Assembly (NCBI GenBank): GCA_003220315.1
Contig: QHSA01000130.1
Span: 292-64,291 of the forward strand
Direction of reading: 5' to 3'
DNA length: 64,000 nucleotides
Origin: Candidatus Rokuibacteriota bacterium
Lineage (GTDB): Bacteria; Methylomirabilota; Methylomirabilia; Rokubacteriales; CSP1-6
Part shown: in pieces, positions 1 to 64,000 of the stretch
How positions within the stretch are numbered: the first letter of the stretch is position 1
Layout of the letters: every line of letters begins with the position of its first letter
Position numbers and translations under genes: made by a program
The notes under the pieces: model-generated
The model's input: the letters and a program-made list of their open reading frames with translations, nothing else
What the model was told of the DNA's origin: nothing
The model's database searches: none

Positions 1-1472
1 AGGAGCCGGCCGAGGGAGTCCTGGAGCAGGAGCGCCGGCAGGGCCACCGTCCTCACCCCGCCGTGGCCCAGCTCCGCCGCATCCGCGTAGAGCTGCGCCC
101 TGAGCCACTCGACGTGGGCGCGGTTCTCCGCGTCCTTCCACCACTGGCGGATCATCTTCTTGCCCCAGTACCGGATCGTCACGTAGTACAGGTCGCGCTT
201 CAGGAGCTTCTGGGCGATCCCGCGCCAGGAGTAGAACTTCTCCATCGCCTTGATCGCGCCCATCTGCAGCTCGTAGGGGCTGATCCTGCGCGGTTGGTGG
301 ACGACGTGGTGGCCGTCGTAGAATTGCCAGTTCCGGCTGATGACGTACTTCTCACCCTGGGCGTAGATCGTGTCGTAGTCGGGCGACCCCGGGATCGGCG
401 TCAGGATCATGAACTGGATCGAGTCGATGTCGTGCTTGAGCGCGAAGTCCGCGGTCGCGTCGATCGTCTCCAGGTCGTCCTCGTCCGAGCCCACCACGAA
501 CATCCCGTGGATACTGATCCCGTAGGCGTGGAAGCGCTCGATCGAGCGCTCGATCTTGCCGAGATCCTGCTTCTTGTTGAAGAGCTTGAGCGTTCGAGGA
601 TTGATCGACTCGAAGCCGACGTAGACGTTGAAGCAGTTCGAGTCGCGCATGAGCTGGAGGAGCTCCGGGTCGTCCACCGTCTCGGTCCGCACCTGCGCGC
701 CCCACATCGGCGTCAAGTCCCGCGCGATCATTCCGTGGAGCAGCTCCTTCACACGCTTCTTGTTCGCCGTGAAGATGTCGTCGGCAAAGAACGTGTAGGC
801 GTTCCCCTTGTGGACCCCGAGCTCCTCCAGCACGCGCGCGACCGAGTGGGTCCGGAAGGCGTGGCCGTACATGCCCGGAACCGAGCAGAAGGTGCACGAG
901 AAGGGGCAGCCCCGCGACGTGGCGATCGAGACGACGCCACCGGGCTTCCAGCCCGCGATGAGGTGGTAGTCCGGGATCGGGTTGACGTCGAGGTTCGGGA
1001 TCTTCGGGCGCTCCGGGTTGTGGACCGCCCGGCCACCCACCAGATAGGAGAGGTTCTGAATCTTCTCGAACCCCGCGCCCCCCTGGATGGCCTCGACGAG
1101 CTCCTGGAACGCGAACTCGCCCTCGCCGCGGACGACGAAGTCCGCGTGCTCGAGCCCCTCGTCGGGCAGGAAGCTCGTGTGGGTACCACCGATCACGGCG
1201 ATGGCGCCGGCCGCCCGCACCTGGTCCGCCAGCCGATACGACTGCGGCGCCGTGGAGGTGATGGCCGAGATCGCCACGAGGTCGGCGGAGAGCACCTCGT
1301 TCATGTCGACCGGGTGGATGTCCTCGATGTACACGCGGACGTCGTACCCTTTGGCCCGCATGATCGTCGCGAGAAGGACCGAGCCGAGCCGCGGGATGCA
1401 GACGCGGCTGTAGATGTGCAGATGCGTCGACTTTGGCTCGACGAACACAAGCTTCCTCAGGGTGCGTGTCAT
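1..1472 (-). CDS. B12-binding-domain radical SAM protein (class B rSAM-like); partial, 3' end lies beyond the window edge
   Basis: Reverse-strand translation from the ATG (complement of 1470-1472) gives MTRTLRKLVFVEPKSTHLHIYSRVC...AIAVIGGTHTSFLP (cobalamin-binding-like N-terminus) followed by SRGCPFSCTFCSV (CxxxCxxC radical-SAM motif). Not in the ORF track because it runs off the window. Confidence 0.8.
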   Translation of the reverse strand, partial: MTRTLRKLVFVEPKSTHLHIYSRVCIPRLGSVLLATIMRAKGYDVRVYIEDIHPVDMNEVLSADLVAISAITSTAPQSYRLADQVRAAGAIAVIGGTHTSFLPDEGLEHADFVVRGEGEFAFQELVEAIQGGAGFEKIQNLSYLVGGRAVHNPERPKIPNLDVNPIPDYHLIAGWKPGGVVSIATSRGCPFSCTFCSVPGMYGHAFRTHSVARVLEELGVHKGNAYTFFADDIFTANKKRVKELLHGMIARDLTPMWGAQVRTETVDDPELLQLMRDSNCFNVYVGFESINPRTLKLFNKKQDLGKIERSIERFHAYGISIHGMFVVGSDEDDLETIDATADFALKHDIDSIQFMILTPIPGSPDYDTIYAQGEKYVISRNWQFYDGHHVVHQPRRISPYELQMGAIKAMEKFYSWRGIAQKLLKRDLYYVTIRYWGKKMIRQWWKDAENRAHVEWLRAQLYADAAELGHGGVRTVALPALLLQDSLGRL

Positions 1473-1521
1473 CGGCGAAGTCTCCCGGGTTGGCTGTGAG
1501 ACAGCAGGTGCAAGTTGGCCC

Positions 1522-1550
1522 ACGCTACATCGGGGGCGCGGCGATGTCAA
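1522..1550 (-). promoter_or_regulatory. Putative sigma70-type promoter for the radical SAM gene (TTGACA-N17-TAGCGT on the minus strand)
   Basis: Minus-strand read is TTGACAtcgccgcgcccccgatgTAGCGT, about 50 nt upstream of the rSAM ATG. A GGGAGA SD lies before the ATG. Confidence 0.35.
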
Positions 1551-1627
1551 TTCTCGCACGAGAGGGGTGTCCCACCATATCTGGGGCTCGACCGGCCCTC
1601 ACGACCCCCATATCTTGGATTTTCCCC

Positions 1628-1656
1628 TTGACACGATTCCGGCGCCTCACTAGCAT
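1628..1656 (+). promoter_or_regulatory. Putative sigma70-type promoter (TTGACA-N17-TAGCAT) driving the tiny ORF
   Basis: cTTGACAcgattccggcgcctcacTAGCATg with exact 17-nt spacing. It is divergent from the rSAM promoter about 100 bp away and uses the same TAGCNT -10 flavour. Confidence 0.4.
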
Positions 1657-1704
1657 GCCGAGCAGAAGTACCCAGCGAACACGTGACCCGAAGGAGGTGA
1701 GTGG

Positions 1705-1740
1705 GTGAAGAAGAAGGCGGCGAAGAAGAAAAAGAAGTAA
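1705..1740 (+). CDS. Tiny ORF encoding the 11-aa poly-lysine peptide MKKKAAKKKKK (GTG start)
   Basis: AAGGAGGT SD at 1691-1698, a 6-nt spacer, then GTG AAG AAG AAG GCG GCG AAG AAG AAA AAG AAG TAA. An in-frame TGA 18 nt upstream fixes the start. Confidence 0.3.
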   Translation: MKKKAAKKKKK

Positions 1741-1788
1741 GCGCCGATGAGGCGCCCGGCCCTGTCGTGCTCCCGCTGCGACAGGGCC
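1741..1788. terminator. Two adjacent GC hairpins (gcgcc-gatga-ggcgc, then an 11-bp perfect stem cggccctgtcg/cgacagggccg); likely a bidirectional terminator for the tiny ORF and the convergent nrdR
   Basis: Inverted repeats read directly from the sequence. There is no strong U-tract, which is common in GC-rich genomes. Confidence 0.35.
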
Positions 1789-1836
1789 GTGCCGTCTCAT
1801 TGAGCTGAGTTGGGAGACCCCCCTCAGACTCCCCCG

Positions 1837-2343
1837 CTACTTGGCCTTCGCGGCCGCCTTGGGCTTCCCGGCGGTCGCCGTCTTGGCCTTGTCGTGGCTC
1901 TGGAGGCCCTTCACCTCCTCGACGAACTGGCCGACGTCCTTGAACTTCCGGTAGACCGACGCGAAGCGCACGTAGGCCACGGGGTCGAGCTTCTGGAGGT
2001 GCTCCATGACGATCTTGCCCAGCTCCTCGCTCGAGATCTCCTTCTCGGTGCGGTCGTACAGCTGCGACTCGATCTCGCCGACGACGTCGTCGACCGCCTG
2101 GACGCCGACCGACCGTTTCTCGCACGATTTCAGGATCGACGCGCGGAGCTTCTGGCGGTCGAAGGGCTCGCGCCGGCCGTCCCGCTTGACGACGTGCGGC
2201 AGGACGTCCTCGATGTACTCGTAGGTCGTGTACCGCCGGTGGCACTTGAGGCACTCGCGCCGGCGTCGGATGAACTCGCCGTCACGCCCGACCCGCGAGT
2301 CGACCACCCGATCTTCCGTGTGACCGCAAAACGGGCATTTCAC
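1837..2343 (-). CDS. nrdR: Transcriptional repressor NrdR
   Basis: MKCPFCGH...CLKCHRRYTTYE zinc ribbon plus ATP-cone; GTG start. Confidence 0.95.
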   Translation of the reverse strand: MKCPFCGHTEDRVVDSRVGRDGEFIRRRRECLKCHRRYTTYEYIEDVLPHVVKRDGRREPFDRQKLRASILKSCEKRSVGVQAVDDVVGEIESQLYDRTEKEISSEELGKIVMEHLQKLDPVAYVRFASVYRKFKDVGQFVEEVKGLQSHDKAKTATAGKPKAAAKAK

Positions 2344-2359
2344 CGGCCGAGCCCCCCTC

Positions 2360-3607
2360 TCAGGCGCGCCGCTCCGTGTAGAGCGGGAAGCGGTTCGTCA
2401 GCTCCTGGACCTGGTCGCGAACCGAGGCTTCCACCGACGCCGCGGCGGGCTTCGACAGCACGCGGTCGATCACGCTCGCGATCTCGGCCATCTCCGGCTC
2501 GCGCATCCCGCGTGTGGTGACGGCGGGCGTGCCGAGGCGGATGCCGCTCGTGACCATGGGGCTTTTCGTCTCGAACGGGATCGTGTTCTTGTTCACGGTG
2601 ATCCACGCACGGTCGAGCGCCTCCTGGGCCTCCTTGCCGGTGAGGCCGCGGCCCGTGAGGTCGACCAGGATCAGGTGGGTGTCGGTTCCGCCGGAGACGA
2701 GCCGGAAGCCGCGTGCCAGGAGCGCCGCGGCGAGCGCCTTCGCGTTCTTCACGATCTGCTTCTGGTACTCGCGCCACGCGGGGCGGAGCGCCTCCTTGAA
2801 CGCGACCGCCTTCGCCGCGATGACGTGCATCAAGGGTCCGCCCTGGACGCCGGGCATCACGGTCTTGTCGAGGGCCTGGGCGTGCTCGGTCCGGCACATG
2901 ACCATCCCGCCGCGCGGCCCGCGCAGCGTCTTGTGCGTCGTGGTCGTGACGAAGTCGGCGACGCCGACCGGTGAAGGGTGGAGCCCGGCCGCGACGAGGC
3001 CCGCCGGGTGGGCGATGTCGGCCATCAGAGACGCGCCCACCTCGCGCGCAATCTCGCCGAAGGGCTTGAAGTCGATCGCCCGCGGGAACGCGGAGCCGCC
3101 GGCGATGATGAGCTTGGGGCGGTGCGTCTTCGCGAGGTCGCGCACCTCGTCGAGGTCGATCAGCTCGGTGTCCTTCCGCACGCCGTAGGCGACGATCGAG
3201 TAGAGCTTCCCCGAATAGTTCACCGGGCTCCCGGCGGTGAGGTGGCCTCCGTGGGAGAGGTTCGGGCCGAGGACGGTGTCGCCGGGCTTGAGGACGGTGA
3301 AGTAGACCGCCATGTTGGCCTGGGCGCCCGAGTGGGGCTGGACGTTGGCGTGCTGGGCGCCGAACAGCTCCTTGGCCCGCGCGATGGCCAGGTCCTCGAC
3401 GACGTCCACGACCTCGCAGCCGCCGTAGTAGCGGCGTCCCGGGTATCCCTCCGCGTACTTGTTGGTCAGCACGGAGCCCATCGCCTCCAGCACCGCCTCG
3501 GAGACGAAGTTCTCGGAGGCGATCAGCTCGAGGTTCCGGTGCTGGCGCTGGGCCTCCTCGCGGAGCGCCTTGGCGACGTCGGGATCGACGTCAGCGAGAC
3601 GAGGCAT
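2360..3607 (-). CDS. glyA: Serine hydroxymethyltransferase
   Basis: The track ORF (2360..3877) was trimmed to [13 protein letters not shown]...; PLP-lysine motif [14 protein letters not shown]; 415 aa. Confidence 0.95.
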
Positions 3608-4061
3608 GTGGCCTCTCCTTCGCGCGGTCGAGGGCGGCCAGCTTCTCGACCCGCCGCGCGTGCCGGCCACCGGCGAACTCCGCCGCGAGCCAGGTCGCGA
3701 GGATCTCGATCGCGGCCTCCCGGGCGGTGATCCGCGCGCCGAGCGCCAGGACGTTGGCGTCGTTGTGCTCGCGGGAGAGCCGGGCGGTGTAGGCGTCGGT
3801 GCAGGCCGCCGCGCGGATGCCGGGCAGCTTGTTGGCCGCGATCGCCATGCCGAGCCCGGTGCCGCAGACGAGGACACCCCGGTCGGCCTTGCCCGCGACG
3901 ACCGCCCCGGCCACGGCGGCGGCGTAGTCGGGATAGTCCACGGACTCGGAGGACTGGGTGCCGCAGTCCACGACCTCGTGACCCCGCTCGATCAGCCAGG
4001 CCTTGAGGTCTTCTTTGAGGGGGAAGCCCGCGTGGTCCGCACCGAGGGCGATCGCGCTCAT
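3591..4061 (-). CDS. rpiB: Ribose-5-phosphate isomerase B
   Basis: [19 protein letters not shown]...[16 protein letters not shown]; trimmed from the 3591..4370 ORF; overlaps the glyA start. Confidence 0.9.
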
Positions 4062-4185
4062 ACCGCGACCATATCTGTAGGGGGTGAGGCGTGTCAAGCA
4101 ACCTACATGTCGGGGGCGATCCCTCTCACCGCCCCCGCACGGGGCGTCAGGTGCGATCCGCGCCGTCTGCGGCGCGGGCGCCGCG

Positions 4186-5475
4186 TCACCGTACCATCGC
4201 GCCGTAGACGAGGTTCTTGTAGAGCATCCGCGTATGGATGCGGTTGGAGGGCGACTGCGCCATGAGAATCCCGACGAGCCCCTCCTTCGGATCGATCCAG
4301 AAGCTCGTCCCCCAGACGCCCGCCCACATGGCGTCGCCCTTCGAGCCCGGCACCCAGGCGACGCCCTCATGCAGCCGCACGCCGAAGCCCAGACCGAAGC
4401 CGTAGCCCGGGCCCGTCGTCGCGATCGTCGACCCGCCCATGCCGACCGTGTGGTCGGAGAGCATGAACTCCACGGTCTTCTTCGAGAGGTAGCGCCGGCC
4501 CTGGTACTCGCCGCCGTTCACGACCATCTGCGCGAACTTCAGATAGTCCTCGGTCGTCCCCACGAGGCCCGCGCCGCCCTTGAAGTAGCTCTTGCCGGCC
4601 GGGTTTTCCAGGATGCGGTAGGACTTGTTCAGCGTCGCCTTCTGCGGGTCGGAGTCGAGCGCCTCGGCGAGCCGCCCGACCTTCTCCTTGGCCGCCCAGA
4701 ACGCCGTGTCCTTCATGCCGAGCGGCTCGAAGAGCATGTCCCTGAGCAGCTGGTCGAGCGGCTTCTTGGTGGTGCGCTCGAGCAGGAGGCCCAGGACGTC
4801 GACCGCGATCGAGTACTCCCAGAAGGTGCCGGGCTGGTGGGCGAGCGGGATCTGCCCCAACCGCTTCAGCATCTCGTCACCGGTGATATCGACGTCGCGT
4901 GCCTCGATGTTCGCGTTCTCGTACATCTCCTTGATGCGGGGCGACTTGGTGCCGCCGGCATAGACGAACCCTGCGGTGTGGCGCATCAGGTCCTGAACGG
5001 TGATGGGCCGGGTGACCGGTACGTCTTCGGTCGTGACCTTACCGTCCGGGTCGGCCTTCTGGGTCTCGACCCTCATCTCCTTGAGCTCGGGCAGCCAGGC
5101 CGAGATCGGATCGTTGAGCTTGAGGCTCCCCTGTTCGATCAGCATCATCGCCGCGACCGTGACGATCGGCTTCGTCATCGACGCCAGGCGGAAGAGCGCG
5201 TCCCTCGTCATGGGCTTGCTCTTCTGAGCGTCGAGGAAGCCGTGCGTCTCGTAGTGCACGATCGTCCCTCGCCGCGCGACGAGCGTCACGGCGCCGGGCA
5301 AGATGCCCTTGTCGATCTGCTCTTTCATGACCGGCGCGATGCGTGCCAACCGCTCACGCGACATTCCCGCGATCTCGTCCTTCGCGGCGGGCTGTGCGCC
5401 TTGGGCGTTGGCGCCGGCCGCCAGCATCACGGCAGCCGTCATCACGGCGAAGAGTCGGAGAGCTTTCGTTGTCAC
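4186..5475 (-). CDS. Secreted serine hydrolase of the beta-lactamase / PBP4* (class C-like) family
   Basis: GTG start preceded by GGAGGAG; signal peptide TTKALRLFAVMTAAVMLAAGANA; S-x-x-K motif ASMTKP. Confidence 0.85.
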   Translation of the reverse strand: MTTKALRLFAVMTAAVMLAAGANAQGAQPAAKDEIAGMSRERLARIAPVMKEQIDKGILPGAVTLVARRGTIVHYETHGFLDAQKSKPMTRDALFRLASMTKPIVTVAAMMLIEQGSLKLNDPISAWLPELKEMRVETQKADPDGKVTTEDVPVTRPITVQDLMRHTAGFVYAGGTKSPRIKEMYENANIEARDVDITGDEMLKRLGQIPLAHQPGTFWEYSIAVDVLGLLLERTTKKPLDQLLRDMLFEPLGMKDTAFWAAKEKVGRLAEALDSDPQKATLNKSYRILENPAGKSYFKGGAGLVGTTEDYLKFAQMVVNGGEYQGRRYLSKKTVEFMLSDHTVGMGGSTIATTGPGYGFGLGFGVRLHEGVAWVPGSKGDAMWAGVWGTSFWIDPKEGLVGILMAQSPSNRIHTRMLYKNLVYGAMVR

Positions 5476-5598
5476 GGCGGCTCCTCCAGGCTTGTCGGTG
5501 GTGCACTGAGCATAGCGGAAGACGCGCGCGCGGGAAACACAAGGGTGAGCCGGCGAGAGCTCCGAGCGTGGGCGGCGCACGTCCCGCGGGGGCTCGAC

Positions 5599-6798
5599 TC
5601 ACTCGGCGACGGCGACCCGGGCCCGCGCTGGAAACTCAAAGGTCTCGGTCACGGCCCCCGCCGTGCCCTGGGCGACGAGCCGTGGGATGTCCAGTCGCGC
5701 CTCGACCGCCCGGACCTCCGCCTCGGACATGCGCGTCGCCGGGTGCGCCGGCACGAAGAGCGTGCAGCAGTCGGCGTCCGGCTCGATCGACACCTCGAAG
5801 GTCCCGAGCCGCTGCGCCTCCGCCGTGATCTCGAGCTTGTCCATGCCGATGAGCGGCCGGAGGATCGGCAGCGTGGCGGCCTCGTCGATGCGAGCGATGC
5901 TCTCAAGCGTCTGGGAGGCGACCTGCCCGAGGCTCTCGCCGGTCGCCAGCGCGAGGGCCGAGCGCTCGCCGGCGAGGGCCTCGGCGATCCGGACCATGAG
6001 CCGCCGATAGACGATCACGCGCGCGGGCGGCGGGACCGTGAGGACGACCTCGCGCTGGATCTCTCCGAACGGGACCAGGAGCAGGCGCGACTCGTACTGC
6101 CACGCGGTGAGCCGCTCGACGAGCGTCCGCGCCTTCGCCTGCGACGTCGCCGGCAGGTACGGCACGCTGTGGAAGTGCACGAACACGACGCGGCAGCCGC
6201 GCTTCATCATCCGCCACGCGGCCACCGGCGAGTCGATGCCGCCCGAGAGCAGCGCCGCGACCGTCCCCGACGCCCCCACGGGCAGGCCGCCGGGGCCCGG
6301 CATGCGATCCATGTAGACGAAGGTCTCCGACGGCATGACCTCCACGTGGATCTCGAGCTCGGGCTCTCGGAGATCCACGCGCGCGGCGACCTTCTCGAGG
6401 ACGAAGGCGCCGAGGGCGCGGTTCAGCTCGACGGAGGTCATCGGATAGGTCTTGAACGCCCGGCGCGCGCTGATCCGGAACGAGGCGAACGTCCGCCCCT
6501 CGCAGAGCCGCCCCACCACGGCCTTCATCGCCTCGAGCGTCGAGGGCACGCGGTACGCGAGCGCGGCGCTCGCGACGCCGCACACGCGCAGGACCCGGTC
6601 GCGCACCTCGGCGGGCGCCGGGTGGTCGTCGAGGTCGAGGAGGACGCGGCCCGAGAGCTGGCGCAGGCGCACGGGCCCGAGGTCCGACGTGGCGCGGGCG
6701 AGGTTCCTCGCGAGGTGGCGCAGGAAGAGCGGGCGGTTGCCGCGTTTCAGCCCGATCTCGTGGTAGTGGACGATGACCGCGGGTCGCAGGCGGGTCAT
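5599..6798 (-). CDS. thiI: tRNA 4-thiouridine synthase ThiI (no rhodanese domain)
   Basis: MTRLRPAVIVHYHEIGLKRGNRP (THUMP domain) plus PP-loop SGGIDSPVAAW. Confidence 0.9.
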   Translation of the reverse strand: MTRLRPAVIVHYHEIGLKRGNRPLFLRHLARNLARATSDLGPVRLRQLSGRVLLDLDDHPAPAEVRDRVLRVCGVASAALAYRVPSTLEAMKAVVGRLCEGRTFASFRISARRAFKTYPMTSVELNRALGAFVLEKVAARVDLREPELEIHVEVMPSETFVYMDRMPGPGGLPVGASGTVAALLSGGIDSPVAAWRMMKRGCRVVFVHFHSVPYLPATSQAKARTLVERLTAWQYESRLLLVPFGEIQREVVLTVPPPARVIVYRRLMVRIAEALAGERSALALATGESLGQVASQTLESIARIDEAATLPILRPLIGMDKLEITAEAQRLGTFEVSIEPDADCCTLFVPAHPATRMSEAEVRAVEARLDIPRLVAQGTAGAVTETFEFPARARVAVAE

Positions 6799-6875
6799 CG
6801 TAGCGGGGTCCGCGAGGCCGCTACACTCCGTGGGTGGCCTGCCCCAGGTACGCCCCGGCACCGTTCCGATCTCAC

Positions 6876-6968
6876 CATCACGTGCGACCTGGCTGCGTCG
6901 CTCATGTCGCCATCACGTCGGACCCGGCTGCGTTCCGCGTGTCGCTCCTCATTCCATCGACAGGTGCG
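6876..6968. repeat. Tandem imperfect ~40-bp repeat (family A: catcacgt..gacc.ggctgcgt..cgctc.tcattcca, then cgacaggtgcg) between thiI and mobA; it supplies mobA's last codons and stop
   Basis: U1 at 6876-6910 and U2 at 6911-6956 align. The same core recurs at 10003-10053. Confidence 0.5.
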
Positions 6969-7551
6969 CTGCAACCTGCCGCGCGCGCTCCAGCTCCTCG
7001 GGCGTGTTGACGTTCATGAAGACGAGCGCCGGGTCGCGGTAGCGCGCGACCTCGCGCTCCGCGATCTCGACCACGCGGACGTCGTGGAAGAACTCGACGA
7101 TCTTGAGCCGCCCGGCGACGAGCCGGGCCTCGATCGCCCCGAGGCAACTCTTCGCGTAGAGGGCGTGCAGGGTCTCGAGCTGCCCACCGACGCGCGGGAT
7201 CACGACGTCGCCGGAGCCGACGCGCTCCACCACCAGGCGGACGACGTCAGCGTGGAGGAACGGCATGTCGCAGGCGACGGTGAAGGCGGCCCCGCCGGGC
7301 GCCGCCCGGAGCCCCGAGTAGATGCCCCCGAGCGAGCCGTGGTCGGGGTAGACGTCGGCGACCATCGGCAGCTTGAGGAACGCGTAGAGCTCGGGCGTGT
7401 TGGTCACGATCAGGAGGTCGTCCACCGCTGGCGTGACGGCGTCCACGACGCGCTCGATGATCCACCGACCGCCGAGCTCGAGCAGCGCCTTGGGCCGGCC
7501 GCCCATGCGCGTGCTCTTGCCTCCCGCCTGGATGACTCCCGTGACTCTCAC
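6949..7551 (-). CDS. mobA: Molybdenum cofactor guanylyltransferase
   Basis: GVIQAGGKSTRMG...LPMVAD. The C-terminus (...SME stop) is encoded by the repeat. Confidence 0.85.
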   Translation of the reverse strand: MRVTGVIQAGGKSTRMGGRPKALLELGGRWIIERVVDAVTPAVDDLLIVTNTPELYAFLKLPMVADVYPDHGSLGGIYSGLRAAPGGAAFTVACDMPFLHADVVRLVVERVGSGDVVIPRVGGQLETLHALYAKSCLGAIEARLVAGRLKIVEFFHDVRVVEIAEREVARYRDPALVFMNVNTPEELERARQVAAHLSME

Positions 7552-7555
7552 CGGA

Positions 7556-8131
7556 TCACACCGACACCGCGCCCTGGCGCAGGACGCGTGGCGGGTCCAC
7601 GGTCGTGTCGAGGACGGTGGAGGGCTCGCCCCCCGCCGTCGCCCCGCCGTCGACCACGAGGTCGATCGCGTCGCGGAAGTACGCGAGCACCGCCGACGCC
7701 GTCGTCGGGGGTTCGAGCCCGCTCGGATTGGCGCTCGGGGCCGTGACGGGCGCTCGGAGGGCGCGGACGAGACCCAGCGCGACCGGATGCGGAGAGAGCC
7801 GTACGCCGACCGTGCTCGTCCCGGCGGTGACCTCCTCCGGAACGCCGGGCCGCGCGCGCAGGACGAGTGTGAGCGCGCCGGGCCAGTGGCGCACCATCAG
7901 CGCCCGCGCGCGGGCGCCCACCTCCCCGACGGCCTCCGCCATCGCGATCGAGTCCACGAGCAGCAGCAGGGGTTTGGTCTCGGGTCTCCCCTTGAGCCCG
8001 AAGATACGCCGGATGGCCGGCCGCTCGAGCGCCGCCGCGCCAAGGCCGTAGAAGGTCTCGGTCGGGAAGGCGACCACGCCCCCGCGCGCCAGCACGAGGG
8101 CGGCCTCACCGAGCGCCGTTCGGTCGGGCAT
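7556..8131 (-). CDS. tsaC: L-threonylcarbamoyladenylate synthase (YrdC/TsaC type)
   Basis: VVAFPTETFYGLG...SANPSG; trimmed from the 7556..8335 ORF. Confidence 0.85.
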   Translation of the reverse strand: MPDRTALGEAALVLARGGVVAFPTETFYGLGAAALERPAIRRIFGLKGRPETKPLLLLVDSIAMAEAVGEVGARARALMVRHWPGALTLVLRARPGVPEEVTAGTSTVGVRLSPHPVALGLVRALRAPVTAPSANPSGLEPPTTASAVLAYFRDAIDLVVDGGATAGGEPSTVLDTTVDPPRVLRQGAVSV

Positions 8132-8169
8132 CGCAGCGTCCACGCGAACGACACGCGTGCGGGGCGCCG

Positions 8170-8694
8170 TCACGTCCGGGGCGTCGGTCTCTTCGTCTGC
8201 TCGGCGACCCGGCGCGCACCCTCGTCCACTTCGTCGGCGAGGCCTCGCCGGTAGGCGTCCAGGCGCTTGCCGAGGGCCGGATCGCCCTGCGCCAGGATCT
8301 GGGCGGCGAGGATCCCGGCGTTGGCGGCTCCCCACTTGCCGATCGCGACCGTCGCCACCGGCACACCCTTCGGCATCTGGGAGATGGACAGGAGCGCGTC
8401 GAGCCCCCCGAGCGGCGTGGCGGCGATTGGCACGCCGATCACGGGCAGCGGCGTGAGCGACGCGAGGAATCCGGGGAGCGCGGCGGCGCCACCGGCGCCC
8501 GCGATGAGGACGCCGAGCCCCCGCGCTTGGGCGGTCGTCGCGTACTCCTGAGTGCGCGCCGGTGTCCGGTGCGCCGAGGCCACGACGACCTCACTCCCCA
8601 CCTCGAGCGCGTCGAGGACTTTCACGGCCTCCAGCATCACCTCGAGGTCGGAGTCGCTGCCGAGCACGATGCCTACCCGTACGGGTCGCTTCAC
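8170..8694 (-). CDS. purE: N5-carboxyaminoimidazole ribonucleotide mutase
   Basis: VRVGIVLGSDSDLEVM...SAHRTP; GTG start after an AAGGAG SD. Confidence 0.9.
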   Translation of the reverse strand: MKRPVRVGIVLGSDSDLEVMLEAVKVLDALEVGSEVVVASAHRTPARTQEYATTAQARGLGVLIAGAGGAAALPGFLASLTPLPVIGVPIAATPLGGLDALLSISQMPKGVPVATVAIGKWGAANAGILAAQILAQGDPALGKRLDAYRRGLADEVDEGARRVAEQTKRPTPRT

Positions 8695-9959
8695 GCCGGT
8701 CTCCTTCGCCCGATGTCCCTCCGGTAGTGCATCCCCTCGAAGCGGATCGCCCCGACCGCGCCGTAGGCGCGCGCGATGGCGGTCGCGAGGTCGCCGGCCA
8801 CCGCGGTGACGCCGAGCACACGGCCGCCCGCCGTCACGAGGCGCCCGTCGCGGAGCGCCGTGCCCGCGTGGAAGACCGTCACGCCCGGCGCCGTCTCGGC
8901 GGACTCGACGCCCTCGATCGCCGCACCGGTCCCGTACTTGCCAGGATAGCCGCCGGAGGCGAGCACGACGCACACGGAGGCCCGCGTGGGCCAGGGACCC
9001 ACCTCGGGCCACGGACCGCCGTGGGCGGCCGCGACGAGCAGCGGCACGAGATCGCCGGGGACGCGGACCACGAGCGCCTGGCACTCCGGGTCACCGAAGC
9101 GGCAGTTGAACTCGATGACCTTCGGCCCCTCGGCGGTGAGCATGAGCCCGACGTAGAGGACGCCTCGATAGGGCGCGCCGTCCTTGGCGAGCGCCGCGAT
9201 CGTCGGCCGCACGATCGTGTCCATCACCCGGCGCTCCATCGCCGCGTCGAACGAAGCCACCGGCGAGTAGGCGCCCATGCCGCCCGTGTTCGGGCCCTGG
9301 TCGCCGTCGAAGACAGTCTTGTGGTCCTGGGCGGCGGCGAGCGGCAGCGCGTCGGCGCCGTTGGCGAGCGCGAAGAACGAGACCTCCTCCCCCGACAGGA
9401 ACTCCTCGACGACCACCGTCGCGCCTGCCGCGCCGAAGGCCGCGCGCTCCATGCACTCGGCGACGGCCTCGTCGGCGTCGGCGAGGGTCCGGCAGACGAT
9501 CGCGCCCTTGCCTCCGGCCAGGCCGTCCGCCTTGACCACGAGGGGCGGGCCGACCTCGCGGCAGTAGCCGCGGGCGCGGGCGGGGTCGGCGAAGGTCGCG
9601 AAGCGCGCCGTCGGGATCGCGTTGCGCGCCATCAGGTCCTTCGCGAACGCCTTCGAGCCCTCGATCGCGGCCGCCGGGGCGATCGGACCGAACACCGCGA
9701 GGCCCGCGTCGAGGAGGCGATCGGCGAGGCCGGCGACGAGCGGCGCCTCCGGCCCCACCACGGTGAGGTCGATCCGCTCGCGCCGAGCGAACGCGACGAG
9801 ACCGTCGAGCGCGTCGGCGGTGAGCGGGACGCACACCGCGTGGCGCGCGATGCCGGGGTTGCCGGGTGCCGTGAACAGCGCCGTGACGCGCGGGCTCTGG
9901 GCGATCTTCCAGGCGAGCGCGTGCTCGCGGCCGCCCCCGCCGACGATCAGCATCCTCAT
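8691..9959 (-). CDS. purD: Phosphoribosylamine-glycine ligase
   Basis: MRMLIVGGGGREHALAWK...; overlaps the purE start by 4 nt. Confidence 0.95.
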   Translation of the reverse strand: MRMLIVGGGGREHALAWKIAQSPRVTALFTAPGNPGIARHAVCVPLTADALDGLVAFARRERIDLTVVGPEAPLVAGLADRLLDAGLAVFGPIAPAAAIEGSKAFAKDLMARNAIPTARFATFADPARARGYCREVGPPLVVKADGLAGGKGAIVCRTLADADEAVAECMERAAFGAAGATVVVEEFLSGEEVSFFALANGADALPLAAAQDHKTVFDGDQGPNTGGMGAYSPVASFDAAMERRVMDTIVRPTIAALAKDGAPYRGVLYVGLMLTAEGPKVIEFNCRFGDPECQALVVRVPGDLVPLLVAAAHGGPWPEVGPWPTRASVCVVLASGGYPGKYGTGAAIEGVESAETAPGVTVFHAGTALRDGRLVTAGGRVLGVTAVAGDLATAIARAYGAVGAIRFEGMHYRRDIGRRRPA

Positions 9960-10002
9960 TGGAGCGGCGCCCGCGCGGCCGCGGCATTCGGTGGCTGGCC
10001 TG

Positions 10003-10053
10003 CGACAGGTGCGACCCGGCTGCGTTCCGTCACGCCGCTCTTCATTCCAACGG
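10003..10053. repeat. Second copy of repeat family A (cgacaggtgcgacccggctgcgttccg...gctcttcattccaacgg); it supplies the stop and last codons of the MerR/TPR gene
   Basis: Direct comparison with 6911-6968. Both copies end genes with ...GAATGA. Confidence 0.45.
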
Positions 10054-10962
10054 CCCGCGCGGCCACTGGCTCTCGTCGGGCGGCTCGACGAGCTCGAGGT
10101 GGGCGCGCGCGATCCGCGCCCAGGGGCTGCCCGCGTCGAGCTCGAGGTAGCGCTGCCAGTGTCGGACCGCCTCCGCGCCGCGCTCGACCCGCACCAGCGC
10201 GCCGGCGAGGTTAAAGTGGGCGTCGGCGTAGTCGGGCGAGACCTCAAGCGCCCGGCGGTAGTCGGCGATCGCCTCCTCGGTGAAGCCGCGGTCCTCGTGG
10301 AGGCTTCCGAGGTTGTAGGCGGCCTCACGGCAGCGCGGGTCGTGCGCGAGCGCCGAGCGGTACGCGGCCTCCCCCTCGTCGTAGCGACCGAGCCGGTGGA
10401 GCAGGAGCCCGAGGTTGTTCCAGGCGGCGGCGTACTTCGGATCGATCGTGACCACCCGCTGGTACGCCTCGATCGCGTCCTCCCAGCGCGCGGGGTCGCC
10501 GTCCCACTCGCTCGCGCGCTCGAACCATGTCTCGGCCTGTTCGAGAGGAGGCGCCAGGGGCCGCACCAGCCCCATCGCCAGGGTCGCGCTCGCCGCCTTC
10601 TCGAGCCCGCCCTCGTCTAGCGCCAGGACGAGCTGGCCGCTCCGCGGGTCGAAGCGGACGCGGTCGGACTGGGCCAGGAGGCGGTCGCCCTCGAGCACGA
10701 GCTTGAGCTCGGCCAGCGGCTGCTCGAGACGCGGGTCCTGCCGCCGGAGCGCCGCAAGTGCCTGCCTGATCTGTCGCACGGAAGCCCCGGCGTCGAGGAG
10801 CGCGCTCGCCGCGCGGAGCGCCAGCAGGTCACGGAAGGTGTAGCCCGACTCGCCGTGAAGGAGCTCGAGCCGGCGGAGCTGCGCGGTGCGCCTGGGGGTG
10901 AGCGTGAGGATCCGCGTGAGTTCACGCATCCCGTAGATCCGCTCGAGCTGGTGCCGGGTCAT
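10042..10962 (-). CDS. MerR-type HTH N-terminal domain fused to TPR repeats; sits inside the pur operon
   Basis: N-terminus LTRILTLTPRRTAQLRRLELLHG...YTFRDLLALR is MerR-like; C-terminus has repeated AYxNLG and AHFNLA TPR motifs. Confidence 0.7.
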   Translation of the reverse strand: MTRHQLERIYGMRELTRILTLTPRRTAQLRRLELLHGESGYTFRDLLALRAASALLDAGASVRQIRQALAALRRQDPRLEQPLAELKLVLEGDRLLAQSDRVRFDPRSGQLVLALDEGGLEKAASATLAMGLVRPLAPPLEQAETWFERASEWDGDPARWEDAIEAYQRVVTIDPKYAAAWNNLGLLLHRLGRYDEGEAAYRSALAHDPRCREAAYNLGSLHEDRGFTEEAIADYRRALEVSPDYADAHFNLAGALVRVERGAEAVRHWQRYLELDAGSPWARIARAHLELVEPPDESQWPRGPLE

Positions 10963-10976
10963 GGGCCGCTCGCTCG

Positions 10977-12572
10977 TTAGTGGCGGAAGTGGCGGATCCC
11001 CGTCAGCACCATCGCCATGCCGTGCTCGTCGGCGGCGGCGACGACCTCGGCGTCACGGAGTGAGCCCCCCGGGTGGATCACCGCCGTGGCGCCGGCCTTC
11101 GCGACCACGTCGAGGCCGTCGCGGAACGGGAAGAACGCGTCGGACGCGCACACGGTGCCGGCCGTCTCGAGGCCGACCTCACGGGCGCGCATGACCGCCA
11201 GGCGCGCGGAGTCCACGCGATTCATCTGGCCCGCGCCGACCCCGACGACCTGGCGGCCGGTCGCCAGGACGATCGCGTTCGATTTGACGTGCTTGGCCAC
11301 GCGCCAGGCGAAGCGGAGCGCGTCCAGCTCGGCGGTCGTCGGCCCACGCTTCGAGACGGTCCGGCGCGCGGCGGTGTCCAGATCGGTCAGGTCGGCCTGC
11401 TGGGCGAGCAGGCCACCGAGGACGCTCCGGTATTCCGTGAGAGGTCCGGGCAGGCTCGCCCGATCGCAGGGGACCTCGAACACGCGGCACTTCTTCTTCG
11501 TGCGCCGGAGCGCGGCGAGCGCGTCGGGTGCGAACGTCGGGGCGAAGAGGATCTCGACGAAGATCCCGGCGAGCGCCTCCACGACGCCCATGTCGAGGGC
11601 ACGGTTCACGCCGACGATGCCGCCGTAGATCGAGACCGGATCGCTCGCCTTGGCCAGGGCCATCGCCTCGCCGACCGTGGCGCCGAGGGCGACGCCGCAG
11701 GGATTCGTGTGCTTGACGACCACCGCCGCCGGCTCGTCGAACTCCAGCACGACGGCGAGCGCCGCCGAGAAGTCGAGGAGGTTGTTGTAGCCGAGCGGAG
11801 GGCCGTGGAGCTGCCGCATCGCCCCGAGCCCGTGGCGCGGCCCGTCGAGGGGCGTGTAGAACGCCGCCGCCTGGTGCGGGTTCTCCCCGTAGCGGAGCCC
11901 GAGGGCGCGCTCGGCGTCGATCCGGAGCCGGGGCGGCCACGCCTCCGGGGCCGCGGGCGGCGTCACCGTCGCCTGCGGGGACCGCAGATAGCTCGCGATC
12001 GCCGCGTCGTACTGGGCCGTGCGCCTGAACGCGTCCTGGGCGAGGCGATAGCGCGTGGCGTCGGAGAGCGCGCCGCTCCTCCGAAGCTCGTCGAGCACGC
12101 CGGGGTACTGGGACGGGTCGGTCACGACGCCGACGCTCGCGTGGTTCTTCGCCGCGGCGCGGATCATCGTGGGACCACCGACGTCGATCTGCTCGATCGC
12201 CTCGTCGAGCGTGACCCCGGGCCGCGCCACCGTCGTCTCGAAGGGGTAGAGGAGGACGACGACGAGATCGATCGGCGGGATCCCGTGCTTGTCGAGCGCT
12301 TCGAGGTGACCGGGGACGTCCCGCCGCGCCAGAATGCCGGCGTGGATCATCGGGTGAAGCGTCTTGACACGGCCGTCGAGCATCTCGGGGAACCCGGTGA
12401 CGTCGGCGACGTCGCGCACGGCGACTCCGGCGTCCCGCAGGAGCTTCGCGGTGCCGCCGGTCGAGACGATCTCGATCCCCAGTCCACCGAGGGCGCGGGC
12501 GAACTCGATCACGCCGGTCTTGTCGTGGACGGAGACGAGGGCGCGGCGGACCTTCACCGGACGGTCACCCAT
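10977..12572 (-). CDS. purH: Bifunctional AICAR transformylase / IMP cyclohydrolase
   Basis: MGDRPVKVRRALVSVHDKTG...; trimmed from the 10977..12971 ORF. Confidence 0.95.
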   Translation of the reverse strand: MGDRPVKVRRALVSVHDKTGVIEFARALGGLGIEIVSTGGTAKLLRDAGVAVRDVADVTGFPEMLDGRVKTLHPMIHAGILARRDVPGHLEALDKHGIPPIDLVVVLLYPFETTVARPGVTLDEAIEQIDVGGPTMIRAAAKNHASVGVVTDPSQYPGVLDELRRSGALSDATRYRLAQDAFRRTAQYDAAIASYLRSPQATVTPPAAPEAWPPRLRIDAERALGLRYGENPHQAAAFYTPLDGPRHGLGAMRQLHGPPLGYNNLLDFSAALAVVLEFDEPAAVVVKHTNPCGVALGATVGEAMALAKASDPVSIYGGIVGVNRALDMGVVEALAGIFVEILFAPTFAPDALAALRRTKKKCRVFEVPCDRASLPGPLTEYRSVLGGLLAQQADLTDLDTAARRTVSKRGPTTAELDALRFAWRVAKHVKSNAIVLATGRQVVGVGAGQMNRVDSARLAVMRAREVGLETAGTVCASDAFFPFRDGLDVVAKAGATAVIHPGGSLRDAEVVAAADEHGMAMVLTGIRHFRH

Positions 12573-13240
12573 CACAGGCTCGCCTCGGACGCGGGGGCCC
12601 CTGCCCCCGGACGTCCTGCGGCTCGCACAACCACTTTGCGGCCGCTGATCGTGAGCCTCCCTTCGGCGAACAGGCGGATGGCTTCGGGATACAGGCGGTG
12701 CTCCTCCACGAGGATGCGAGCCGACAAGGATTCCTCCGTGTCGTCGGGGTGCACGGGCACGCTCGATTGTAAAACGACCGGCCCGGTGTCCACGCCCTCG
12801 TCGACGACGTGCACGGTGGCGCCGGCGAGCTTGACGCCGTACTCGAGCGCCTGGCGTTGGGCGGCGAGCCCGGGAAACGCCGGCAGCAGCGAGGGGTGGA
12901 CGTTCAGAATCCGTCCGGCGTACGCGCGGACGAAGCCGGCCGTCAGGATCCGCATGAAGCCGGCGAGGCACACGAGGCCGGCCCGTCGCGCCTCGAGCTC
13001 GCGCACGAGGGCGAGGTCGTAGGCTTCACGGTCGGGAAAGTCCTTCGGGTTGACGAAGCGCGCCTCGACGCCGGCCGCGCGCGCGCGGTCGAGTGCCTGC
13101 GCCCGCTCGCGATCGCTGACCACGACGACGACCCGCGCGGGGAAGCCGGGGCGCGCGCACGCCTCTAGGATGGCCTGGAGGTTCGAGCCGCGGCCCGAGG
13201 CGAGGACGCCGAGGCCCAGCGGCGTCGCCGCGGACGTCAC
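12572..13240 (-). CDS. purN: Phosphoribosylglycinamide formyltransferase
   Basis: GVLASGRGSNLQAIL...ILNVHPSLLPAFPG. Confidence 0.9.
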   Translation of the reverse strand: MTSAATPLGLGVLASGRGSNLQAILEACARPGFPARVVVVVSDRERAQALDRARAAGVEARFVNPKDFPDREAYDLALVRELEARRAGLVCLAGFMRILTAGFVRAYAGRILNVHPSLLPAFPGLAAQRQALEYGVKLAGATVHVVDEGVDTGPVVLQSSVPVHPDDTEESLSARILVEEHRLYPEAIRLFAEGRLTISGRKVVVRAAGRPGAGAPASEASL

Positions 13241-14268
13241 GCCGCGAGCTCCACGCCGCGCTCGCCCGCCACGATCTCACCGAGGCGCAGGACGGTCTCC
13301 CCGGCGTCGCGCAGGACGTCGGTCGCGCGATCGACGTCCTTGGGCGGCAGGACGATCACGTAGCCGATCCCCATGTTGAAGGCGCGGAACATCTCGGTGT
13401 CGGCAACCCCGCCCGCGTGCTGGAGTGTCGCGAAGACCGGCGGCGGGGTCCACGCGGTACGCGAGATGCGCGCGCGACACCCCTCGGGCAGCACGCGCGG
13501 CAGATTCCCCGGGAGGCCGCCCCCCGTGACGTGCGCCATCGCGTGCACCTCCGCGCGCGGGAGGAGCGCCAGCACGGGCTTGGCGTAGATCCGGGTCGGC
13601 GTGAGCAGCTCGTCGCCGACCGTCCGGCCGGTGCCCGGCAGGAGGGCGTCCACCGTGAGCTTCATCACGTCGAAGACGATCCGGCGCGCCAGTGTGTACC
13701 CGTTCGAGTGGAGCCCCGACGAGGGGAGCCCGAGCACGACGTCACCCGGGCGGACCCGCGCGCCGTCCACGAGCCCCAGGCGCTCGGCGACGCCGACGGC
13801 GAAGCCCGCGAGGTCGTATTCGCCGGGCGCGTAGAGGTCGGGGAGCTCCGCGGTCTCACCCCCGACGAGGGCGCAGCCGGCGAGCCGGCAGCCGGCAGCG
13901 ATGCCCTTCACGATCGTCTCCACGCGCGCCGGGTCGAGGCGCGCGGTGCCGATGTAGTCGAGGAAATAGAGGGGCTCGGCGCCGTGGACAAGGAGATCGT
14001 TGACGCCCATCGCGACGAGGTCGATGCCCACGGTGTCGTGGCGGTCGGCAAGGAACGCGACCTTGAGCTTGGTGCCCACGCCATCGGTGGAGGCCACCAT
14101 GACCGGCTCGCGGTAGCGCGCGGGCATGCTCACGAAGGCGGCGAATCCGCCGACGCCCGCCAGGACCTCGGGGCGCGCGGTCGAGCGCGCGAGGGTCGCG
14201 ATGCGGCGGACCGCGTCGTCGCCGGCGTCGATATCGACGCCGGCCGCGCGGTAAGTCAGGGGCTTCAT
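13237..14268 (-). CDS. purM: Phosphoribosylformylglycinamidine cyclo-ligase
   Basis: MKPLTYRAAGVDIDAGD...; 4-nt overlap with purN. Confidence 0.95.
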   Translation of the reverse strand: MKPLTYRAAGVDIDAGDDAVRRIATLARSTARPEVLAGVGGFAAFVSMPARYREPVMVASTDGVGTKLKVAFLADRHDTVGIDLVAMGVNDLLVHGAEPLYFLDYIGTARLDPARVETIVKGIAAGCRLAGCALVGGETAELPDLYAPGEYDLAGFAVGVAERLGLVDGARVRPGDVVLGLPSSGLHSNGYTLARRIVFDVMKLTVDALLPGTGRTVGDELLTPTRIYAKPVLALLPRAEVHAMAHVTGGGLPGNLPRVLPEGCRARISRTAWTPPPVFATLQHAGGVADTEMFRAFNMGIGYVIVLPPKDVDRATDVLRDAGETVLRLGEIVAGERGVELAA

Positions 14269-14288
14269 CGAGTCGTCGGTGGGGTCCG

Positions 14289-15746
14289 TCAGCCGTCGAA
14301 GAGGCGGAGCTGGTCCGACGCCTCCGGCTCGATCCCCACACGGTAGTTGCCGGTGAAGCACGCGTGGCAGAAGTGGCTCGGGTCGGCGCCGGTCGCCTTC
14401 AGCATGCCGTCGAGCGAGAGGTAGCCGAGCGAGTCGGCCGCGAGGTAGCGCCGGATCTCCTCCGGCGCGTGGCTCGAGGCGATCAGCTCCTTCCGCGTCG
14501 GGGTGTCGATCCCGTAGTAGCACGGCCACTGGATCGGCGGGGACGAGATGCGTACGTGGACCTCGCGCGCCCCGGCGCTCCGGATCATCTTCACGATCTT
14601 CCGGCTCGTCGTGCCCCGGACGATCGAGTCGTCGACGACCACGACCCGCCGTCCCTCGAGCATCTCGCGCATGGGGTTCAGCTTCACCTTCACGCCGAAG
14701 TGGCGGATGCCCTGCTTCGGCTCGATGAACGTGCGGCCCACGTAGTGGTTGCGGATGAGCCCGAGCTCGTACGGCGTGCCCGCCTCCTCGGAGTAGCCGA
14801 GCGCGGCGCTCGTGCCCGAGTCCGGCACCGGGATGACGATGTCCGCGGGGACGGGGTGCTCACGCGCGAGCTGTCGCCCCAGTGCCTTCCGCACCGTGTG
14901 GACGTTCCGCCCCCAGAGGATCGAGTCGGGCCGGGCGAAGTAGACGTATTCGAAGACGCACTGCAGGCGCTCGGCGGGCGGGAACGGGTGGATCGAGCGG
15001 AGGCCCGCGTTCGAGACGACCACGATCTCGCCGGGCTCGACGTCGCGCTCCCACCGCGCCTCCATCAGGTCGAGCGCGCACGTCTCCGAGGCGAGGACCC
15101 AGGCGTCGCCGAGCCGGCCGATCGTGAGCGGGCGGAAGCCGTACGGGTCGCGGATCGCGTACATCGCGTCGGGCGTGAGGATCAGGAGCGAGTAGGCGCC
15201 CTTCACCTGGCCGAGCGCGTGGGTGATCTGCTCCTCGAGCGGGCCCGCCGGCGCCCGCGCCAGGAGGTGGAGGATCACCTCGGTGTCCGAGTTCGACTGG
15301 AAGATCGCGCCGTCGCGCTCCATGTCCCGTCTAAGCGTCTCGGCGTTGGTGAGGTTGCCGTTGTGGGCGATCGCGACCGGCCCGCGCGCCGTGTTGGCCG
15401 TGATCGGCTGCGCGTTCCTGATGTTCGAGCTGCCCGCCGTCGAGTAGCGCACGTGACCGATGGCGCGGTGGCCCGGCAGGCGACGCAACCGCTCGGGACT
15501 GAACACGTCGGCCACCCAGCCCATCGCCTTCTCGGTGTGGAAGCTGACGCCGTCGGTGGCGGCGATGCCCGCCGACTCCTGCCCGCGATGCTGGAGCGCG
15601 TAGAGTCCGAGGTACGTGACGTTGGCGGCCTCCGGATGGTTCCAGATGCCGAACAACCCGCACTCGTCGTGGAACCGGTCGTCGTCACGCCATGTGACGC
15701 TCAAATCCGCTCCTCCACGCGCGCTCGATCCGGTCCAGCGCGACAT
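14289..15746 (-). CDS. purF: Amidophosphoribosyltransferase (with an N-terminal propeptide before the catalytic Cys)
   Basis: ...[11 protein letters not shown]...; PRPP-binding [13 protein letters not shown]. An alternative TTG start at ~15704 is preceded by GGAGGAG. Confidence 0.9.
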
Positions 15747-17907
15747 CCACGATCGTCTTCGTCCCGAGCCGGAGCACGAGCCGGTCGCCGCCCGTCGTCC
15801 CGATCCACCGCCATGGGATCGCCGACTCCGCCATCAGCGCCTCGAACTCGCGCACCCGCGGGGGCTCCACCGCGACGATCACGCGCGACGGCCCTTCGCC
15901 GAACAGCACGTGGTCGCCACGGCCGGACGCGTCGAGCGCCGCCTCTAGCCCTACCGGCTCCCGCCCGGTCACGCATCCCTCGGCCAGCGCCACGGCGAGC
16001 CCGCCCTCGGAGCAGTCGTGCGCCGCCGTCACCAGCCCCGCGCTCACGGCGGCGCGCACCGCCGCCTGAACCTTGCGCTCCGCCTCGAGGTCGAGCGGGG
16101 CGAGCCTGCCGCCGAGCCGCCGGTGGGCGCGCCAGAGATACTCGCTGCCGCCCAGGCTCGCATGCTCGAGGCCGAGCAGCGCGACGCGGTGTCCCGCCCC
16201 CTTGAACCACTGGGTCGCCCGCCGCCCCGCGTCCTCCAGGACGCCCACCACCCCGATGATCGGCGTCGGCAGGATCGCCTGGCCGCTGGTCTCATTGTAG
16301 AAGGAAACGTTGCCGCCCACTACCGGGATCTCGAGGGCACGGCACGCCTCGGCGATGCCGTCGATCGCCTGGGCGAACTGCCAACGGATCTCCGGCCGCT
16401 CGGGCGAGCCGAAGTTCATGCAATCGGTCACCCCGACGGGCGTGGCCCCCGAGCAGGAGACGTTGCGCGCCGCCTCACACACGGCCATGGCGGCGCCTCG
16501 CCGGGGGTCCAGGAAGACGTGGCGCCCGTTGCCGTCGGTGGACACGGCGAGCGCCCGCGGCGTGCCCTTCACCCGGAGGACCGCCGCGTCGGAGCCGGGG
16601 AGGACGAGGGTGTTGATTCCCACCTGCTGGTCGTACTGGCGGAAGACCCACTCCTTGGACCCGATGCTCGGCGACGCGCAGAGGGCGAGGAGCGCCTCAC
16701 CGTAGTCGGGGGGCTCGGGCAGCGTGAGTGGGTCGAAGGCGAGCCGCTCGGCGAGCCACCCAGGCGGCGCCGTCGGTTTCGTGTATTTCGGCGCGTCGGC
16801 GAGGAGGCTCACCGGGACGTGGGCGACGACCTCGCCGCTGAGCCGCGCCGTGAGCGCGCCACCGGCGGTGACCCGTCCGATCTCCACCGCGTCGAGCTCC
16901 CACTTGGCGAAGATCCGCCGGACGTCGTCCTCGCGTCCCCGGCCGGCGACCAGGAGCATGCGCTCCTGCGACTCGGAGAGAAGGATCTCGTACGGGGTCA
17001 TCCCCACCTCGCGCTGAGGCACTCGCGAGAGCTCGACGTCCATCCCCGTGCCCGCGCGCGCCGGCATCTCGGAGGTGCAGCACGCGAGGCCCGCCGCGCC
17101 CATGTCCTGGATCCCGACGACCGCGCCCGCCTTCATCGCTTCCAGGCACGCCTCGAGCAGGAGCTTCTCGGTGAACGGGTCGCCGACCTGCACCGTCGGC
17201 CGCCGCTCCGCGGCCGACTCGTCGAACGTCGCCGACGCCATCGTCGCCCCGTGGATCCCGTCGCGCCCGGTCTTGTTGCCGACGTAGAAGACCGGGTTGC
17301 CGACGCCCTCGGCGCGTGCCCGGAAGATCTGGTCGGCGCGGACGAGTCCGACACACATGACGTTGACCAGCGGGTTCCCGGCGTACTCGGGCGCGAAGGC
17401 GACCTCCCCACCGACCGTGGGGCAGCCGAAGCAGTTGCCGTACCAGCTGATGCCCGACACGACGCCCTCGACGAGGCGGCGCGTCTTCGGGTCGTCGAGC
17501 TCGCCGAACCTGAGCGAGTCGAGGAGGGCGATGGGCCGCGCGCCCATCGTGAAGATGTCTCTCAGAATGCCACCGACGCCGGTGGCCGCGCCCTGGAACG
17601 GCTCGATGAACGAGGGGTGATTGTGGCTCTCGATCTTGAACACCACGGCCCAGCCGTCACCGATGTCGATCGCACCCGCGTTCTCACCGGGCCCCTGGAG
17701 CACGCGCGGCCCCTCGGTGGGAAGCCGGCTCAGGTAGGCGCGCGAATGCTTGTAGGCGCAGTGCTCGGACCAGAGCGCCGCGAAGAGCCCGAGCTCGGCG
17801 TAGGTCGGCTCGCGGCCGAGGCGGCTCGTGATCCGGTCGTATTCTTCGGCGGTGAGGCCCGAGTCCCTCGCGAGGTCGAGCGTGACCTTCGGTGGTGCCT
17901 CCGTCAA
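15685..17907 (-). CDS. purL: Phosphoribosylformylglycinamidine synthase subunit PurL
   Basis: [26 protein letters not shown]...; 740 aa. Confidence 0.95.
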
Positions 17908-17913
17908 CCCCGG

Positions 17914-18627
17914 CTACCGCTTGAGGAAGCTGCCATCCTCGACGAGGCTCCCGAGGAGGGACTGGAACAGCAGGAGTCCGTCCGTGCTGCCCATCGCCGC
18001 CTCCGCCGCACGCTCGGGGTGCGGCATAAGCCCCAGCACGGTGCCCTCCGGGTTCACGATGCCGGCGATGTTCTCGAGCGATCCGTTCGGGTTCGCCGTC
18101 CGTGTCACGCGGCCGTCGGCCTCCCCGTAGCGGAAGACGATCTGCCTCCGCGCCTTCAGCGTCCGGAGCGCCTCGGGGTCGGCGTGGTACTTGCCCTCAC
18201 CGTGGGAGATCGGCATCGTCAGCACCTGCCCCGGCCGTAGTCCACGGGTGAAGGCCGTCTCGACGTTCTCCACGACCAGGTGCGTAGACTGGCAGCGGTA
18301 CTGCAGGCATTCGTTGCGCATGAGCGCCCCCGGCAGGAGCCCCGCCTCGCACAGAATCTGGAAGCCGTTGCAGGAGCCGAGCACGTGCCCACCGCGAGCG
18401 ACGAAGTCCCGCAGCGCGTCGACGACCGGCGAGCGCCCCGCGACGGCACCGGCGCGCAGATAGTCGCCGTAGGAGAAGCCGCCGGGCAGGACGACGCAGT
18501 CGAGATCGTCGAGATCGCGCTCCCGGTGCCAGACGTACTTCACCGGTTGGTGGAGCACCTCGGAGATGACGTAGTGGAAGTCGCAATCGCTCCACGTCCC
18601 CGGGAAGACGACCACGCCGAATCTCAT
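17914..18627 (-). CDS. purQ: FGAM synthase glutamine amidotransferase subunit PurQ
   Basis: MRFGVVVFPGTWSDCDF...GFSYGDYL. Confidence 0.95.
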   Translation of the reverse strand: MRFGVVVFPGTWSDCDFHYVISEVLHQPVKYVWHRERDLDDLDCVVLPGGFSYGDYLRAGAVAGRSPVVDALRDFVARGGHVLGSCNGFQILCEAGLLPGALMRNECLQYRCQSTHLVVENVETAFTRGLRPGQVLTMPISHGEGKYHADPEALRTLKARRQIVFRYGEADGRVTRTANPNGSLENIAGIVNPEGTVLGLMPHPERAAEAAMGSTDGLLLFQSLLGSLVEDGSFLKR

Positions 18628-18639
18628 GACGCGTTCATC

Positions 18640-18909
18640 TTACCGGACCGCCCCACGACGGGCAAGGTCATCGGCCATCTCGATCGTGTAATCCTCGAGA
18701 ACCGGATTCGCCAGGAGCTGCCGGCACATCTCGCCGACGCGCGCGCGGGCGGCGTCCGCCGTCGCGGTGTCGAGCTCGATTTCGATCACTTTGCCGACGC
18801 GGAGGTCGCTGACCTCCGTGAACCCCAGGCCGGCGAGTGCCTTCCGGACCGCCGCGCCCTGGACGTCGAGGATCCCGGGCTTCAGCCTGACGAGCACGCG
18901 GAACTTCAC
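18640..18909 (-). CDS. purS: FGAM synthase PurS subunit
   Basis: VKFRVLVRLKPGILDVQGAAV...; GTG start overlapping the purC stop (GTGA). Confidence 0.85.
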   Translation of the reverse strand: MKFRVLVRLKPGILDVQGAAVRKALAGLGFTEVSDLRVGKVIEIELDTATADAARARVGEMCRQLLANPVLEDYTIEMADDLARRGAVR

Positions 18910-19646
18910 GCGGAGGTTCCGACGAGGCGTCGGTACACCTCCTGGTACGCCTCCTCCACGCCCCCGAGGTCGCGACGGAATCGGTCCTTGTCGAGCTTCT
19001 CCCCGGTCTGCCGGTCCCAGAGGCGGCACGTGTCGGGCGAGATCTCGTCGCCGAGGTAGCGCCGCCCACCGGCGCGCCCGAACTCGAGCTTGAAGTCGAC
19101 GAGGATGAGCCCGCGCTTCCACATGTGAGGCCGGAGAATGCGGTTGATCCTGAGCGCCATCCGCCGCATCCACGTGAGCTCCGCCGGGGTGGCGAGCTTC
19201 ATCATCCGCACGTGGTCGTCGTTGATCATCGGATCGCCGAGCGGATCGGACTTGTAGTAGAGCTCCACGATCGGCTGCCGGATCGGCGTGCCCTCGTCGA
19301 GGCCGGTGCGCTTGGCCAGGCTGCCCGCGACCACGTTGCGCACGATCGTCTCGATCTTGATGATGTCGAGCCTCCGGCAGAGCATCTCACGGTCGGAGAG
19401 CGCCCCGAGGTAGTGCGTCGGCACCTTTGCGCGCTCGAGGCGCTCGAACATCGCCGCCGACACCCGGTTGTTGACGACGCCCTTGCCGACGATCGTTCCC
19501 CGCTTGAGCGCGTTGAAGGCCGTGGCATCGTCCTTGAAATACTGGACGATCAGGCGCGGGTCGTTCGTGGCGTACACGATCTTGGCCTTGCCCTCGTAGA
19601 GCTTCGCGCGCGTCTCGACGTTCACCGGCGCCCCCCGCGTGTTCAC
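18906..19646 (-). CDS. purC: SAICAR synthetase
   Basis: VNTRGAPVNVETRAKLYEGKAKIVY...; GTG start overlapping the purB stop (GTGA). Confidence 0.9.
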   Translation of the reverse strand: MNTRGAPVNVETRAKLYEGKAKIVYATNDPRLIVQYFKDDATAFNALKRGTIVGKGVVNNRVSAAMFERLERAKVPTHYLGALSDREMLCRRLDIIKIETIVRNVVAGSLAKRTGLDEGTPIRQPIVELYYKSDPLGDPMINDDHVRMMKLATPAELTWMRRMALRINRILRPHMWKRGLILVDFKLEFGRAGGRRYLGDEISPDTCRLWDRQTGEKLDKDRFRRDLGGVEEAYQEVYRRLVGTSA

Positions 19647-20941
19647 TGGATGAGCCCCACCCGCCGGAAGATGGCGTCCACGTTCCGGAGGTACCACGCC
19701 GGATCGAAGCAGGCCTTCAGCTCGTCGCTCCCGATCCGGTCCGTCACCGTTGGGTCGGCCGCGAGCACCTCGAAGAACGGCCGCCGCTCCCGCCAGGCGC
19801 GCATGGCGTGGCGCTGGACGACCTCGTAGGCCACCTGGCGGGCGAGTCCCGCCTCGGTGAGCTTGAGCAGCACGCGCTGCGAGTAGACGAGCCCGTGACT
19901 CAGCTCGAGGTTCTCGGCCATCCGCGCCGGGTCCACCTCGAGCCCCTCGACGATGAAGGTCGTGAGGTGGAACAGGTAGTCGAGCAGAATCGTCGAGTCG
20001 GGCAGGATCACGCGCTCGACCGACGAGTGACTGATGTCGCGCTCGTGCCACAGCGCGACGTTCTCCAACGCGGCCAGCGCGTTCCCCCGGAGGAGCCGCG
20101 CCAGGCCGCAGATCCGCTCCGAGAGCTCGGGGTTTCGCTTGTGGGGCATCGCGCTCGAGCCCTTCTGTCCCTCGCCAAACGGCTCCTGCGCCTCGAGCGT
20201 CTCGGTGCGCTGGAGCCCCCGCACCTCGAGCGCGATCTTCTCGAGGGATGCGCCCGCCACGGCGAGCGTCGCGCAGAACTCGGCATGGCGATCCCGCTGG
20301 ACGATCTGCGTGGACACCGGCGCGGCCTCGAGCCCGAGCTCCCCGCACACCTCCGTCTCGAGCTCGGGCTCGACGTGGGCGAAGTTCCCGACGGCGCCAG
20401 AGAGCTTTCCCACCGCGACGGCGGCGCGAGCGCGCCACAGGCGCTCCAGGTTCCGCTGCGCTTCGGTGTACCACACCGCCGCCTTCAGCCCGAAGCTCGT
20501 CGGCTCCGCGTGCACACCGTGCGTCCGCCCAACCGTCAGGGTGTCCTTATGGCGGAGCGCCAGCGCGCGGAGCGCGTCCCGGAGGCGCACCTGTCCCGCG
20601 ATGAGGAGGTCGGCGGCGTCCCGGAGCTGGAGCGCCAGCGCCGTGTCCCAGACGTCGCTCGTCGTGAGGCCGATATGGACGAAGCGAGAGTCCGGACCGA
20701 GCTGCTCCTCGAGGCTCGTGAGAAGCGCGATCATCTCGTGCTTGACCCGCTCCTGGATGGCGAGGATCCGCGCGACGTCCACGCGCGCCGTCTGGCGGAT
20801 GCGCGCCATCGCGTCGGAGGGGATGCGGCCGCGGCGGGTGTAGGCCTCGCACACGGCGAGCTCCACTCGGAGCCACGCCGCGTATTTGGACTCCTCGCTC
20901 CAGAGGCGGCCCATCTCCGGGCGGGTGTAACGCTCGATCAC
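19643..20941 (-). CDS. purB: Adenylosuccinate lyase
   Basis: MIERYTRPEMGRLWSEESKY... Confidence 0.95.
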   Translation of the reverse strand: MIERYTRPEMGRLWSEESKYAAWLRVELAVCEAYTRRGRIPSDAMARIRQTARVDVARILAIQERVKHEMIALLTSLEEQLGPDSRFVHIGLTTSDVWDTALALQLRDAADLLIAGQVRLRDALRALALRHKDTLTVGRTHGVHAEPTSFGLKAAVWYTEAQRNLERLWRARAAVAVGKLSGAVGNFAHVEPELETEVCGELGLEAAPVSTQIVQRDRHAEFCATLAVAGASLEKIALEVRGLQRTETLEAQEPFGEGQKGSSAMPHKRNPELSERICGLARLLRGNALAALENVALWHERDISHSSVERVILPDSTILLDYLFHLTTFIVEGLEVDPARMAENLELSHGLVYSQRVLLKLTEAGLARQVAYEVVQRHAMRAWRERRPFFEVLAADPTVTDRIGSDELKACFDPAWYLRNVDAIFRRVGLIQ

Positions 20942-20976
20942 GCCCTCACCTTAGAGCAAAACACCCCGCAGTGGAA

Positions 20977-21232
20977 GTGCGAGCCGGAGGACGTCGCGGG
21001 GCTGGGGCCCCGCCGTCCGAGGCGAGCGAAACACGAGAATCGTGCGAGCCGGAGGACGTCGCGGGGCTGGGGCCCCGCCGTCCGAGGCGAGCGAAACACG
21101 AGAATCGTGCGAGCCGGAGGACGTCGCGAGTCGGGGGGTTTGGGGGGCCATGTCGGGGCGGCGTTCGCAGACGCGATCGAGCCTCAGGCTCGATCGAGAC
21201 GCGAGTCGGGGGGTTTGGGGGGCCATGTCGGG
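20977..21232. repeat. Composite tandem repeat array: 2.3 copies of a 65-bp unit (gtgcgagccggaggacgtcgcggggctggggccccgccgtccgaggcgagcgaaacacgagaatc), then 2 copies of a 33-bp unit (gcgagtcggggggtttggggggccatgtcgggg) flanking the palindrome gatcgagcctcaggctcgatc
   Basis: Units abut directly with no unique spacers, so this is not a CRISPR. The units are related, in inverse orientation, to the repeats at 31128-31290 and 42658-42755. Confidence 0.7.
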
Positions 21233-21243
21233 GCCCCCCAATA

Positions 21244-22515
21244 TCAACGATGCAGTTCGCGCGGGAGGTTGCGGCGATCGAGGGGTCCGAGCGTGGTCAG
21301 GACGAGGCGGTCCTCGTCGAGGAGGTCGGTGACGAGCGCTTGCACCTCCTCGTGGCGGACGGCGTCGATCGCCGCGAGCATGGCGTCGATCGTGAGGAAC
21401 GAGCCCAGGTGCATCTCGTGCTTGGCGAGCCGATTCATCCGGCTCGACGTCGACTCGAGCGACAGCATCAGGCTGCCCTTCAAATGATCCTTGGAGCGTC
21501 GGAGCTCCTCCTCCGTCACGCCGCTCTTCTTTATCTCACGGAGCTCCTTGAGGATCGACTTGAGGACCTTGGAGAAGTTCGGCGCGTCGCTCGCGGCATA
21601 GATGTAGAGCGTCCCCGTGTCGACGTACGCCTGGACGCCCGAATGGATCGCGTAGACGAGCCCCTGGCGCTCCCGCACCTCCTGGAAGAGGCGCGAGGAC
21701 ATGCTGCCGCCGATCACATCGTTCAAGACGAACAGGGCGTAGCGCTCGGGCGCCGAGTGGTGCAGGCCCGGGAAGCCCATGATGACGTGGACCTGCTCGA
21801 GCGGCTTGTGGACGATGTTGACCCCGGCCTTCATGAGCGGGGGCGTGTCCGTGCGCGGTGTCACCGCGCGGGTGAAGCCGTCGAAGCCGCGCCCGAAGAG
21901 GTCGACGACCCGGTCGTGGGTGACGTTGCCCGCGACCGCGATCATGATGCGTGGCGGCACGTACTCCTCGCCGAAGTGGGTGAGCACCGCCGCGCGATCG
22001 TAACCGTTCACCGCCTCGCGCGTGCCGAGGATCGGGCGTCCGAGCGGATGGCCCTCCCAGAGCTGTGCGGCGAAGAGGTCATGGATCAGGTCGTCGGGCG
22101 TGTCCTCCACCATCTTGATCTCCTGGAGCACAACCGACTTTTCGCGCTCGAGCTCCTCGGCGTCGAAGACCGGATGCAGGAGGATGTCGGTCAGGAGATC
22201 GACCGCGAGCGGCAGGTGCTCGTCGAGCACCTGGACATAGAAGCAGGTGTGCTCCTTCGTGGTGAAGGCGTCCATCTGGCCGCCGACCGAGTCCATCGTG
22301 CGCGCGATGGCCTCGGCGGTGCGCGTCTCGGTGCCCTTGAAGACGAGGTGCTCGATGAGGTGGGACATGCCGATGCGGCCCTCTGGCTCGTGCCGGGAGC
22401 CGGCCTCGACCCACACGCCGACCGCCACGGACCGGACGTGCTCCATCCGCTCCGTGACGACACGGATACCGCTCGGCAGGACGCTCTTCCGGTACCCTTC
22501 GCTCACGGGGACCAC
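21244..22515 (-). CDS. M16-family zinc peptidase (pitrilysin-like)
   Basis: Inverted zinc motif HLIEHLVFKGT (HxxEH). Confidence 0.9.
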   Translation of the reverse strand: MVPVSEGYRKSVLPSGIRVVTERMEHVRSVAVGVWVEAGSRHEPEGRIGMSHLIEHLVFKGTETRTAEAIARTMDSVGGQMDAFTTKEHTCFYVQVLDEHLPLAVDLLTDILLHPVFDAEELEREKSVVLQEIKMVEDTPDDLIHDLFAAQLWEGHPLGRPILGTREAVNGYDRAAVLTHFGEEYVPPRIMIAVAGNVTHDRVVDLFGRGFDGFTRAVTPRTDTPPLMKAGVNIVHKPLEQVHVIMGFPGLHHSAPERYALFVLNDVIGGSMSSRLFQEVRERQGLVYAIHSGVQAYVDTGTLYIYAASDAPNFSKVLKSILKELREIKKSGVTEEELRRSKDHLKGSLMLSLESTSSRMNRLAKHEMHLGSFLTIDAMLAAIDAVRHEEVQALVTDLLDEDRLVLTTLGPLDRRNLPRELHR

Positions 22516-22518
22516 CTT

Positions 22519-24660
<2,142 letters not shown>

Positions 24661-24667
24661 CTGGGAG

Positions 24668-24706
24668 ATCGTCCTCGGGCCCCCGGAGTGTTTGCGTCCG
24701 AGGACC
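24668..24706 (-). promoter_or_regulatory. rpsO-pnp intergenic stem-loop (candidate RNase III processing / attenuator hairpin)
   Basis: Inverted repeat tcctcgg...ccgagga between the rpsO stop and the pnp start; the position matches the classic pnp leader hairpin. Confidence 0.4.
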
Positions 24707-24730
24707 AATCCATGGTTGTGAGGCCTGCCG

Positions 24731-25000
24731 TCACCGGCGGATTCCGAGCCTGTCGATGAGGGTGCGGTAGCGCTCGGCGTCCTTGTCCTTGAGGTACTCG
24801 AGCAACCCCCGGCGCTTGCCGATCAGCATCAAGAGGCCGCGCCGAGAGTGGTGGTCCTTGGTGTGCTGTTTGAAGTGATCGGTGAGGCCGTTGATCCGTT
24901 CCGTCAGGAGCGCGACCTGGACCTCCGGCGACCCGGTGTCGCCCGCGTGGGCGCGGAATTGCTCGATCAAGCTCTTCTTCTTGTCGACGGTCAGCGGCAT
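24731..25000 (-). CDS. rpsO: 30S ribosomal protein S15
   Basis: [36 protein letters not shown]... Confidence 0.95.
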
Positions 25001-25127
25001 GGGGGACCTCCCTCAATCGCCACGCCCCGGGGAGCCGCCTCCGTCCAGGACGGGTTCAAAACCCCTTTTTTTGTCAACAGATAGCTGTTACCGTACCACG
25101 ACGATCCCGGGAAGTAAAGCGCGGGCT

Positions 25128-26045
25128 TCAGGGGTTCTCCCGGGCGGCGAGGACGTCGAGAGCGATCTGGTTGCGGAGGGCCTCCACGTTCGGGAACTTG
25201 CGCTCGTCCCTGAGACGCCGGAGGAACGTGAGCCGAATGCGGCGGCCGTAAAGATCCCCGGAAAAATCGAGGAGATGAGCCTCCACCGCGAGCTCCGTCT
25301 CGCCAAAGGTCGGCCGTACGCCGACGTTGATGACCGCCTGGTAGCGTGTGTCCTCCACATCGACCTGACAGGCATAGACCCCGGGGGGCAGAAGGAGCGG
25401 ACGCGCCGTCTTGACGTTCGCCGTGGGAAAGCCGAGGGTTCGGCCGCGACCCGCCCCGCGCACGACCTCGCCCTGGATCGCGTAGGCGCGCCCGAGTAGC
25501 CGCGCCGCCTTCGTGAGGTCGCCGCGCTGGAGCGCGCTCCTGATCTCCGACGACGACACGGGAACACCATCGACGGTCGTCGGGGGAACCGTGTGCGCCC
25601 TGAACCCGAGCTCGCGCCCGAGCCGCTCGAGGAGCGTGGCATCGCCGCGGGCGCCGCGCCCGAACCGATGATTGAAGCCGACGACGATGTCCCGCGCCTT
25701 CAGCGTCCCCACGAGGACGCGGCGGACGAAGTCCTCCGCCTCTACCGCGGCGACGGCGCGGGTGAAGACGACGACCACGGTCGTGTCGATCCCCGTCCCG
25801 GCGATCAGCTCGAGCCGCTCCTCGAGGGTCGTAATCGGAACGGGAGAGCGCTCGGGCTGCAGCACCTCGAGCGGGTGCGGATCGAAGGTGCACGCGAGGG
25901 CCACGAGGCCCTCCCGCCGCGCCTGAGCCACGGCGGTCCCGAGGATCGCACGATGGCCCAGATGGACGCCGTCGAACGCGCCGAGCGCGACGGCGCTCGA
26001 GAGCGCGTCAGGCGGGTAGGATTCGAGTCCCCGGACGATCCGCAT
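25128..26045 (-). CDS. ribF: Bifunctional riboflavin kinase / FAD synthetase
   Basis: ALGAFDGVHLGHRAIL...GFPTANV. Confidence 0.95.
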   Translation of the reverse strand: MRIVRGLESYPPDALSSAVALGAFDGVHLGHRAILGTAVAQARREGLVALACTFDPHPLEVLQPERSPVPITTLEERLELIAGTGIDTTVVVVFTRAVAAVEAEDFVRRVLVGTLKARDIVVGFNHRFGRGARGDATLLERLGRELGFRAHTVPPTTVDGVPVSSSEIRSALQRGDLTKAARLLGRAYAIQGEVVRGAGRGRTLGFPTANVKTARPLLLPPGVYACQVDVEDTRYQAVINVGVRPTFGETELAVEAHLLDFSGDLYGRRIRLTFLRRLRDERKFPNVEALRNQIALDVLAARENP

Positions 26046-26943
26046 GCAGGATTCGGACGGGTTTCACGCGGCGCCCGTCCTCCGTGATCACGCCGACGCC
26101 GATGAGCGTACCGGTGACGTCGTGGACGCGGACGGAGGAGCCGCCCTCGCCGCGCGCGGGTGCCCGGACCTCGACCGCCTGGCCGTGCCCGAACGCGACG
26201 GCCGCGCGCTCGTCGAGGGTCACCCCTTGCCAGCCCGCCAGCGCCGATTCCGGCGGCGTGACGCGAGACCAGAGCACTGCCGGCTCGGCGCTGACGACGT
26301 CGGCCCAGGGGATCGCGTCGGCGAGGTGGAAGGGGCCGACACGACACCTGACGAGGCACTCGACGGCGCCGCCGTAGCCGAGCGCGGCCCCCAGGTCGGC
26401 GGCGAGCACCCGCACGTAAGTGCCCTTGCCGCAGACGACACGGAGGGTGGCCCGAGGCGGGGCGACCTCGTCGACGGCGATCGAATGGACGACGACTTCC
26501 CGCGGCTCGCGGTCGACCTCGATCCCCTCGCGCGCCAGCTCGTAGAGGCGCCGCCCCTCGTGGTGGACCGCCGAGTACATGGGCGGGATCTGCTTGATCC
26601 GACCGACGAACGGCCGGCTCGCCTCCTCGAGGTCACGTCGCTCGAGTCGGGAGACCGTGACCTCCGAGAGGACGCGACCCTCGGTGTCGTGAGTGTCGGT
26701 CGTGAGCCCGAAGCGGACCGTCGCGACGTACTCCTTGTCTTGGTCCATGAGGTACGGCGTGAGCTTGGTCGCCTCGCCGATCAGGACTGGTAGGACGCCC
26801 GTCGCCGCGGGGTCGAGCGTGCCGGCGTGACCGACCCGGCGGACGTGGAGCCGCCGACGGACGAGCGCCACGACGTCGAACGACGTCGCCCCCGCCGCCT
26901 TGTTGACCGCGAGCACGCCCGAGCCGCCGACCCTGACGCTCAC
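26008..26943 (-). CDS. truB: tRNA pseudouridine(55) synthase
   Basis: GVLAVNKAAGATSFDVVA...HAGTLDPAATGVL; GTG start overlapping the upstream stop (GTGA). Confidence 0.9.
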   Translation of the reverse strand: MSVRVGGSGVLAVNKAAGATSFDVVALVRRRLHVRRVGHAGTLDPAATGVLPVLIGEATKLTPYLMDQDKEYVATVRFGLTTDTHDTEGRVLSEVTVSRLERRDLEEASRPFVGRIKQIPPMYSAVHHEGRRLYELAREGIEVDREPREVVVHSIAVDEVAPPRATLRVVCGKGTYVRVLAADLGAALGYGGAVECLVRCRVGPFHLADAIPWADVVSAEPAVLWSRVTPPESALAGWQGVTLDERAAVAFGHGQAVEVRAPARGEGGSSVRVHDVTGTLIGVGVITEDGRRVKPVRILHADRPGTRILPA

Positions 26944-27947
26944 CTCGTCCGGGCCCCGGGCGCGGCGGCCAGCGCGGCCCGGACCGCCGCGAGCACGACC
27001 CGCGTCGCCTCGGCCAGCGGCTTCGCGAGCGTGCACCCGGCCGCGTTCGGATGGCCGCCACCCCCGAACTGCGCGGCGATCCGCTGCACGTCCACGTCGC
27101 CTTTGCCGCGGAGACTCACCTTCACCTGGCCAAGGTACTCGCGGAAGAGACACGCGACGCGGACCGTCGCCACCGAGCGCGGATAGTTGACGAGCTCCTC
27201 GGACTCGATGACCTTCTCCGGCACGGACCCCGACGGGAGGATCAGCCACGCAACCCGCCCGTCGTCGCTCACCTCGACACGTCCGAGCGCCGCGCCGAGC
27301 CAGCGGAGCGCATCGGGGGCGCGGCGTTCGTAGAGCCACTCCGAGACGAACGCGGGATCGGCGCCCGCCTGGACGAGCGCCGCGGCCGTCCGGAACGTCC
27401 GCGGGGTCACGTTCGAGTAGCGAAAGGAGCCGGTGTCGGTGTGGAGCGCGGTGAACAGGTTGGTCGCGATCGGGGGCGTCAGCGGGGCGCCGAGCGCCAC
27501 GAGCAGCTCGTAGACCAGCTCGCCGGTGGCCGCGGCGGACACGTCGATCCAGTTCACGTCGCCGTAGCGCCGGTTGTCGGGATGGTGGTCGATGTTCACG
27601 ACGGTGGCCGCGGCTCGGCGCGCCTGGTCGATGAGCCCCTCGGTGCGTTCCGGATTCGGACAGTCCGTCAGCACGGCGACGTCGAACCTGCCGTCGAGGG
27701 CGTGGAGCTGCTGGTACCGCTCGATGCCGGGGAGGAAGGCGAGCGCGGCCGGCGCCGGATGCGGGCCGCCATAGGTCACGCGCCAGCCGCGGGCCTCGAG
27801 CGCCTCACCCAGCGCCAGGAGCGTCCCCAGCACGTCGGCGTCGGGGTGGACGTGGCCGAGCATGAGGGCGTGGCCCCCCGGAGACCGGAACGGAGTCAAG
27901 ACGGCCTCGGAGGGCGCGGGACCGGTCAGGGTGATGGCGCTGCTCAC
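26940..27947 (-). CDS. DHH-family phosphoesterase (NrnA-like oligoribonuclease / pAp phosphatase)
   Basis: MLGHVHPDADVLGT...NIDHH...GGGGHPNAAG. Confidence 0.85.
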   Translation of the reverse strand: MSSAITLTGPAPSEAVLTPFRSPGGHALMLGHVHPDADVLGTLLALGEALEARGWRVTYGGPHPAPAALAFLPGIERYQQLHALDGRFDVAVLTDCPNPERTEGLIDQARRAAATVVNIDHHPDNRRYGDVNWIDVSAAATGELVYELLVALGAPLTPPIATNLFTALHTDTGSFRYSNVTPRTFRTAAALVQAGADPAFVSEWLYERRAPDALRWLGAALGRVEVSDDGRVAWLILPSGSVPEKVIESEELVNYPRSVATVRVACLFREYLGQVKVSLRGKGDVDVQRIAAQFGGGGHPNAAGCTLAKPLAEATRVVLAAVRAALAAAPGARTR

Positions 27948-28297
27948 GACGTCGGGTCGTCGTTGAGTCGCCGGAGCAGCGTCTGGATCCGCGCCGCGTG
28001 TTCCATCGAGCGATCAGCCCGGAAGTCGAGCTCCGGCGTGACGCGAAGGTCGAGGTGGTGGCGGAGCCACTGGCGGACGAAGCCCCGGGCGCTTCCGAGC
28101 GCGGCCAGCGACGCCGCCCACTGCGCCTCGTCGCCGAGCACCGAGACGAAGACCTTCGCCACGCGCAGGTCCTTCGAGGTCTCGACTTCGGTGACCGTGA
28201 CGAAACCGAGTCGCGGGTCCTTGAGCTCCCGCTGGAGGAGGGTCGAGACCTCCTCCTTGATGAGCTGGTTCACGCGGTCGAGCCGTTTGCTCTGCAT
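27944..28297 (-). CDS. rbfA: Ribosome-binding factor A
   Basis: RLDRVNQLIKEEVSTLL...VTVTEVETSKDLRVAKVFVSVLG. Confidence 0.9.
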   Translation of the reverse strand: MQSKRLDRVNQLIKEEVSTLLQRELKDPRLGFVTVTEVETSKDLRVAKVFVSVLGDEAQWAASLAALGSARGFVRQWLRHHLDLRVTPELDFRADRSMEHAARIQTLLRRLNDDPTS

Positions 28298-28587
28298 CAG
28301 AGGATCTCCACGAACGTCTCGAGGACGCGCCCCTCGACGTTATCTTCGATGAAGGATATCGCCTTGGAGACCACTTCGTTGGCGTGCCGCGCGTCGGCCG
28401 AGACGTAGGCGACCGCCAGGGTGGCGCGTTGCCAGACGTCCTGGTGATCAACCTCTGCGACCGACACCTCGAAGCGTGCGCGCACCTTCTCCTTGAGGCC
28501 CTTCAGGACGTGCCGCTTGCCCTTCAGCGAGTCGACATCGGGAAGATGGAGCTCCACCATTCCCAGCGCGACACGCGCCGTCGCCAC
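28297..28587 (-). CDS. DUF503 (YlxP-like) protein
   Basis: Conserved position between infB and rbfA; 96 aa. Confidence 0.8.
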   Translation of the reverse strand: MATARVALGMVELHLPDVDSLKGKRHVLKGLKEKVRARFEVSVAEVDHQDVWQRATLAVAYVSADARHANEVVSKAISFIEDNVEGRVLETFVEIL

Positions 28588-28609
28588 GGTTCCCCCCGGC
28601 GCAAACGCT

Positions 28610-31090
28610 CTAAAGCGTGCGCGCCACTTCCTCGACCGTGTAGACCTCGAGGATGTCGCCCGGCTGGACCCCCGTCACGCCGTCGACGCCGATGCCACAC
28701 TCGAGCCCGGCCAGCACCTCGCGGACGTCGTCCTTGAACCGCTTCAGCGAGCCGACCGTGCCCTCGCCGACGACCTCGTCGCCGCGCCGCACGCGCACCT
28801 TCGCGTTGCGAACGATCTTGCCTTCCGTCACGTACGAGCCACACACCGGGCCGAGCTTGGAGATGACGAAGATCTGGCGCACCTGCGCCCGGCCGAGCGT
28901 CGTCTCACGGATCTCGGGCGCGAGCATGCCGGCCAGCGCGGCCCGCAGGTCGTTGATCGCGTCGTAGATGACGTTGTAGCTGCGGATGTCGACGCCGTTC
29001 GCTTGCGCCTGAGACGCCGCCTTGGTCTCGGGCTTGACGTTGAACCCGATGACGATCGCGTTCGACGCCGAGGCGAGCATGACATCGCTCTCGTTGATCG
29101 CGCCCACCGAGCTGTGGATGACCTTCAGCTTGACCTCCTCAGTCGACAGCCGCTCGAGCGCCTCCGCCAGCGCCTCCACGGAGCCCTGCACGTCGGCCTT
29201 GAGGACGAGCCGAAGCTCCTTCACCTCCCCCGACTGGATCTGCTTCTGGAGCCCCTCGAGCGTGATCCGCGTCGCGGTCTTGCCCTTGAGCTTGTCGCGG
29301 TCCTGCCGCATGGTGGCGACCTGTCGCGCCTTCCGCTCGTCGGACACCGCGACGAGGACGTCGCCCGCGGCGGGAACGCCGCTGAGCCCGAGGATCTCGA
29401 CCGGGTCGGACGGGCCGGCGCTCTTGACCTTCTTGCCGCTCGGGTCGCTCAGCGCTCGGATCCGGCCCGAGTGGGCGCCGACGACGACCGCGTCTCCTTC
29501 TTTTAACGTGCCGGCCTGGATCAGCACGGTCGCGACGGGGCCGCGCCCACGATCCAGCCGGCTCTCGATGATCACGCCCCGGGCCGCGCGGTTCGGATTG
29601 GCCTTGAGCTCGAGGATCTCGGACTGGAGCGCGGTCATTTCGAGGAGCTGGTCGATGCCCGTCCCCTTCTTCGCCGACGTCGCGACATAGATCGTCTGCC
29701 CTCCCCACTCCTCCGGGATCAGGCCATGGTTGGCGAGCTCACGCTTGACGCGCTCGGCATCGGACTCGGGCTTGTCGATCTTGTTCACGGCGACGATGAT
29801 CGGCACGTTCGCCGCCCGCGCGTGGTTGATCGCCTCGACGGTCTGCGGCATGACGCCGTCGTCGGCGGCCACCACGAGGATGACGATGTCCGTCGCCTGA
29901 GCGCCACGTGCGCGCATCGCCGTGAACGCCTCGTGCCCCGGCGTGTCGAGGAACGAGACCTTGCCGTGCCGGGTCTCGACCTGGTAGGCGCCGATGTGCT
30001 GCGTGATCCCGCCGAACTCCTTTTCGGCGACCTTCGACTTGCGGATCGCGTCGAGGAGGGAGGTCTTGCCGTGGTCGACGTGGCCCATGACGGTGACGAC
30101 GGGCGGGCGCAGCTTGAGCTGCGCGGGGTCGAGGTCCTCCTCGTCGACGACCTCGCCTTCGACGGACCGGACCTCGAGGTCCACGCTGAACTTGTCGGCG
30201 ACGAGCTTCGCGGCCGTTGGGTCGAGCAGTTCGTTGACCGTCGCCATGACGCCGAGCTCGAGCAGCGCCTTGATCACCTCGCCCGACTTCCGCCGCATCT
30301 TCTCGGCGAGCTCGCCCACCGTGACGGACTCGGGTACCCGGATGAGCTCGCGCTTCACCTCGGCCGGCGGGGCTGGCGGCGCCTCGACGGCGGCAGCCGG
30401 ACGGGCCGGCGCGGGCGCCGACGCCGCGGGTTGGGCGGGGCGCGACGGCGCGGCGAGCGCCGCGGGCCGCGGCACCGTGGTCACGCGCGGCGGCGCGAAC
30501 GGCGGCGCCGGCTGACGGGCCGGGCGCGGAGGCGCGGGCGCAGGCCGCTCGATCGGACGGAACGGGACGATCTTCGGCTCGGGCTTCCTGGTGGGCGCGC
30601 CCGGCGCCGCGGGCGCGATCGGCGCCGGCTTCGCCGCGGCCGGCGGCGCCTCGGGTGCGAGCGTCACCACGCTGGGCTCCGGAGCGATCTCGGACTCGCG
30701 CTTGGCGACGAGCGGGGGCTCGGCCACGGTCTCCGGCGCGGGCTTCGGCTTGACGATCGTCGCCGCGGGCTTGATTTCCGCGGGCGACTCCTCGAGCGTG
30801 ACGTCGGCGGCCTTCTTCGACCGCGCCGGCGCCTTCTTCGTGACCGGCGCGCCGTCAGTCGCCGTGGTCTCCGTCGCGGCCTTCGGCCTCACGGCGCGCT
30901 TCGGCTTCGGCTCCTCGGGCAGCTCGCGGCCACGCCCAAGCTTGACCCGCAGCGCGTTCGCGAGCGTCGTGTCGAGAGGGCTCATGGCACGCAGCCCCTT
31001 GTGACCCATCTCCTCGGCGGCGACCATGAGCTCCTTGCTCGTCACGCCGAGCTCTTTCGCGAGCTCCATCAGCTTTACCTTTGCCGCCAC
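28610..31090 (-). CDS. infB: Translation initiation factor IF-2
   Basis: Ala/Pro-rich N-terminus; G-domain [12 protein letters not shown]...DTPGHEAF; 826 aa. Confidence 0.95.
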
Positions 31091-31521
31091 GGCCCCCTCA
31101 CCTCCTCCGAACCGTTTTCACCGCTCGCCTCTGACGGCGGGGCCTCGATCACAGGCCCGCCTCGCCTTCTCGGCGCGCCTCGCACCGCAACCCCGCGCAA
31201 TCTCGAGGTCTGCACGACTCCCATCTCTTCGCTCGCCTCGGACGGCGGGGCCCCAGCCCCGCGAGATCCGGAGGTCCGCACCGCCATCGCGAGCTCCGCG
31301 CTCGCTTCACAGGGCTTCCTGAACGCGTGGGTGAGCCGCGCGCGCGCGAGCGCGCGCCCGAGGCACAGGTCGTCCGCGCACACGTAGGCGCCGCGACCCG
31401 GGACGGCGCCGCGTGGATCCGTGACCACCACGCCGTCGCGCCGCCGCACGAGCCGCACGAGCACCCGCTTGGGCCGCACCCGCCGACACCCGAGACACGT
31501 GCGCCGAGGCTCCTCGGTCAT
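31075..31521 (-). CDS. ylxR: YlxR/DUF448 RNA-binding protein with a repeat-encoded C-terminal tail (~90 core aa plus ~60 aa from the repeat)
   Basis: [25 protein letters not shown]...GRGAYVC matches YlxR. The ORF then continues through the 31128-31290 repeats ([12 protein letters not shown]...[12 protein letters not shown]) to a stop overlapping the infB start. Confidence 0.7.
31128..31290. repeat. GC-rich dispersed repeats: a ~97-bp unit (31128-31224, gctcgcctctgacggcggggcctcgatcacaggcccgcctcgcc...ggtctgcac) plus a shorter related unit (31229-31290, an inverse copy of the 65-bp unit at 20977)
   Basis: About 85% identical to 42658-42755. The second unit is the reverse complement of the 20977 repeat. 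Confidence 0.6.
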
Positions 31522-32849
31522 GCGGGCGCACCCGTTTCCTCGGAGGCTCCACTCGGCTCTGACGCGGCGACGTGGGCCGCCACCCACTCGACGGCCGCGG
31601 CGTGGATCGCCTCGGCGCGGGAGCCGACCTCCGCGACGAGCCCGAGCTTCCCGGGTCCGGCCTTCACGATCGCCGCAGGCGAGCCGAGCCCCGCCGCGAC
31701 GAGCGGCTCGACGAGCTCCGCGCCGGCGAGCGCGGCGAGCGCGGCGCGGTCCACCTGCGGCAGGCCCTCGCTCGCCGTCCGCTCGGCTTCGACCTCCGCC
31801 TCGCTCTTGATGTCGATGCGCATGCCCGTGAGCTTGGCCGCGAGCCGCGCGTTCTGGCCCTTCTTGCCGATCGCCAGCGAGAGCTGGTTGTCGGGGACGA
31901 TGACGAGCGCCGACGGCTGACCGTCGGGCTCGCTCGGCTCCGTGATCACGACGGACGACACTTTCGCCGGCGACAGCGCGCGCGCGACGAATGTCGCCGG
32001 GTCGTGCGACCACTCGATGATGTCGATCTTCTCACCTCGCAGCTCCCGGCTGATGACCTGGATGCGGGTACCGCGCAACCCGACGCACGCGCCGATGGGA
32101 TCGACGTCCCGCTTGGTTGACGCGACCGCGACCTTGGCACGCTCGCCGGCCTCCCGCGCCGTGGCCTTCACCAGGACGATGCCCTCCTGGATCTCCGGGA
32201 TCTCCGTCTCGAAGAGACGCGCGAGATAGCCCGGGTGGGTCCGCGAGAGCGAGATCTGCGGGCCCTTGGCCGTGCGGCGCACCTCGAGGACGTAGGCGCG
32301 GATGCGATCGCCGGGGTTGTACCGCTCGCCCGGGATCTGCTCCCGCTCGGGCAGAATCGCCTCGGCCTTGCCGATCTCGAGGATCACGTTGCGCTTCTCG
32401 ATCCGGTGCACGACGCCGCGGAGGATCTGGCCCTCCTTGCCCGCGAACTCGGAGTAGATGCCCTCGCGTTCCGCGTCCCGGACCTTCTGCAGGATCACCT
32501 GTTTGGCCGTCTGGGCCGCGATCCGACCGAACTCCTGCGGCGGCCGCTCCTGCTCCAACTCGAGCTCGTCCCCCAGCTCGGCCTCCCGGTTGAGTGCCTT
32601 GGCGTCGGCCAGGCTGATCTCGAGCTTGTCGTCGGTCACTTCCTCGACGACCTTCTTACGGCAGTAGACGCGCAGGTCGCCACTCTTGCGGTCGATGTGC
32701 ATGCGCACGTTATCGGCCGGCCCCAGAGACTTCCGCGACGCCGACAGCAGGGCAGACTCCAGCGCCTCGAAGAGGATCTCTTTGTCGATCCCCTTCTCGC
32801 GCCCGATCTGCTCGATGACGCTGATCAGCTCTCGGTTCATCGATCCCAA
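31518..32849 (-). CDS. nusA: Transcription termination/antitermination factor NusA
   Basis: [25 protein letters not shown]...; S1 and KH domains plus a C-terminal extension. Confidence 0.95.
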
Positions 32850-32864
32850 CGCCTGCCTGAGATT

Positions 32865-33332
32865 CTACGCCTTGCGCGGCCAGGGGACTTCCGCCTCCAG
32901 ACGGGCCTTCGTGACGCCGGTGCGCGGGAGGTCCACCCGCTCGCCGTCGTGCTCGAGCACGAGCTGGTCCGGCTCCACGGCCACGAGTCGGCCGCGCATC
33001 TCACGCCCGCCGGCGAGCCAGCAGCGCACGCGCTTGCCGACCGCCCAGCGGAACTCGCGCTCCTTGTGGAGGACGCGATCCAGCCCGGGGGAGGACACTT
33101 CGAAATCGTAGGACCCTTCGACGATCGCGGCCGCGTCGAGCACGTCCCCGATCTCCCGGCTGAGCCGTTCGCAGTCCCCGATCCCGACACCGCCGGGCTT
33201 GTCGACGAAGAGACGCAGAACCCCGCGCGGACGGAGCGGGCGCCACTCGATGTCGACCAGCTCGAGCCCGTGGTCACGCAGGACCGGCATCACGACCTCC
33301 TCGATCTGGTCGGCCTGTACCGCGTCGTCCAT
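32865..33332 (-). CDS. rimP: Ribosome maturation factor RimP
   Basis: VEEVVMPVLRDHGLELVDIEW... Confidence 0.9.
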   Translation of the reverse strand: MDDAVQADQIEEVVMPVLRDHGLELVDIEWRPLRPRGVLRLFVDKPGGVGIGDCERLSREIGDVLDAAAIVEGSYDFEVSSPGLDRVLHKEREFRWAVGKRVRCWLAGGREMRGRLVAVEPDQLVLEHDGERVDLPRTGVTKARLEAEVPWPRKA

Positions 33333-33361
33333 CGGGCGTTCCCCTTGCCCGTCGCTAAACT

Positions 33362-33388
33362 AAAAAAAGCGGGCAACGCCCACTTTTT
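33362..33388. terminator. Bidirectional intrinsic terminator (A7-gcgggcaacgccc-ac-T5) between proS and rimP
   Basis: A GC stem flanked by an A-run and a T-run; on the minus strand it gives a hairpin followed by TTTTTTT after proS. Confidence 0.5.
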
Positions 33389-33443
33389 CAGGAATTTAGC
33401 ACGTCTCGAGGGCCGAGGCAAGGCTGGTCGAGGCCCGGCCGGC

Positions 33444-35138
33444 CTATCGCCGGGCTTCGGCGGCCTGGATCGCGCGGATGGCGTCGACGACTTTGTCCTT
33501 GGGGACGCGGCTCTCCTGGCGCGTCTTGCGGGAGCGGACCTCGACCAGGCCCTCCTTCACGAAGGCGTTGCCGATCGTGACGCGCACGGGCAGGCCGAGG
33601 AGATCGGCGTCCTTGAACTTCACCCCGGGCCGCTCGTCGCGGTCGTCCAGCATCGCCTCGAGACCCTGCGCCCAGCACGCATCGTGGATCGCCTCGGCGG
33701 CATCTCGCTGGGCCTGGTCTTTGACGCTCACGCAGACGATGTACGCGTGCAGCGGCGCGATCGGCCACGGCCAGACGATCCCGTCCCCGTCGGCGAGCTG
33801 CTCGATCGCGGCGGCGGCGATCCGGGCCGGACCGATGCCGTAGCTCCCCATGACGATCGGCTGCTCGCGCCCCGACTCGTCGAGATACGTCGCCCCGAGC
33901 GCCGCCGAGTACTTCGTGCCGAGCTTGAAGATGTTGCCGATCTCGATGACCTTCTCGACGCCGAGTGGCTTGCCGCACTCGACGCACGCCTCGCCGGCGG
34001 TGACGGCGTGGAGGTCGGCGAACCGGCAGTCGAAGTCACGGCCGGGGCTGACGCCGCGCAGGTGGAACCCCTCGCGGTTCGCGCCGACGACGTAGACGCC
34101 GCCCTTGAGATGCTCGTCGGCGAGCACCGGCACCCGGCCGCCGACCGGGCCGACCGACCCTGCCGGCGCGCCCAGGTGCTGGCGGACCTCGTCGGGGTGC
34201 GCCGGGCGGACCTCTTCGCCGAGGGCGCGGGCGAGCTTCCGTTCGTGGAGCGCGTGGTCGCCGCGGACCAGCACGAGCACGGGCCCGGAGCTCTGCCCGA
34301 TATAGAGAAGCGACTTGAGCGTGAGGCGCGGATCGATCGCCAGGAGCCGCGAGACCTCGGCGATCGTGCGCGCGCCTGGCGTCGCCACCTCCTCACGCGC
34401 CCAGGCAGGGAACGGCGGCGACGCCGGGACCCCGCGGGCGATCTCGATGTTCGCGGCGTACCCGCAGCCCTCACAGATGGCGATCTCGTCCTCACCCGCC
34501 GCAGCCGGCGCCATGAACTCGTGGGAGCCGAGGCCGCCCATCATGCCCGTGTCGGATTGTACGACCCAGTAGCGGAGCCCGCAGCGGTCGAAGATTCGCC
34601 GATAGGCGCGCTCGTGGGCCGCGTACGAGCGGTCGAGCGCGGCGACGTCGGGGTCGAGGGTGTAGGCGTCCTTCATGAGGAACTCGCGCGTGCGCAGCAC
34701 GCCGGACCGCGGACGCGCCTCGTCGCGCTCCTTGGTCTGGATCTGGTACCAGATCTGCGGCAGGTCGCGGTAGGAGCGGATCTCGCGCGCGGCGAGCCAC
34801 GCGACGACTTCCTCGTGCGTCATCCCGAGGCACAGGTCGCGTCCGTAGCGATCCCGCAACTTGAACATCTCCGGGATGCCCCAGCGGCCCGACTGCTTCC
34901 AGATGTCGGCCGGATGGATCACGGGCATCGTGATCTCCTGCCCGCCGATCGCGTTCATCTCCTCGCGGATGATCGCGTTGACCTTGTCGAGGACGCGCTG
35001 CCCGAGCGGCAGGAACACGTAGACGCCGGCGGCGAGCTGACGCACGAGGCCGGCGCGAAGCATGAGCTTGTGGCTCAGCGCTTCGGCGTCGGCGGGATCC
35101 TCCCGGAGGGTGGGAACGAGGGACTGCGAGCGGCGCAC
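33444..35138 (-). CDS. proS: Proline-tRNA ligase
   Basis: GTG start V-RRSQSLVPTLREDPADAE (canonical ProRS N-terminus); trimmed from the 33444..35444 ORF. Confidence 0.9.
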   Translation of the reverse strand: MRRSQSLVPTLREDPADAEALSHKLMLRAGLVRQLAAGVYVFLPLGQRVLDKVNAIIREEMNAIGGQEITMPVIHPADIWKQSGRWGIPEMFKLRDRYGRDLCLGMTHEEVVAWLAAREIRSYRDLPQIWYQIQTKERDEARPRSGVLRTREFLMKDAYTLDPDVAALDRSYAAHERAYRRIFDRCGLRYWVVQSDTGMMGGLGSHEFMAPAAAGEDEIAICEGCGYAANIEIARGVPASPPFPAWAREEVATPGARTIAEVSRLLAIDPRLTLKSLLYIGQSSGPVLVLVRGDHALHERKLARALGEEVRPAHPDEVRQHLGAPAGSVGPVGGRVPVLADEHLKGGVYVVGANREGFHLRGVSPGRDFDCRFADLHAVTAGEACVECGKPLGVEKVIEIGNIFKLGTKYSAALGATYLDESGREQPIVMGSYGIGPARIAAAAIEQLADGDGIVWPWPIAPLHAYIVCVSVKDQAQRDAAEAIHDACWAQGLEAMLDDRDERPGVKFKDADLLGLPVRVTIGNAFVKEGLVEVRSRKTRQESRVPKDKVVDAIRAIQAAEARR

Positions 35139-35140
35139 GG

Positions 35141-35473
35141 CTACTTCGCGCCCTTCTTCTTGTTGGCCCCTCCGACGCCGGGCGCGTACTGGAGGCGCGC
35201 CACGGGCTTCCCGGCGACGATGTGCGACTCGAAGATGTCCCGGAGGTCGCTCTCCTGGACGCCGCAGTACCAGACGTTGTCGGGATACACGACCATCATC
35301 GGGCCGTGCCCGCACTGCGAGAAGCAGCCGGCCTTGTTGATCCGGACGTCGTCCTTGAGGCCGGCCTTCGCCGCCTCGCCGCGAAGGTACTTCACGAACC
35401 CCTCGACGTCGCCCTGGGTCGGGCAGGTATCGCCCCCGGTGCACACGAAGACGTGGACGCGGTACTGACCCAT
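35141..35473 (-). CDS. Thioredoxin-like [2Fe-2S] ferredoxin, translationally coupled to ispG
   Basis: MGQYRVHVFVCTGGDTCPTQG...CFSQCGHGPMMVVYP (four Cys in CxxxxC...CxxxC spacing); ATG overlaps the ispG stop (TGATG). Confidence 0.75.
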   Translation of the reverse strand: MGQYRVHVFVCTGGDTCPTQGDVEGFVKYLRGEAAKAGLKDDVRINKAGCFSQCGHGPMMVVYPDNVWYCGVQESDLRDIFESHIVAGKPVARLQYAPGVGGANKKKGAK

Positions 35474-36570
35474 CAGTCGTCGGCCGGTGCCGTCGCTCGC
35501 GCGGCCTTCCGCTCGGCGACGAATCGGTCGACCTCCTCGCGCATCGCCTTCACGATATCCTTCTCGGCGACCTTGCGGATGACCTCGCCGTTCTTGAAGA
35601 TGAGGCCGATCCCCCGCCCGCCCGCCACGCCGATGTCGGCCGCGCGCGCTTCGCCGGGGCCGTTGACTTCGCATCCCATGACCGCGATGTGGATCTCCTC
35701 GTTCAGCCCACGGAACTCGTCCTCGACCTCCTTCGCGAGCTTGACGAGATCGACGTCGGCGCGGCCGCACGAGGGGCACGAGACGAAGGTGAGGCCGCCC
35801 TTCCGGAGGCCAAGCGATTTCAAGATGTCGATCCCGACCCGAACTTCTTCGGTCGGATCCGCGGAGAGCGAGACACGGATCGTGTCGCCGATGCCCTCGG
35901 AGAGGAGCGCCCCGAGGCCAACCGCCGACTTGATCGTCCCGACGCCGGGCGTGCCCGCCTCGGTCACGCCCAGGTGGAACGGGTAGTCGACCTGGTCGGC
36001 GAGCATCCGGTACGCCTCGATCATCATGCGCGGGTCGGAGGCCTTCAGCGAGATCTTCATCGCCTGGTACCCACAGTCCTCGAGGATCCGGATGTGTCGC
36101 AACGCGGATTCCACCATTCCTTCGGGCGTGGGGCCACTGTATTTGGCGAGGAGGTCCTTTTCGAGAGAACCCGCGTTGACCCCGATCCGCACGGGAATTT
36201 GCTTTTCCTTGGCGACGTTCACGACCTCCTGCACGAAGGGCTTGCCGCCGATGTTTCCGGGGTTGAGGCGCAGGCCGTCGACGCCCTGCTCGAGCGCGAT
36301 GAGCGCCAGCTTGTAGTTGAAGTGGATGTCGGCCACGAGGGGAATGCGGATCTGCCGCTTGATCTCGCCGAGCTTCTCGGCCGCCTCGCGGACGGGCACC
36401 GCGCACCGCACGATGTCGCAGCCGGCCGCTTCGAGCGCCCAGATCTCGAGCAGCGTCGCCTGGACGTCGCGCGTGTCGGTCTTCGTCATCGATTGCACGG
36501 TGAGCGGCGCGTCGCCGCCAATCTCCACGCCGCCCAACCGGATCTGTCGCGTCTTCCGCCGTGTGATCAT
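35473..36570 (-). CDS. ispG: 4-hydroxy-3-methylbut-2-enyl diphosphate synthase
   Basis: MITRRKTRQIRLGGVEIGGDAPLTVQSMTKTDT... Confidence 0.95.
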   Translation of the reverse strand: MITRRKTRQIRLGGVEIGGDAPLTVQSMTKTDTRDVQATLLEIWALEAAGCDIVRCAVPVREAAEKLGEIKRQIRIPLVADIHFNYKLALIALEQGVDGLRLNPGNIGGKPFVQEVVNVAKEKQIPVRIGVNAGSLEKDLLAKYSGPTPEGMVESALRHIRILEDCGYQAMKISLKASDPRMMIEAYRMLADQVDYPFHLGVTEAGTPGVGTIKSAVGLGALLSEGIGDTIRVSLSADPTEEVRVGIDILKSLGLRKGGLTFVSCPSCGRADVDLVKLAKEVEDEFRGLNEEIHIAVMGCEVNGPGEARAADIGVAGGRGIGLIFKNGEVIRKVAEKDIVKAMREEVDRFVAERKAARATAPADD

Positions 36571-36579
36571 GGAGTCGTC

Positions 36580-37947
36580 CTATTTGAACATTCGAAACGC
36601 ATCGATCCTCACCAGGTCATTGTAGAGCGCGTAGACCATGAGGAGCATCAGCAAAACGAACCCGAGCTGTTGCGCCGCTTCGCGCTTCTTGAGCGACAGC
36701 GGCCGCCCCATGACCGCTTCGATGACGAAGAAGAAGAGGTGCCCGCCGTCGAGCATCGGCACCGGCAGGAGGTTCAGCAGCGCCAGGTTCACGCTGATGA
36801 TCGCCGTGAACACCGCGAGCGAGGCGACGCCCTCTTTCGCCTGGCGCCCGGCCTCGGCCGCGATCTGGATCGGGCCGCCGATGTTCGAGGAGTCGATCTG
36901 CCGCGAGACGATCTTCCAGAGGCCCTTGGCCGTGAGCAGGGTCATGTCCCACGTCCTGACCCAGCCGTACGCGGCCGCGACGAGCGGGTGATAGGGCTCG
37001 TAACGCACGACGCGCGTCACGATGCCGACCCCGATGCGCCCGACCTCGACCTCCTGCCCGCTGGGCCCTTTCTCCCTGACGGCGGTGGCCGTGACGGTCA
37101 GCGTCTCGGGCTTGCCGTCGCGTTCCGCGACGATGTCGAACGTCTGGCCGCCACGCTTCTGGATCGCCTGCATGAGCTCGTCGGGCGTGAACACCGCCTG
37201 GCCCGCGACCGCCAGGACCCAGTCCCCGACGCGCAGGCCCGCCGTCTCGGCGGGCGAGCCCGGGTTCACGGCGCCGATCTGCGGGGTGAGCTTCGGCCCC
37301 ACGCCGAGCTCCCACGCGTCCTTCGGGTCCCGGAAGATCGGGTCGCGCACGGTCGTTCGCCGCGGCGTCACGCTGAACGTGCGCTCGGCCCCGCCGCGTC
37401 TGACCGTGAGCACGAGCGTCCGTCCGTCCGACCCGGCGACCGCGCGGTCGAGGTCCTCCCAATAGCCGATCGGGCGCCCGTCCACGCGCGTCACGACGTC
37501 GTCGGTCAGGAGGCCCGCCGCGGCCGCGGGGCTCCCGTCGGTGACCCGGCCGACGACCGGCGGCCACACCGGCCGTCCGATGGTCGCGAGCACGACCCCG
37601 AAGATGAGCGCGGCGAGGACAAAATTCATCCCGGGGCCAGCGAAGACGATCAGGAACCGCACCGGGAGCGGCTTGAGCGCGAACGACTTCGCCGGGTCGA
37701 AGGGCACGGCCCCGCCGCCGCCCTCGAGCGGGTTCTCCTCGCCCATCATCTTGACGTAGCCGCCCATCGGGACTGCGGAGAGACAGTACTCGGTCTCCTT
37801 CCCGCGCCAGCGCACGAGCACCGGGCCGAACCCGATCGAGAAGCGCTCGACCCCGACCCCGGTGAGGCGCGCGACGATGAAGTGCCCGAGCTCGTGGATC
37901 AGGATCAGGATGCCGATGACAACGAGGAACGAGACGAGCGTCGTCAC
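36580..37947 (-). CDS. rseP: RIP zinc metalloprotease RseP (site-2 protease)
   Basis: HELGHF zinc motif, PDZ domain, LDGG motif; GTG start overlapping the dxr stop. The 853-aa track ORF is a read-through of dxr in another register. Confidence 0.9.
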   Translation of the reverse strand: MTTLVSFLVVIGILILIHELGHFIVARLTGVGVERFSIGFGPVLVRWRGKETEYCLSAVPMGGYVKMMGEENPLEGGGGAVPFDPAKSFALKPLPVRFLIVFAGPGMNFVLAALIFGVVLATIGRPVWPPVVGRVTDGSPAAAAGLLTDDVVTRVDGRPIGYWEDLDRAVAGSDGRTLVLTVRRGGAERTFSVTPRRTTVRDPIFRDPKDAWELGVGPKLTPQIGAVNPGSPAETAGLRVGDWVLAVAGQAVFTPDELMQAIQKRGGQTFDIVAERDGKPETLTVTATAVREKGPSGQEVEVGRIGVGIVTRVVRYEPYHPLVAAAYGWVRTWDMTLLTAKGLWKIVSRQIDSSNIGGPIQIAAEAGRQAKEGVASLAVFTAIISVNLALLNLLPVPMLDGGHLFFFVIEAVMGRPLSLKKREAAQQLGFVLLMLLMVYALYNDLVRIDAFRMFK

Positions 37948-39119
37948 GCGGAAGGGCCTCCGCTGCGCGCGTCGATCCTCCGCCCGACCCGCAGCCGGGT
38001 CTCGGCGTCGACCGCCACGCACTCCTCGAGCGAGCGCACGGCGACGGCGCTGGCGGCGTCGAGCGCCCACTCGATCAGCTGAGCGATCTCCGTGAATCCG
38101 ATGCGCCGATCGAGGAAGGCCGCGACCGCGATCTCGTTCGCCGCGTTGAGCACGACCGGTGCGGCCCCGCCGCGCTCGAGCGCCCCGCGCGCCAGCCCAA
38201 GGCAGGGGAACTTGTCCGCGTCGGGCTCGTAGAACGTCAGCTGCCCCGCCCGCGTGAGATCGAGCCGGGCGGCCGGCGTCGGCCGCCGCTCGGGATACGT
38301 GAGGGCGTAGAGGATCGGCACCGCCATGTCGGCGACACCGAGCTGGGCGAGGACCGACCCGTCCACGTACTCCACCATCGAGTGCACGATCGACTGCGGA
38401 TGGACCACGACCTGCACCTGGTCCGGGCGCACGTCGAACAGCCACCGCGCCTCGATGATCTCGAGCCCCTTGTTCATGAGCGTTGCCGAGTCGATCGTGA
38501 TCTTCGCGCCCATCTTCCACGTGGGATGCTTGAGCGCGTCCTCGACGGTCATCGCCGCCAGGTCGGCCCTCGGCGTCTCGCGGAACGGTCCGCCGGACGC
38601 GGTCAGCACGATCCGGTGGACGTCGGCGCGGTTGTGGCCCGCCAGGCACTGAAAGACCGCGCTGTGCTCGGAGTCGACGGGCAGGAGCCTCACCCCACGC
38701 GCTCGCGCGGCGGCCGTCATCAGGCTCCCCGCCATCACGAGCGTTTCCTTGTTGGCGAGCGCGACGGTCCGTCCCGCGAGGATCGCGGCCATCGTCGGCA
38801 GGAGCCCGGCGCCGCCGACGAGCGCCGAGACGACGACGTCGGCGTCGACGTCGCGCGCCAGGGCCACGAGGCCGTCCGGCCCGCTGAGGAGCTCCGGCCG
38901 CGGGGCCGGCAAGAGCCGCGCCAGCTGATCGAGCGCCCCGGCGTCGAGAAGCGCGACGGCGCGGGGCGAGTACTTCCGGCACAGATCGGCGATGCGCTCG
39001 ACGTTGGATCCTCGCGCCGCGAGCCCGGCCACCTCGAACTCCTCGGAGAAGCTCGAGACTAGATCGAGTGTCCGAAGACCGATGGAGCCGGTCGCGCCGA
39101 GCAACGTGATCCGTTTCAT
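37944..39119 (-). CDS. dxr: 1-deoxy-D-xylulose 5-phosphate reductoisomerase
   Basis: MKRITLLGATGSIG... Confidence 0.95.
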   Translation of the reverse strand: MKRITLLGATGSIGLRTLDLVSSFSEEFEVAGLAARGSNVERIADLCRKYSPRAVALLDAGALDQLARLLPAPRPELLSGPDGLVALARDVDADVVVSALVGGAGLLPTMAAILAGRTVALANKETLVMAGSLMTAAARARGVRLLPVDSEHSAVFQCLAGHNRADVHRIVLTASGGPFRETPRADLAAMTVEDALKHPTWKMGAKITIDSATLMNKGLEIIEARWLFDVRPDQVQVVVHPQSIVHSMVEYVDGSVLAQLGVADMAVPILYALTYPERRPTPAARLDLTRAGQLTFYEPDADKFPCLGLARGALERGGAAPVVLNAANEIAVAAFLDRRIGFTEIAQLIEWALDAASAVAVRSLEECVAVDAETRLRVGRRIDARSGGPSA

Positions 39120-39913
39120 GCCCGCCCCCGTTCCACCCCACCGAACCGGCGAGTCCGCCGCTGGAATTCGGCGATCGCGCGGTAGAGGTCGGCGACGGCG
39201 AAGTCCGGCCAGAGGGTCGGCGTGATCCACAGCTCCGTGTAGGCGATCTGCCACAGGAGGAAATTCGACACCCGCATTTCGCCGCTCGTCCGAATCAGGA
39301 GGTCGGGGTCCGGCACGTCGGCGGTGTACAGGGCACGCTGGATCTCCTTCTCCCCGATCTCCTCGGGCTGGAGCTCCCCCGCCTGGACCTCCCGCGCGAG
39401 GGCGCGGCAGGCGTCGATGAGCTCGTCGCGCCCGCCGTAGTTGAAGGCCATCATGAGGGTGAGGCCCGCGTTGTCGCGCGTCGCCTGGACGACGTGGTCG
39501 ATCCCCCGCCGCACCTGGACCGGCACACCGTGCGGGCGGCCGAGCACGCGGAGACGCACGTTGCGTCGCATGAGCTCGGGAAGCTCCGAGCGGATCGCCC
39601 GTTCGAGCAGGCTCAGGAGGGTCGACACTTCACCCTCCGGCCGGCTCCAGTTCTCGGACGAGAACGCGTAGAGCGTCAGGTAGCGCAGGCCGAGCGCGTC
39701 CGCGGCGCGGACGATCGTGCGCGCCGCCTTCACGCCTTCCCGGTGGCCCGCGACGCGCGGCAGGCCTCGCCGCGTCGCCCAACGACCGTTGCCGTCCATG
39801 ATGATCGCGACATGCTCGGGCCGCGGCTGGCCACGCACGACCGCGAGCAGCTCGGCCTCGCCGAGCCCGGCGAGCTCCACCTGCGCCCCGACGCCCACGG
39901 GTTCTAACGCCAT
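39116..39913 (-). CDS. uppS: Undecaprenyl diphosphate synthase
   Basis: HVAIIMDGNGRWA... Confidence 0.95.
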   Translation of the reverse strand: MALEPVGVGAQVELAGLGEAELLAVVRGQPRPEHVAIIMDGNGRWATRRGLPRVAGHREGVKAARTIVRAADALGLRYLTLYAFSSENWSRPEGEVSTLLSLLERAIRSELPELMRRNVRLRVLGRPHGVPVQVRRGIDHVVQATRDNAGLTLMMAFNYGGRDELIDACRALAREVQAGELQPEEIGEKEIQRALYTADVPDPDLLIRTSGEMRVSNFLLWQIAYTELWITPTLWPDFAVADLYRAIAEFQRRTRRFGGVERGRA

Positions 39914-39936
39914 GCGACGGTCATCTCACACACGGG

Positions 39937-40491
39937 CTAGAAGGACAAAATTTCCTGCTCCTTCTTCTTCAGGAGCTCGTCCACCTTCGCGATGTATTTG
40001 TCGGTGGTCTTCTGGATCTGGTCGTGACCACGGCGCTCCTCGTCCTCGGAGATCTTCTTGTCGCGCGCCATCGCCTTGAGCTTGTCGTTCGCCTCGCGCC
40101 GGATGTTCCGGATCGCGACACGGGCTTCCTCGGCGTGCTTGGCGACCGTTTTCGCGAGCTGCTTCCGGCGCTCCTCGGTCGGGGGTGGGATCGTGAGCCG
40201 GATCACCTTTCCGTCGTTGATCGGCGTGAGCCCGAGGTCCGACGCCATGATGGCCTTCTCGATCGCCTTGAGCTGGCTCGCTTCCCACGGCTGGATCGTG
40301 AGCGTGCGGGCGTCCGGCACCGAGATGGACGCCATCTGGTTGAGCGGGGTCGGCGTGCCGTAGTAGTCCACGCGGATCGCGTCCAGCAGCCCCGTCGAGG
40401 CGCGCCCCGTCCGCACCGTAGCGAACTCGCGCCCGAGCGCCTCGAGCGCGGCGCCCATCCTGGACTCCGCATCTTTCAGCACCGTCTGCAT
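39937..40491 (-). CDS. frr: Ribosome recycling factor
   Basis: [19 protein letters not shown]... Confidence 0.95.
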
Positions 40492-40494
40492 GCC

Positions 40495-41235
40495 TCACCC
40501 TCCAGACGACACGATCGAGCCGACCGGCTCGCCGAGCACGATCCGCTTGATGTTCCCGGACCGGGTCAGATCGAAGACGATGATCGGTAGCTTATTGTCC
40601 ATGCAGAGCGAGATCGCGGCCGAGTCCATCACCTGGAGCCCCCGGTTCAGAACGTCGATGTAGGTCACGCGGGCCAGCCGCTGGGCCTGCGCGTCGCGCT
40701 GCGGGTCGGCCGAGTAGATGCCGTCGACCTTCGTCGCCTTGATGATCGCGTCGGCGCCGATCTCGACCGCGCGGAGCGCGCCGGCGGTGTCGGTCGTGAA
40801 GAAGGGGTTGCCGGTGCCCGCGGCGAAGATGACGATCCGGCCCTTCTCGAGGTGCCGAATGGCGCGCCGGCGGATGTACGGCTCCGCCACGGCGCGCATC
40901 TCGATGGCGGAGAGCACGCGCGTCTGCAGGCCGGCCTTCTCGAGCGCGTCCTGCAGCGCGAGCGCGTTGATCACCGTCGCGAGCATGCCCATGTAGTCGG
41001 CGGTCGCGCGGTCCATGCCGCCGGCGCTCGCCGCGAGACCGCGGAAGATGTTGCCCCCGCCGATGACGATCGCGACCTGGACGCCGAGCGTCGTGACGTC
41101 GCGCATCTCGGCGGCCATCCGCGCGAGCACCTGCGGATCGATCCCGTAGCCCTGGCTGCCGGCGAGCGCTTCCCCCGACAGCTTCAGGACGATACGGCGG
41201 TACGCCGGGCGCGCGGCCCCTGCACCCGCCGTCAT
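40495..41235 (-). CDS. pyrH: UMP kinase
   Basis: [14 protein letters not shown]...; trimmed from the 40495..41379 ORF. Confidence 0.95.
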
Positions 41236-41237
41236 CC

Positions 41238-41846
41238 CTACCCCGCCTCGCCGACCAGGAACCGCGCGAAGCGTTTGACGACGACGCGCTCTCCCGTCTT
41301 GGCGTTCACGCCGTCGACGAGATCCCGGACCCGCGTCTTGCCCGACGCGTCCTTGACGAAGGGCTGCTCGAGCAGGCACTGCTCGCCGAAGAACTTCTCG
41401 AGCTTGCCCTCGACGATCTTGTCGATGATCTGCGGCGGCTTCTTCTGATCGGCGAGCTGGGCCCGGTAGACCTCGCGCTCCCGCTCGACGACCGCCGGGG
41501 GCACGTCCTCGCGCGCGACGTAGGCGGGGTTCGCCGCGGCGATCTGCATCAAGAGGTCCTTGGCGAGCGCCTGGAACGCGTCGGTTTTCGCGACGAAGTC
41601 CGTCTCGCAGTTGACCTCGACGAGCACGCCGAGCTTGGCGCCTAGGGGGTGGATGTAGGCCGCGACGACACCCTCCTTCGCCTCCCGGTGCGCGCGCTTC
41701 GCCGCCTGCGCGAGCCCTTTCTTCCGGAGGTATTCGAACGCTGATTCTAGATTTCCCCGCGCCGCCTCGAGGGCCTCTTTGCAGTCCATCACCCCCGCCC
41801 CCGTCCGGTCACGGAGCTCCTTCACGAGCTGGGCGCTCGACGCCAT
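41238..41846 (-). CDS. tsf: Elongation factor Ts
   Basis: [20 protein letters not shown]... Confidence 0.95.
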
Positions 41847-41848
41847 CG

Positions 41849-42619
41849 CTAACCCTCCGCCTCGACCCCAGCCACCTCGGCGGGTTCCGCGGCCGTCTCG
41901 GCCCCTTCGGCCGCCGCCCCCGTCTCGTCTTTGGCCAGGGTGCCCCGCCCCTCGTTGATTGCGTCCGCGATGCGCGCGGTGATCAGCCGCACGGCACGGA
42001 TCGCGTCGTCGTTCCCCGGGATCGGGTAGTCGATCCCGGACGGGTCGCAGTTGGTGTCGACGATGGCGACGATCGGGATGCCGAGCCGCTGCGCCTCCGC
42101 CACCGCGATCTTCTCCTTGCGGGGGTCGATGATGAAGACGGTCGAGGGCAGCTGCTCCATCGCCTTGATGCCGACGAGCGCCTTCTCGAGCTTCTCTCGC
42201 TCGCGGTCGAGCTCGAGCGCCTCCTTCTTCGGCACTCGCTCAAACTCGCCCGTCTCCTTCATCTCCTCGAGCTTCTTGAGTCGGGCGATCGACTTGCGGA
42301 TCGTCGCGAAGTTCGTCAGCGTGCCGCCCAGCCAGCGCTGGTTCACGTAGAACATGCCGCACCGGGTCGCCTCCTCGAAGACCGTCTCCTGCGCCTGCTT
42401 CTTGGTGCCGACGAAGAGCACGGTGCCGCCGCCGGCGGCCAGGTCGCGGACGAACGCGTAGGCCTCGCGGAACTTCTTGAGCGTCTTTTGTAGATCGATG
42501 ATGTAGATGCCGTTGCGCTCCCCGAAGATGTACTTCTGCATCTTCGGGTTCCATCGCTTGGTCTGGTGGCCGAAGTGTACTCCGGCCTCCAGCAGCTCCT
42601 TCATCGTCAGCGTCGCCAT
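41849..42619 (-). CDS. rpsB: 30S ribosomal protein S2
   Basis: [22 protein letters not shown]... Confidence 0.95.
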
Positions 42620-42657
42620 GCCTCCTCCTTCGGTTTGCCTCCGCCGCGCTTTGTAGG

Positions 42658-42755
42658 CTCGCCCCGGACGGCGGGGACTCGATCACAGGCTCGCCTCGCC
42701 TACGGCTGCGGCTCGCACTGCGGCCCCGCGCGATCCAAAGGTCCGCACTACCACC
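42658..42755. repeat. ~98-bp GC-rich dispersed repeat (same family as 31128-31224) between rpsB and argJ
   Basis: gctcgccccggacggcggggactcgatcacaggctcgcctcgcc...ggtccgcac aligns with the 31128 copy along its full length. Confidence 0.6.
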
Positions 42756-42783
42756 GAAAGCGCGCGGCGTGCGTGATGGTGGA

Positions 42784-44001
42784 CTACGTCGTGTATTTGG
42801 CGTTGATGCGCACGTACTCCTCGCTCAGGTCGCAGGTCCAGACGCGGTCCTCGCCGCGGCCGAGACCCAAGTCGATCGTGATCTCGTACTCCCCGCCCCC
42901 CATGATCTCCCGGACGCGCTCCAGGCGCACGCCCTCGCGCAGCAGGCCGCGCTCGACGACCCGCTCGCCGCCGAAGGCGATGGCCACCTTGTCCTGCTCG
43001 ACCCGCGCCGGGGACTTGCCGAGGGCCATCATGATCCGCCCCCAGTTCGGGTCGGCGCCGTTGAGCGCGGTCTTGACGAGCGGCGAATTCGCGACGCTCC
43101 GGGCAGCGCGCAGCGCGTCGCGCCGGCTCGTCGCCCCTCGCACGGCGATCGCGACGAGCTTCGTCGCGCCCTCGCCGTCCGCGACCAGCGCCCGCGCGAG
43201 CCGCTGCATCAGCGCCTCGAGGCCGGCGGCAAACTGCGGGAGCCCCCGCCCCCGCTCGAGGGGTCGGTTCTCGGCGAGCCCGTTGGCGAGCACGGCCACC
43301 GTGTCGCTCGTGGACTGGTCGGCGTCCACGGTGATGCGGTTGAACGATCGGTCCACGGTCCGCCGCACCACAGCCGTGAGCGCCGCCGGCGCGACGACCG
43401 CGTCGGTCGCCGCGAAACAGAACATGGTCGCCAGGTGGGGCTCGATCATGCCGACACCCTTCGCAATACCGCCGATCGTGACGGCGCGACCGTCGATTTC
43501 GAGCCGGAGCGCCGCTTCCTTCGGCTTCGCATCCGTGGTGAGGATCGCCTCGGCCGCGGCGCGCCCGCCCTGGGGGGAAAGCGACTTGGCGAGCTTCGGC
43601 AGCGCGGCGCGGACCTTGTCCATCGGCAGCGGGACGCCGATGACGCCCGTCGATGCGACCAGGACGTGCGTCGCGGGAATCCGCAGCAGCTCGCCGACGA
43701 GCCGAGTCATCTCACGGGCGTCGCTGATCCCGCGCTCGCCCGTGCACACGTTGGCGCAGCCGCTTGAGGCGACGATCGCCTGGGCCTGGCCGCCACGCGC
43801 GTGCTCCATGGAGACGAGAACCGGCGCGCCCTTCACCTGGTTCGACGTGAACATCACGGCGGCGCGCGCGGGCGTCGACGAGTAGATCAGCGCGAGGTCC
43901 TTCTTGCCGCTCGGCTTGATGCCCGCCGCCACGCCGCCCGCGAGGATCCCGGGCACCGCCGTGACGCCGCCCTCAAGCCACTCGACCTCCGCCGGCGCCA
44001 T
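42784..44001 (-). CDS. argJ: Bifunctional glutamate N-acetyltransferase / amino-acid acetyltransferase
   Basis: ...ATMFCFAATDA...; trimmed to MAPAEVEWLEGG. Confidence 0.9.
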   Translation of the reverse strand: MAPAEVEWLEGGVTAVPGILAGGVAAGIKPSGKKDLALIYSSTPARAAVMFTSNQVKGAPVLVSMEHARGGQAQAIVASSGCANVCTGERGISDAREMTRLVGELLRIPATHVLVASTGVIGVPLPMDKVRAALPKLAKSLSPQGGRAAAEAILTTDAKPKEAALRLEIDGRAVTIGGIAKGVGMIEPHLATMFCFAATDAVVAPAALTAVVRRTVDRSFNRITVDADQSTSDTVAVLANGLAENRPLERGRGLPQFAAGLEALMQRLARALVADGEGATKLVAIAVRGATSRRDALRAARSVANSPLVKTALNGADPNWGRIMMALGKSPARVEQDKVAIAFGGERVVERGLLREGVRLERVREIMGGGEYEITIDLGLGRGEDRVWTCDLSEEYVRINAKYTT

Positions 44002-44005
44002 CGCG

Positions 44006-45073
44006 CTAGGGGTACACCGGTGGCGCCTCGAGTCCCGCGCGCTCGGACCAACCGAACATGATGTTGAGGTCCTGGACGCCGTTGGCCGCCCCCCCTTTGC
44101 CGAGATTGTCGATCGCCGACAGGCACACGGCGCGACCGGTCCTCCCATCAGCGACCACCGTGACGTCGCAGTAGTTCGAGCCGACGACCCCGCGCGTCGT
44201 CGGCCGCTCGCCCTCGTCCAGCACGCGGACGAACGGCTCGCCGGCGTAGGCCTCGCGGTAGACGCCGAGGAGCTCGGCCGTCGAGAGTGTCGTGGTGAGG
44301 GGCACGGAGGCGGTGGTGAAAAGCCCGCGGTTGAGCGGGACGAGGTGGGGCGTGAAGGCGACGCGGAGGGGAGCGCCGGCGAGCGCGCCGAGCTCCTGCT
44401 CGATCTCGGGCGTGTGGCGGTGGCTCGCGATCCCGTACGCCTGCACGTTCTCGTTCGCTTCGGTGTAGAGGTACATCGGCTCGATCTTCCGGCCCTGCGC
44501 CCCGGCGCCGGTCACGCCGGACTTGCCATCGACCACGATGCCGTCGAGGCGCGCGAGCCCGCGCTTGAGCAGGGGCGCCGTCGCGAGGATCGCGCCGGCC
44601 GGGTAGCACCCCGGCGACGCCACGAGCGGCGCGCTGGCGATCGCCTTCCGGTGGAGCTCGGGCAGACCGTAGACCGCCTCGGCGAGCCCGGCGAGATCGG
44701 TGTGCGGCGCCTTGTACCACGTCACGTAGTCGTTCGGGTCGCGCAGCCGGTAATCGGCGGAGAGGTCGATCGCCCGGACGCCGCGGCGGCGTAGGACCGG
44801 TACCACGCGCTGCGACTCGAGGTGGGGCAGGGCGAGGAAGACGGCGTCGGCGATCCCGGCGAGCCACTCGGCGTCGAGGTCGTGGAAGGCGAGCTCGGTC
44901 AGCCCACGCAGATGCGGATACGCGCGCCCGAGCAGCTCGCCGGCGAGCCGCTCCGAGGTCACCCCGGTGACGGTAATCCTGGGATGGCCCAGCAGGAGCC
45001 GCAGGAGCTCGGCCCCCATGTAGCCGCTCGCGCCGGCAACGGCAACGCGCACCACGTCACGCCGCTTGGGCAC
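44006..45073 (-). CDS. argC: N-acetyl-gamma-glutamyl-phosphate reductase
   Basis: VAVAGASGYMGAELLRLL...SPGCYP. Confidence 0.9.
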   Translation of the reverse strand: MPKRRDVVRVAVAGASGYMGAELLRLLLGHPRITVTGVTSERLAGELLGRAYPHLRGLTELAFHDLDAEWLAGIADAVFLALPHLESQRVVPVLRRRGVRAIDLSADYRLRDPNDYVTWYKAPHTDLAGLAEAVYGLPELHRKAIASAPLVASPGCYPAGAILATAPLLKRGLARLDGIVVDGKSGVTGAGAQGRKIEPMYLYTEANENVQAYGIASHRHTPEIEQELGALAGAPLRVAFTPHLVPLNRGLFTTASVPLTTTLSTAELLGVYREAYAGEPFVRVLDEGERPTTRGVVGSNYCDVTVVADGRTGRAVCLSAIDNLGKGGAANGVQDLNIMFGWSERAGLEAPPVYP

Positions 45074-45471
45074 TAGCGCTTCGAATACTGGAACTTTTGC
45101 CGCGCGCCGGGTTGACCGTACTTCTTCCGCTCGCGCATGCGCGGATCACGCGTCAGGAGCCCCGCCTTCTTGAGCGGCAGCCGGAGCTTCTCGTCGAACC
45201 GCGCGAGCGCCCGGGCGATGCCGTGGCGGACCGCGCCCGCCTGGCCCGTCGGGCCGCCGCCACCCACGGTGGCGATCACGTCGAACTGGCCGATGGTGTT
45301 CGTCACCTGGAGCGGCTGTGCGATGATCATGCGCAGCGTTTCACGCGGGAAGTAGTCCTCGAACGCGCGTCCGTTGACAGAGATGCGCCCGGCGCCGGGG
45401 CGGATCCACACCCGGGCGACCGACGTCTTGCGCCGCCCGGTCCCATAGAACCTGTCGAGCACTGCGGCCAT
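45073..45471 (-). CDS. rpsI: 30S ribosomal protein S9
   Basis: [19 protein letters not shown]... Confidence 0.95.
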
Positions 45472-45920
45472 CAGCGGACCTCCGACTTGGTGGACGCGGG
45501 CATCACGACCGGCTGCTGCGCCTGGTGGGGATGGGCGGCGCCCCGGTAGACCTTGAGCTTCTTGGCCATCGCCCGGCCGAGCCGGTTCTTCGGCAGCATC
45601 CCCTGGACCGCCCACTCGATGACGCGCTCGGGATGAGTCTTCAGCATGGTCTCCGCGCGCACCTCACGCAGGCCTCCGATGTACCCCGAGTGCCAGCGGT
45701 AGACCTTGTCGCGGAGCTTCCGTCCCGTGAGATGGACTCGTTCGGCGTTCACGACGACGACGTGATCGCCCACGTCGAGGTGCGGCACGAAGTTCGTCTT
45801 GTGCTTTCCGCGGAGGATTGACGCGACGCGACTGGCCAAGCGACCGAGGACTTGACCCTCGGCGTCCAGGACAAACCACTTCCGCTCGATTTCACTCTCC
45901 TTTGGCATCGGCGTCGGCAT
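45471..45920 (-). CDS. rplM: 50S ribosomal protein L13
   Basis: [19 protein letters not shown]... Confidence 0.95.
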
Positions 45921-45976
45921 TCTATCCTCTCGACGGCTCTAAGTGGGCGTCCAGACAGAAAAATTCGCAACGATCT

Positions 45977-46005
45977 ACTCTATTGGAAAACGCGTGCGCT
46001 GTCAA
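45977..46005 (-). promoter_or_regulatory. Putative sigma70 promoter for rplM-rpsI (TTGACA-N17-TAGAGT)
   Basis: Minus-strand read is cgTTGACAgcgcacgcgttttccaaTAGAGTagatc; the -35 overlaps the nth stop codon. Confidence 0.4.
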
Positions 46006-46658
46006 CGAATCCTGGTCTTATCGGGCCAGGGACAGAGCGTGCGGACCGGGCAGACCGGGCACGCTGGCTTCCGTGCCGAGCAGGCGCGGCGCCCGTGAGT
46101 CGTCAGGAGGTGGGTCGTCAGGGTCCACTCCCGCCGGGGCAGGACGTTGACGAGCTGGTCGTGGATCTCGTCGGCATCCTCGGAGCGCGCGAGCCGCAGA
46201 CGCTGGGAGACGCGGAAGACGTGGGTGTCCACGGCGATCGCCTGCTGGTCGAAGGCGTTACCGAGGACGACGTTGGCCGTCTTGAGGCCGACACCCGGCA
46301 GCGCCGTCAGCTCGTCCCGCGTCCGAGGCACCGCGCCGCCGTGGCGCTCGACCAGCGTCCGCGCCATGCCGACGAGCGCGCGCGCCTTGGCGCGGTAGAA
46401 GCCCGTCGAGTGGATCTCGCGCTCGAGCGTCGCGAGGTCGGCCTGTGCCCAGTCACGGGCCGTCCGGTACTTCGCGAAAAGCGCGGGCGTCACCATATTG
46501 ACCCGCTCATCGGTGCACTGAGCCGCCAGGATCGTCGCGACGAGGAGCTCGAGCGGGTTCGAGAAGTCGAGAGCGATTCTGGCGTCGGGATACGCCTTCC
46601 TGAGCGCGCGGACGATCTTTCGCGCGCGCGCGCGCTTCGCCTGCAGTGACTCCCGCAT
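46002..46658 (-). CDS. nth: Endonuclease III
   Basis: HhH-GPD motif LTALPGVGLKTANVV; FeS Cys cluster CSARKPACPVCPVRTLC. Confidence 0.9.
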   Translation of the reverse strand: MRESLQAKRARARKIVRALRKAYPDARIALDFSNPLELLVATILAAQCTDERVNMVTPALFAKYRTARDWAQADLATLEREIHSTGFYRAKARALVGMARTLVERHGGAVPRTRDELTALPGVGLKTANVVLGNAFDQQAIAVDTHVFRVSQRLRLARSEDADEIHDQLVNVLPRREWTLTTHLLTTHGRRACSARKPACPVCPVRTLCPWPDKTRIR

Positions 46659-46670
46659 CGAGCTCTCCCG

Positions 46671-48827
46671 TCAGGGGCCGGCGGCGATGCGGATGGCGTC
46701 CGGCGTGATCTCGACCCGACCGACCTCGAGCCGGACGGGCAGCCGGCTCGCCAGCCCCAGCGAGGGATCATACCCGCGAACCACCCAGTCCACGAGCGAG
46801 CCGGGAAGCGGGACGCCACCCACGCGGACTCGCTCGAACGCCACCGCGAAGGGCCGGTCGCGCGACGGCACGAGGCGGACACGCGCGGTCACGTCGGGCC
46901 CCGGCTGTGCCGCGGCCAGCACGAGCGCGCCGGGCTCGAACGTCACGGACGCCCGCTTGAAGCCCTTGAGCTGCCGGAGGAACTCGTTGAAGTCCGCGGC
47001 CAGGATCGTCGCCCGCTCGAGTCGCACCAGGCCGGCGTCGAGCGGATTGAGCCGGCCGTCCGCGTACGCGCTGAACGGGTTCACGAGCAGGTCGTCGACG
47101 CCGAGCTGGAGGTCGCGGACGCGCGCGAGCGCGGCGTTCCGTCGCGTGAGGTCGCCGACCGTGGCGCGTGCCGCGCGCAGCTCGACGCGCGCGATCCGGC
47201 CGCGGAGGATCGCGTCGTCGTACGTGAGCCGGATCTGCAGACCTTCGACGTCTCGCGCGACCTCGCCGAGGCGGGCGCGGATCGCGCGCTCGACGGCACG
47301 GGCCATCACGGCCGGTCGCACGGTGGGCCCGGTATCCTCCCGACGCGCTCGCACCGTCGCGGTCGAGCCGTCCGGCAGCGGGAACTCGCCGATCACCGGA
47401 AAGACGCGGGCCAGATGGGGATCGTGGGCGAGCCGCTCGGCGATGCGCCGTGGGCGCTCGGCCGTCCACGACGGCCCCTGGTTGCCGGACTTCAACACCA
47501 TGTATTCGATCCCGACAGGCTCCCCCTCCCACGCGCGCCCGACCTTGAGCCGAAGTCCGTCGCGGAGCGCGTAGTAGCGGAAGTTGCTCGCCGAGAAGAA
47601 GTTGTCGTTCGGCACGACGCTGACGGTGGCGGGCGCACCGCGGCTGTCGAGGGCGAGGAGGGCGAGGATCTCGCGGTGGCGCCAGTCGCCGCGCACCGGG
47701 GGCGTCTCCACCACGAAGGGCACGTCGAGCAGGGGAACCGAGACGTGCGGGACGCCGAACACCGTCGCGCTCACCTGGACCACCCCGGCGACGATCAGCA
47801 GCACGCGGCCGCCGTCCCGCAGGCGCGCCGGGAGCGCGCCGAAGCCCAGGCCCGCGAGGACAGCGGCGACTGGCAGGAGAGGCAGCGTGTAGCGAAGATT
47901 CTTGTTCTGGAGGAGCTCGAAGAGTGCAAACGCTGGCAGGACCGACGCGAGGAGGAGCCAGTGGCGCCGCCGGGCGGCCACGCCGAGCCCGAGGACGAAG
48001 AGGAGGACGGCGACGAGCCCGAGCTGCGTCGGGAACCAGCGCGGGTACAGCATCAGCGCCGCAGCCGTCAGCGGCTCGGGGTGGCCCGACTCCGCCGCCT
48101 GTCGGAACGAGCGGCTCGCGATCTCGGGGGCCAACCCGAGAAGCCGCGGGCCATACCAGGGCAGACCGAGCCCGCCGCCGATCAGCGCGGCCAGCGCGAG
48201 GTTCGCGAGCGCGCGGCGCGCTCGGATCCGCGCGGCGACCACCACGAGCGGCGCCAGCACGTAGGCCGCGAACGGCGGCTTGGTCAGCATGCCGAGCCCC
48301 AGGACCAGGCCGGTCGCAACGGACCAGCCACGATGCTCGAACGTGTCGGTGCGGAGCAGGACGACGAGCATTAGCGCGACCATTGACGCGAGCGGGAGGT
48401 CGAGCTGAAAGCGCAGGGACGAGAAGACGACGAAGGGGGCGGTGGCGAACACCAGCGCCGCCACGACGCCCTCCGTCGCTCCGGCGAAGCGGCGCGCCAG
48501 CACGTAGACCGCGCCCGTGCCCAGTCCGAGGAAGGCCAGGACGACAGACTGAGCCGCGGCGACGTCGGACGGGGCGAGCCGGTACGCGAGCCCGGCCGCG
48601 CAGAGAACGAGCGGCGGATAGAACGACGAGCGCTCGAGGATCGCGGGCAGGTCGCGGCGCGCGAGGTCGCCGGCGCAGCGCACGGCGCGCTCGAGGTGGT
48701 TGGCGTGGTCCCACTCGGGCGGACGCCGGTCGAGCGCGAGCCAGACGGCCGTGACCGCGACCACCACCGCGAGGATCGCCCCGACCGGCGCCACCTCGCG
48801 CCCCCACCCCGACAAGGCACGCATCAT
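46671..48827 (-). CDS. Polytopic membrane GT-C glycosyltransferase (ArnT/PMT family 39-like) with a ~240-aa C-terminal soluble domain
   Basis: More than 10 predicted TM helices (AILAVVVAVTAVWLAL, LLASVLPAFALFELL, ...); N-proximal loop RRPPEWDHANH; start coupled to the methyltransferase stop. Confidence 0.7.
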   Translation of the reverse strand: MMRALSGWGREVAPVGAILAVVVAVTAVWLALDRRPPEWDHANHLERAVRCAGDLARRDLPAILERSSFYPPLVLCAAGLAYRLAPSDVAAAQSVVLAFLGLGTGAVYVLARRFAGATEGVVAALVFATAPFVVFSSLRFQLDLPLASMVALMLVVLLRTDTFEHRGWSVATGLVLGLGMLTKPPFAAYVLAPLVVVAARIRARRALANLALAALIGGGLGLPWYGPRLLGLAPEIASRSFRQAAESGHPEPLTAAALMLYPRWFPTQLGLVAVLLFVLGLGVAARRRHWLLLASVLPAFALFELLQNKNLRYTLPLLPVAAVLAGLGFGALPARLRDGGRVLLIVAGVVQVSATVFGVPHVSVPLLDVPFVVETPPVRGDWRHREILALLALDSRGAPATVSVVPNDNFFSASNFRYYALRDGLRLKVGRAWEGEPVGIEYMVLKSGNQGPSWTAERPRRIAERLAHDPHLARVFPVIGEFPLPDGSTATVRARREDTGPTVRPAVMARAVERAIRARLGEVARDVEGLQIRLTYDDAILRGRIARVELRAARATVGDLTRRNAALARVRDLQLGVDDLLVNPFSAYADGRLNPLDAGLVRLERATILAADFNEFLRQLKGFKRASVTFEPGALVLAAAQPGPDVTARVRLVPSRDRPFAVAFERVRVGGVPLPGSLVDWVVRGYDPSLGLASRLPVRLEVGRVEITPDAIRIAAGP

Positions 48828-49603
48828 CGCCGCGCGACGACGAGCAGGGAGGCGCCGAACGGGAGCGTCACACGCGGGACGAGGTGACGCTCCAGTGCGA
48901 ACATCCACTCGAGCCATCGGTTGATCGCGGGCGAGGGGCGGCGGAGATCGTGGCTCGCGTCCCTCCGGAGCCGCTTCCACGCGCGCGTCAGCGCGACGGC
49001 CGGGAAGAGGAGCGTATTGAAGTAGCTCGCGTGGACGACGGCGAGTTCCGCGCGCTCCACCACGCGGGAGAGCTCACGTGCGGTGTAGCGACGCCGGTGG
49101 CCGAGCGCGACGTCGTGGCCGCTCCAGAGCCAGCGATAGGCCGGCACCGTGATCACGAGCAGGCCGCCCGGCCGCAGGGCGCGGCGGGCCGTGACGAGCG
49201 CCGCCACGTCGTCGTCGAGGTGCTCGAGGACGTCGAGGAGGAGCACGGCGTCGGCCCAACCCGGCTCCACGACGAGGTCCCCTGGGAGCCGGCCCGGCCG
49301 GACGTCGAGGCCGGCGGCACGCGCCGCCGCCGCAAGATCCGGATGCGTCTCCATGCCGACCGCCATGCCGAACTCGGCGAGCGCGGCCAACACGTTGCCG
49401 GTACCGCACCCGAGCTCGAGGAGACGAAGCCGGCCGGGCGGGAGCACGCGCCGCAGCGTCGCGAGCAGCACCGCCAGACGCCCCCGGAACCACCAGTGGC
49501 GCCGGTCCTCCTCGACGTGGGTCGCGACGTACGCGGGATCCATGCCGCTCACACGCTCGGCCCCCCGGCGCGGGCCGGTCGCGGGACGCCCGGCGGCGCT
49601 CAC
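48824..49603 (-). CDS. Class I SAM-dependent methyltransferase
   Basis: Motif I LLELGCGTGNVL; GTG start overlapping the aminotransferase stop. Confidence 0.8.
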   Translation of the reverse strand: MSAAGRPATGPRRGAERVSGMDPAYVATHVEEDRRHWWFRGRLAVLLATLRRVLPPGRLRLLELGCGTGNVLAALAEFGMAVGMETHPDLAAAARAAGLDVRPGRLPGDLVVEPGWADAVLLLDVLEHLDDDVAALVTARRALRPGGLLVITVPAYRWLWSGHDVALGHRRRYTARELSRVVERAELAVVHASYFNTLLFPAVALTRAWKRLRRDASHDLRRPSPAINRWLEWMFALERHLVPRVTLPFGASLLVVARR

Positions 49604-50757
49604 CGTTTCGCGGTGAGGAACCGGCCGAGGCGGGCGAGCCCCTCGCGGATGCGCTCGAGCGACGCGGCGTACGAGAATCGCAGGTATCCCTCGGCGTTGG
49701 CACCGAAGGCCGCGCCCGGCGTCACCGCCACGTGCGCCGCCTCGAGGATCTCGCGCGCGAGGCGCACCGAGTCCGTGCCGAGGTGGCGCGCGTTGGCGAG
49801 GACGTAGAACGCGCCCGTCGGCTCACAGGCCACGCCGAGCCCCAGCGCCCGAACGCCTGCGAGCATCGACCGGCGCCGCTCGTCGAAGCGGGCGCGGAAG
49901 CGGCGGCGCTCTTCCCCCGCCTCGCGCAGCGCGGCGACGCCTGCCCACTGGACGAACTCGCTCGTCGAGATGAAGAAGTTGCCGTAGAGCGTCTGGAGCG
50001 CGCGGATCCGGTCGCGCGGCGCGATCACGTAGCCGAGGCGATAGCCGGTCATCGCGTACGCCTTGGAGAAGCCGTTGAGGACGAACGCGCGGTCCGTGAA
50101 CTCGAGGATCGTCCGGTCGCGCCCCTCGTAGGAGAGCCCGTGGTAAATCTCGTCGGAGACGATGAACGGCCCCCCGCCGCGGGCGAGCGCCGCGATCGCC
50201 GCCAAACGTTCCGCGGACAGGACCGTGCCCGTCGGATTGGCCGGCGAGTTGACGACGATGGCCTTCGTGCGCGCGCCCAGATGTTCCCGGATCGCCTCGG
50301 GGTGGTACTGGAAGCCGTCCTCCTCGGTGACCCCGACGTAGACGGGCCTCCCCTCGGCGTAGCGGATGAAGTTCGGGTAGCAGGCGTAGTAGGGATCGCT
50401 CAGCACGACCTCGTCGCCCGGGTCGAGGAGGTGGCCGAAGAGGAGGAGCATCGCCGGCGAGGTCCCCGCGGTCACGAGAATCTGGTCCGGCGACACGTTG
50501 ACGCCGTAGGTCGCCGCGTAGTGCTCGGCGATCGCCTCGCGCAGCGGAAGGATGCCGAGGCTGTGCGTGTAGCGCGTGCGGCCGTCCTTGACCGCCTTCT
50601 CGACCGCCTCGCGGATCACCGCGGGCGCCTCGAAGTCCGGCTCGCCGAACTCGAGATGCACGACATCGACGCCCGAGCGCTCGAGCGCCTGCGCCCGCTC
50701 CCCCATCTCCACTGCGAGGAACGGCTCGATCTCCTGGATCCGCCGCGCGAAGCTCAC
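49600..50757 (-). CDS. Class I/II PLP-dependent aminotransferase (AspAT-like)
   Basis: ...NSPANPTGTV...SFSKAYAMTGYRLGY (PLP-Lys); GTG start after a GGGGAGG SD, overlapping the GT2 stop. Confidence 0.85.
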   Translation of the reverse strand: MSFARRIQEIEPFLAVEMGERAQALERSGVDVVHLEFGEPDFEAPAVIREAVEKAVKDGRTRYTHSLGILPLREAIAEHYAATYGVNVSPDQILVTAGTSPAMLLLFGHLLDPGDEVVLSDPYYACYPNFIRYAEGRPVYVGVTEEDGFQYHPEAIREHLGARTKAIVVNSPANPTGTVLSAERLAAIAALARGGGPFIVSDEIYHGLSYEGRDRTILEFTDRAFVLNGFSKAYAMTGYRLGYVIAPRDRIRALQTLYGNFFISTSEFVQWAGVAALREAGEERRRFRARFDERRRSMLAGVRALGLGVACEPTGAFYVLANARHLGTDSVRLAREILEAAHVAVTPGAAFGANAEGYLRFSYAASLERIREGLARLGRFLTAKR

Positions 50758-51472
50758 CGTCGCCTCCCCGCGTGAAGTCTCGCCATGACGATCTGCCAGA
50801 ACATCCCCGGGCCGTGTCGGAACACCCCGACCTTGCTCCCCGGCTGGTCGGCCCAGTTCACCGGGATCTCGACGACACGATACCCGGCAGCCTGCGCCGC
50901 GAGAAGCAGCTCGACGTCGAAGCCGAAGCCCCGCGTCCGGAGTCCGACGAAGAGGCGCTCCGCCGCGGCGGCGCTGAAGACCTTGAACCCGCACTGCGAG
51001 TCGGCCACCGACCGGAGGCCGAGCCGGGCGACGAGCCAGTTGAAGACTCGGCCCGCCGCGACCCGATGCGGCAGCGCGGCGACCGACACGGACGGGTCGA
51101 CCAGGACGCGGGAGCCGATCACGACGTCTGCGCCGGCCAGGAGCGCGGGCTCGAGCCGCTTGACCTCGGCGATCGGCGTCGCACCGTCCGCGTCGGTGAA
51201 CAACCGGTAGACACCCCGGGCGGCGAGCATGCCCGCTCGCACCGCCGCGCCCTTTCCCGCGTTCACCGGAAGCCGCAGGAGCCGCACGGACGCGAGCTCA
51301 CGGACGCGCGCTTCGACGAGCGCGGGCGTGTCGTCGGTCGAACCGTCGTCCACGACGATGACCTCGTACGGCTCACCGCGGCCCTCGAAGAACGAGACGA
51401 CGTCGTCCAGGTAGGATGGCAGGCGCCGCGCCTCGTTGAACGCCGGGATGACGACCGACCAGTGCGTCGCCG

Positions 51473-51476
<4 letters not shown>
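50754..51476 (-). CDS. Family 2 glycosyltransferase (polyprenyl-phosphate sugar synthase; DPM1/ArnC-like)
   Basis: VVIPAFNEARRLP...VVDDGSTDDT...TDADG (DXD motif); GTG start overlapping the malic enzyme stop. Confidence 0.85.
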
Positions 51477-52906
<1,430 letters not shown>

Positions 52907-53202
52907 CCTCCGCCTTCTACCCCCTCGGCCTGACGGCTGTCAAACCGGCCCCGGCGAGGCCCCCCGGGCACCGGGGTTGAGGCCGACCCGAAATGGAGAC
53001 TTCTTCTCCTGGCTCATCGAAGCAAGCCTACCAGGGCCCAATTGTCACGGACCCTGAATAGATGGGGCCGATCGCCCGGTCAGACACACGCGTGAGATCC
53101 ATCTGAGGGAAATACCCTCGGAATTTTGAGGGTTGTGCCGGAAACGCCTTCGCGGATTTTTGCGTCATAACTATTGAATCCAAAGAGGGAAGCGGTGACA
53201 GG

Positions 53203-54696
53203 ATGACATTCAGGGAAGGTACTCGCGAAGTCGATGCCGGGGCCACGGCTGCCGCTCCGGGCGCGGTCACCAGCCCCGAAGAGCCCGAGACGCCCGTCGC
53301 CCTCGGAGAGGAACCCGAGGACACCCCGCGACCCGAGCCCCTGGAGGCCGGCGCGGCTCCGCGTGGTGAGGATCCGGTCCGCCTCTATCTCAAGGAGATC
53401 GGCAAGGTCCACCTGCTGACCGCCGCCCAAGAGGTCCAAATCGGTCGTCGAATCGAGGTGGGCCAGATCGCGCTCCGCCGCACGCTGGCCGGCATCCCGA
53501 TGGCCGTCGAGACGCTCCTCGAGGTGAGCGATCGGCTTCGCCGGGGCGAGATTCCCCCCGACGACGTCATCGTCCTGGCGGAGGGAGGCGAGCTGGACGC
53601 GAAGCAGCTGCGGCCGGTGCTGCTGGCCTTCGGGCGACTCCGGAGGCTCCAGCGGAAGATCGCGGAGCTCCAGGATTCGTTCGGCGACAAGCGCCGGTCG
53701 AAGGCGAGCCGGACCATCCGAGCGAAGGCGATCGCGGCGGCCCACGAGGCAATCCAGAAGGTCGTGGCCGACCTGCCGCTCAAGCCGGCGCTCGTCGATG
53801 ACGTCGTGGCCCAGGTCCGCGGGCGCTGGGAGCGCATCAGCCAGCTCGCTGAGGAGGCGCGCCGGAACCAGCCTACCGCCGGCCGCGAGCTCCGGGAGCT
53901 CGAGCGGGCCGTCGGCCTGCCGCGCCGGCAGCTGGGCCAGCTCCTCGAGCAGATCGAGCAGAGCGACCGCACGGTGCGTCAGGCCAAGCGAGAGCTGATG
54001 GAGGCCAATCTCCGACTGGTCGTCTCCGTGGCCAAGCGCTACCTGGGCAGCGACCTGTCGCTGCTCGACCTCGTCCAGGAGGGCAACATCGGGCTCATGA
54101 AGGCCGTCGACCGGTTCCAGTACCGTCGCGGCTTCAAGTTCTCGACGTACGCGACGTGGTGGATCCGCCAGGCCATCACGCGAGCGATCGCCGACCACTC
54201 GCGCACGATCCGGATCCCCGTCCACATGGTCGAGACGCTCAACCGGATCTCCCGGGTGAACCGCGGCCTCGTCAACGAGATGGGGCGCGAGCCCACGCCG
54301 GAAGAGCTCGCTCAGCGGACCGGCGTGCCGGCGAAGAAGGTGCGGCTCATTCTGGAGTCGTCGCGGAAGCCCCTGTCGCTCGAGACACCGATCGGCGAGG
54401 ACTCCGAGCTCGGTGACTTCCTCGAGGACAAGTCCGCCGGCTCGCCGAACGAGTCGCTCCTCAACCAGGACCTGACGACGCAGGTTGAGCGGGCGCTCTC
54501 TACGCTCTCGCCCAAGGAGAAGGAGATCCTGCGCCTGCGGTTCGGCATCGGCGAGGAGGGCGAGCACACCCTCGAGGAGGTCGGCAGGCGCTTCGCGGTC
54601 ACGCGTGAGCGCATCCGACAGATCGAGGCCAAGGCGCTCCGAAAGCTGCGGCACCCGCTGCGCGGCCGCAACCTTCGCGCCTTCGTCGAGAACTAG
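53203..54696 (+). CDS. rpoD: RNA polymerase sigma factor RpoD (sigma-70)
   Basis: Acidic N-terminus; region 2 [37 protein letters not shown]; region 4 [29 protein letters not shown]. Confidence 0.95.
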
Positions 54697-54701
54697 TCAG
54701 C

Positions 54702-54732
54702 ATCGGGGGGAGCGAGCGCCGCTCCCCCCGAT
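54702..54732. terminator. 13-bp perfect GC stem-loop (atcggggggagcg-agcgc-cgctccccccgat) between the convergent rpoD and the DinB_2 operon
   Basis: Direct inverted repeat with no U-tract, so likely a factor-assisted or GC-type terminator. Confidence 0.55.
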
Positions 54733-54817
54733 ACCCCCCACCCGTCACCCGCGGCGGTGCGCCCGCACCTCGGTTGCGCGGGCGAAGCCCGCGCTCGAAG
54801 GCGCCCGGCCTCCGCGG

Positions 54818-55327
54818 CTACGACTGCCCAGTCTTGGTCAGGAGGTAGGAGTTCATGCCCGTGTCAGGCGGTGAGCCGCTGATCATCGTGATCATCGTCG
54901 CGATCTCGCTCCGGTGGTGGGTGGCGTGGTTCGGCACGTGCTGGAGTAAGGGCCAGAGCGTGAGCCGGAAGGACTTGGTACCCTCCGTGTTCTTGTACTC
55001 GACCACCCGGTCGAGATCGGCCGACCTCAGCCCCTCGACGAAGGCCCCCTGCTCCCGCTCGAGGTCATCCCACGGCGCCCGGATCGAGGCGAGCGTCGGG
55101 AACTCGGCCCCGGGCAGCCTCGTCGGCGACAGCCCTTTCCAGCGCGAGAGCCAGACCCAGTCCGCGCCGTAGAGGTGCCCGAACATCCGCTTGACGGTCG
55201 GGAAGCTGAACTGGGTGCCCACCTCGCGCGACGCGAGGTCTTCGCCGAGCGCCGCCGCGACGTCGAACAGCCGCCGGTTCGCCCACCGATGATAGTCGTA
55301 GAGTCCCCGGATCGTCTCGACGCTCAT
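54818..55327 (-). CDS. DinB/YfiT-like (DinB_2) metal-dependent protein
   Basis: LYDYHRWANRRLF...HLYGADWVW...HVPNHATHHRSEI (His-triad pattern typical of DinB_2). Confidence 0.75.
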   Translation of the reverse strand: MSVETIRGLYDYHRWANRRLFDVAAALGEDLASREVGTQFSFPTVKRMFGHLYGADWVWLSRWKGLSPTRLPGAEFPTLASIRAPWDDLEREQGAFVEGLRSADLDRVVEYKNTEGTKSFRLTLWPLLQHVPNHATHHRSEIATMITMISGSPPDTGMNSYLLTKTGQS

Positions 55328-55337
55328 CGAGCCTTCC

Positions 55338-55553
55338 CTACTCCAGCACGGCGACGACGTCGCCCTCCTGGACGGTCTGACCCTCCTGGACCTTGATCTC
55401 CTTGACCGCGCCCGCCCGCGGTGCCTCTACGGGGATCTCCATCTTCATGGACTCGAGGACGATCACTGCGTCGCCGGCGGCAACCCGCTCGCCCGGCCTC
55501 GCGGCGATCTGGAACACGACCCCCGTGATGTGCGCCTTGATCTCCTCAGCCAT
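55338..55553 (-). CDS. Stand-alone biotinyl (biotin carboxyl carrier) domain protein, 71 aa
   Basis: ...AVIVLESMKMEIPVEAP... carries the biotinyl-lysine MKM motif; overlaps the biotin carboxylase stop. Confidence 0.8.
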   Translation of the reverse strand: MAEEIKAHITGVVFQIAARPGERVAAGDAVIVLESMKMEIPVEAPRAGAVKEIKVQEGQTVQEGDVVAVLE

Positions 55554-56893
55554 TGAACGCTCCTTGTTCGATCATCTGCGTGTGCACCCGTCCCACACGG
55601 AACGCGTCGCTCGCGAGGGGGCGACGGAGGAACGGCACCGTCGTTTTCACGCCCTCGACGCGCGCGCGCTCGAGCGCCGCCGCCATCCGCTCGATCGCCT
55701 CGGCGCGCGAGGCGCCGCGGGTGATGAGCTTGAACAGCAGCGGGTCGTCGTGGATCGGGACCGTGCTGCCCGCCTCGACGCCGGACTCGATCCGGATCCC
55801 CTCGCCCGAGGGCCGCTCGAGCCGTTCCACCCGGCCTGGCGAGGGCAGGAAACCTTTCGCTGGGTCCTCAGCATACACTCGGCACTCGATCGCGGCGTAG
55901 CGCGGCGCGATCTCCTCCTGGCGCCAGGGCAGCCGCTCGCCCGCGGCGACAAGGAGCTGCGCCACGACGAGGTCGAGCCCGGTCGCCTCCTCGGTCACCG
56001 GGTGCTCGACCTGAAGCCGCGTAGTCATCTCGAGGAAGTAGAAGCCGCCCGCCGTGTCCACGAGGAACTCCATCGTCCCCGCGTTGACGTAGTCGATCAC
56101 CCGTGCTCCCGCGACCGCCGCGCGCGCGAGGCCATCTTTGATCGTCGGCGCCAGATTCGGCGCCGGCGACTCCTCGACCAGCTTCTGGTGGCGACGCTGG
56201 ATCGAACAGTCGCGCTCGTGGAGATGGACGACGGTTCCCGCGCCGTCGCCGAACACCTGGATCTCGACGTGACGCGGGCGCTCGAGGTAGCGCTCGACGT
56301 AAACGTCGGGCCTACCGAACGCGGCCTGGGCGCGCCTGGTCGCCATGGCAAACGCCGTGGGCAGCTCCCCGGCCTTGTCCACCCGCGCCATGCCGATGCC
56401 TCCGCCGCCCGCCGCCGCCTTGAGCATGACCGGATATCCGATCTCGCAAGCCACCCGCTCGGCCTCGACGGCATGGGCCGTTGTCTCATGGCTCCCCGGC
56501 ACCACCGGCACTCCGGCGGCGGCCATGAGCCGCCGCGCCTCGGTCTCGTCGCCCATCCGGCGGATCGCGTCGGGTGACGGGCCGACGAAGGTCAGGCCCG
56601 CGCGCTGACACGCTTCGGCGAATCGCCAGTTCTTGGACAGGAAACCGTATCCGGGATGAACCGTATCGGCGTGGCTCGCGCGCGCCTGCCTCGAGGATCC
56701 GGTCAATGCTGAGATGGCTCTCGCGAGCCGGCGCCGGGCCGATCGCCATGGCCCGATCGGCGTCCCTGACATGGAGCGACTCGCCGTCGGCCTCGGAGAA
56801 GACGGCGACGGTCCCGAGGCCCAGCCGCCGGCAGGCGCGGAACACGCGCCGTGCGATCTCCCCCCGATTCGCAACCAGGACGGTACGAATCAA
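55546..56893 (-). pseudogene. Biotin carboxylase (AccC-like) interrupted by a +1 frameshift at a GCGCGCGCG run near 56672-56685; could be a sequencing error
   Basis: The N-terminus [21 protein letters not shown]...[33 protein letters not shown] lies in the frame of ORF 56486..57136. The remainder ([20 protein letters not shown]...EMTTRLQVEHPVTE...) lies in the frame of ORF 55546..56874. The span from the coupled TTG start to the stop is 1348 nt, not a multiple of 3. Confidence 0.7.
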
Positions 56894-57876
56894 TGACGCG
56901 GAAGAGCGGGTCGAAGCACCTCGATCCGGCCGACGTCGAGCAAGGCAACGCGCCAGCCGTCCGGCCCCGGCGCCCACCGGGCGAGGACCGTGACCGCGGC
57001 GTCGGGCCCCTCGAGCCGCCACTTCACGAGGCGCTGGTGCCCGAGCCTCGCAAAGGCGACGAGACGCTGGCTCGTCAGCGTCGCCCCGGTGAGCGCGTCG
57101 CGCGCGGGGTCGGGCGAGACGCCAGCCGCGAGCCAATGAGCGACCGCCGCCAGATTCCGTGCGCGCAGCGATTCGCCGAAGGAGTCGAGGGCCTCGCGCA
57201 GGTCCTCCGGCATCGGCCAGCTCGCCACGGGCCTCTCGAGCCGGACGAACTCGCGCGCGTCGTCGCTCGTTTCGATCGGCGTCTGGGCGGTGTCGGGTGG
57301 AGCCGGCGGTAACCCCTCGCCCGTCACCCCACCAGCCGCCTCGACCAACGCCTCGAGCCTTCGCTGCCAGGCGAGCACACGCTCCGCGAGCGCCGGGGCG
57401 CAGAGATGGCCGAGGACGGTTTCGCCGGCCGCGATGTGCCGCCGCTCATCGTCAATGCATCGCAGGAGAAGGCGACGCGTCGGCGGCTCGTAGACCGGGT
57501 TGGCCCGGACCAGATGATCGTGGTAACTCGACAGGAGGTGTGGCTTGAGGACCCGGTAAACACCGACCAGCCGCTCGACGGTCTGCCCGGGCGCCGCCGG
57601 CTCCTCGACGGCGTCCATGAAGGCGACGACCCGCTCGCTCGCCGGCTCCGAGACCTGGGTGTGGGCGCGCAGCTCGGGCAGGCGCCTGCCGAACGCGTCC
57701 GCCTGCTGGGCGAGGTCCCAGACGTGACGCCCCATCAGAAGCTTCGCGGAGAGCTCGGGCGTGAGAGCAATCCAGCCGCCCAGGGCCCGCATCGCCCGCT
57801 CGACGGCGTAGCGATAGTTGCGCATCAGGCGGGCGGAGTGGTCGACCGAGAAGTGGCCCGCGAGCGGGTGCGCCAC
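56890..57876 (-). CDS. Hypothetical protein, possible di-iron / haem-oxygenase-like oxidase (ExxH motif IDDERRH)
   Basis: 328 aa of protein-like composition; its stop overlaps the biotin carboxylase TTG start (TTGA). I cannot place the family from memory. Confidence 0.5.
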
Positions 57877-57879
57877 GCG

Positions 57880-58635
57880 CTAGTAGACCTGCGACCGTTG
57901 GGTCGTCCTGACGAGGCGCTCGATCTCCTCTTCGGTGAAGCCGGCCATGCGCCGGACGTCCGTCGCGATGGAGATCGACACGGCCTCGTGGTCCCCTTCC
58001 CGCCGGACCCCGCCGAGGTTGAAGCGCTCATCGATGGTTTCCTGAAACTCGATCGCCTTGCGCCGGCGCTCGGGATCCCCCTCGGTGAGCTTCGTGAGCC
58101 ACTTGGACCCCATCCGGACGTGGGTGATCTCATCGGCGAGGACGAACTCGACGGCGCGCTCGAGGATCGGGTCGCCGATCTTCCGCGCGATGTGGACGAG
58201 CTGGTTGAAGACGTCGCACGCGAGCCCCTCGAGCCCGCGGTTGACGCCGGCCACGCGCGCGGCGGCGTCCTCGGCGCAGGCGCAGCGCCAGAGGATCGTG
58301 GTCTCGGGGAACTCGCCGGGATACCCGCCCAGATGCTCGAGGAGGCGCAGGTAGATCTCGACGTGGCGCGACTCGTCCCAGACCTGGCGCGCCATGTCCA
58401 TCGTGAACTCCCATGGCACGTCGGGGAAGTCGCAGACGGTCCGCCCCGCGCCCTCCATCGCCTGCATCTCACCCACGAGGATCCCGTGGACGCGCTCCCG
58501 GATCGAGTCCGGGGTCGAGAGATCGGCGAACGGCGGGAACCCCTGCGCGACCTTCAGCTCCGCGACCTCGCGGGCGCGCATCCGTATCCACCGGTCTTCC
58601 CGCGCGAGCTTGTCGTAGGCGATCGGGCGCTCCAT
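57880..58635 (-). CDS. Ferritin-like di-iron carboxylate protein (DUF455-like)
   Basis: Two E...ExxH motifs (WDESRHVEIY and ADEITHVRMG) in a ~250-aa protein. Confidence 0.6.
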   Translation of the reverse strand: MERPIAYDKLAREDRWIRMRAREVAELKVAQGFPPFADLSTPDSIRERVHGILVGEMQAMEGAGRTVCDFPDVPWEFTMDMARQVWDESRHVEIYLRLLEHLGGYPGEFPETTILWRCACAEDAAARVAGVNRGLEGLACDVFNQLVHIARKIGDPILERAVEFVLADEITHVRMGSKWLTKLTEGDPERRRKAIEFQETIDERFNLGGVRREGDHEAVSISIATDVRRMAGFTEEEIERLVRTTQRSQVY

Positions 58636-58724
58636 CGGAACTCTCCCCGCGAGAAATGAATCGCTGTTCAGCGAGTCTACCCGAAGCGGCCGGCCGATGG
58701 CAAACCGGTACCCCTGGGTACGGA

Positions 58725-59681
58725 CTACCCGTGGAAGGTCTGACGCCCCTCGCTACGGTTCCACAGGCGGATCAGGTGGCGCTTGAGATGGGGCTCTCCG
58801 GCGTCCTGGAACGCGGTACGGCTGTGGGCGACCGACAGGTTGTCGAGGTACTGGATCTGGCCTCGCTCGACGGTGAACTCGACGCGGAGCTCGGGCGATT
58901 CGGCGATGGCGCGCATTGCGACCAGGGCCTCTCTCCCCTCGGGGTCCAGCGGCGTGCCGGTCAGCGCCTCGGCATTCACGACCAGCGCCTCGTTGTGGCG
59001 GGCCACGAGGTCGCGGCCATCAGAGCGGAACATCGCCCGCCAAGCGACCTTGTCGTCACCAGGCGCGTGCTCGGCCTGCCGGTCCCAGGGGAACGGACGA
59101 TAGAACCGTGGGAGGAGGTCGGGATGCCGGCGCTGCAGCTCGTTATGCACGGTGGCGAGGCTGACGACCTGGCTCACCCCGCCCTCACGCGCTGGATTCA
59201 GACAGTAGAGCCCGACCCGCTCGGGAGGCAGGGCGAGCCACGGAGCGTCGGTATGGAACTGGAGCTCCAGGTTGGTCACGGAGCGGCGCACCCCGTATTC
59301 GAGCGGCTTCCCCGTGTCCCTGACGTCGTAGATCATCGTGCCGTCCCATTTTTGCGCGACCGGCCGGCCGAGCAGCGACCCCAGCAGCCAGTAGAGTGCG
59401 CGATTCTCCTCCACCGAGAAGCGCTCCACCGGGATGCGGTCGACCACGGCGAGGCCGACGCCGCGGCGCAGTTTGTGATCCACGGCGGTCATGACCGATG
59501 CGCAGGCGGACAGGGCGAACTGCGTCGGCGCGAGGAGCAGGAGCGGGAGCGGATCCCGGCGAAGCTCGCGGAGCGCTCCCTCCAGCTCGTCGAGAGCGTC
59601 CGGCGGGAAGGGCACCATCCAGTCGGACTCCGAGATCGTGCCCCGCATCCAGGCACGGTGGCCACGAATCTCGGGAGCGAG
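58725..59681 (-). CDS. TauD/TfdA-family Fe(II)/2-oxoglutarate-dependent dioxygenase
   Basis: LQFHTDAPW (HxD facial-triad) plus a distal His; GTG start after a GGAGA SD (alternative ATG at 59648). Confidence 0.8.
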   Translation of the reverse strand, partial: LAPEIRGHRAWMRGTISESDWMVPFPPDALDELEGALRELRRDPLPLLLLAPTQFALSACASVMTAVDHKLRRGVGLAVVDRIPVERFSVEENRALYWLLGSLLGRPVAQKWDGTMIYDVRDTGKPLEYGVRRSVTNLELQFHTDAPWLALPPERVGLYCLNPAREGGVSQVVSLATVHNELQRRHPDLLPRFYRPFPWDRQAEHAPGDDKVAWRAMFRSDGRDLVARHNEALVVNAEALTGTPLDPEGREALVAMRAIAESPELRVEFTVERGQIQYLDNLSVAHSRTAFQDAGEPHLKRHLIRLWNRSEGRQTFHG

Positions 59682-59734
59682 CACGACGGTCTCCAGCGGT
59701 CGCCTCGGCGCTATACGTCGCTCCTCGCGAGCGA

Positions 59735-60928
59735 TTAGGTGGACGGGATTATATCGCCCTTGCGCGGCAGGAGGGTCGCGGGGATCACGGCGCCCTCGCC
59801 GAAGCGCGCCGTGAGTCGGTCGATCACCCGCGCGAGCCGCTCGCGGCGCACGGCGTGGGGATCGAAGAGCCCGAGCTGGCCCACTCCCGCGGGTCCGAGA
59901 CGCCCGGCCGAGATGCCGATGAGGCGCACCGGGCGCGTCACCCGCTCGCGCTCCAGGAGTCCGCGCGCCCGGCGGTAGAGCTCGAGCCCGTCCTGCGTCG
60001 GCGCCCCGGTAGCGCTCCGGGTGTGCGTCTCGAAGGGCGCCAGCCGGAGCTTGAGCGTGACGCACGCCGCCGCGAAGCCCCCTTCCCGCAGCTCGGCGGC
60101 GACCCGCTCTGCCTGGGATCGAAGCGTCGTCCGGAGGAGGTCGGGGTCCGTCGAGTCAGTGCCGAAGGTTTCCTCGGCACCGACCGATTTCGGAAGACCG
60201 AAGGGCTCGACAGGTCGGGCGTCACGACCGAGGGCGAGGTCGTGCAGGTGCTCGCCGTGCTTCCCGAAGCGTCTGGCCAGCACGGAGCGCGGGACACTCT
60301 GGAGCCGGCCGATCGTGGTGAGGCCGAGCTCTCGGAGGGCCTTCGCCGTCACACGCCCGACACCCCAGATCAGCTCGACCGGGAGCGGGGCGAGAAAGCG
60401 GGCCTCCCCGCCCGCCGCGACCGCGACGAGGCCGTCAGGCTTCTCGAGCTCGGAGGCGACCTTCGCGACGAACTTGTTCGACGCGAGACCGGCCGAGGCG
60501 GTGAGGCACGTCTCCTCTCGGATCCGCCGCTTGATCGCGCGCACGGCGTCGAGTGCACTCCCGAAGAGCCCCTCGGTCCCGGTGAGATCCACAAACGCCT
60601 CGTCGACCGACACGGGCTCGACGAGCGGCGAGAAGTCGGCGAGCATGCCCATGACCTGCACGGAGACGGCCCGGTACTTCGCCATGTCCACCGGGAGGAA
60701 GGCGGCGTGGGCGCAGAGCCTGGCGGCGCGGGAGATCGGCATCGCCGAGCGCACCCCGAATCGGCGCGCTTCGTACGACGCCGCCGAGACCACGCCGCGC
60801 CCCTTCGGGTCGGCGCCCACGATGACCGGCCGTCCCCGCAATTCGGGCCTGTCGCGCTGCTCGATCGACGCGTAGAACGCGTCCATGTCGACATGCGCGA
60901 TCGCGCGAGGCGTATCTGGCCGGGCCAC
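59735..60928 (-). CDS. dinB: DNA polymerase IV
   Basis: IAHVDMDAFYASIEQRDRPELRGRPVIVG... (Y-family polymerase N-terminus). Confidence 0.9.
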   Translation of the reverse strand: MARPDTPRAIAHVDMDAFYASIEQRDRPELRGRPVIVGADPKGRGVVSAASYEARRFGVRSAMPISRAARLCAHAAFLPVDMAKYRAVSVQVMGMLADFSPLVEPVSVDEAFVDLTGTEGLFGSALDAVRAIKRRIREETCLTASAGLASNKFVAKVASELEKPDGLVAVAAGGEARFLAPLPVELIWGVGRVTAKALRELGLTTIGRLQSVPRSVLARRFGKHGEHLHDLALGRDARPVEPFGLPKSVGAEETFGTDSTDPDLLRTTLRSQAERVAAELREGGFAAACVTLKLRLAPFETHTRSATGAPTQDGLELYRRARGLLERERVTRPVRLIGISAGRLGPAGVGQLGLFDPHAVRRERLARVIDRLTARFGEGAVIPATLLPRKGDIIPST

Positions 60929-60932
60929 GGCG

Positions 60933-61496
60933 TCACGCCCGGGCGAGGCCGATGTCCGGGGCGACGGCGGTCAGCGCGCCGATGACGAAGGCGATGTGCG
61001 CGTCGAGATCGACGCCGAGCTCGGCGGCGCCGCGGTAGACGTCGTCGCGGTTCACGGTGCGCGCGAACGCCTTGTCCTTGAGCTTCTTCCTGACCGACGG
61101 CGGCTCGAGCCCGGTGATGGTGCGACCGGGGCGCACGAGCGCCACCGCGTGGACGAAACCCGACAGCTCGTCGCACGCGTACAGGGCCCGGTCGAGGAGT
61201 GAGACGCGCGGCATCCCGGAATAGTCGGCGTGGGCCAGGACCGCGTACACGATCCGCTGCGGTACGCCGCGCGCCAGGAGAATCTCGGCGCCCTTCACGG
61301 GATGGTGCGGGGCGCGCGGGTGCATCTCGTAGTCGAAGTCGTGGAGCGTGCCCGCCGCACCCCACGTGTCTGGATCCTCGCCGTACTTCGCCGCGTAGGT
61401 GCGCATCGAGGCCTCGACGGCGCGGGCGTGCTTGCGGAGGCTATCGCTCTTCGTGAACTCGGTGAGGATCGACCAGGCGAGCTCGCGCGGGATCAC
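60933..61496 (-). CDS. HD-domain metal-dependent phosphohydrolase
   Basis: ...GTLHDFDYEMHPRAPHHP...; GTG start overlapping the HTH gene stop (GTGA); the ATG given in the track at 61523 is the alternative. Confidence 0.7.
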   Translation of the reverse strand: MIPRELAWSILTEFTKSDSLRKHARAVEASMRTYAAKYGEDPDTWGAAGTLHDFDYEMHPRAPHHPVKGAEILLARGVPQRIVYAVLAHADYSGMPRVSLLDRALYACDELSGFVHAVALVRPGRTITGLEPPSVRKKLKDKAFARTVNRDDVYRGAAELGVDLDAHIAFVIGALTAVAPDIGLARA

Positions 61497-61672
61497 GTCC
61501 GCCGCTGCTGCTGGCTCCGCCACTTGTCGATCGACTTCTTCGAGAAGACCCAGCGTCCCTCGAGCTGGAGCGACGGAATGCGGCGCTCCGTCGCCAGGCG
61601 CACGAGGGTAGTCTCGTCCATGGCGAGGTAGGTCGAGGCTTCCTTGAGGCTCAGGACGTCCTTCGGAGTCAC
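61493..61672 (-). CDS. Small (59 aa) excisionase-family HTH DNA-binding protein
   Basis: [54 protein letters not shown]; GTG overlaps the cysE stop (GTGA) and is preceded by GGAGGAGGAG. Below the track's length cut-off. Confidence 0.55.
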
Positions 61673-62331
61673 CGGCGCTCCTCCTCCGTCTTCTTACGCA
61701 GCGTCTCGAGCTCGGCTTCCAGCACGCGGATCCGCTCGACGAGCTGCTCGATCGCCTTGCTCACCGGGTCCGGGAGGTCCGTCTGGTTCAGGTCGATTTC
61801 CCCGGCCACCCGCTGACCGTCACGGTATGTTACCCGGCCCGGAACACCCACCACAACGGAGTTCGGCGGCACTTCGCGAACGACCACGGACCCGGCGCCG
61901 ATGCGGCTGCCGTCGCCGATCCTGAACGCGCCGATGACCTTGGCGCCGGCACCGACGACGACGTTGTCGCCGAGGGTCGGGTGGCGCTTCTCACGCTTGA
62001 GACTTGTCCCGCCCAGTGTCACGCCCTGGAGCAACGTGACGTTCGCGCCCACCTCAGCGGTCTCCCCGATCACGACGCCCATGCCGTGGTCAATGAAGAG
62101 ACCGGGACCGATCGTCGCCGCCGGGTGGATCTCGATGCCGGTGATGAACCGCGCGACGTGCGAGATGAGGCGCGCCGTCGTGAGCCACCCGTGATCCCAG
62201 AGCCAGCGGGCCCGCCGGTGGAAGACGAGGGCATGCACGCCCGGATAGCACAGCAGCACTTCGAGCGCCGACCGGGCGGCCGGGTCACGCTCGCGCACCG
62301 CCCGGATGTCGCGGCGGAGCGCGTCAAACAC
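61669..62331 (-). CDS. cysE: Serine O-acetyltransferase
   Basis: ...[28 protein letters not shown]... (hexapeptide repeats). Confidence 0.9.
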
Positions 62332-62704
62332 CGCGTCGTCCTCGGCTCAGGTGGTCGCGGGCCGCGGCCCGGAGCGCTCCCGCCACGATCTCGGCAGAGT
62401 GCTTGCGGTCCTCGGGCAGCCACTCGAGCGCCCCCTCGACCTCCTCCGCCTTGAGCTGGCAGAGATCGTCCACGGTTCGCCCCCGGCAGAGCTCGCTCGC
62501 GGCGCTCGCGGCCGCGATCGTGGGGCCGCACCCGTACGTCTGGAAGCGCACCTCGACCGCCCGGTCGTGTTGCACCCGCAGGAAGAAACGCGCGAGGTCG
62601 CCGCAGCCGACGTACTCGTCCTCGCCGACCCCGTCGGGGTCACGCATGAGGCCCGCGTTGCGCGGGTTGAGGAAATGGTCCACGAGCGTCGGGCTGTACC
62701 TCAT
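62324..62704 (-). CDS. Fe-S cluster assembly scaffold (IscU/NifU N-terminal-type)
   Basis: [18 protein letters not shown]...GCGDLARF...[14 protein letters not shown]; ATG overlaps the nifS stop. Confidence 0.85.
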
Positions 62705-63870
62705 GCGGCGCCGACCGGCATCACTTGCCGCAGCTTCCGCACCAGCGGCTCCACGCACTCGATCACGTAGTCGATGTCCTCCGCCGTCGTCGTGCGCCCA
62801 AGCGAGCAACGCACGGCGCCCATCGCCCAGTCGAGCGGGACGCCCATCGCCACGAGCACGTGCGAGGGCTCCACGTTGCCCGCCGTGCACGCCGACCCCG
62901 CCGACACCCCGATGCCCTTGAGGTCCAGCCCGAGGACGATGGATTCCGACTCGACGTGCCGGAAGAGGAAGCTCGCCGTCCCGGGCAGCCGCTCGACGGG
63001 GTGGCCGGAGAGCCGCACGTCCGGCACGGGGCCGACAACACCGTCGATCAGGCGGCTCCGCAGCGCGGTGAGGCCCTCGGCCTCGGCGTGCATGTCGCGC
63101 GCCCGCACGTCCACCGCCTTGCCGAGGCCGACGACGCCCGCCACGTTCTCGGTGCCCGCGCGCCGCCGCCGCTCGTGCTCGCCGCCGTGCTGGATCGCGA
63201 CCATGCGGGTGCCCTTGCGGACGTAGAGGCCGGCGACGCCCTTCGGGCCGTAGATCTTATGGCTCGAGAACGACAGCGCGTCGATCCCGAGGGCGTCGAC
63301 GTCGAGCGGGATCTTGCCAAAGGTCTGCACGGCGTCGACGTGGAGCGGAACCCCGTGCTCGCGCGCGACCTGCCCGATCGCGGTGATCGGCTGGAGCGTC
63401 CCCACCTCGCTGTTGGCGTGCATGAGGCTGATCGCGATCGTGTCGGACCGGATCGCACGGCGGACGTCGTCGGGGTCGACCATCCCGTACGCGTCGACGC
63501 CGACGTAGGTGACGTCGAACCCCTGTGCCTCGAGCGCCTGGCACGTGCGGAGCACGGCGTGGTGCTCGACCTTCGACGTGATCAGATGCCCCGTGCCACG
63601 CGCGTACGCGAGCCCCTTCACCGCAAAGTTGTCCGACTCGGTCCCGCCCGAGGTGAACACGATCTCCTGCGGCGAGACACGGAGGAAGCGCGCCACGCGT
63701 TCGCGCGCGCGGTCGAGGCCGTCCCGCGCCTCGCGGCCGAAGGCGTGGATGCTCGACGGGTTGCCGAAGACCTCGGCGAAGTACGGAAGCATCTCGGCGA
63801 GGACCTCCGGGTGGACCGGAGTGGACGCGTTGTGATCGAGGTACACGCGGTTCATTCGGTTGCTCTCCAT
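62701..63870 (-). CDS. Cysteine desulfurase (NifS/IscS)
   Basis: ...SFSSHKIYGPKGVAGLYVR (PLP-Lys) ...SAGSACTAG (active-site Cys loop). Confidence 0.9.
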   Translation of the reverse strand: MESNRMNRVYLDHNASTPVHPEVLAEMLPYFAEVFGNPSSIHAFGREARDGLDRARERVARFLRVSPQEIVFTSGGTESDNFAVKGLAYARGTGHLITSKVEHHAVLRTCQALEAQGFDVTYVGVDAYGMVDPDDVRRAIRSDTIAISLMHANSEVGTLQPITAIGQVAREHGVPLHVDAVQTFGKIPLDVDALGIDALSFSSHKIYGPKGVAGLYVRKGTRMVAIQHGGEHERRRRAGTENVAGVVGLGKAVDVRARDMHAEAEGLTALRSRLIDGVVGPVPDVRLSGHPVERLPGTASFLFRHVESESIVLGLDLKGIGVSAGSACTAGNVEPSHVLVAMGVPLDWAMGAVRCSLGRTTTAEDIDYVIECVEPLVRKLRQVMPVGAA

Positions 63871-63897
63871 TTTCTACGATGCTACGCTCGATGCGCG

Positions 63898-64000
63898 ATG
63901 GATCTCACGAAGAAGAAACTCGGCGTGCTCCTGTCCACGGGGCTCGAGCACCCCAACCTCGAGACCGCCGTCGGGCTCACGCAGACGGCGCTCGACCGAG
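63898..64000 (+). CDS. Partial ORF (N-terminus only), possibly a DsrE/DsrF-like protein
   Basis: ATG then MDLTKKKLGVLLSTGLEHPNLETAVGLTQTALDR...; truncated by the window; weak family guess. Confidence 0.25.
   Translation, partial: MDLTKKKLGVLLSTGLEHPNLETAVGLTQTALDR

Follow-up and report, generated by a model that had tools for sequence, protein, structure and literature searches.

Bacterial leader ORFs of several kinds have been described. In the amino-acid attenuator leaders hisL, pheL, thrL, leuL, ilvL and trpL, a very short ORF with a strong ribosome binding site (RBS) precedes a co-directional gene, within the 5' leader of its transcript; most of the ORF is a run of codons for a single amino acid, GC-rich hairpins follow directly after it, and the number of regulatory codons varies by species. 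We know of no attenuator that is based on Lys codons. In the tnaC, speFL and toiL systems the leader ORF is followed by a spacer and then by a gene whose own initiation signals are poor. Moreover, an intergenic small ORF promotes translation of an mgtA-type transporter (PMC8092293), and conditional termination involving a uORF and Rho has been described in M. tuberculosis (bioRxiv 10.1101/2022.06.01.494293). Other uORFs sense ribosome-targeting antibiotics via Rho or attenuation (PMC12121999, PMC4191407), while action in trans has been described in Sinorhizobium for the attenuator RNA of trpL and for the peptide peTrpL (PMC7298713, PMC7968998).

Here we describe a poly-lysine mini-ORF cassette in 64,000 nucleotides of DNA from a Candidatus Rokuibacteriota bacterium (the whole stretch analysed, hereafter the window). 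Our explanation as a whole, which we consider probable, is that this cassette is the 5' leader of a transcription unit for an EamA/DMT transporter, found widely in Rokubacteria. All the features listed above for the amino-acid attenuator leaders recur in the cassette and its relatives, including the tandem run of codons for a single amino acid. The cassette differs from them in that this amino acid is lysine, in that no antiterminator alternative was found and the U-run after the hairpin is absent, and in that the regulated gene encodes a transporter and is not a biosynthetic operon (in the window that gene is missing). As in the tnaC, speFL and toiL systems, the order is leader ORF, spacer and a downstream gene whose own signals for initiation are poor. 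The likeness to Rho/coupling leader systems is one of sequence features only: the spacer is C-rich and G-poor, as in rut sites (42% C and 22% G from the second hairpin, h2, to 45 nt into the transporter), and in several of those systems the regulated product is also a transporter; unlike them, the cassette has no specific arrest motif, and its stop codon is separated from the C-rich tract by two stable hairpins. Judged by its sequence, the cassette belongs to the broad leader-ORF (leader-peptide) kind and is not a classical attenuator, because a U-run terminator is absent and no conserved alternative structures were found. Our search of the literature found no poly-Lys leader and no EamA leader.

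In the window the cassette lies between a divergent B12-radical-SAM (rSAM) gene (start at 1472, minus strand) and a convergent nrdR gene (1837-2343, minus strand), the two neighbours that the first-pass annotation had named. Its remark that nothing else on the plus strand is coding for about 50 kb agrees with a crude GC3-based gene map, in which 33 of 34 genes are on the minus strand and the first plus-strand gene is found at approximately 53.1 kb. Direct reading of the window and scans of it show that every element of the micro-gene that had been described is present: the promoter, the Shine-Dalgarno (SD) sequence six nt before a GTG start, the 11-codon ORF ending in TAA, and the in-frame TGA upstream (Table 1). 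The hairpin description needed revision. The 11-bp hairpin exists, one position further along than had been given (1757-1789 and not 1756-1788), and a second hairpin of 5 bp (h1) at 1741-1755 had been overlooked between it and the ORF.

Table 1. Features of the poly-lysine leader cassette and its surroundings in the window.
Feature	Position	Strand	Remarks
A/T-rich UP-like motif CCCCCATATCTTGGATTTTCCCC, with (G/T)ATTTT just 5' of the -35 hexamer	1605-1627	+	conserved in relatives
Sigma-70-type promoter TTGACA-N17-TAGCAT	1628-1656	+	TTGACA 1628-1633, 17-nt spacer, TAGCAT 1651-1656; 10/12 consensus positions; predicted transcription start near 1663
Extended SD AAGGAGGTGA	1691-1700	+	10-nt complement of the 16S rRNA 3' end; AAGGAGGT within it ends 6 nt ahead of the GTG
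Leader micro-ORF, GTG to TAA, MKKKAAKKKKK	1705-1740	+	direct reading and homologous ORFs; codons GTG, (AAG)3, (GCG)2, (AAG)2, AAA, (AAG)2, TAA (1738-1740); in-frame TGA at 1684-1686, separated from the GTG by 18 nt
Hairpin h1, GCGCC-GATGA-GGCGC, 5 bp	1741-1755	+	begins at the first base past the stop codon
Hairpin h2, 11 bp (CGGCCCTGTCG / CGACAGGGCCG), 11-nt loop	1757-1789	+	stem almost invariant in 49 sequences
Pyrimidine motif CCGTCTC after h2 (CCATCTC in most relatives)	1792-1798	+	columns at least 90% conserved
Remnant of the first approximately 10 transporter codons (ATG changed to CTG), degenerate	1805-1836	+	blastn against L093; junction at approximately 1834-1836
Terminator-like site on the nrdR strand, h1 reversed with T-rich tail	1739-1757	-	tail ACTTCTTTTT

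Scanning of a 1.2-kb region gave one promoter-like site (the 10/12 match), where 0.1 were expected, and no other such site in that region. The pattern AARAARAAR-N6 followed by five AAR codons matched once in the window and never in 100 dinucleotide shuffles; the run of Lys codons is far beyond chance. With both strands of the 64 kb scanned, the MKKKAAKKKKK ORF was the sole K-rich micro-ORF. The K-run, h2 and the element at 1812-1835 are each present only once in the window, and no tRNA genes were found there.

The nrdR protein of the window was found to be identical on many soil-metagenome contigs, and by nrdR the closest genomic relatives are Candidatus Rokubacteria / Methylomirabilota MAGs. 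The fetched nrdR loci were scanned for short K-rich ORFs; one such ORF was present in nearly every Rokubacteria nrdR locus, one per locus and always antisense to nrdR, and in none of 60 loci from other phyla. Pooling of related genomes and metagenomes gave 58 distinct versions of the form M(A)KKK(K)A(A/T)KKKK(K)(K) ending at the stop codon, e.g. MKKKATKKKKKK, MAKKKKAAKKKKK, MAKKKAAKKKKKK and MAKKKATKKKK, each preceded by an SD of the GGAGGTGA type. A check of conservation in relatives, which the first-pass annotation had suggested, thus came out in favour of the gene: the ORF is conserved, and TTGACR-N16-18-TANNNT is kept 33-60 nt 5' of the start codon in 55 of the 58 distinct leaders, with (G/T)ATTTT-N4 ahead of TTGACA in nearly all of them. 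All 58 have a strong SD, and GGNGGTGA is invariant in a 51-sequence alignment (A2).

The leader ORFs comprise 10-14 codons (33, 36, 39, 42 or 45 nt), and their lengths are always a multiple of three, which is weaker evidence than it may appear since slippage in AAG units keeps the frame automatically. They start with ATG (39 versions) or GTG (19) and stop at TAA (47) or TAG (11) but never at TGA; for comparison, the stop codons of long high-GC3 ORFs in the window are TGA (27), TAG (15) and TAA (1). Variation among them is mostly synonymous. Specifically, the central Ala codons vary at the third position (GCG 97, GCC 42, GCA 3, GCT 1), Thr is encoded by ACG or ACC, and in almost all versions the middle positions are filled by A, T or S. 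Every version has 7-10 Lys codons, and Lys is replaced at only 5 of 499 positions (four Arg, one Met) and never by Glu, Gln or Asn, despite a GC pressure of 70%. The Lys codons (AAG 446, AAA 48; AAG 90%) are used in the same ratio as in the genome (440:39), and their choice gives no sign of selection for slow codons. Among 11 near-identical contigs the identity was 98%, a divergence at which constraint and recency are not separable. Given the SD, the start and stop codons, the lengths and the synonymous variation in the 58 versions, the micro-ORF has its own RBS and start and a conserved frame, as expected of a uORF, and by these sequence marks it is genuine, conserved and translated-looking.

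In eight species-level genomes the leader does not adjoin nrdR and is instead located directly upstream of, and co-directional with, a gene of approximately 290 aa, which encodes a transporter of the EamA/DMT family (PF00892, E 3e-39); resemblance of this transporter to YddG / 2A78 is weak and far below the cut-off. When metagenomes were scanned with an alignment of the transporters, 80 loci (54-99% identity) were recovered, and the leader was present 50-170 nt ahead of the transporter start in about 55 of the approximately 72 that had enough upstream DNA. Of the kinds that the first-pass annotation had entertained, a regulatory uORF is the one that fits, the leader being upstream of an EamA/DMT gene in most relatives. 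A search for transporter homologues gave 394 matches (E≤1e-20), the best 120 of which were all at least 64% identical; these 120 provided no functional clue, having generic 'DMT-like permease' names and no reach beyond the clade.

The transporter start is placed consistently 16 codons before a WAGN motif and lacks an SD-like motif in 36-37 of 45 loci, compared with an SD in 6 of 8 neighbouring genes. No promoter was found between leader and transporter in the two loci scanned (L170 and L026), and the hairpins fill most of the spacer; leader and transporter must therefore be co-transcribed in the intact relatives. The co-directional gene on the same transcript, which makes the cassette a 5' leader, is thus found in the relatives and not in the window, because there the transporter gene has been deleted. 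A fusion of the two ORFs by frameshifting, readthrough or bypass was rejected: with respect to the leader, the transporter is in frame 0 in 27 loci, in frame -1 in nine and in frame +1 in six, stop codons intervene in eight, the indels in the spacer are not multiples of three, and there is no conserved slippery run.

The first-pass annotation had taken the micro-gene to be stand-alone, which it was not ancestrally. With L093, the closest intact relative, as the reference for mapping, blastn aligned window positions 1302-1834 with L093 975-1509 (88%) and window positions 1836-2400 with L093 2374-2938 (95%); L093 1510-2373, i.e. the 864 bp with the transporter CDS, is missing from the window. 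What is left of the gene (window 1805-1836, CTGAGTTGGGAGACCCCCCTCAGACTCCCCCG; matching L093 stretch, ATGAGTCGGGCGACCCCCCTCAAGCACCCC) adjoins the stop codon of nrdR, and the window has no further copy of this transporter gene. It is very probable that the mini-gene is the orphaned leader of a deleted EamA gene, and the deletion appears to be recent because nucleotide identity to the intact L093 is 88-95%. Left with no gene to regulate, the cassette in the window is a recent relic whose roles are secondary at most, namely a short transcript or peptide and nrdR termination.

Among 20 species-level genomes, eight have leader and transporter, six the leader only, one the transporter only and four neither. 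Besides the window genome, the leader-only species are L012, L014, L018, L020 and L022, and the junction sequences differ in each; the transporter CDS has been lost independently in at least five species other than that of the window. Many metagenomic loci have the transporter and are apparently leaderless, and L023, one of the species with neither, keeps a 3' remnant of the transporter. Together, the four states and the L023 remnant point to a deletion-prone locus. Of the orphaned leaders, that of L022 has lost its promoter and that of L020 carries a terminal K to M change; the remaining ones are intact, and the cassette in the window probably remains capable of being transcribed and translated. 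Six species with a largely intact leader and no transporter are more than would be expected of a useless relic.

Folding of main-clade sequences gives an h1-type GCGCC/GGCGC stem, the 4-8 nt loop of which varies freely, and an h2 in which the 11-12-bp stem, the loop and the following CCATCTC are nearly invariant. In a divergent clade (L025, L026 and L029) the first hairpin is different or absent, and h2 is replaced by another strong hairpin at the same position. The tail behind h2 is UUCCAUCUC or GCGCUUUGG; a T-run is absent there on the sense strand in the window, L170 and L026, and no terminator was called. Because this T-run is missing, h2 is not a canonical intrinsic terminator. Two larger structures were considered and rejected. 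RNAalifold pairs the CAUCUC motif with the leader SD (GGGGUG:CAUCUC), and this long-range helix shows only wobble-compatible changes, with neither compensatory pairs nor double-sided covariation. In the window clade, separate folds allow CCGTCTC to pair with 1745-1755, which lengthens h2; such a clade-specific long stem around h2 is apparently compensated between the window clade and L092 but broken without compensation in the L141 clade. Of the Rfam 15 covariance models none matched at gathering score in the window, nothing was found at E≤1 in three intact loci, and nothing at E≤0.1 in 12 leaderless loci; a known RNA family or riboswitch was discarded on these grounds.

Read on the minus strand, the sequence has what is expected of an intrinsic nrdR terminator, a GC hairpin and then a T-run 3' of the gene. 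This terminator-like site falls approximately 100 nt past nrdR in the window, and its T-rich tail is the complement of the Lys codons. The hairpins of the cassette and this complement probably now serve as the nrdR terminator in the window. The intact locus L170, in which nrdR lies elsewhere, shows the same terminator-like by-product, and termination of nrdR can be at most a secondary role because conservation of the cassette extends to loci in which nrdR is not its neighbour.

How might the leader work in the intact loci? Ribosomes would load very efficiently on the leader via its very strong RBS and would have to decode 8-10 Lys codons before reaching a TAA or TAG stop that is set directly against h1. 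Only those ribosomes that reach the stop would open the structured spacer and be handed over to the SD-less transporter ORF, and on arrival they would cover the C-rich, G-poor RNA behind h2; the hand-over would be by translational coupling or re-initiation, possibly with shielding from Rho. How much transporter is made would thus depend on the supply of Lys-tRNA or on elongation status, as would be expected for an exporter of basic amino acids. Ribosome-dependent cis-control of the transporter through Lys-tRNA or translation status is what we tentatively put forward as the most likely mechanism. The sensing of lysine or polyamines, or the stalling, that the first-pass annotation had entertained would likewise be plausible.

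The Lys run is the most deeply conserved of the regulatory-looking features, being kept even where the hairpin sequences differ. A mutually exclusive terminator/antiterminator pair was looked for and not found; h1 and h2 fold independently, and alternative stems exist in particular clades and are not conserved. In constrained folding with a ribosome placed at the stop codon or at codon 3, the accessibility of the transporter start changed only marginally; what dominates the minimum free energies in these folds is that the G-rich SD pairs with Leu codons rich in CUC, which is probably spurious. The proposal can be sharpened. The poly-Lys mini-ORF would be the first lysine-codon leader peptide, would sense the charging of Lys-tRNA or polybasic elongation, and would gate an SD-less EamA exporter of basic amino acids or amines throughout the uncultivated phylum Rokubacteria by hand-over across the hairpin spacer rather than by a terminator/antiterminator switch, with a possible role in trans of the transcript or peptide that maintains the cassette in genomes, the present one included, where the transporter has been lost; in this complete form we regard it as doubtful.

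A simpler device would sense nothing at all. An A-rich, unstructured mini-ORF with a perfect SD could deliver ribosomes constitutively to the SD-less transporter in a transcript of 70% GC and/or keep Rho off it, and Lys would be used merely since AAG and AAA are the most A-rich sense codons. The invariance of the 10-nt SD and of GGNGGTGA, the transporter without an SD, leader Lys codon usage that equals genome usage and the failure to detect an alternative-structure switch are all consistent with this, and so are the DMT-only loci, which appear leaderless and suggest that the gene is SD-independent anyway. However, an unstructured purine-rich RNA would be expected to accept GAA, GAG, AGA and AAC, and yet there is no K to E, N or Q change in the 499 codons; the Lys run also reaches to the very last codon, beyond the initiation region, and the strict TAA/TAG against h1 hints that it matters where the ribosome terminates. 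We regard coupling without sensing as unlikely.

Next in standing is an independent gene, for a trans-acting polycationic micro-peptide and/or an sRNA of approximately 130 nt ending at h2, with the transporter expressed by read-through. Very small, very basic proteins from strongly expressed-looking stand-alone ORFs have parallels in bL37, bS22 and Thx, which are tiny basic ribosome-associated proteins; the poly-Lys ORF is unlike these in its length of 10-14 aa, its low complexity and variable K count, its tie to one transporter locus and its absence from many close relatives. Another parallel is rnTrpL/peTrpL, the precedent for action in trans mentioned above, since the cassette could likewise be the source of a short, terminated transcript and of a peptide of 10-14 aa and persists without its cis target in some genomes; unlike that system, it shows no sign of a trans target, and its peptide is low-complexity poly-Lys. 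Retention of the leader without the transporter (seen in 6 of 20 species, most of which have kept promoter, SD, ORF and hairpins intact) could point to an independent function, as could the conservation of h2 with its loop and of CCATCTC, which goes beyond pairing alone. Against this, the cassette is absent from 4 of 20 species and from many DMT-only loci and is thus dispensable, and it is never seen away from the transporter position (one per locus, one in 64 kb); the K count of the low-complexity peptide varies, slippage in AAG units would hold the frame without selection, and the deletion in the window is recent by its 88-95% identity to L093. We find an independent gene improbable.

It is more improbable still that the leader senses translation stress or antibiotics, with a drug-stalled ribosome on the leader switching on an efflux-type DMT transporter, cf. 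the erm leaders, bmrB and toiL. Macrolide-bound ribosomes arrest at the '+x+' motif, to which KKK runs conform, and Ala, Thr or Ser before Lys fits the context rules of chloramphenicol and linezolid; A, T or S indeed occupies the middle in almost all versions, although these arrest motif rules are those of E. coli. As with ermCL/ermDL and bmrB of BmrCD (PMC4191407), a short uORF with polybasic tripeptides that resemble macrolide arrest motifs precedes a gene, here a member of the drug/metabolite transporter superfamily, and the antibiotic-sensing uORFs cited above provide precedent. Unlike in erm-type attenuators, however, the leader coding region lies outside the downstream hairpins and no segment of it pairs with them, and nothing links this EamA clade to drug export.

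That there is no gene at all, the hairpins and the Lys run being a (bidirectional) nrdR terminator and the ORF, SD and promoter chance occurrences, is very improbable. The minus-strand site at 1757-1739, with its tail from the complement of the Lys codons, is what such a reading has in its favour; a role solely as nrdR terminator is refuted as the primary explanation by conservation of the cassette independent of nrdR adjacency, which extends to loci where nrdR follows the transporter at a distance of 0.9-2.9 kb, and promoter, SD, start, frame and stop are kept in 55-58 of 58 versions while the K-run is far beyond chance. Finally, the first-pass annotation's speculative RiPP-like link, with the 11-aa peptide a precursor modified by the divergent B12-rSAM enzyme, is scarcely credible in spite of their adjacency in the window and a sub-threshold resemblance of the rSAM to RiPP methyltransferases: there is no conserved co-occurrence, as only 20 of the 58 distinct leaders have the rSAM as their neighbour on the upstream side while 36 of 58 have there a co-directional orotate-PRTase-like (phosphoribosyltransferase) gene and no rSAM, the rSAM occurs without the leader (L023, L024, L027 and L028) and the leader without the rSAM, its weak matches to several families, RiPP methyltransferases among them, are all far below curated cut-offs, and a poly-Lys 11-mer has no leader/core organisation.

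For genome scans, the locus is a caution that a micro-gene which stands alone and looks perfectly expressed may be no more than the 5' end that a deleted operon has left behind. The natural variants among close relatives (leader and gene, leader only, gene only and neither) ease comparative and metatranscriptomic tests. The data add an apparently undescribed family of leader ORFs, poly-lysine, 10-14 codons long and phylum-wide in Rokubacteria, and the leader gives a handle on how an uncharacterised clade of EamA transporters from this uncultivated soil phylum is regulated, and possibly on its substrate.

In the window, the element TGAGTTGGGAGACCCCCCTCAGACTCCCCC is what remains of the 5' end of the transporter gene (EamA/DMT family, located 3' of the poly-lysine micro-ORF, the leader, in most relatives), and no further copy of it was detected within the window. 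In L092, a related locus, it has undergone partial tandem duplication between the hairpin following the leader (h2) and the transporter start. At L023, where leader and transporter are both absent, the transporter's last ~17 codons (…GVYLATRPA*) persist beside the convergent neighbour gene nrdR, and this shows that L023 represents an independent deletion in which the leader and most of the transporter gene were lost. NrdR itself ends, past the ATP-cone, in a Lys/Ala-rich tail (…KAKTATAGKPKAAAKAK), the length and sequence of which vary among the relatives.

Coordinates of features in the window and at related loci
Feature	Locus	Position	Strand
B12-binding radical-SAM gene	window	1-1472	minus
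B12-binding radical-SAM gene	L001	4872-6689	
CATATCTTGG motif	window	1609-1618	
35-codon GTG ORF, -1 frame of leader	window	1701-1808	plus
TGAGTTGGGAGACCCCCCTCAGACTCCCCC element	window	1805-1836	
Lys/Ala-rich NrdR tail	window	1837-1890	minus
Partial tandem duplication of TGAGTTGGGAGACCCCCCTCAGACTCCCCC	L092	~880-945	
Transporter 3' end	L023	~4441-4560	

In one subclade of Rokubacteria, the B12-binding radical-SAM gene seems to have been inserted so that it separates the PRTase gene from the leader; all NCBIfam families scored far under their curated cut-offs, the best being HpnJ (145 bits vs 578) followed by BchE. The strand bias is extreme over the whole window (1-64000): the minus strand carries 33 of the 34 genes predicted on the basis of GC3, and the plus strand has its first such gene only at about 53.1-54.7 kb.

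The ORF in the leader's -1 frame has a poly-Glu beginning (GEEEGGEEEKE…). This frame stays open into the transporter in L011; across the relatives' loci no constant relation between it and the transporter frame is conserved.

With respect to transporter initiation, the spacer after the leader in the L121, L140 and L151 clade has no in-frame ATG, GTG or TTG ahead of the conserved N-terminus, no stop codon interrupts the transporter frame between there and the stop of the leader, and an AGGAGA SD is positioned 9 nt 5' of an ATC at the expected start. Together these features suggest a non-canonical start codon, or another mode of initiation. The loci having the transporter only (L095, L108, L113, L115 and similar) share with the window the CATATCTTGG motif, which is present upstream of the transporter and, in the window, just 5' of the leader -35. 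Since these loci carry a TATCTT-type -10-like hexamer 6-8 nt 5' of the transporter ATG, and lack an SD before it, their sequences suggest leaderless mRNAs.

Follow-up and report, generated by a model that had tools for sequence, protein, structure and literature searches.

An apparently undescribed hairpin repeat family at operon junctions, found mainly in Candidatus Rokubacteria

Rokubacteria are abundant uncultured bacteria of soil and groundwater that have large genomes. Several types of small bacterial repeat offer points of comparison for the element that we describe from this group. The Correia/NEMIS elements (of Neisseria), ERIC/IRU, RUP and BOX are intergenic repeats that form hairpins, are co-transcribed and can change the processing or the stability of mRNA; they are MITE-like, have terminal inverted repeats and measure ~100-150 bp, the Correia element being accompanied by a TA target duplication. 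Rickettsia palindromic elements (RPE) are palindromic repeats that are inserted in-frame inside genes and are translated within the host ORFs. Classical REPs favor the 3' ends of genes. The mycobacterial MIRUs do not, to our knowledge, have as their core a GC hairpin that is strongly conserved and shows covariation. According to the summary in PMC12548453 (citing Supply 1997), MIRUs are mobile, insert at start codons and contain an internal ORF that is coupled at -4; PMC2734929 counts 41 loci in H37Rv, of which 12 vary in copy number. The repeat analyzed here came from a stretch of 64,000 nucleotides (the window; ~70 % G+C overall). It appears to bring REP-like hairpin biology and a MIRU-like compatibility with translational coupling together in one element.

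The repeat unit and its sites in the window

A preliminary description of this DNA had reported a 65-bp unit that occurs 2.3 times in tandem at 20977-21128, and the count is exact: TRF returned a period of 65, 2.3 copies, 100 % matches and a score of 304. On one side of the array is a minus-strand gene for an M16 peptidase, whose stop is at 21244, and on the other is purB, whose start is at 20941; the spacer that they enclose measures 302 nt. The natural unit, rather than being the 65-bp period itself, is a GC-rich hairpin of ~51-63 nt (typically ~57 nt), GTGCGAGCCGCAGGACGTCGCGGGGCTGGGGCCCCGCCGTCCGAGGCGAGC; a linker of 14 nt accounts for the rest of the period. Tandem unit 1 (20977..21041, plus strand), upstream of purB, is composed of the hairpin unit at 20977-21027 and the linker GAAACACGAGAATC at 21028-21041 (covariance model (CM) R1, 86.7 bits at 20971-21033; RNA fold of -34.1 kcal/mol, z -3.0). 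Tandem unit 2 (21042..21106, plus strand; CM 83.2 bits at 21036-21098) is 100 % identical to unit 1, linker included. It is missing in the same-species contigs L002 and L005 and in the close relative L143 (PurB ~92-99 % identical), which have one unit fewer, a difference between short-read assemblies in which partial collapse of repeats is possible. The partial third unit (21107..21128, plus strand) has the 5' arm only, GTGCGAGCCGGAGGACGTCGCG, and abuts a second repeat family. The sequence GTGCGAGCC...GAGGCGAGC of the array is sense on the plus strand and antisense to purB, which places the array in the minority orientation on the mRNA, designated F. Units and linkers are identical within arrays and there are no unique spacers; the array is therefore not a CRISPR, as had been stated at the outset. 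Both the CRISPR and the integron attC readings were rejected on anatomy.

The remainder of the spacer is of different origin, although the whole range to 21232 had been assigned to one family. The interval 21125-21239 comprises a hairpin that we term G6CC and a 75-bp duplication. The G6CC hairpin (21200..21239, minus strand) belongs to a second dispersed family unrelated to the main one. It has the form GGGGGGCC-N7-GGCCCCCC plus a C-rich tail, is located directly 3' of the M16-peptidase stop codon, and has copies in L032, L044 (two), L073, L124 and L143. The 75-bp duplication (21125..21199, minus strand) is private to the window and is made of a 35-bp second copy of the G6CC tail (21125-21159) and a 40-bp segment with a perfect palindrome of 10-bp arms (21174-21196). 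It is lacking in L001, L002, L005, L006 and L143.

The 21-mer GCTCGCCTCGGACGGCGGGGC, with up to three mismatches allowed, is found six times in the window (12578+, 21007-, 21072-, 31123+, 31231+ and 42657+), compared to an expectation of 0.07, and none of 100 shuffles reached six. An unfiltered covariance-model scan of the window gave four sites only, with full units at 67-87 bits, long-form matches at 26-34 bits and everything else at 18 bits or less. One of these sites had escaped the preliminary description. It is a single unit at the purN/purH junction (12572..12634, core 12578-12628, minus strand; CM 82.3 bits) in the majority, mRNA-sense orientation, designated R, and it carries the compensatory stem variant CGGGGGC/GCCCCCG. 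The ylxR/infB spacer holds a two-unit array. The distal member is a short, mRNA-sense unit (31231..31281, minus strand; CM 66.9 bits at 31225-31287) with the 5'-arm variant GCGGACCTCCGGATC; an inverse copy had indeed been placed at 31229-31290, and we find it at 31228-31291, complementary at 83 % over 64 nt and at 87 % over 54 nt. The other member (31123..31215, minus strand; CM 25.6 bits), directly upstream of the infB SD and start, is a long form in which outer arms surround an inner unit without the central hairpin. A second long, mRNA-sense unit between argJ and rpsB (42657..42749, minus strand; CM 34.1 bits for the inner part) ends 37 nt before the rpsB ATG. A ~97-bp unit with ~85 % identity had been proposed for these last two locations. 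Both exist, at an identity of ~77 % (81 of 105 aligned positions), and the long form is not a unit of its own but is made of two, the loop of one enclosing the other. The inner unit has no apical hairpin of its own in either long form of the window, whereas it is complete in L029, L043, L049, L062, L076, L103 and L111. Three sites of the window are in the R orientation, and the purB array (F) is the exception. The flanking genes were checked (NusA, YlxR (PF04296), IF2, S2, ArgJ, PurB, PurN and PurH) and the flanks were verified as purB, ylxR/infB, argJ/rpsB and purN/purH; the placement inside operon transcripts that had been claimed holds in that these are probable operons. An 81-aa ORF considered for ylxR proved to be in the wrong frame, the right one being identified by Pfam.

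When 63 distinct units were aligned, those of the window together with units of other genomes, the R-orientation consensus was (G)GTAG-TGCGAGCCGCAGGACGTCGCGGGGCTGGGGCCCCGCCGTCCGAGGCGAGC-CTATGA. The predicted fold of the unit is a GC-rich hairpin of 12 bp that has a UC bulge, accompanied by a weaker outer helix, at -30 to -37 kcal/mol and z ~ -3. Folding of the RNA had been put forward as a check, and it returns a stable hairpin whose apical stem is the internal palindrome noted earlier. The central 12-bp helix is paired in 96.8 % of cases, compared to 35-47 % for shifted registers. Five pairs have changed on both sides in a compensatory manner, as in GGACG/CGTCC to GCACG/CGTGC, GGAGG/CCTCC or GGGCG/CGCCC, and in GCGGGGC/GCCCCGC to CGGGGGC/GCCCCCG or CTGGGGC/GCCCCAG. 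Covariation scores 0.117, vs 0.059 in shuffles, with 0 of 500 shuffles reaching the observed value, and RNAalifold independently predicts the same core. G.U cells number 14 and A.C cells 8. Pairing of the outer GTAG/CTAC termini was considered as well; these are paired in only ~40 % of the units and were therefore dropped from the structure model. The hairpin is under constraint.

Distribution across genomes and position relative to genes

A scan of a genome collection with a degenerate 20-mer matched at least 117 stretches (referred to here by L numbers). Among the matches listed, the whole unit is present at 58 loci at least (57 of them by profile hits and one, in L030, as the long form), from at least 28 assemblies, each of them a GTDB species representative. 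The labels of 26 of these 28, again among the matches listed, are Rokubacteria, Rokuibacteriota, Methylomirabilota or Methylomirabilia; the other two are Acidoferrum and Binatia. Matches in actinobacteria and other taxa were set aside as chance, because only the 20-mer is shared and it lies within genes. Several loci per MAG are found among the matches listed, and the window has four sites in its 64 kb. The family is thus dispersed, as had been proposed, and not a local duplication, since its units occur in at least 28 other species-level assemblies. It is spread lineage-wide, mainly in Candidatus Rokubacteria (GTDB Methylomirabilota). In L048 and L058 the orthologous proteins are 71-86 % identical to those of the window, and the 3' arm and apical stem of the units are nearly identical; across these genomes there is hardly any variation in the 3' arm CCGTCCGAGGCGAGC, and GAGG is part of this arm. 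The 20-mer matched two viral contigs, and the one looked at, L204, is without the rest of the unit. The element does not appear to be phage-borne. Comparison of the whole window with the 4227 models of Rfam at the gathering threshold gave no match, and a permissive E-value applied to two spacers gave only chance-level matches (18 bits or less). Our literature search returned no publication on this family or on the repeat content of Rokubacteria. This is apparently a previously undescribed family of small intergenic repeats, from an uncultured phylum and with an unusual operon-compatible design.

Gene strand and phase were called with our own open-frame and GC1/GC2/GC3 heuristic, without curated annotation. 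By these calls the genes on either side are co-directional at 38 of 44 sites, convergent at 2 and divergent at 4, the background count of strand switches being too noisy to serve as a null for these site types. Within the co-directional sites 33 units are in the R and 5 in the F orientation (p = 4e-6), gene-strand and replication-strand orientation not being separable here; with the sites that have one called flank included, the numbers are 51 and 10. The family prefers co-directional operon junctions and one orientation. The units abut start codons, and several lie within ORF extensions.

Stop, start and open-frame signals, which like the orientation bias are absent from the preliminary description, are frequent in the units. 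The R-orientation consensus reads G-TAG-TG CGA GCC ... GAG GCG AGC CTA TGA. The 5' edge is often G-TAG, in which the TAG can stop the upstream gene and overlaps a GTG; 47 of 69 units have this GTG at their 5' edge, and in about one unit out of four GTAG immediately precedes the hairpin on its 5' side. From the GTG an 18-codon frame is open through the hairpin (exact length 12 times) and ends at the TGA of CTATGA or CTGTGA, where it overlaps an ATG or GTG; GAGG is located 7 nt upstream of the overlapping start. For this frame the stop/start overlap of 16 units out of 48 agrees in phase with the downstream coding sequence, vs 12 of 95 for the other two frames (Fisher p = 0.0065). The enrichment is moderate (odds ratio 3.5), and the complete stop/start relay exists in only about one third of the units. 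The consequences for neighboring genes are visible in the window. The purN ORF reads through its unit and acquires the tail VRAAGRPGAGAPASEASL, and the TGA after this tail and the purH start overlap (GTGATG); the match to the PurN profile stops at residue 198, in a product of 222 residues. The YlxR ORF runs through both units of its spacer, with its stop just inside infB, and a CoA-binding-like ORF between two units of L071 also reads through. In this manner the units add spurious C-terminal tails to annotated proteins.

Gain and decay of units and the explanations considered

The M16-purB spacer differs in length and content among relatives. It is 10-11 nt long in L126 and L127, with SD and start only, 76 nt in L128 with no unit, 130 nt in L124 with the G6CC hairpin and a decayed unit, and 160 nt in L143 with the G6CC hairpin and 1.3 units. 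The same-species contigs have 162 or 227 nt with 1.3 or 2.3 units, and the window has 302 nt with 2.3 units and its private 75-bp duplication. At the purN/purH junction of L127 (PurN 64 % and PurH 70 % identical to those of the window) the two genes overlap directly by ATGA. The orthologous infB and rpsB junctions vary by species in the number and the variants of their units: the infB junction of L058 has a single short unit vs two in the window, and the site upstream of rpsB in L048 is also nested but has a different inner part. Tandem arrays with a period of ~61-68 bp (64-65 bp in the longest) are present in at least nine other genomes; the array of L037 has four units, those of L056 and L116 have three each, and several more genomes have two. 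These comparisons show that gain, decay, nesting and tandem amplification of units have occurred. Among very close strains we found no clean pair of filled and empty sites; for the purN/purH site in L003 and L004, both assemblies have N-run scaffold gaps. The PurB of the window is also encoded on the NCBI MAG GCA_001918485.1 and on soil metagenome contigs, which stop or have N gaps at the repeat sites. The Angelo/Eel River CZO soils are among the places in which this species lives. The units break short-read assemblies in this way, as contig ends and N gaps.

A check for target-site duplications had been proposed, and its outcome is negative: the best model, with 2 nt, fits 5 sites out of 37, no more than chance would give. 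The motif HUH...YxxNP of a RAYT was absent from 2971 ORFs in ~460 kb, an amount of DNA too small to exclude a single-copy gene, and the ORFs bracketed by units are ordinary metabolic genes, with no transposase among them. Of the original designation as REP/MITE-like, the MITE-like half is not supported, there being neither a target-site duplication nor a transposase found.

Taken together, the family is probably a mobile REP-like hairpin repeat that is fitted to operon junctions in the manner of the mycobacterial MIRUs. On this account it would copy itself within genomes and would land almost exclusively in short junctions of co-directional, probably co-transcribed genes. We infer that the unit is mobile now or was so recently, by a mechanism that depends on the hairpin and does not duplicate the target site; the copying may proceed as in REP/RAYT or IS200/IS605-type single-strand transposition, or by template switching. 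Copies multiply locally into head-to-tail arrays (2.3 units at purB, up to 4 elsewhere), with growth and shrinkage of the arrays possibly by slippage or unequal recombination. Single copies decay and the family consensus persists. The purB spacer of the window has grown from ~10 nt to 302 nt. The coding signals would let insertion into translationally coupled junctions be tolerated, or may have been co-opted for coupling; we propose that an insertion at a tight, coupled junction is tolerated because it preserves termination and re-initiation, as has been suggested for the mycobacterial MIRUs, the difference being that here a REP/REPIN-like hairpin (PMC3337134) underlies the design. Effects of the intercistronic stem-loop at the RNA level, on mRNA decay or on coupling, are plausible as secondary ones.

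A bolder form of this account can be offered only tentatively. The element would be a self-propagating, portable intercistronic junction that brings its own stop-restart relay and colonizes coupled operon junctions phylum-wide. The relay would consist of the upstream TAG/GTG overlap, the 18-codon frame through the hairpin, the TGA/ATG overlap and GAGG acting as SD. If it were so, downstream translation would depend on ribosomes unwinding the hairpin and might be co-opted to tune the ratios of subunits or enzymes. The MIRU strategy would then have been reinvented independently on the basis of a hairpin, and a novel copying enzyme that gives no target-site duplication may be involved.

The main rival, which we regard as unlikely, is a host-selected cis-regulatory RNA. 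Each copy would be kept for the function of its stem-loop, be it a site for an RNA-binding protein or RNase, a barrier to 3'-exonucleases that gives differential stability within the operon, or a coupler that sequesters the SD, and multiplication would be incidental. Such a role would suit the strong bias to the transcription-sense orientation, the stability of the hairpin (-30 to -37 kcal/mol, z ~ -3), its compensatory stem changes and the occupation of the same junctions (infB, rpsB) in different species. The near-invariance of the 3' arm CCGTCCGAGGCGAGC at orthologue identities of 71-86 % makes a protein- or RNA-binding site conceivable. The behavior of individual copies, on the other hand, speaks against the retention of each: in L124 the copy orthologous to that ahead of purB is a decayed one, there are relatives without copies at these junctions, and some copies, the purB array among them, are in the opposite orientation. 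The tandem and nested forms resemble the dynamics of repeats and not a tuned regulator. The functions of the host genes (purines, translation, CoA-binding, dehydrogenases) bear no relation to one another, hence no regulon logic is visible. No Rfam family matches, and the G.U count shows no clear excess (14 vs 8 for A.C), that is, no clear signal of selection on the RNA strand.

A mobile repeat without the MIRU-like fit to operons is the subject of the second rival. The units would be classical REPs or REPINs, substrates of a single-copy domesticated RAYT (Y1/HUH, PF01797) encoded elsewhere, the coding signals would be accidental, and the orientation bias would result from single-strand (lagging-strand) targeting combined with the gene-strand bias. 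We find this reading doubtful. The anatomy is compatible with it, in that the unit is an imperfect palindrome of two diverged inverted arms with high copy number and vertical persistence in a lineage (PMC3337134), with a GTAG right before the hairpin in about one unit out of four and with long palindromic and nested higher-order forms. The lack of a target-site duplication is as in IS200/IS605-type elements. It is the relation to genes that fits poorly. Convergent sites are nearly absent (2 of 44), the bias to the gene direction of 87 % (33 of 38) exceeds the usual gene-strand bias alone, the units are often inside ORF extensions and not outside genes, and the stop/start overlap is enriched in one frame. 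That no RAYT was seen in the ~460 kb examined is weakly informative.

Two further readings were rejected. That the units are terminators or attenuators, GC-rich hairpins that halt RNA polymerase between genes, is very improbable. A stable GC hairpin does stand after stop codons, and there is one weak terminator match, to which the end of the last purB unit and GTGTTTTG contribute, with only weak matches in the purB RBS region; yet neither orientation has a U-tract after the unit, which is therefore not a classical terminator, the units stand in obligatorily co-expressed overlapping pairs (purN/purH, ylxR/infB) and even inside ORF extensions, and termination needs no tandem or nested forms. A local duplication, assembly artefact or chance GC-rich similarity limited to the window, for which the 100 % identity of the 65-bp copies and the variable copy number of short-read contigs (as assembly errors can give) might be invoked, is hardly conceivable in view of four separate sites in the window, the same unit in dozens of independent assemblies from different studies, 0.07 copies expected from shuffles, and the covariation.

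Comparison with known repeat systems

The mobile, REP-like hairpin repeat fitted to operon junctions that we favor shares features with several systems, and the likeness to Correia-type repeats and to RPEs is the more limited. With Correia/NEMIS, ERIC/IRU, RUP and BOX it has in common that they are hairpin-forming intergenic repeats; the Rokubacteria family is smaller, and its test for target-site duplication was negative. As with RPEs, the units are translated in host ORFs, here as the C-terminal tails of PurN, YlxR and the CoA-binding-like protein, whereas the Rokubacteria unit stands at a junction or at the 3' end of a gene, for which it usually provides the stop.

The likeness to REPs and REPINs lies in the element itself. 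Both are short GC-rich imperfect palindromes of two inverted arms in many copies per genome, with vertical persistence, higher-order arrangements, long palindromic derivatives and no target-site duplication (PMC3337134, PMC3116915), and part of the copies of the family have a GTAG-like head. The family departs from them in its strong bias to one orientation relative to transcription, in its location at gene starts and operon junctions and not at 3' ends or in convergent spacers (2 of 44), in the frequency of its units in ORF extensions, and in having one consensus across many species; no RAYT was identified for it in the ~460 kb examined.

The likeness to MIRUs, as these are summarized in the cited papers, lies in the relation to genes. 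Both have units of 40-100 bp at operon junctions, often in head-to-tail arrays of variable copy number (here 1.3 or 2.3 units at purB and 1 or 2 at infB, in short-read assemblies), oriented as the flanking genes are and present at dozens of loci per genome. In both, the ends of an internal ORF overlap the neighboring stop and start (-4, ATGA), such that coupling is preserved on insertion, which in our family applies to about one third of the units. The host phylum is a different one, a relationship in sequence would not be expected, and the comparison is an analogy and not an assignment to the MIRUs. Our family differs in an array period of 64-65 bp (in the longest arrays), which is no multiple of 3, in its nested unit-in-loop forms, and in a consensus that is common to at least 28 species-level genomes and not to one genus. 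The family could serve as a lineage marker, or its arrays as VNTR-type strain markers, in metagenomes. With the MIRUs as the precedent, it would be a second, independent example of selfish repeats that live inside operons.

Arm variants and distribution of the unit

Alignment of 63 distinct units from the window and other genomes revealed a near-invariant 3' arm, CCGTCCGAGGCGAGC. The 5' arm occurs in two versions, GCGAGCCGCAGGACGTC and GCGGACCTCYGGAWYC, and these differ in the register in which they pair with the 3' arm. The sequence GCCGGAGGACG contains GGAGG, and the units that carry it are found mainly in tandem arrays (the window and the contigs L020 and L037). Genuine full-length units are also present in metagenome-assembled genomes (MAGs) with other phylum labels, namely DATHGT01, labelled Candidatus Acidoferrum sp. 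(L016, L052 and L085), and DASPZZ01, labelled Candidatus Binatia (L064, L069 and L087). The explanation is either an error in the binning or labelling of these contigs or a wider host range of the family. At a further locus (L017:~800-870), one unit directly adjoins a sequence (…TGGAGCGGGAAACGGGATTCGAACCCGCGACC…) that resembles the 3' end of a tRNA gene encoded on the other strand.

Other repeats in the window

A second dispersed family, unrelated to the main hairpin family, is represented directly 3' of the stop codon of the M16 peptidase gene (21200-21239), with a partial copy at 21125-21159. A C-rich tail, …AAACCCCCCGAC…GCTCGGRGCGCCC, comes after its perfect 8-bp GC stem, GGGGGGCC-N7-GGCCCCCC. 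Copies were located on five other contigs (L032:5-27, L044:747-769 and 7563-7585, L073:2818-2838, L124:9874-9895 and L143:9845-9866); between genomes the loop is variable and the stem is preserved. The segment 21125-21199 is a 75-bp duplication private to the window; it is missing from five further assemblies, which represent this strain or a very closely related one. Within it lies a perfect palindrome, CGATCGAGCC-TCA-GGCTCGATCG (21174-21196), of which no further copy was found in the other DNA compared. An unrelated imperfect tandem repeat at 6854-6945 (period 35, 2.7 copies, 72 % matches) ranks second by TRF score, 100, among the tandem repeats of the window.

Consequences for assembly and annotation

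In this species, metagenome contigs and scaffolds assembled from short reads break off, or contain N-run gaps, exactly at the repeat sites of the main family. Contigs L001, L003 and L004 end at such sites, and gaps are located at L003:~8380-8460 and L004:~8480-8530. This makes the family a systematic source of fragmentation in Rokubacteria MAGs. Upstream open reading frames that run through the units gain C-terminal tails, such as VRAAGRPGAGAPASEASL, as seen at the 3' ends of purN (12572-12640) and ylxR (31075-31300) and at L071:3350-3412. YlxR acquires an extension of ~70 codons, the end of which falls within infB. Many artificial-looking tails of this kind are to be expected in the automatic annotation of these genomes.

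Follow-up and report, generated by a model that had tools for sequence, protein, structure and literature searches.

Six open reading frames (ORFs), all on the (−) strand, make up the locus in the 64-kb window (i.e., the whole stretch of DNA analyzed), which confirms where the earlier note had placed them. In the order of transcription, these encode a TauD/TfdA-family Fe(II)/2-oxoglutarate dioxygenase (58725–59684; 319 aa, GTG start), a DUF455 ferritin-like protein (57880–58635; 251 aa), a 328-aa partner protein with ferritin-like and NTF2-like domains (56890–57876), a biotin carboxylase (BC) pseudogene that shows all three BC Pfam domains after repair (55546–56893), a minimal biotinyl carrier (55338–55553; 71 aa, NCBIfam PRK05889), and a DinB-family protein (54818–55327; 169 aa, PF05163 and DinB_2). 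Pfam profile searches upheld the five family assignments made earlier (TauD, PF02668; DUF455, PF04305; BC; carrier; and DinB), while the 328-aa protein had no Pfam or NCBIfam match in the profile searches. Four of the five junctions were as previously described, namely 3 nt separating DUF455 from the 328-aa gene, a TTGA overlap in which the TTG start of BC lies on the upstream TGA stop, BC running 8 nt into the carrier gene, and a 10-nt spacer before DinB. The TauD and DUF455 genes, in contrast, are 89 nt apart with a promoter-like site in between. The proposed tightly coupled operon therefore holds for five genes, with TauD outside it, and the median junctions over 47 complete loci (+4, −8, −8, and +11 nt) show the same translationally coupled arrangement.

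Among related genomes, the complete five-gene cassette was found in the same order in 47 of 61 informative species-level loci, a recurrence far beyond chance, whereas TauD was missing from 59 of the 61. The conserved unit consequently comprises DUF455, the partner protein, BC, the 71-aa carrier, and DinB. All cassette loci belong to Methylomirabilota (Rokubacteria), a soil phylum from which alone the cassette is so far known, save for a few records that are probably mis-binned. The TauD protein itself is a typical family member (PF02668, E = 1.2e-32, 114 bits against a cut-off of 27) with FrbJ (5eqn) as the closest relative of solved structure (E = 1.3e-27 over residues 4–315) and with the facial triad in place (H144-T-D146, i.e., HTD at residues 144–146, plus the distal H287). 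It occurs in only two (L013 and L017) of 80 species loci and represents a recent clade-specific insertion with its own upstream context. Within the cassette, the ferritin-like pair (DUF455 and partner) is missing from L048 and L062, BC and the carrier are missing from L087, and DinB stands on its own in L045 and L052, with the carrier and DinB being the pair kept most persistently. Since modules are lost separately in some loci, the coupling among them may not be obligatory.

The surroundings of the cassette bear on the earlier proposal of a six-gene hydroxylation/carboxylation pathway with three iron oxygenases and a possible thiol or sulfur connection. Five of its six genes belong to the families named, and cysE-iscU-nifS genes do lie upstream in this clade. 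However, the synteny between the cassette and these genes is interrupted by HTH, HD, and Pol IV genes, is not seen where a Liv-type ABC transporter precedes the cassette, and is broken in many loci that retain the cassette. The sulfur connection, which drew solely on this synteny and on the DinB fold, is not supported. The promoter between TauD and the cassette, a third "oxygenase" with no conserved metal site, and a BC that is non-functional in this genome (see below) also speak against such a pathway, which we consider improbable.

The TauD-DUF455 gap contains a predicted sigma-70-like promoter, TTGCCA-18-TAGACT (58674–58703, (−) strand), the sole promoter-like match within 54500–60100 (0.3 expected). 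Just downstream of its −10 element lies an operator-like palindrome, GCTGAACAGCGATTCATT (58655–58672, (−) strand), with the phylum consensus GCTGAACAGCGGTTCATT and the core TGAAC-N4-GTTCA. The combination of TTGNNN-17/18-TANANT followed by the palindrome was present in 31 of 56 related loci. In 44 of the 56, GAAY-N4-RTTC precedes the DUF455 start by 31–45 nt, and in 35 the exact GAAC-N4-GTTC is present, while the copy in the window carries one mismatch. Throughout 1.39 Mb of Rokubacteria DNA, the motif (≥17 bits) occurred at the DUF455-upstream position only, and there was a single match in the window. In L048, a deletion leaves only the final ~100 nt of BC, which directly adjoin the promoter, with the carrier and DinB genes intact behind them. 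These patterns indicate that one predicted promoter with a putative palindromic operator serves the whole five-gene unit.

The palindrome raises the alternative of an SOS-type, damage- or stress-inducible cassette controlled by LexA, in which DinB and the ferritin-like proteins would be protective (against metal or oxidative stress, or in metabolite/cofactor repair) rather than form a biosynthetic or catabolic pathway. The DinB family takes its name from a damage-inducible Bacillus gene, a Pol IV gene adjoins the cassette in many loci, and the palindrome sits just behind the −10 element. The core GAAC-N4-GTTC is identical to the (Cheo-type) LexA box of Firmicutes and Actinobacteria (PMC4951493). 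However, the half-sites TGAAC/GTTCA are equally those of the predicted operator of BioQ, a TetR-type biotin regulator (TGAAC-N3-GTTCA; PMC3398298), with a spacing of N4 here versus N3, and thus the palindrome alone assigns no regulator. Unlike the LexA and BioQ systems, the cassette shows one palindrome per genome region examined and no assigned regulator gene. No second box was found in the 1.39 Mb, including upstream of Pol IV, in a sample composed of ~20-kb pieces that holds no lexA or recA promoters; in addition, it is hard to see what BC and the carrier would contribute to a stress response. We regard an SOS cassette as rather unlikely.

Turning to the five-gene unit itself, DUF455 (PF04305, 99.4 bits against a cut-off of 34.3) carries ligand motifs on four helices (E56/E60, E88xxH91, E136, and E169xxH172). 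DUF455 and the carrier are the best-conserved proteins of the cassette (median 83% identity). The pN/pS values of DUF455 (0.00–0.08) are indicative of purifying selection, and it is presumed to be a di-iron catalytic subunit with a complete ligand set. Its 328-aa neighbor consists of an N-terminal ferritin-like domain (57307–57876, (−) strand; residues 1–190) that has no conserved metal site and a C-terminal NTF2-like (SnoaL/KSI/AtzH-like) domain (56917–57264, (−) strand; residues about 205–320). The latter was recognized by a Foldseek search of this protein, whose nature the earlier note had left undefined: in the AF2 model, a curved sheet of four strands comes after three helices, and the best matches were AtzH, an NTF2-like protein, and ketosteroid isomerase. 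The ExxH motif, on which the protein had been counted as an oxygenase, is invariant solely inside Rokubacteria, and in the wider family E144 is kept in 25 of 45 and H147 in 17 of 45 sequences. Three non-heme iron oxygenases are therefore an overcount and, with TauD in 2 of 61 loci and no conserved metal site in the partner, the six-gene and three-oxygenase parts of the first reading are largely refuted.

In other phyla, the ferritin-like domain of the partner is fused to DUF455 (Rosetta-stone fusions), and the AF2 model of such a fusion is one compact body (pTM 0.87). Across 21 fusion homologues, the six equivalent di-iron ligands vary little or not at all, which holds for the DUF455 half only; the N-terminal half, i.e., the partner domain, has no conserved metal ligands. 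Because the two are fused elsewhere, we take them to form one PaaA/PaaC-like or monooxygenase alpha/beta-like di-iron oxygenase, in which the 328-aa protein is the predicted beta-like partner subunit of DUF455, not an independent oxygenase, and would add an NTF2-like pocket. The same pairing of a catalytic subunit with a homologous subunit devoid of a metal site is seen in PaaA/PaaC, phenol hydroxylase, ToMO, and sMMO, though the likeness is at the fold level only (7–17% identity), those of the cassette are far shorter (251 and about 190 aa), and the partner carries an NTF2-like domain. In contrast to those systems, the Rokubacteria cassette contains no reductase, ferredoxin, or effector genes for a di-iron enzyme; a small 4Fe-4S (Fer4) ferredoxin gene adjoins the fusion gene in two unrelated contigs from other organisms.

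The repaired BC translation is typical of its family (Biotin_carb_N, E = 3e-40; CPSase_L_D2, E = 7e-67; Biotin_carb_C, E = 2e-35), with a best PDB match at E = 5e-138. Compared with four near-identical contigs (L001, L003, L004, and L006), the window copy has an extra base at 56687, a +1 frameshift that displaces the frame after about residue 70. Nine catalytic residues were checked (K116, K159, H209, K238, E276, E288, N290, R292, and R338; E. coli numbering), all of which are kept in 50 of 50 orthologues, while the window copy fails at K116 (K116E, 56545–56547) and N290 (N290T, 56023–56025). With five further changes, it carries seven substitutions at columns invariant in the 50 orthologues and E. 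coli, and its pN/pS is elevated (0.40–0.71). This BC is therefore a decaying pseudogene of an otherwise functional family, and in this genome the operon by itself cannot support the carboxylation pathway proposed earlier. At least six other lineages have likewise lost the gene or carry a broken copy, with independent deletion scars (L013, L017, L038, L049, L050, and L053), whereas purifying selection is maintained on the carrier, DinB, and DUF455.

The best NCBIfam names, those of acetyl-CoA carboxylase biotin carboxylase subunit models, would favor reading BC and the carrier as accC and accB, the housekeeping genes of fatty-acid synthesis. However, BC scores below every accC equivalog cut-off (TIGR00514, 555.1 versus 626.5; PRK08591, 570 versus 597; and all other accC models), and the carrier, with 71 aa against about 150 aa for full-length AccB, reaches 30 bits where the BCCP cut-off of TIGR00531 is 115. 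The gene order is reversed (BC, then carrier), BC is dispensable, being frameshifted here and lost in at least six species-level lineages, and the linkage to the neighbors is kept in 47 of 61 loci. The earlier view that this is not canonical accBC is thus borne out, and a housekeeping role is very hard to credit. Taken together, the architecture, the unit of regulation, the BC pseudogene, and the distinction from housekeeping accBC can be held with considerable confidence.

The carrier (PF00364, E = 1e-18; PRK05889, 88.1 bits against a cut-off of 75) contains an ESMKMEI motif that matches the (A/S)MKM biotinylation motif and is invariant in 50 orthologues, which points to a putatively biotinylated protein of the PRK05889 class. 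It is identical to the carriers of L003 and L006, and its pN/pS is 0.05 relative to L013, where BC is deleted. As noted before, the operon has no carboxyltransferase, and none was recognized among the called genes of the window by inspection rather than by profile scan. Genomes with the cassette are some 6–8 Mb in size, and a conventional carboxyltransferase gene may lie in another part of them.

This would be the case if BC and the carrier belonged to an ordinary multi-subunit acyl-CoA carboxylase as its alpha-type components, with the ferritin-like pair and DinB doing an unrelated job on the same transcript. Stand-alone ATP-grasp BCs followed by 70- to 71-aa MKM biotinyl domains are shared by Bacillus YngH/YngHB, the recognized NCBIfam classes PRK05889 and PRK08225, and the mycobacterial 71-aa biotinyl protein; the typical BC with intact catalytic residues in its orthologues and the independent loss of modules in some genomes fit this explanation as well. 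On the other hand, YngH/YngHB-type carboxylases differ from the cassette, which has a DinB-family gene downstream and no adjacent carboxyltransferase gene. The repeated deletion of BC in several lineages, with the carrier kept under strong selection, would be odd for parts of one enzyme unless another BC substitutes. Overlapping junctions and one promoter for the unit across the phylum, as well as the carrier and DinB still being adjacent after the large deletion in L048, likewise weigh against it. We consider an ordinary carboxylase somewhat unlikely.

The remaining member of the unit, DinB, matches PF05163 (49.5 bits versus 23, E = 6e-13) and PF12867 (DinB_2; 31 bits versus 24.8, E = 4e-7), with no sequence similarity detectable to any solved DinB/YfiT-like member. 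H13, H51, D56, H130, H134, H137, and H138 are invariant in 21 orthologues, and H51, H134, and H138 could be metal ligands of what is predicted to be a four-helix metalloprotein. The Pfam matches and an invariant His set are shared with Bacillus DinB, the bacillithiol/mycothiol S-transferases, and the EgtB N-domain, whereas the cassette has no thiol-cofactor genes nearby. To our knowledge, an association of the DinB/YfiT-like family with a biotinyl carrier is undescribed so far, and we found no description of DUF455 or of this cassette in the searchable literature.

Our preferred explanation combines the five-gene operon with small-molecule oxidation and biotin-dependent (de)carboxylation; we put the probability of this whole reading at roughly 40%. 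The biotinylated carrier would act as the swinging arm of (de)carboxylation, its catalytic client would be the neighboring DinB-family metalloprotein, possibly with the NTF2 pocket, and the di-iron pair would oxidize the same small molecule before or after that step. In genomes that lack BC, another cellular biotin carboxylase may charge the carrier in trans, or else the carrier may run BC-independently in the decarboxylase or transcarboxylase direction. By analogy, the small carriers of the oxaloacetate, methylmalonyl-CoA, and glutaconyl-CoA decarboxylases and the 1.3S subunit of transcarboxylase work without BC, as those of BC-less cassettes might, although the cassette has no homologues of their carboxyltransferase or membrane beta-subunit. 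The chemistry in itself, with DinB as the client of the carrier, is a tentative proposal that we judge unlikely as it stands. The operon holds no reductase or ferredoxin, and we know of no DinB-fold or NTF2-fold carboxyltransferase. It also counts against the preferred explanation that gene order around the cassette is shared throughout the phylum, so that adjacency taken by itself exaggerates how closely the genes are linked in function. Less likely still is a new class of biotin-dependent enzyme, coupled to the DUF455 oxygenase, in which DinB (with or without the NTF2 pocket) replaces the carboxyltransferase. If true, this would add a fourth structural solution to the three for carboxyl transfer from biotin and give DUF455 its first function. 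Except for a few records that are probably mis-binned, the DinB orthologues found come from Methylomirabilota MAGs, and the gene is tandemly duplicated in 14 loci.

Profile searches confirmed five of the six families that the earlier note had assigned to ORFs on the minus strand of the window. These were a TauD protein (58725-59684; PF02668, E = 1e-32), related most closely, among solved structures, to the phosphonate-tailoring hydroxylase FrbJ (E = 1e-27), a DUF455 protein (57880-58635; profile match of 99 bits), a biotin carboxylase (BC; 55546-56893) with three BC domains and an interrupted frame, a 71-aa biotinyl carrier (55338-55553; NCBIfam PRK05889, 88 bits versus a cut-off of 75) and a DinB-family protein (54818-55327; PF05163, 49.5 bits). 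The sixth ORF, a 328-aa partner protein (56890-57876), had no Pfam or NCBIfam match. Tight junctions had been described throughout; four of the five held (a 3-nt gap, a TTGA overlap, an 8-nt overlap and a 10-nt gap), while TauD and DUF455 proved to be separated by 89 nt. The window has a G+C content of 68–75% and otherwise contains core genes (nusA-infB-rbfA, rpsO-pnp, purL/Q, tsf-rpsB, dxr and ispG, recognized by eye from N-terminal translations), so the cassette is chromosomal and lies within a syntenic housekeeping region, convergent to rpoD and downstream of nifS-iscU-cysE-HTH-HD-PolIV.

Relatives were found by a DinB-alignment scan with one genome per GTDB species, which returned 95 loci. 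The best 80 of these, all from Methylomirabilota metagenome-assembled genomes (MAGs) save a few probably mis-binned records, were searched with the window proteins by tblastn, and the counts refer to the 61 loci whose sequence extended far enough upstream. We found the five genes from DUF455 to DinB complete and in the same order in 47 of the 61 loci, so the recurrence raised in the earlier note is borne out for these five, and two further loci showed the same order with a fragmented partner gene. In contrast, TauD was present only in the two closest species-level relatives (L013 and L017) and in near-identical population contigs; it was inserted between PolIV and the cassette in this clade alone, and this distribution, together with the 89-nt gap and the promoter ahead of DUF455, argues against the six-gene operon first described. 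Because the five-gene order recurs without TauD, the core is a five-gene unit, so far only in this phylum, and we place the probability of this architecture at roughly 85%. Across the 47 loci, the median junctions were +4, −8, −8 and +11 nt, and median identity to the window was 83% for both DUF455 and the carrier, 70% for BC, 64% for DinB and 51% for the partner. In ordinary homologue searches, the 328-aa protein, DinB and DUF455 retrieved Rokubacteria to saturation (source-named homologues were nearly all from Candidatus Rokubacteria, Rokuibacteriota or Methylomirabilota), and other phyla were reached only via a library clustered at 50%. DinB-family genes 60–81% identical to that of the window also occur in records labelled Thermoplasmata archaeon (L020), Binatia (L022 and L075) and Anaerolineae (protein record P0407). 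Carrier and rpoD homologues (76–97% identical) accompany them in L020, L022 and L075, and all four taxonomic labels are probably binning errors.

Judged from its sequence, the BC gene of the window is a pseudogene, and labelling it accC would therefore be wrong. Its N-terminal ~70 codons and the remainder lie in different frames, with one extra base at 56687 relative to four contigs of 98.7–99% identical DNA (L001, L003, L004 and L006). Once repaired, the protein differs from 50 orthologues and E. coli AccC at seven columns invariant in all of them, including two catalytic residues (K116 to Glu and N290 to Thr), and, of these changes, five are found only in the genome of the window. The pN/pS of BC was 0.40 versus L003 and 0.71 versus L006, compared with 0.05 and 0.00 for DUF455 and 0.16 and 0.24 for DinB, and the carrier is identical in the window, L003 and L006. 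A programmed frameshift was rejected, since none of the four near-identical contigs has the additional base and the window copy bears K116E and N290T as well. Changes at otherwise invariant columns, and clean scars of deletions in MAGs of independent origin, make sequencing error an unlikely sole source of the lesions. Other BC lesions were found in the same population, namely two 1-nt deletions in L004 and a 596-nt in-gene deletion (window 56022-56617) with a CGC microhomology junction, shared by contigs from different assemblies (L001, 9256-9258, and L007, 1399-1401). A 100-N scaffold gap in a further contig (L005, 7259-7358) falls exactly where this deletion lies, which is either a real segregating allele or a recurrent assembly problem. 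Frameshifts in the BC of L030 and in the partner and DinB of L089 could be artefacts; they resemble indel errors in long-read MFD assemblies and were left out of the gene-loss counts. A match to the AS1726 sRNA at 56512-56589 (+), antisense within the BC pseudogene, scored 26.6 bits versus a gathering score of 50 (E = 0.52) and is almost certainly due to chance.

BC is canonical, with intact catalytic residues, in most lineages, and an ordinary acyl-CoA carboxylase whose transferase is encoded elsewhere is a possible, if rather unlikely, reading of the locus. However, BC decay at the species level is unambiguous from deletion scars read directly in the sequence. Specifically, the remnant of BC in L013 amounts to ~100 nt from its 5′ end and ~70 nt from its 3′ end, mere scraps are left in L017, and L049 and L050 retain just the last ~20 nt, with an AAGGAG ribosome-binding site that serves the carrier; the BC of L038 has internal deletions and that of L053 a frameshift and a small deletion. 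In L087 (9900-10010), BC and most of the carrier are lost, and the carrier scar GDSIIVSESTKMEIN (ending in SESTKMEIN and a stop) lies between the retained partner and DinB genes, with DUF455 retained as well. Elsewhere the carrier is under constraint: the L013 and window copies differ by 12 synonymous and 2 non-synonymous changes (pN/pS 0.05), and ESMKMEI is kept in all 50 carriers examined. BC is thus dispensable and the carrier is not, which excludes a role for BC as the only housekeeping accC. The view that the pair is not canonical accBC is upheld by this repeated loss and by the scores of BC and carrier, which fall below the thresholds of the accC and BCCP models. Repeated, scar-leaving loss of BC with the carrier kept indicates that the role of the carrier is independent of its own carboxylase.

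Structure prediction and fusion proteins resolved DUF455 and its partner as the two parts of one enzyme. The AlphaFold model of the 328-aa partner (pLDDT 84.6) has two domains, of which residues 205-320 form an alpha+beta cone with AtzH, an NTF2-like protein and ketosteroid isomerase as top Foldseek matches; the fold search that had been proposed for this protein thus identifies an NTF2-like C-domain. The N-domain was searched against 1.84 billion cluster representatives and, outside Rokubacteria, was found in two forms, either as a ~200-aa protein or at the N-terminus of DUF455 in fusions of 408–550 aa (source-named ones from Chloroflexota and Bacteroidota). One fusion was modelled confidently as a single compact body (pLDDT 87.7, pTM 0.87). 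Among 21 fusions, the ligands E268, E300, H303, E382 and H385 are invariant and E349 is present in at least 90%, all in the DUF455 half, whereas neither Glu nor His is invariant anywhere in the N-half. The ExxH of the partner, once taken for a metal motif, is invariant in Rokubacteria but only partly retained in the wider family (E144 in 25/45, H147 in 17/45). These comparisons show that the partner of DUF455 is a second ferritin-like protein without a metal site, to which it is fused in other phyla, and that the two make up a two-subunit ferritin-like enzyme with the full di-iron motif in one subunit.

A stand-alone partner-domain gene also overlaps the following DUF455 gene in a lower-GC organism (L012, 4295-7360), with a 183-aa ORF that resists annotation and a gene for an alpha/beta hydrolase after it; BC, carrier and DinB are absent from that locus. 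In two unrelated contigs (L094, 1963-5197, and L095, 6001-7529), the fusion adjoins a small (90–95-aa) 4Fe-4S ferredoxin, which fits a redox enzyme; the Rokubacteria cassette itself contains no electron donor gene. The neighbours of fusions in other phyla are heterogeneous (PfkB/DeoC, melibiase, GH106 and URO-D) and give no clue to the substrate, and in L094 two fusion paralogues in tandem have genes for sugar ABC permeases and a GH106 enzyme as neighbours. Two leads on DUF455 were discarded: its PDB match Crov588 is spurious, being a leucine-rich repeat protein, and the sole plasmid match, from Geobacillus and between transposases, is uninformative.

No account of DUF455 function or of this gene combination was found in the searchable literature, and the cassette is a set of known families in an arrangement so far undescribed. 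Among known systems, DUF455 and its partner come nearest to alpha/beta di-iron oxygenases of the PaaAC and monooxygenase types, BC and carrier to multi-subunit biotin carboxylases with minimal carriers, and the DinB protein to DinB/YfiT metalloenzymes. The DinB protein has an invariant His cluster and nearly always follows the carrier, whose predicted biotinylation motif is invariant. Tandem DinB copies directly after the carrier were found in 14 of the best 80 of the 95 relatives (L021, L027, L028, L034, L037, L061, L065, L066, L077, L079, L086, L088, L090 and L092; e.g., 9480-9977 and 10001-10477 in L090), with a triplicate in L065, and the extra copies are 49–60% identical to the DinB of the window. 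Since carrier and DinB are the pair most persistently retained under deletions and the operon has no carboxyltransferase, the DinB protein, perhaps together with the NTF2 pocket, may be the client of the carrier, and the di-iron enzyme would act on the same small molecule. In BC-less lineages, another cellular BC may charge the carrier, or the carrier may run independently of BC as part of a decarboxylase or transcarboxylase. In alkene or ketone assimilation, a di-iron monooxygenase step is followed by a carboxylase. By analogy, such pathways would offer a precedent for the proposed logic of the cassette, not for its proteins. We regard this chemistry as tentative and unlikely to be correct as drawn, and a truly new class of biotin-dependent enzyme as quite improbable.

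The cassette provides a first way, through structure and genomic context, to approach DUF455, a widespread ferritin-like family that in one phylum is locked in an operon with BC, a minimal carrier and DinB behind a conserved operator. It is a concrete, testable entry to three poorly understood families together and opens up the prospect of a non-canonical partner in biotin-dependent chemistry, with the recurrent loss of BC serving as a natural genetic experiment on carrier use.

The gap between TauD and DUF455 contains TTGCCA-18-TAGACT (58703-58674), the sole sigma-70-like site in 54500-60100 (0.3 expected). Alignment of the region upstream of DUF455 in 56 loci revealed TTGCCN-17/18-TACACT followed by a palindrome with the consensus GCTGAACAGCGGTTCATT. 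GAAY-N4-RTTC lies 31–45 nt ahead of the start codon in 44 of these loci, the exact GAAC-N4-GTTC occurs in 35 and the full promoter and palindrome pattern in 31, and the palindrome of the window, GAACAGCGATTC (58657-58670), has one mismatch. Across 1.39 Mb of fetched Rokubacteria DNA, the operator matrix found this position only, and the few other exact palindrome matches were within coding sequence. No second operator sites were found upstream of Pol IV, cinA or the DinB paralogues, and no Rfam family matched the leader in a search for known RNAs or riboswitches. In L048 (Rokubacteria CSP1-6, LDXP01000004.1; 9560-9760), a deletion that starts just past the −10 element and one half of the operator has taken out the DUF455 and partner genes along with most of BC, and the final ~100 nt of BC now adjoin the promoter and the remaining half operator. 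The promoter is now predicted to drive carrier and DinB alone, both intact, an arrangement that shows the entire unit to be under a single promoter.

The operator is closest to Cheo-type LexA boxes, and its core is identical to the box that LexA binds in Firmicutes and Actinobacteria (PMC4951493). Its half-sites are the same as those predicted for BioQ, a biotin regulator of Actinobacteria, whose sites, however, have N3 spacing (PMC3398298). On sequence grounds, LexA and a BioQ-type protein are the two candidate regulators. Neither lexA nor recA was found in the fetched Rokubacteria DNA. A LexA-controlled stress cassette, favored by the operator core, is unlikely. This reading concerns regulation and could coexist with the proposed carrier and DinB chemistry. 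Eight loci (L036, L038, L049, L050, L041, L061, L066 and L078) are without the palindromic operator and have instead a TATAAT-type −10 element ~100 nt upstream of DUF455; three of the eight (L038, L049 and L050) are without BC too. Control of the cassette has apparently been rewired in some lineages. A conserved block upstream of the cassette (window 59735-63870; also in the related contigs L001 and L009) comprises hscA-fdx-iscX, a divergent DsrE-like trio, nifS-iscU-cysE, HTH_17, an HD-domain protein and DNA polymerase IV. Within it, the 59-aa HTH_17 gene overlaps both of its neighbours and is a further candidate regulator.
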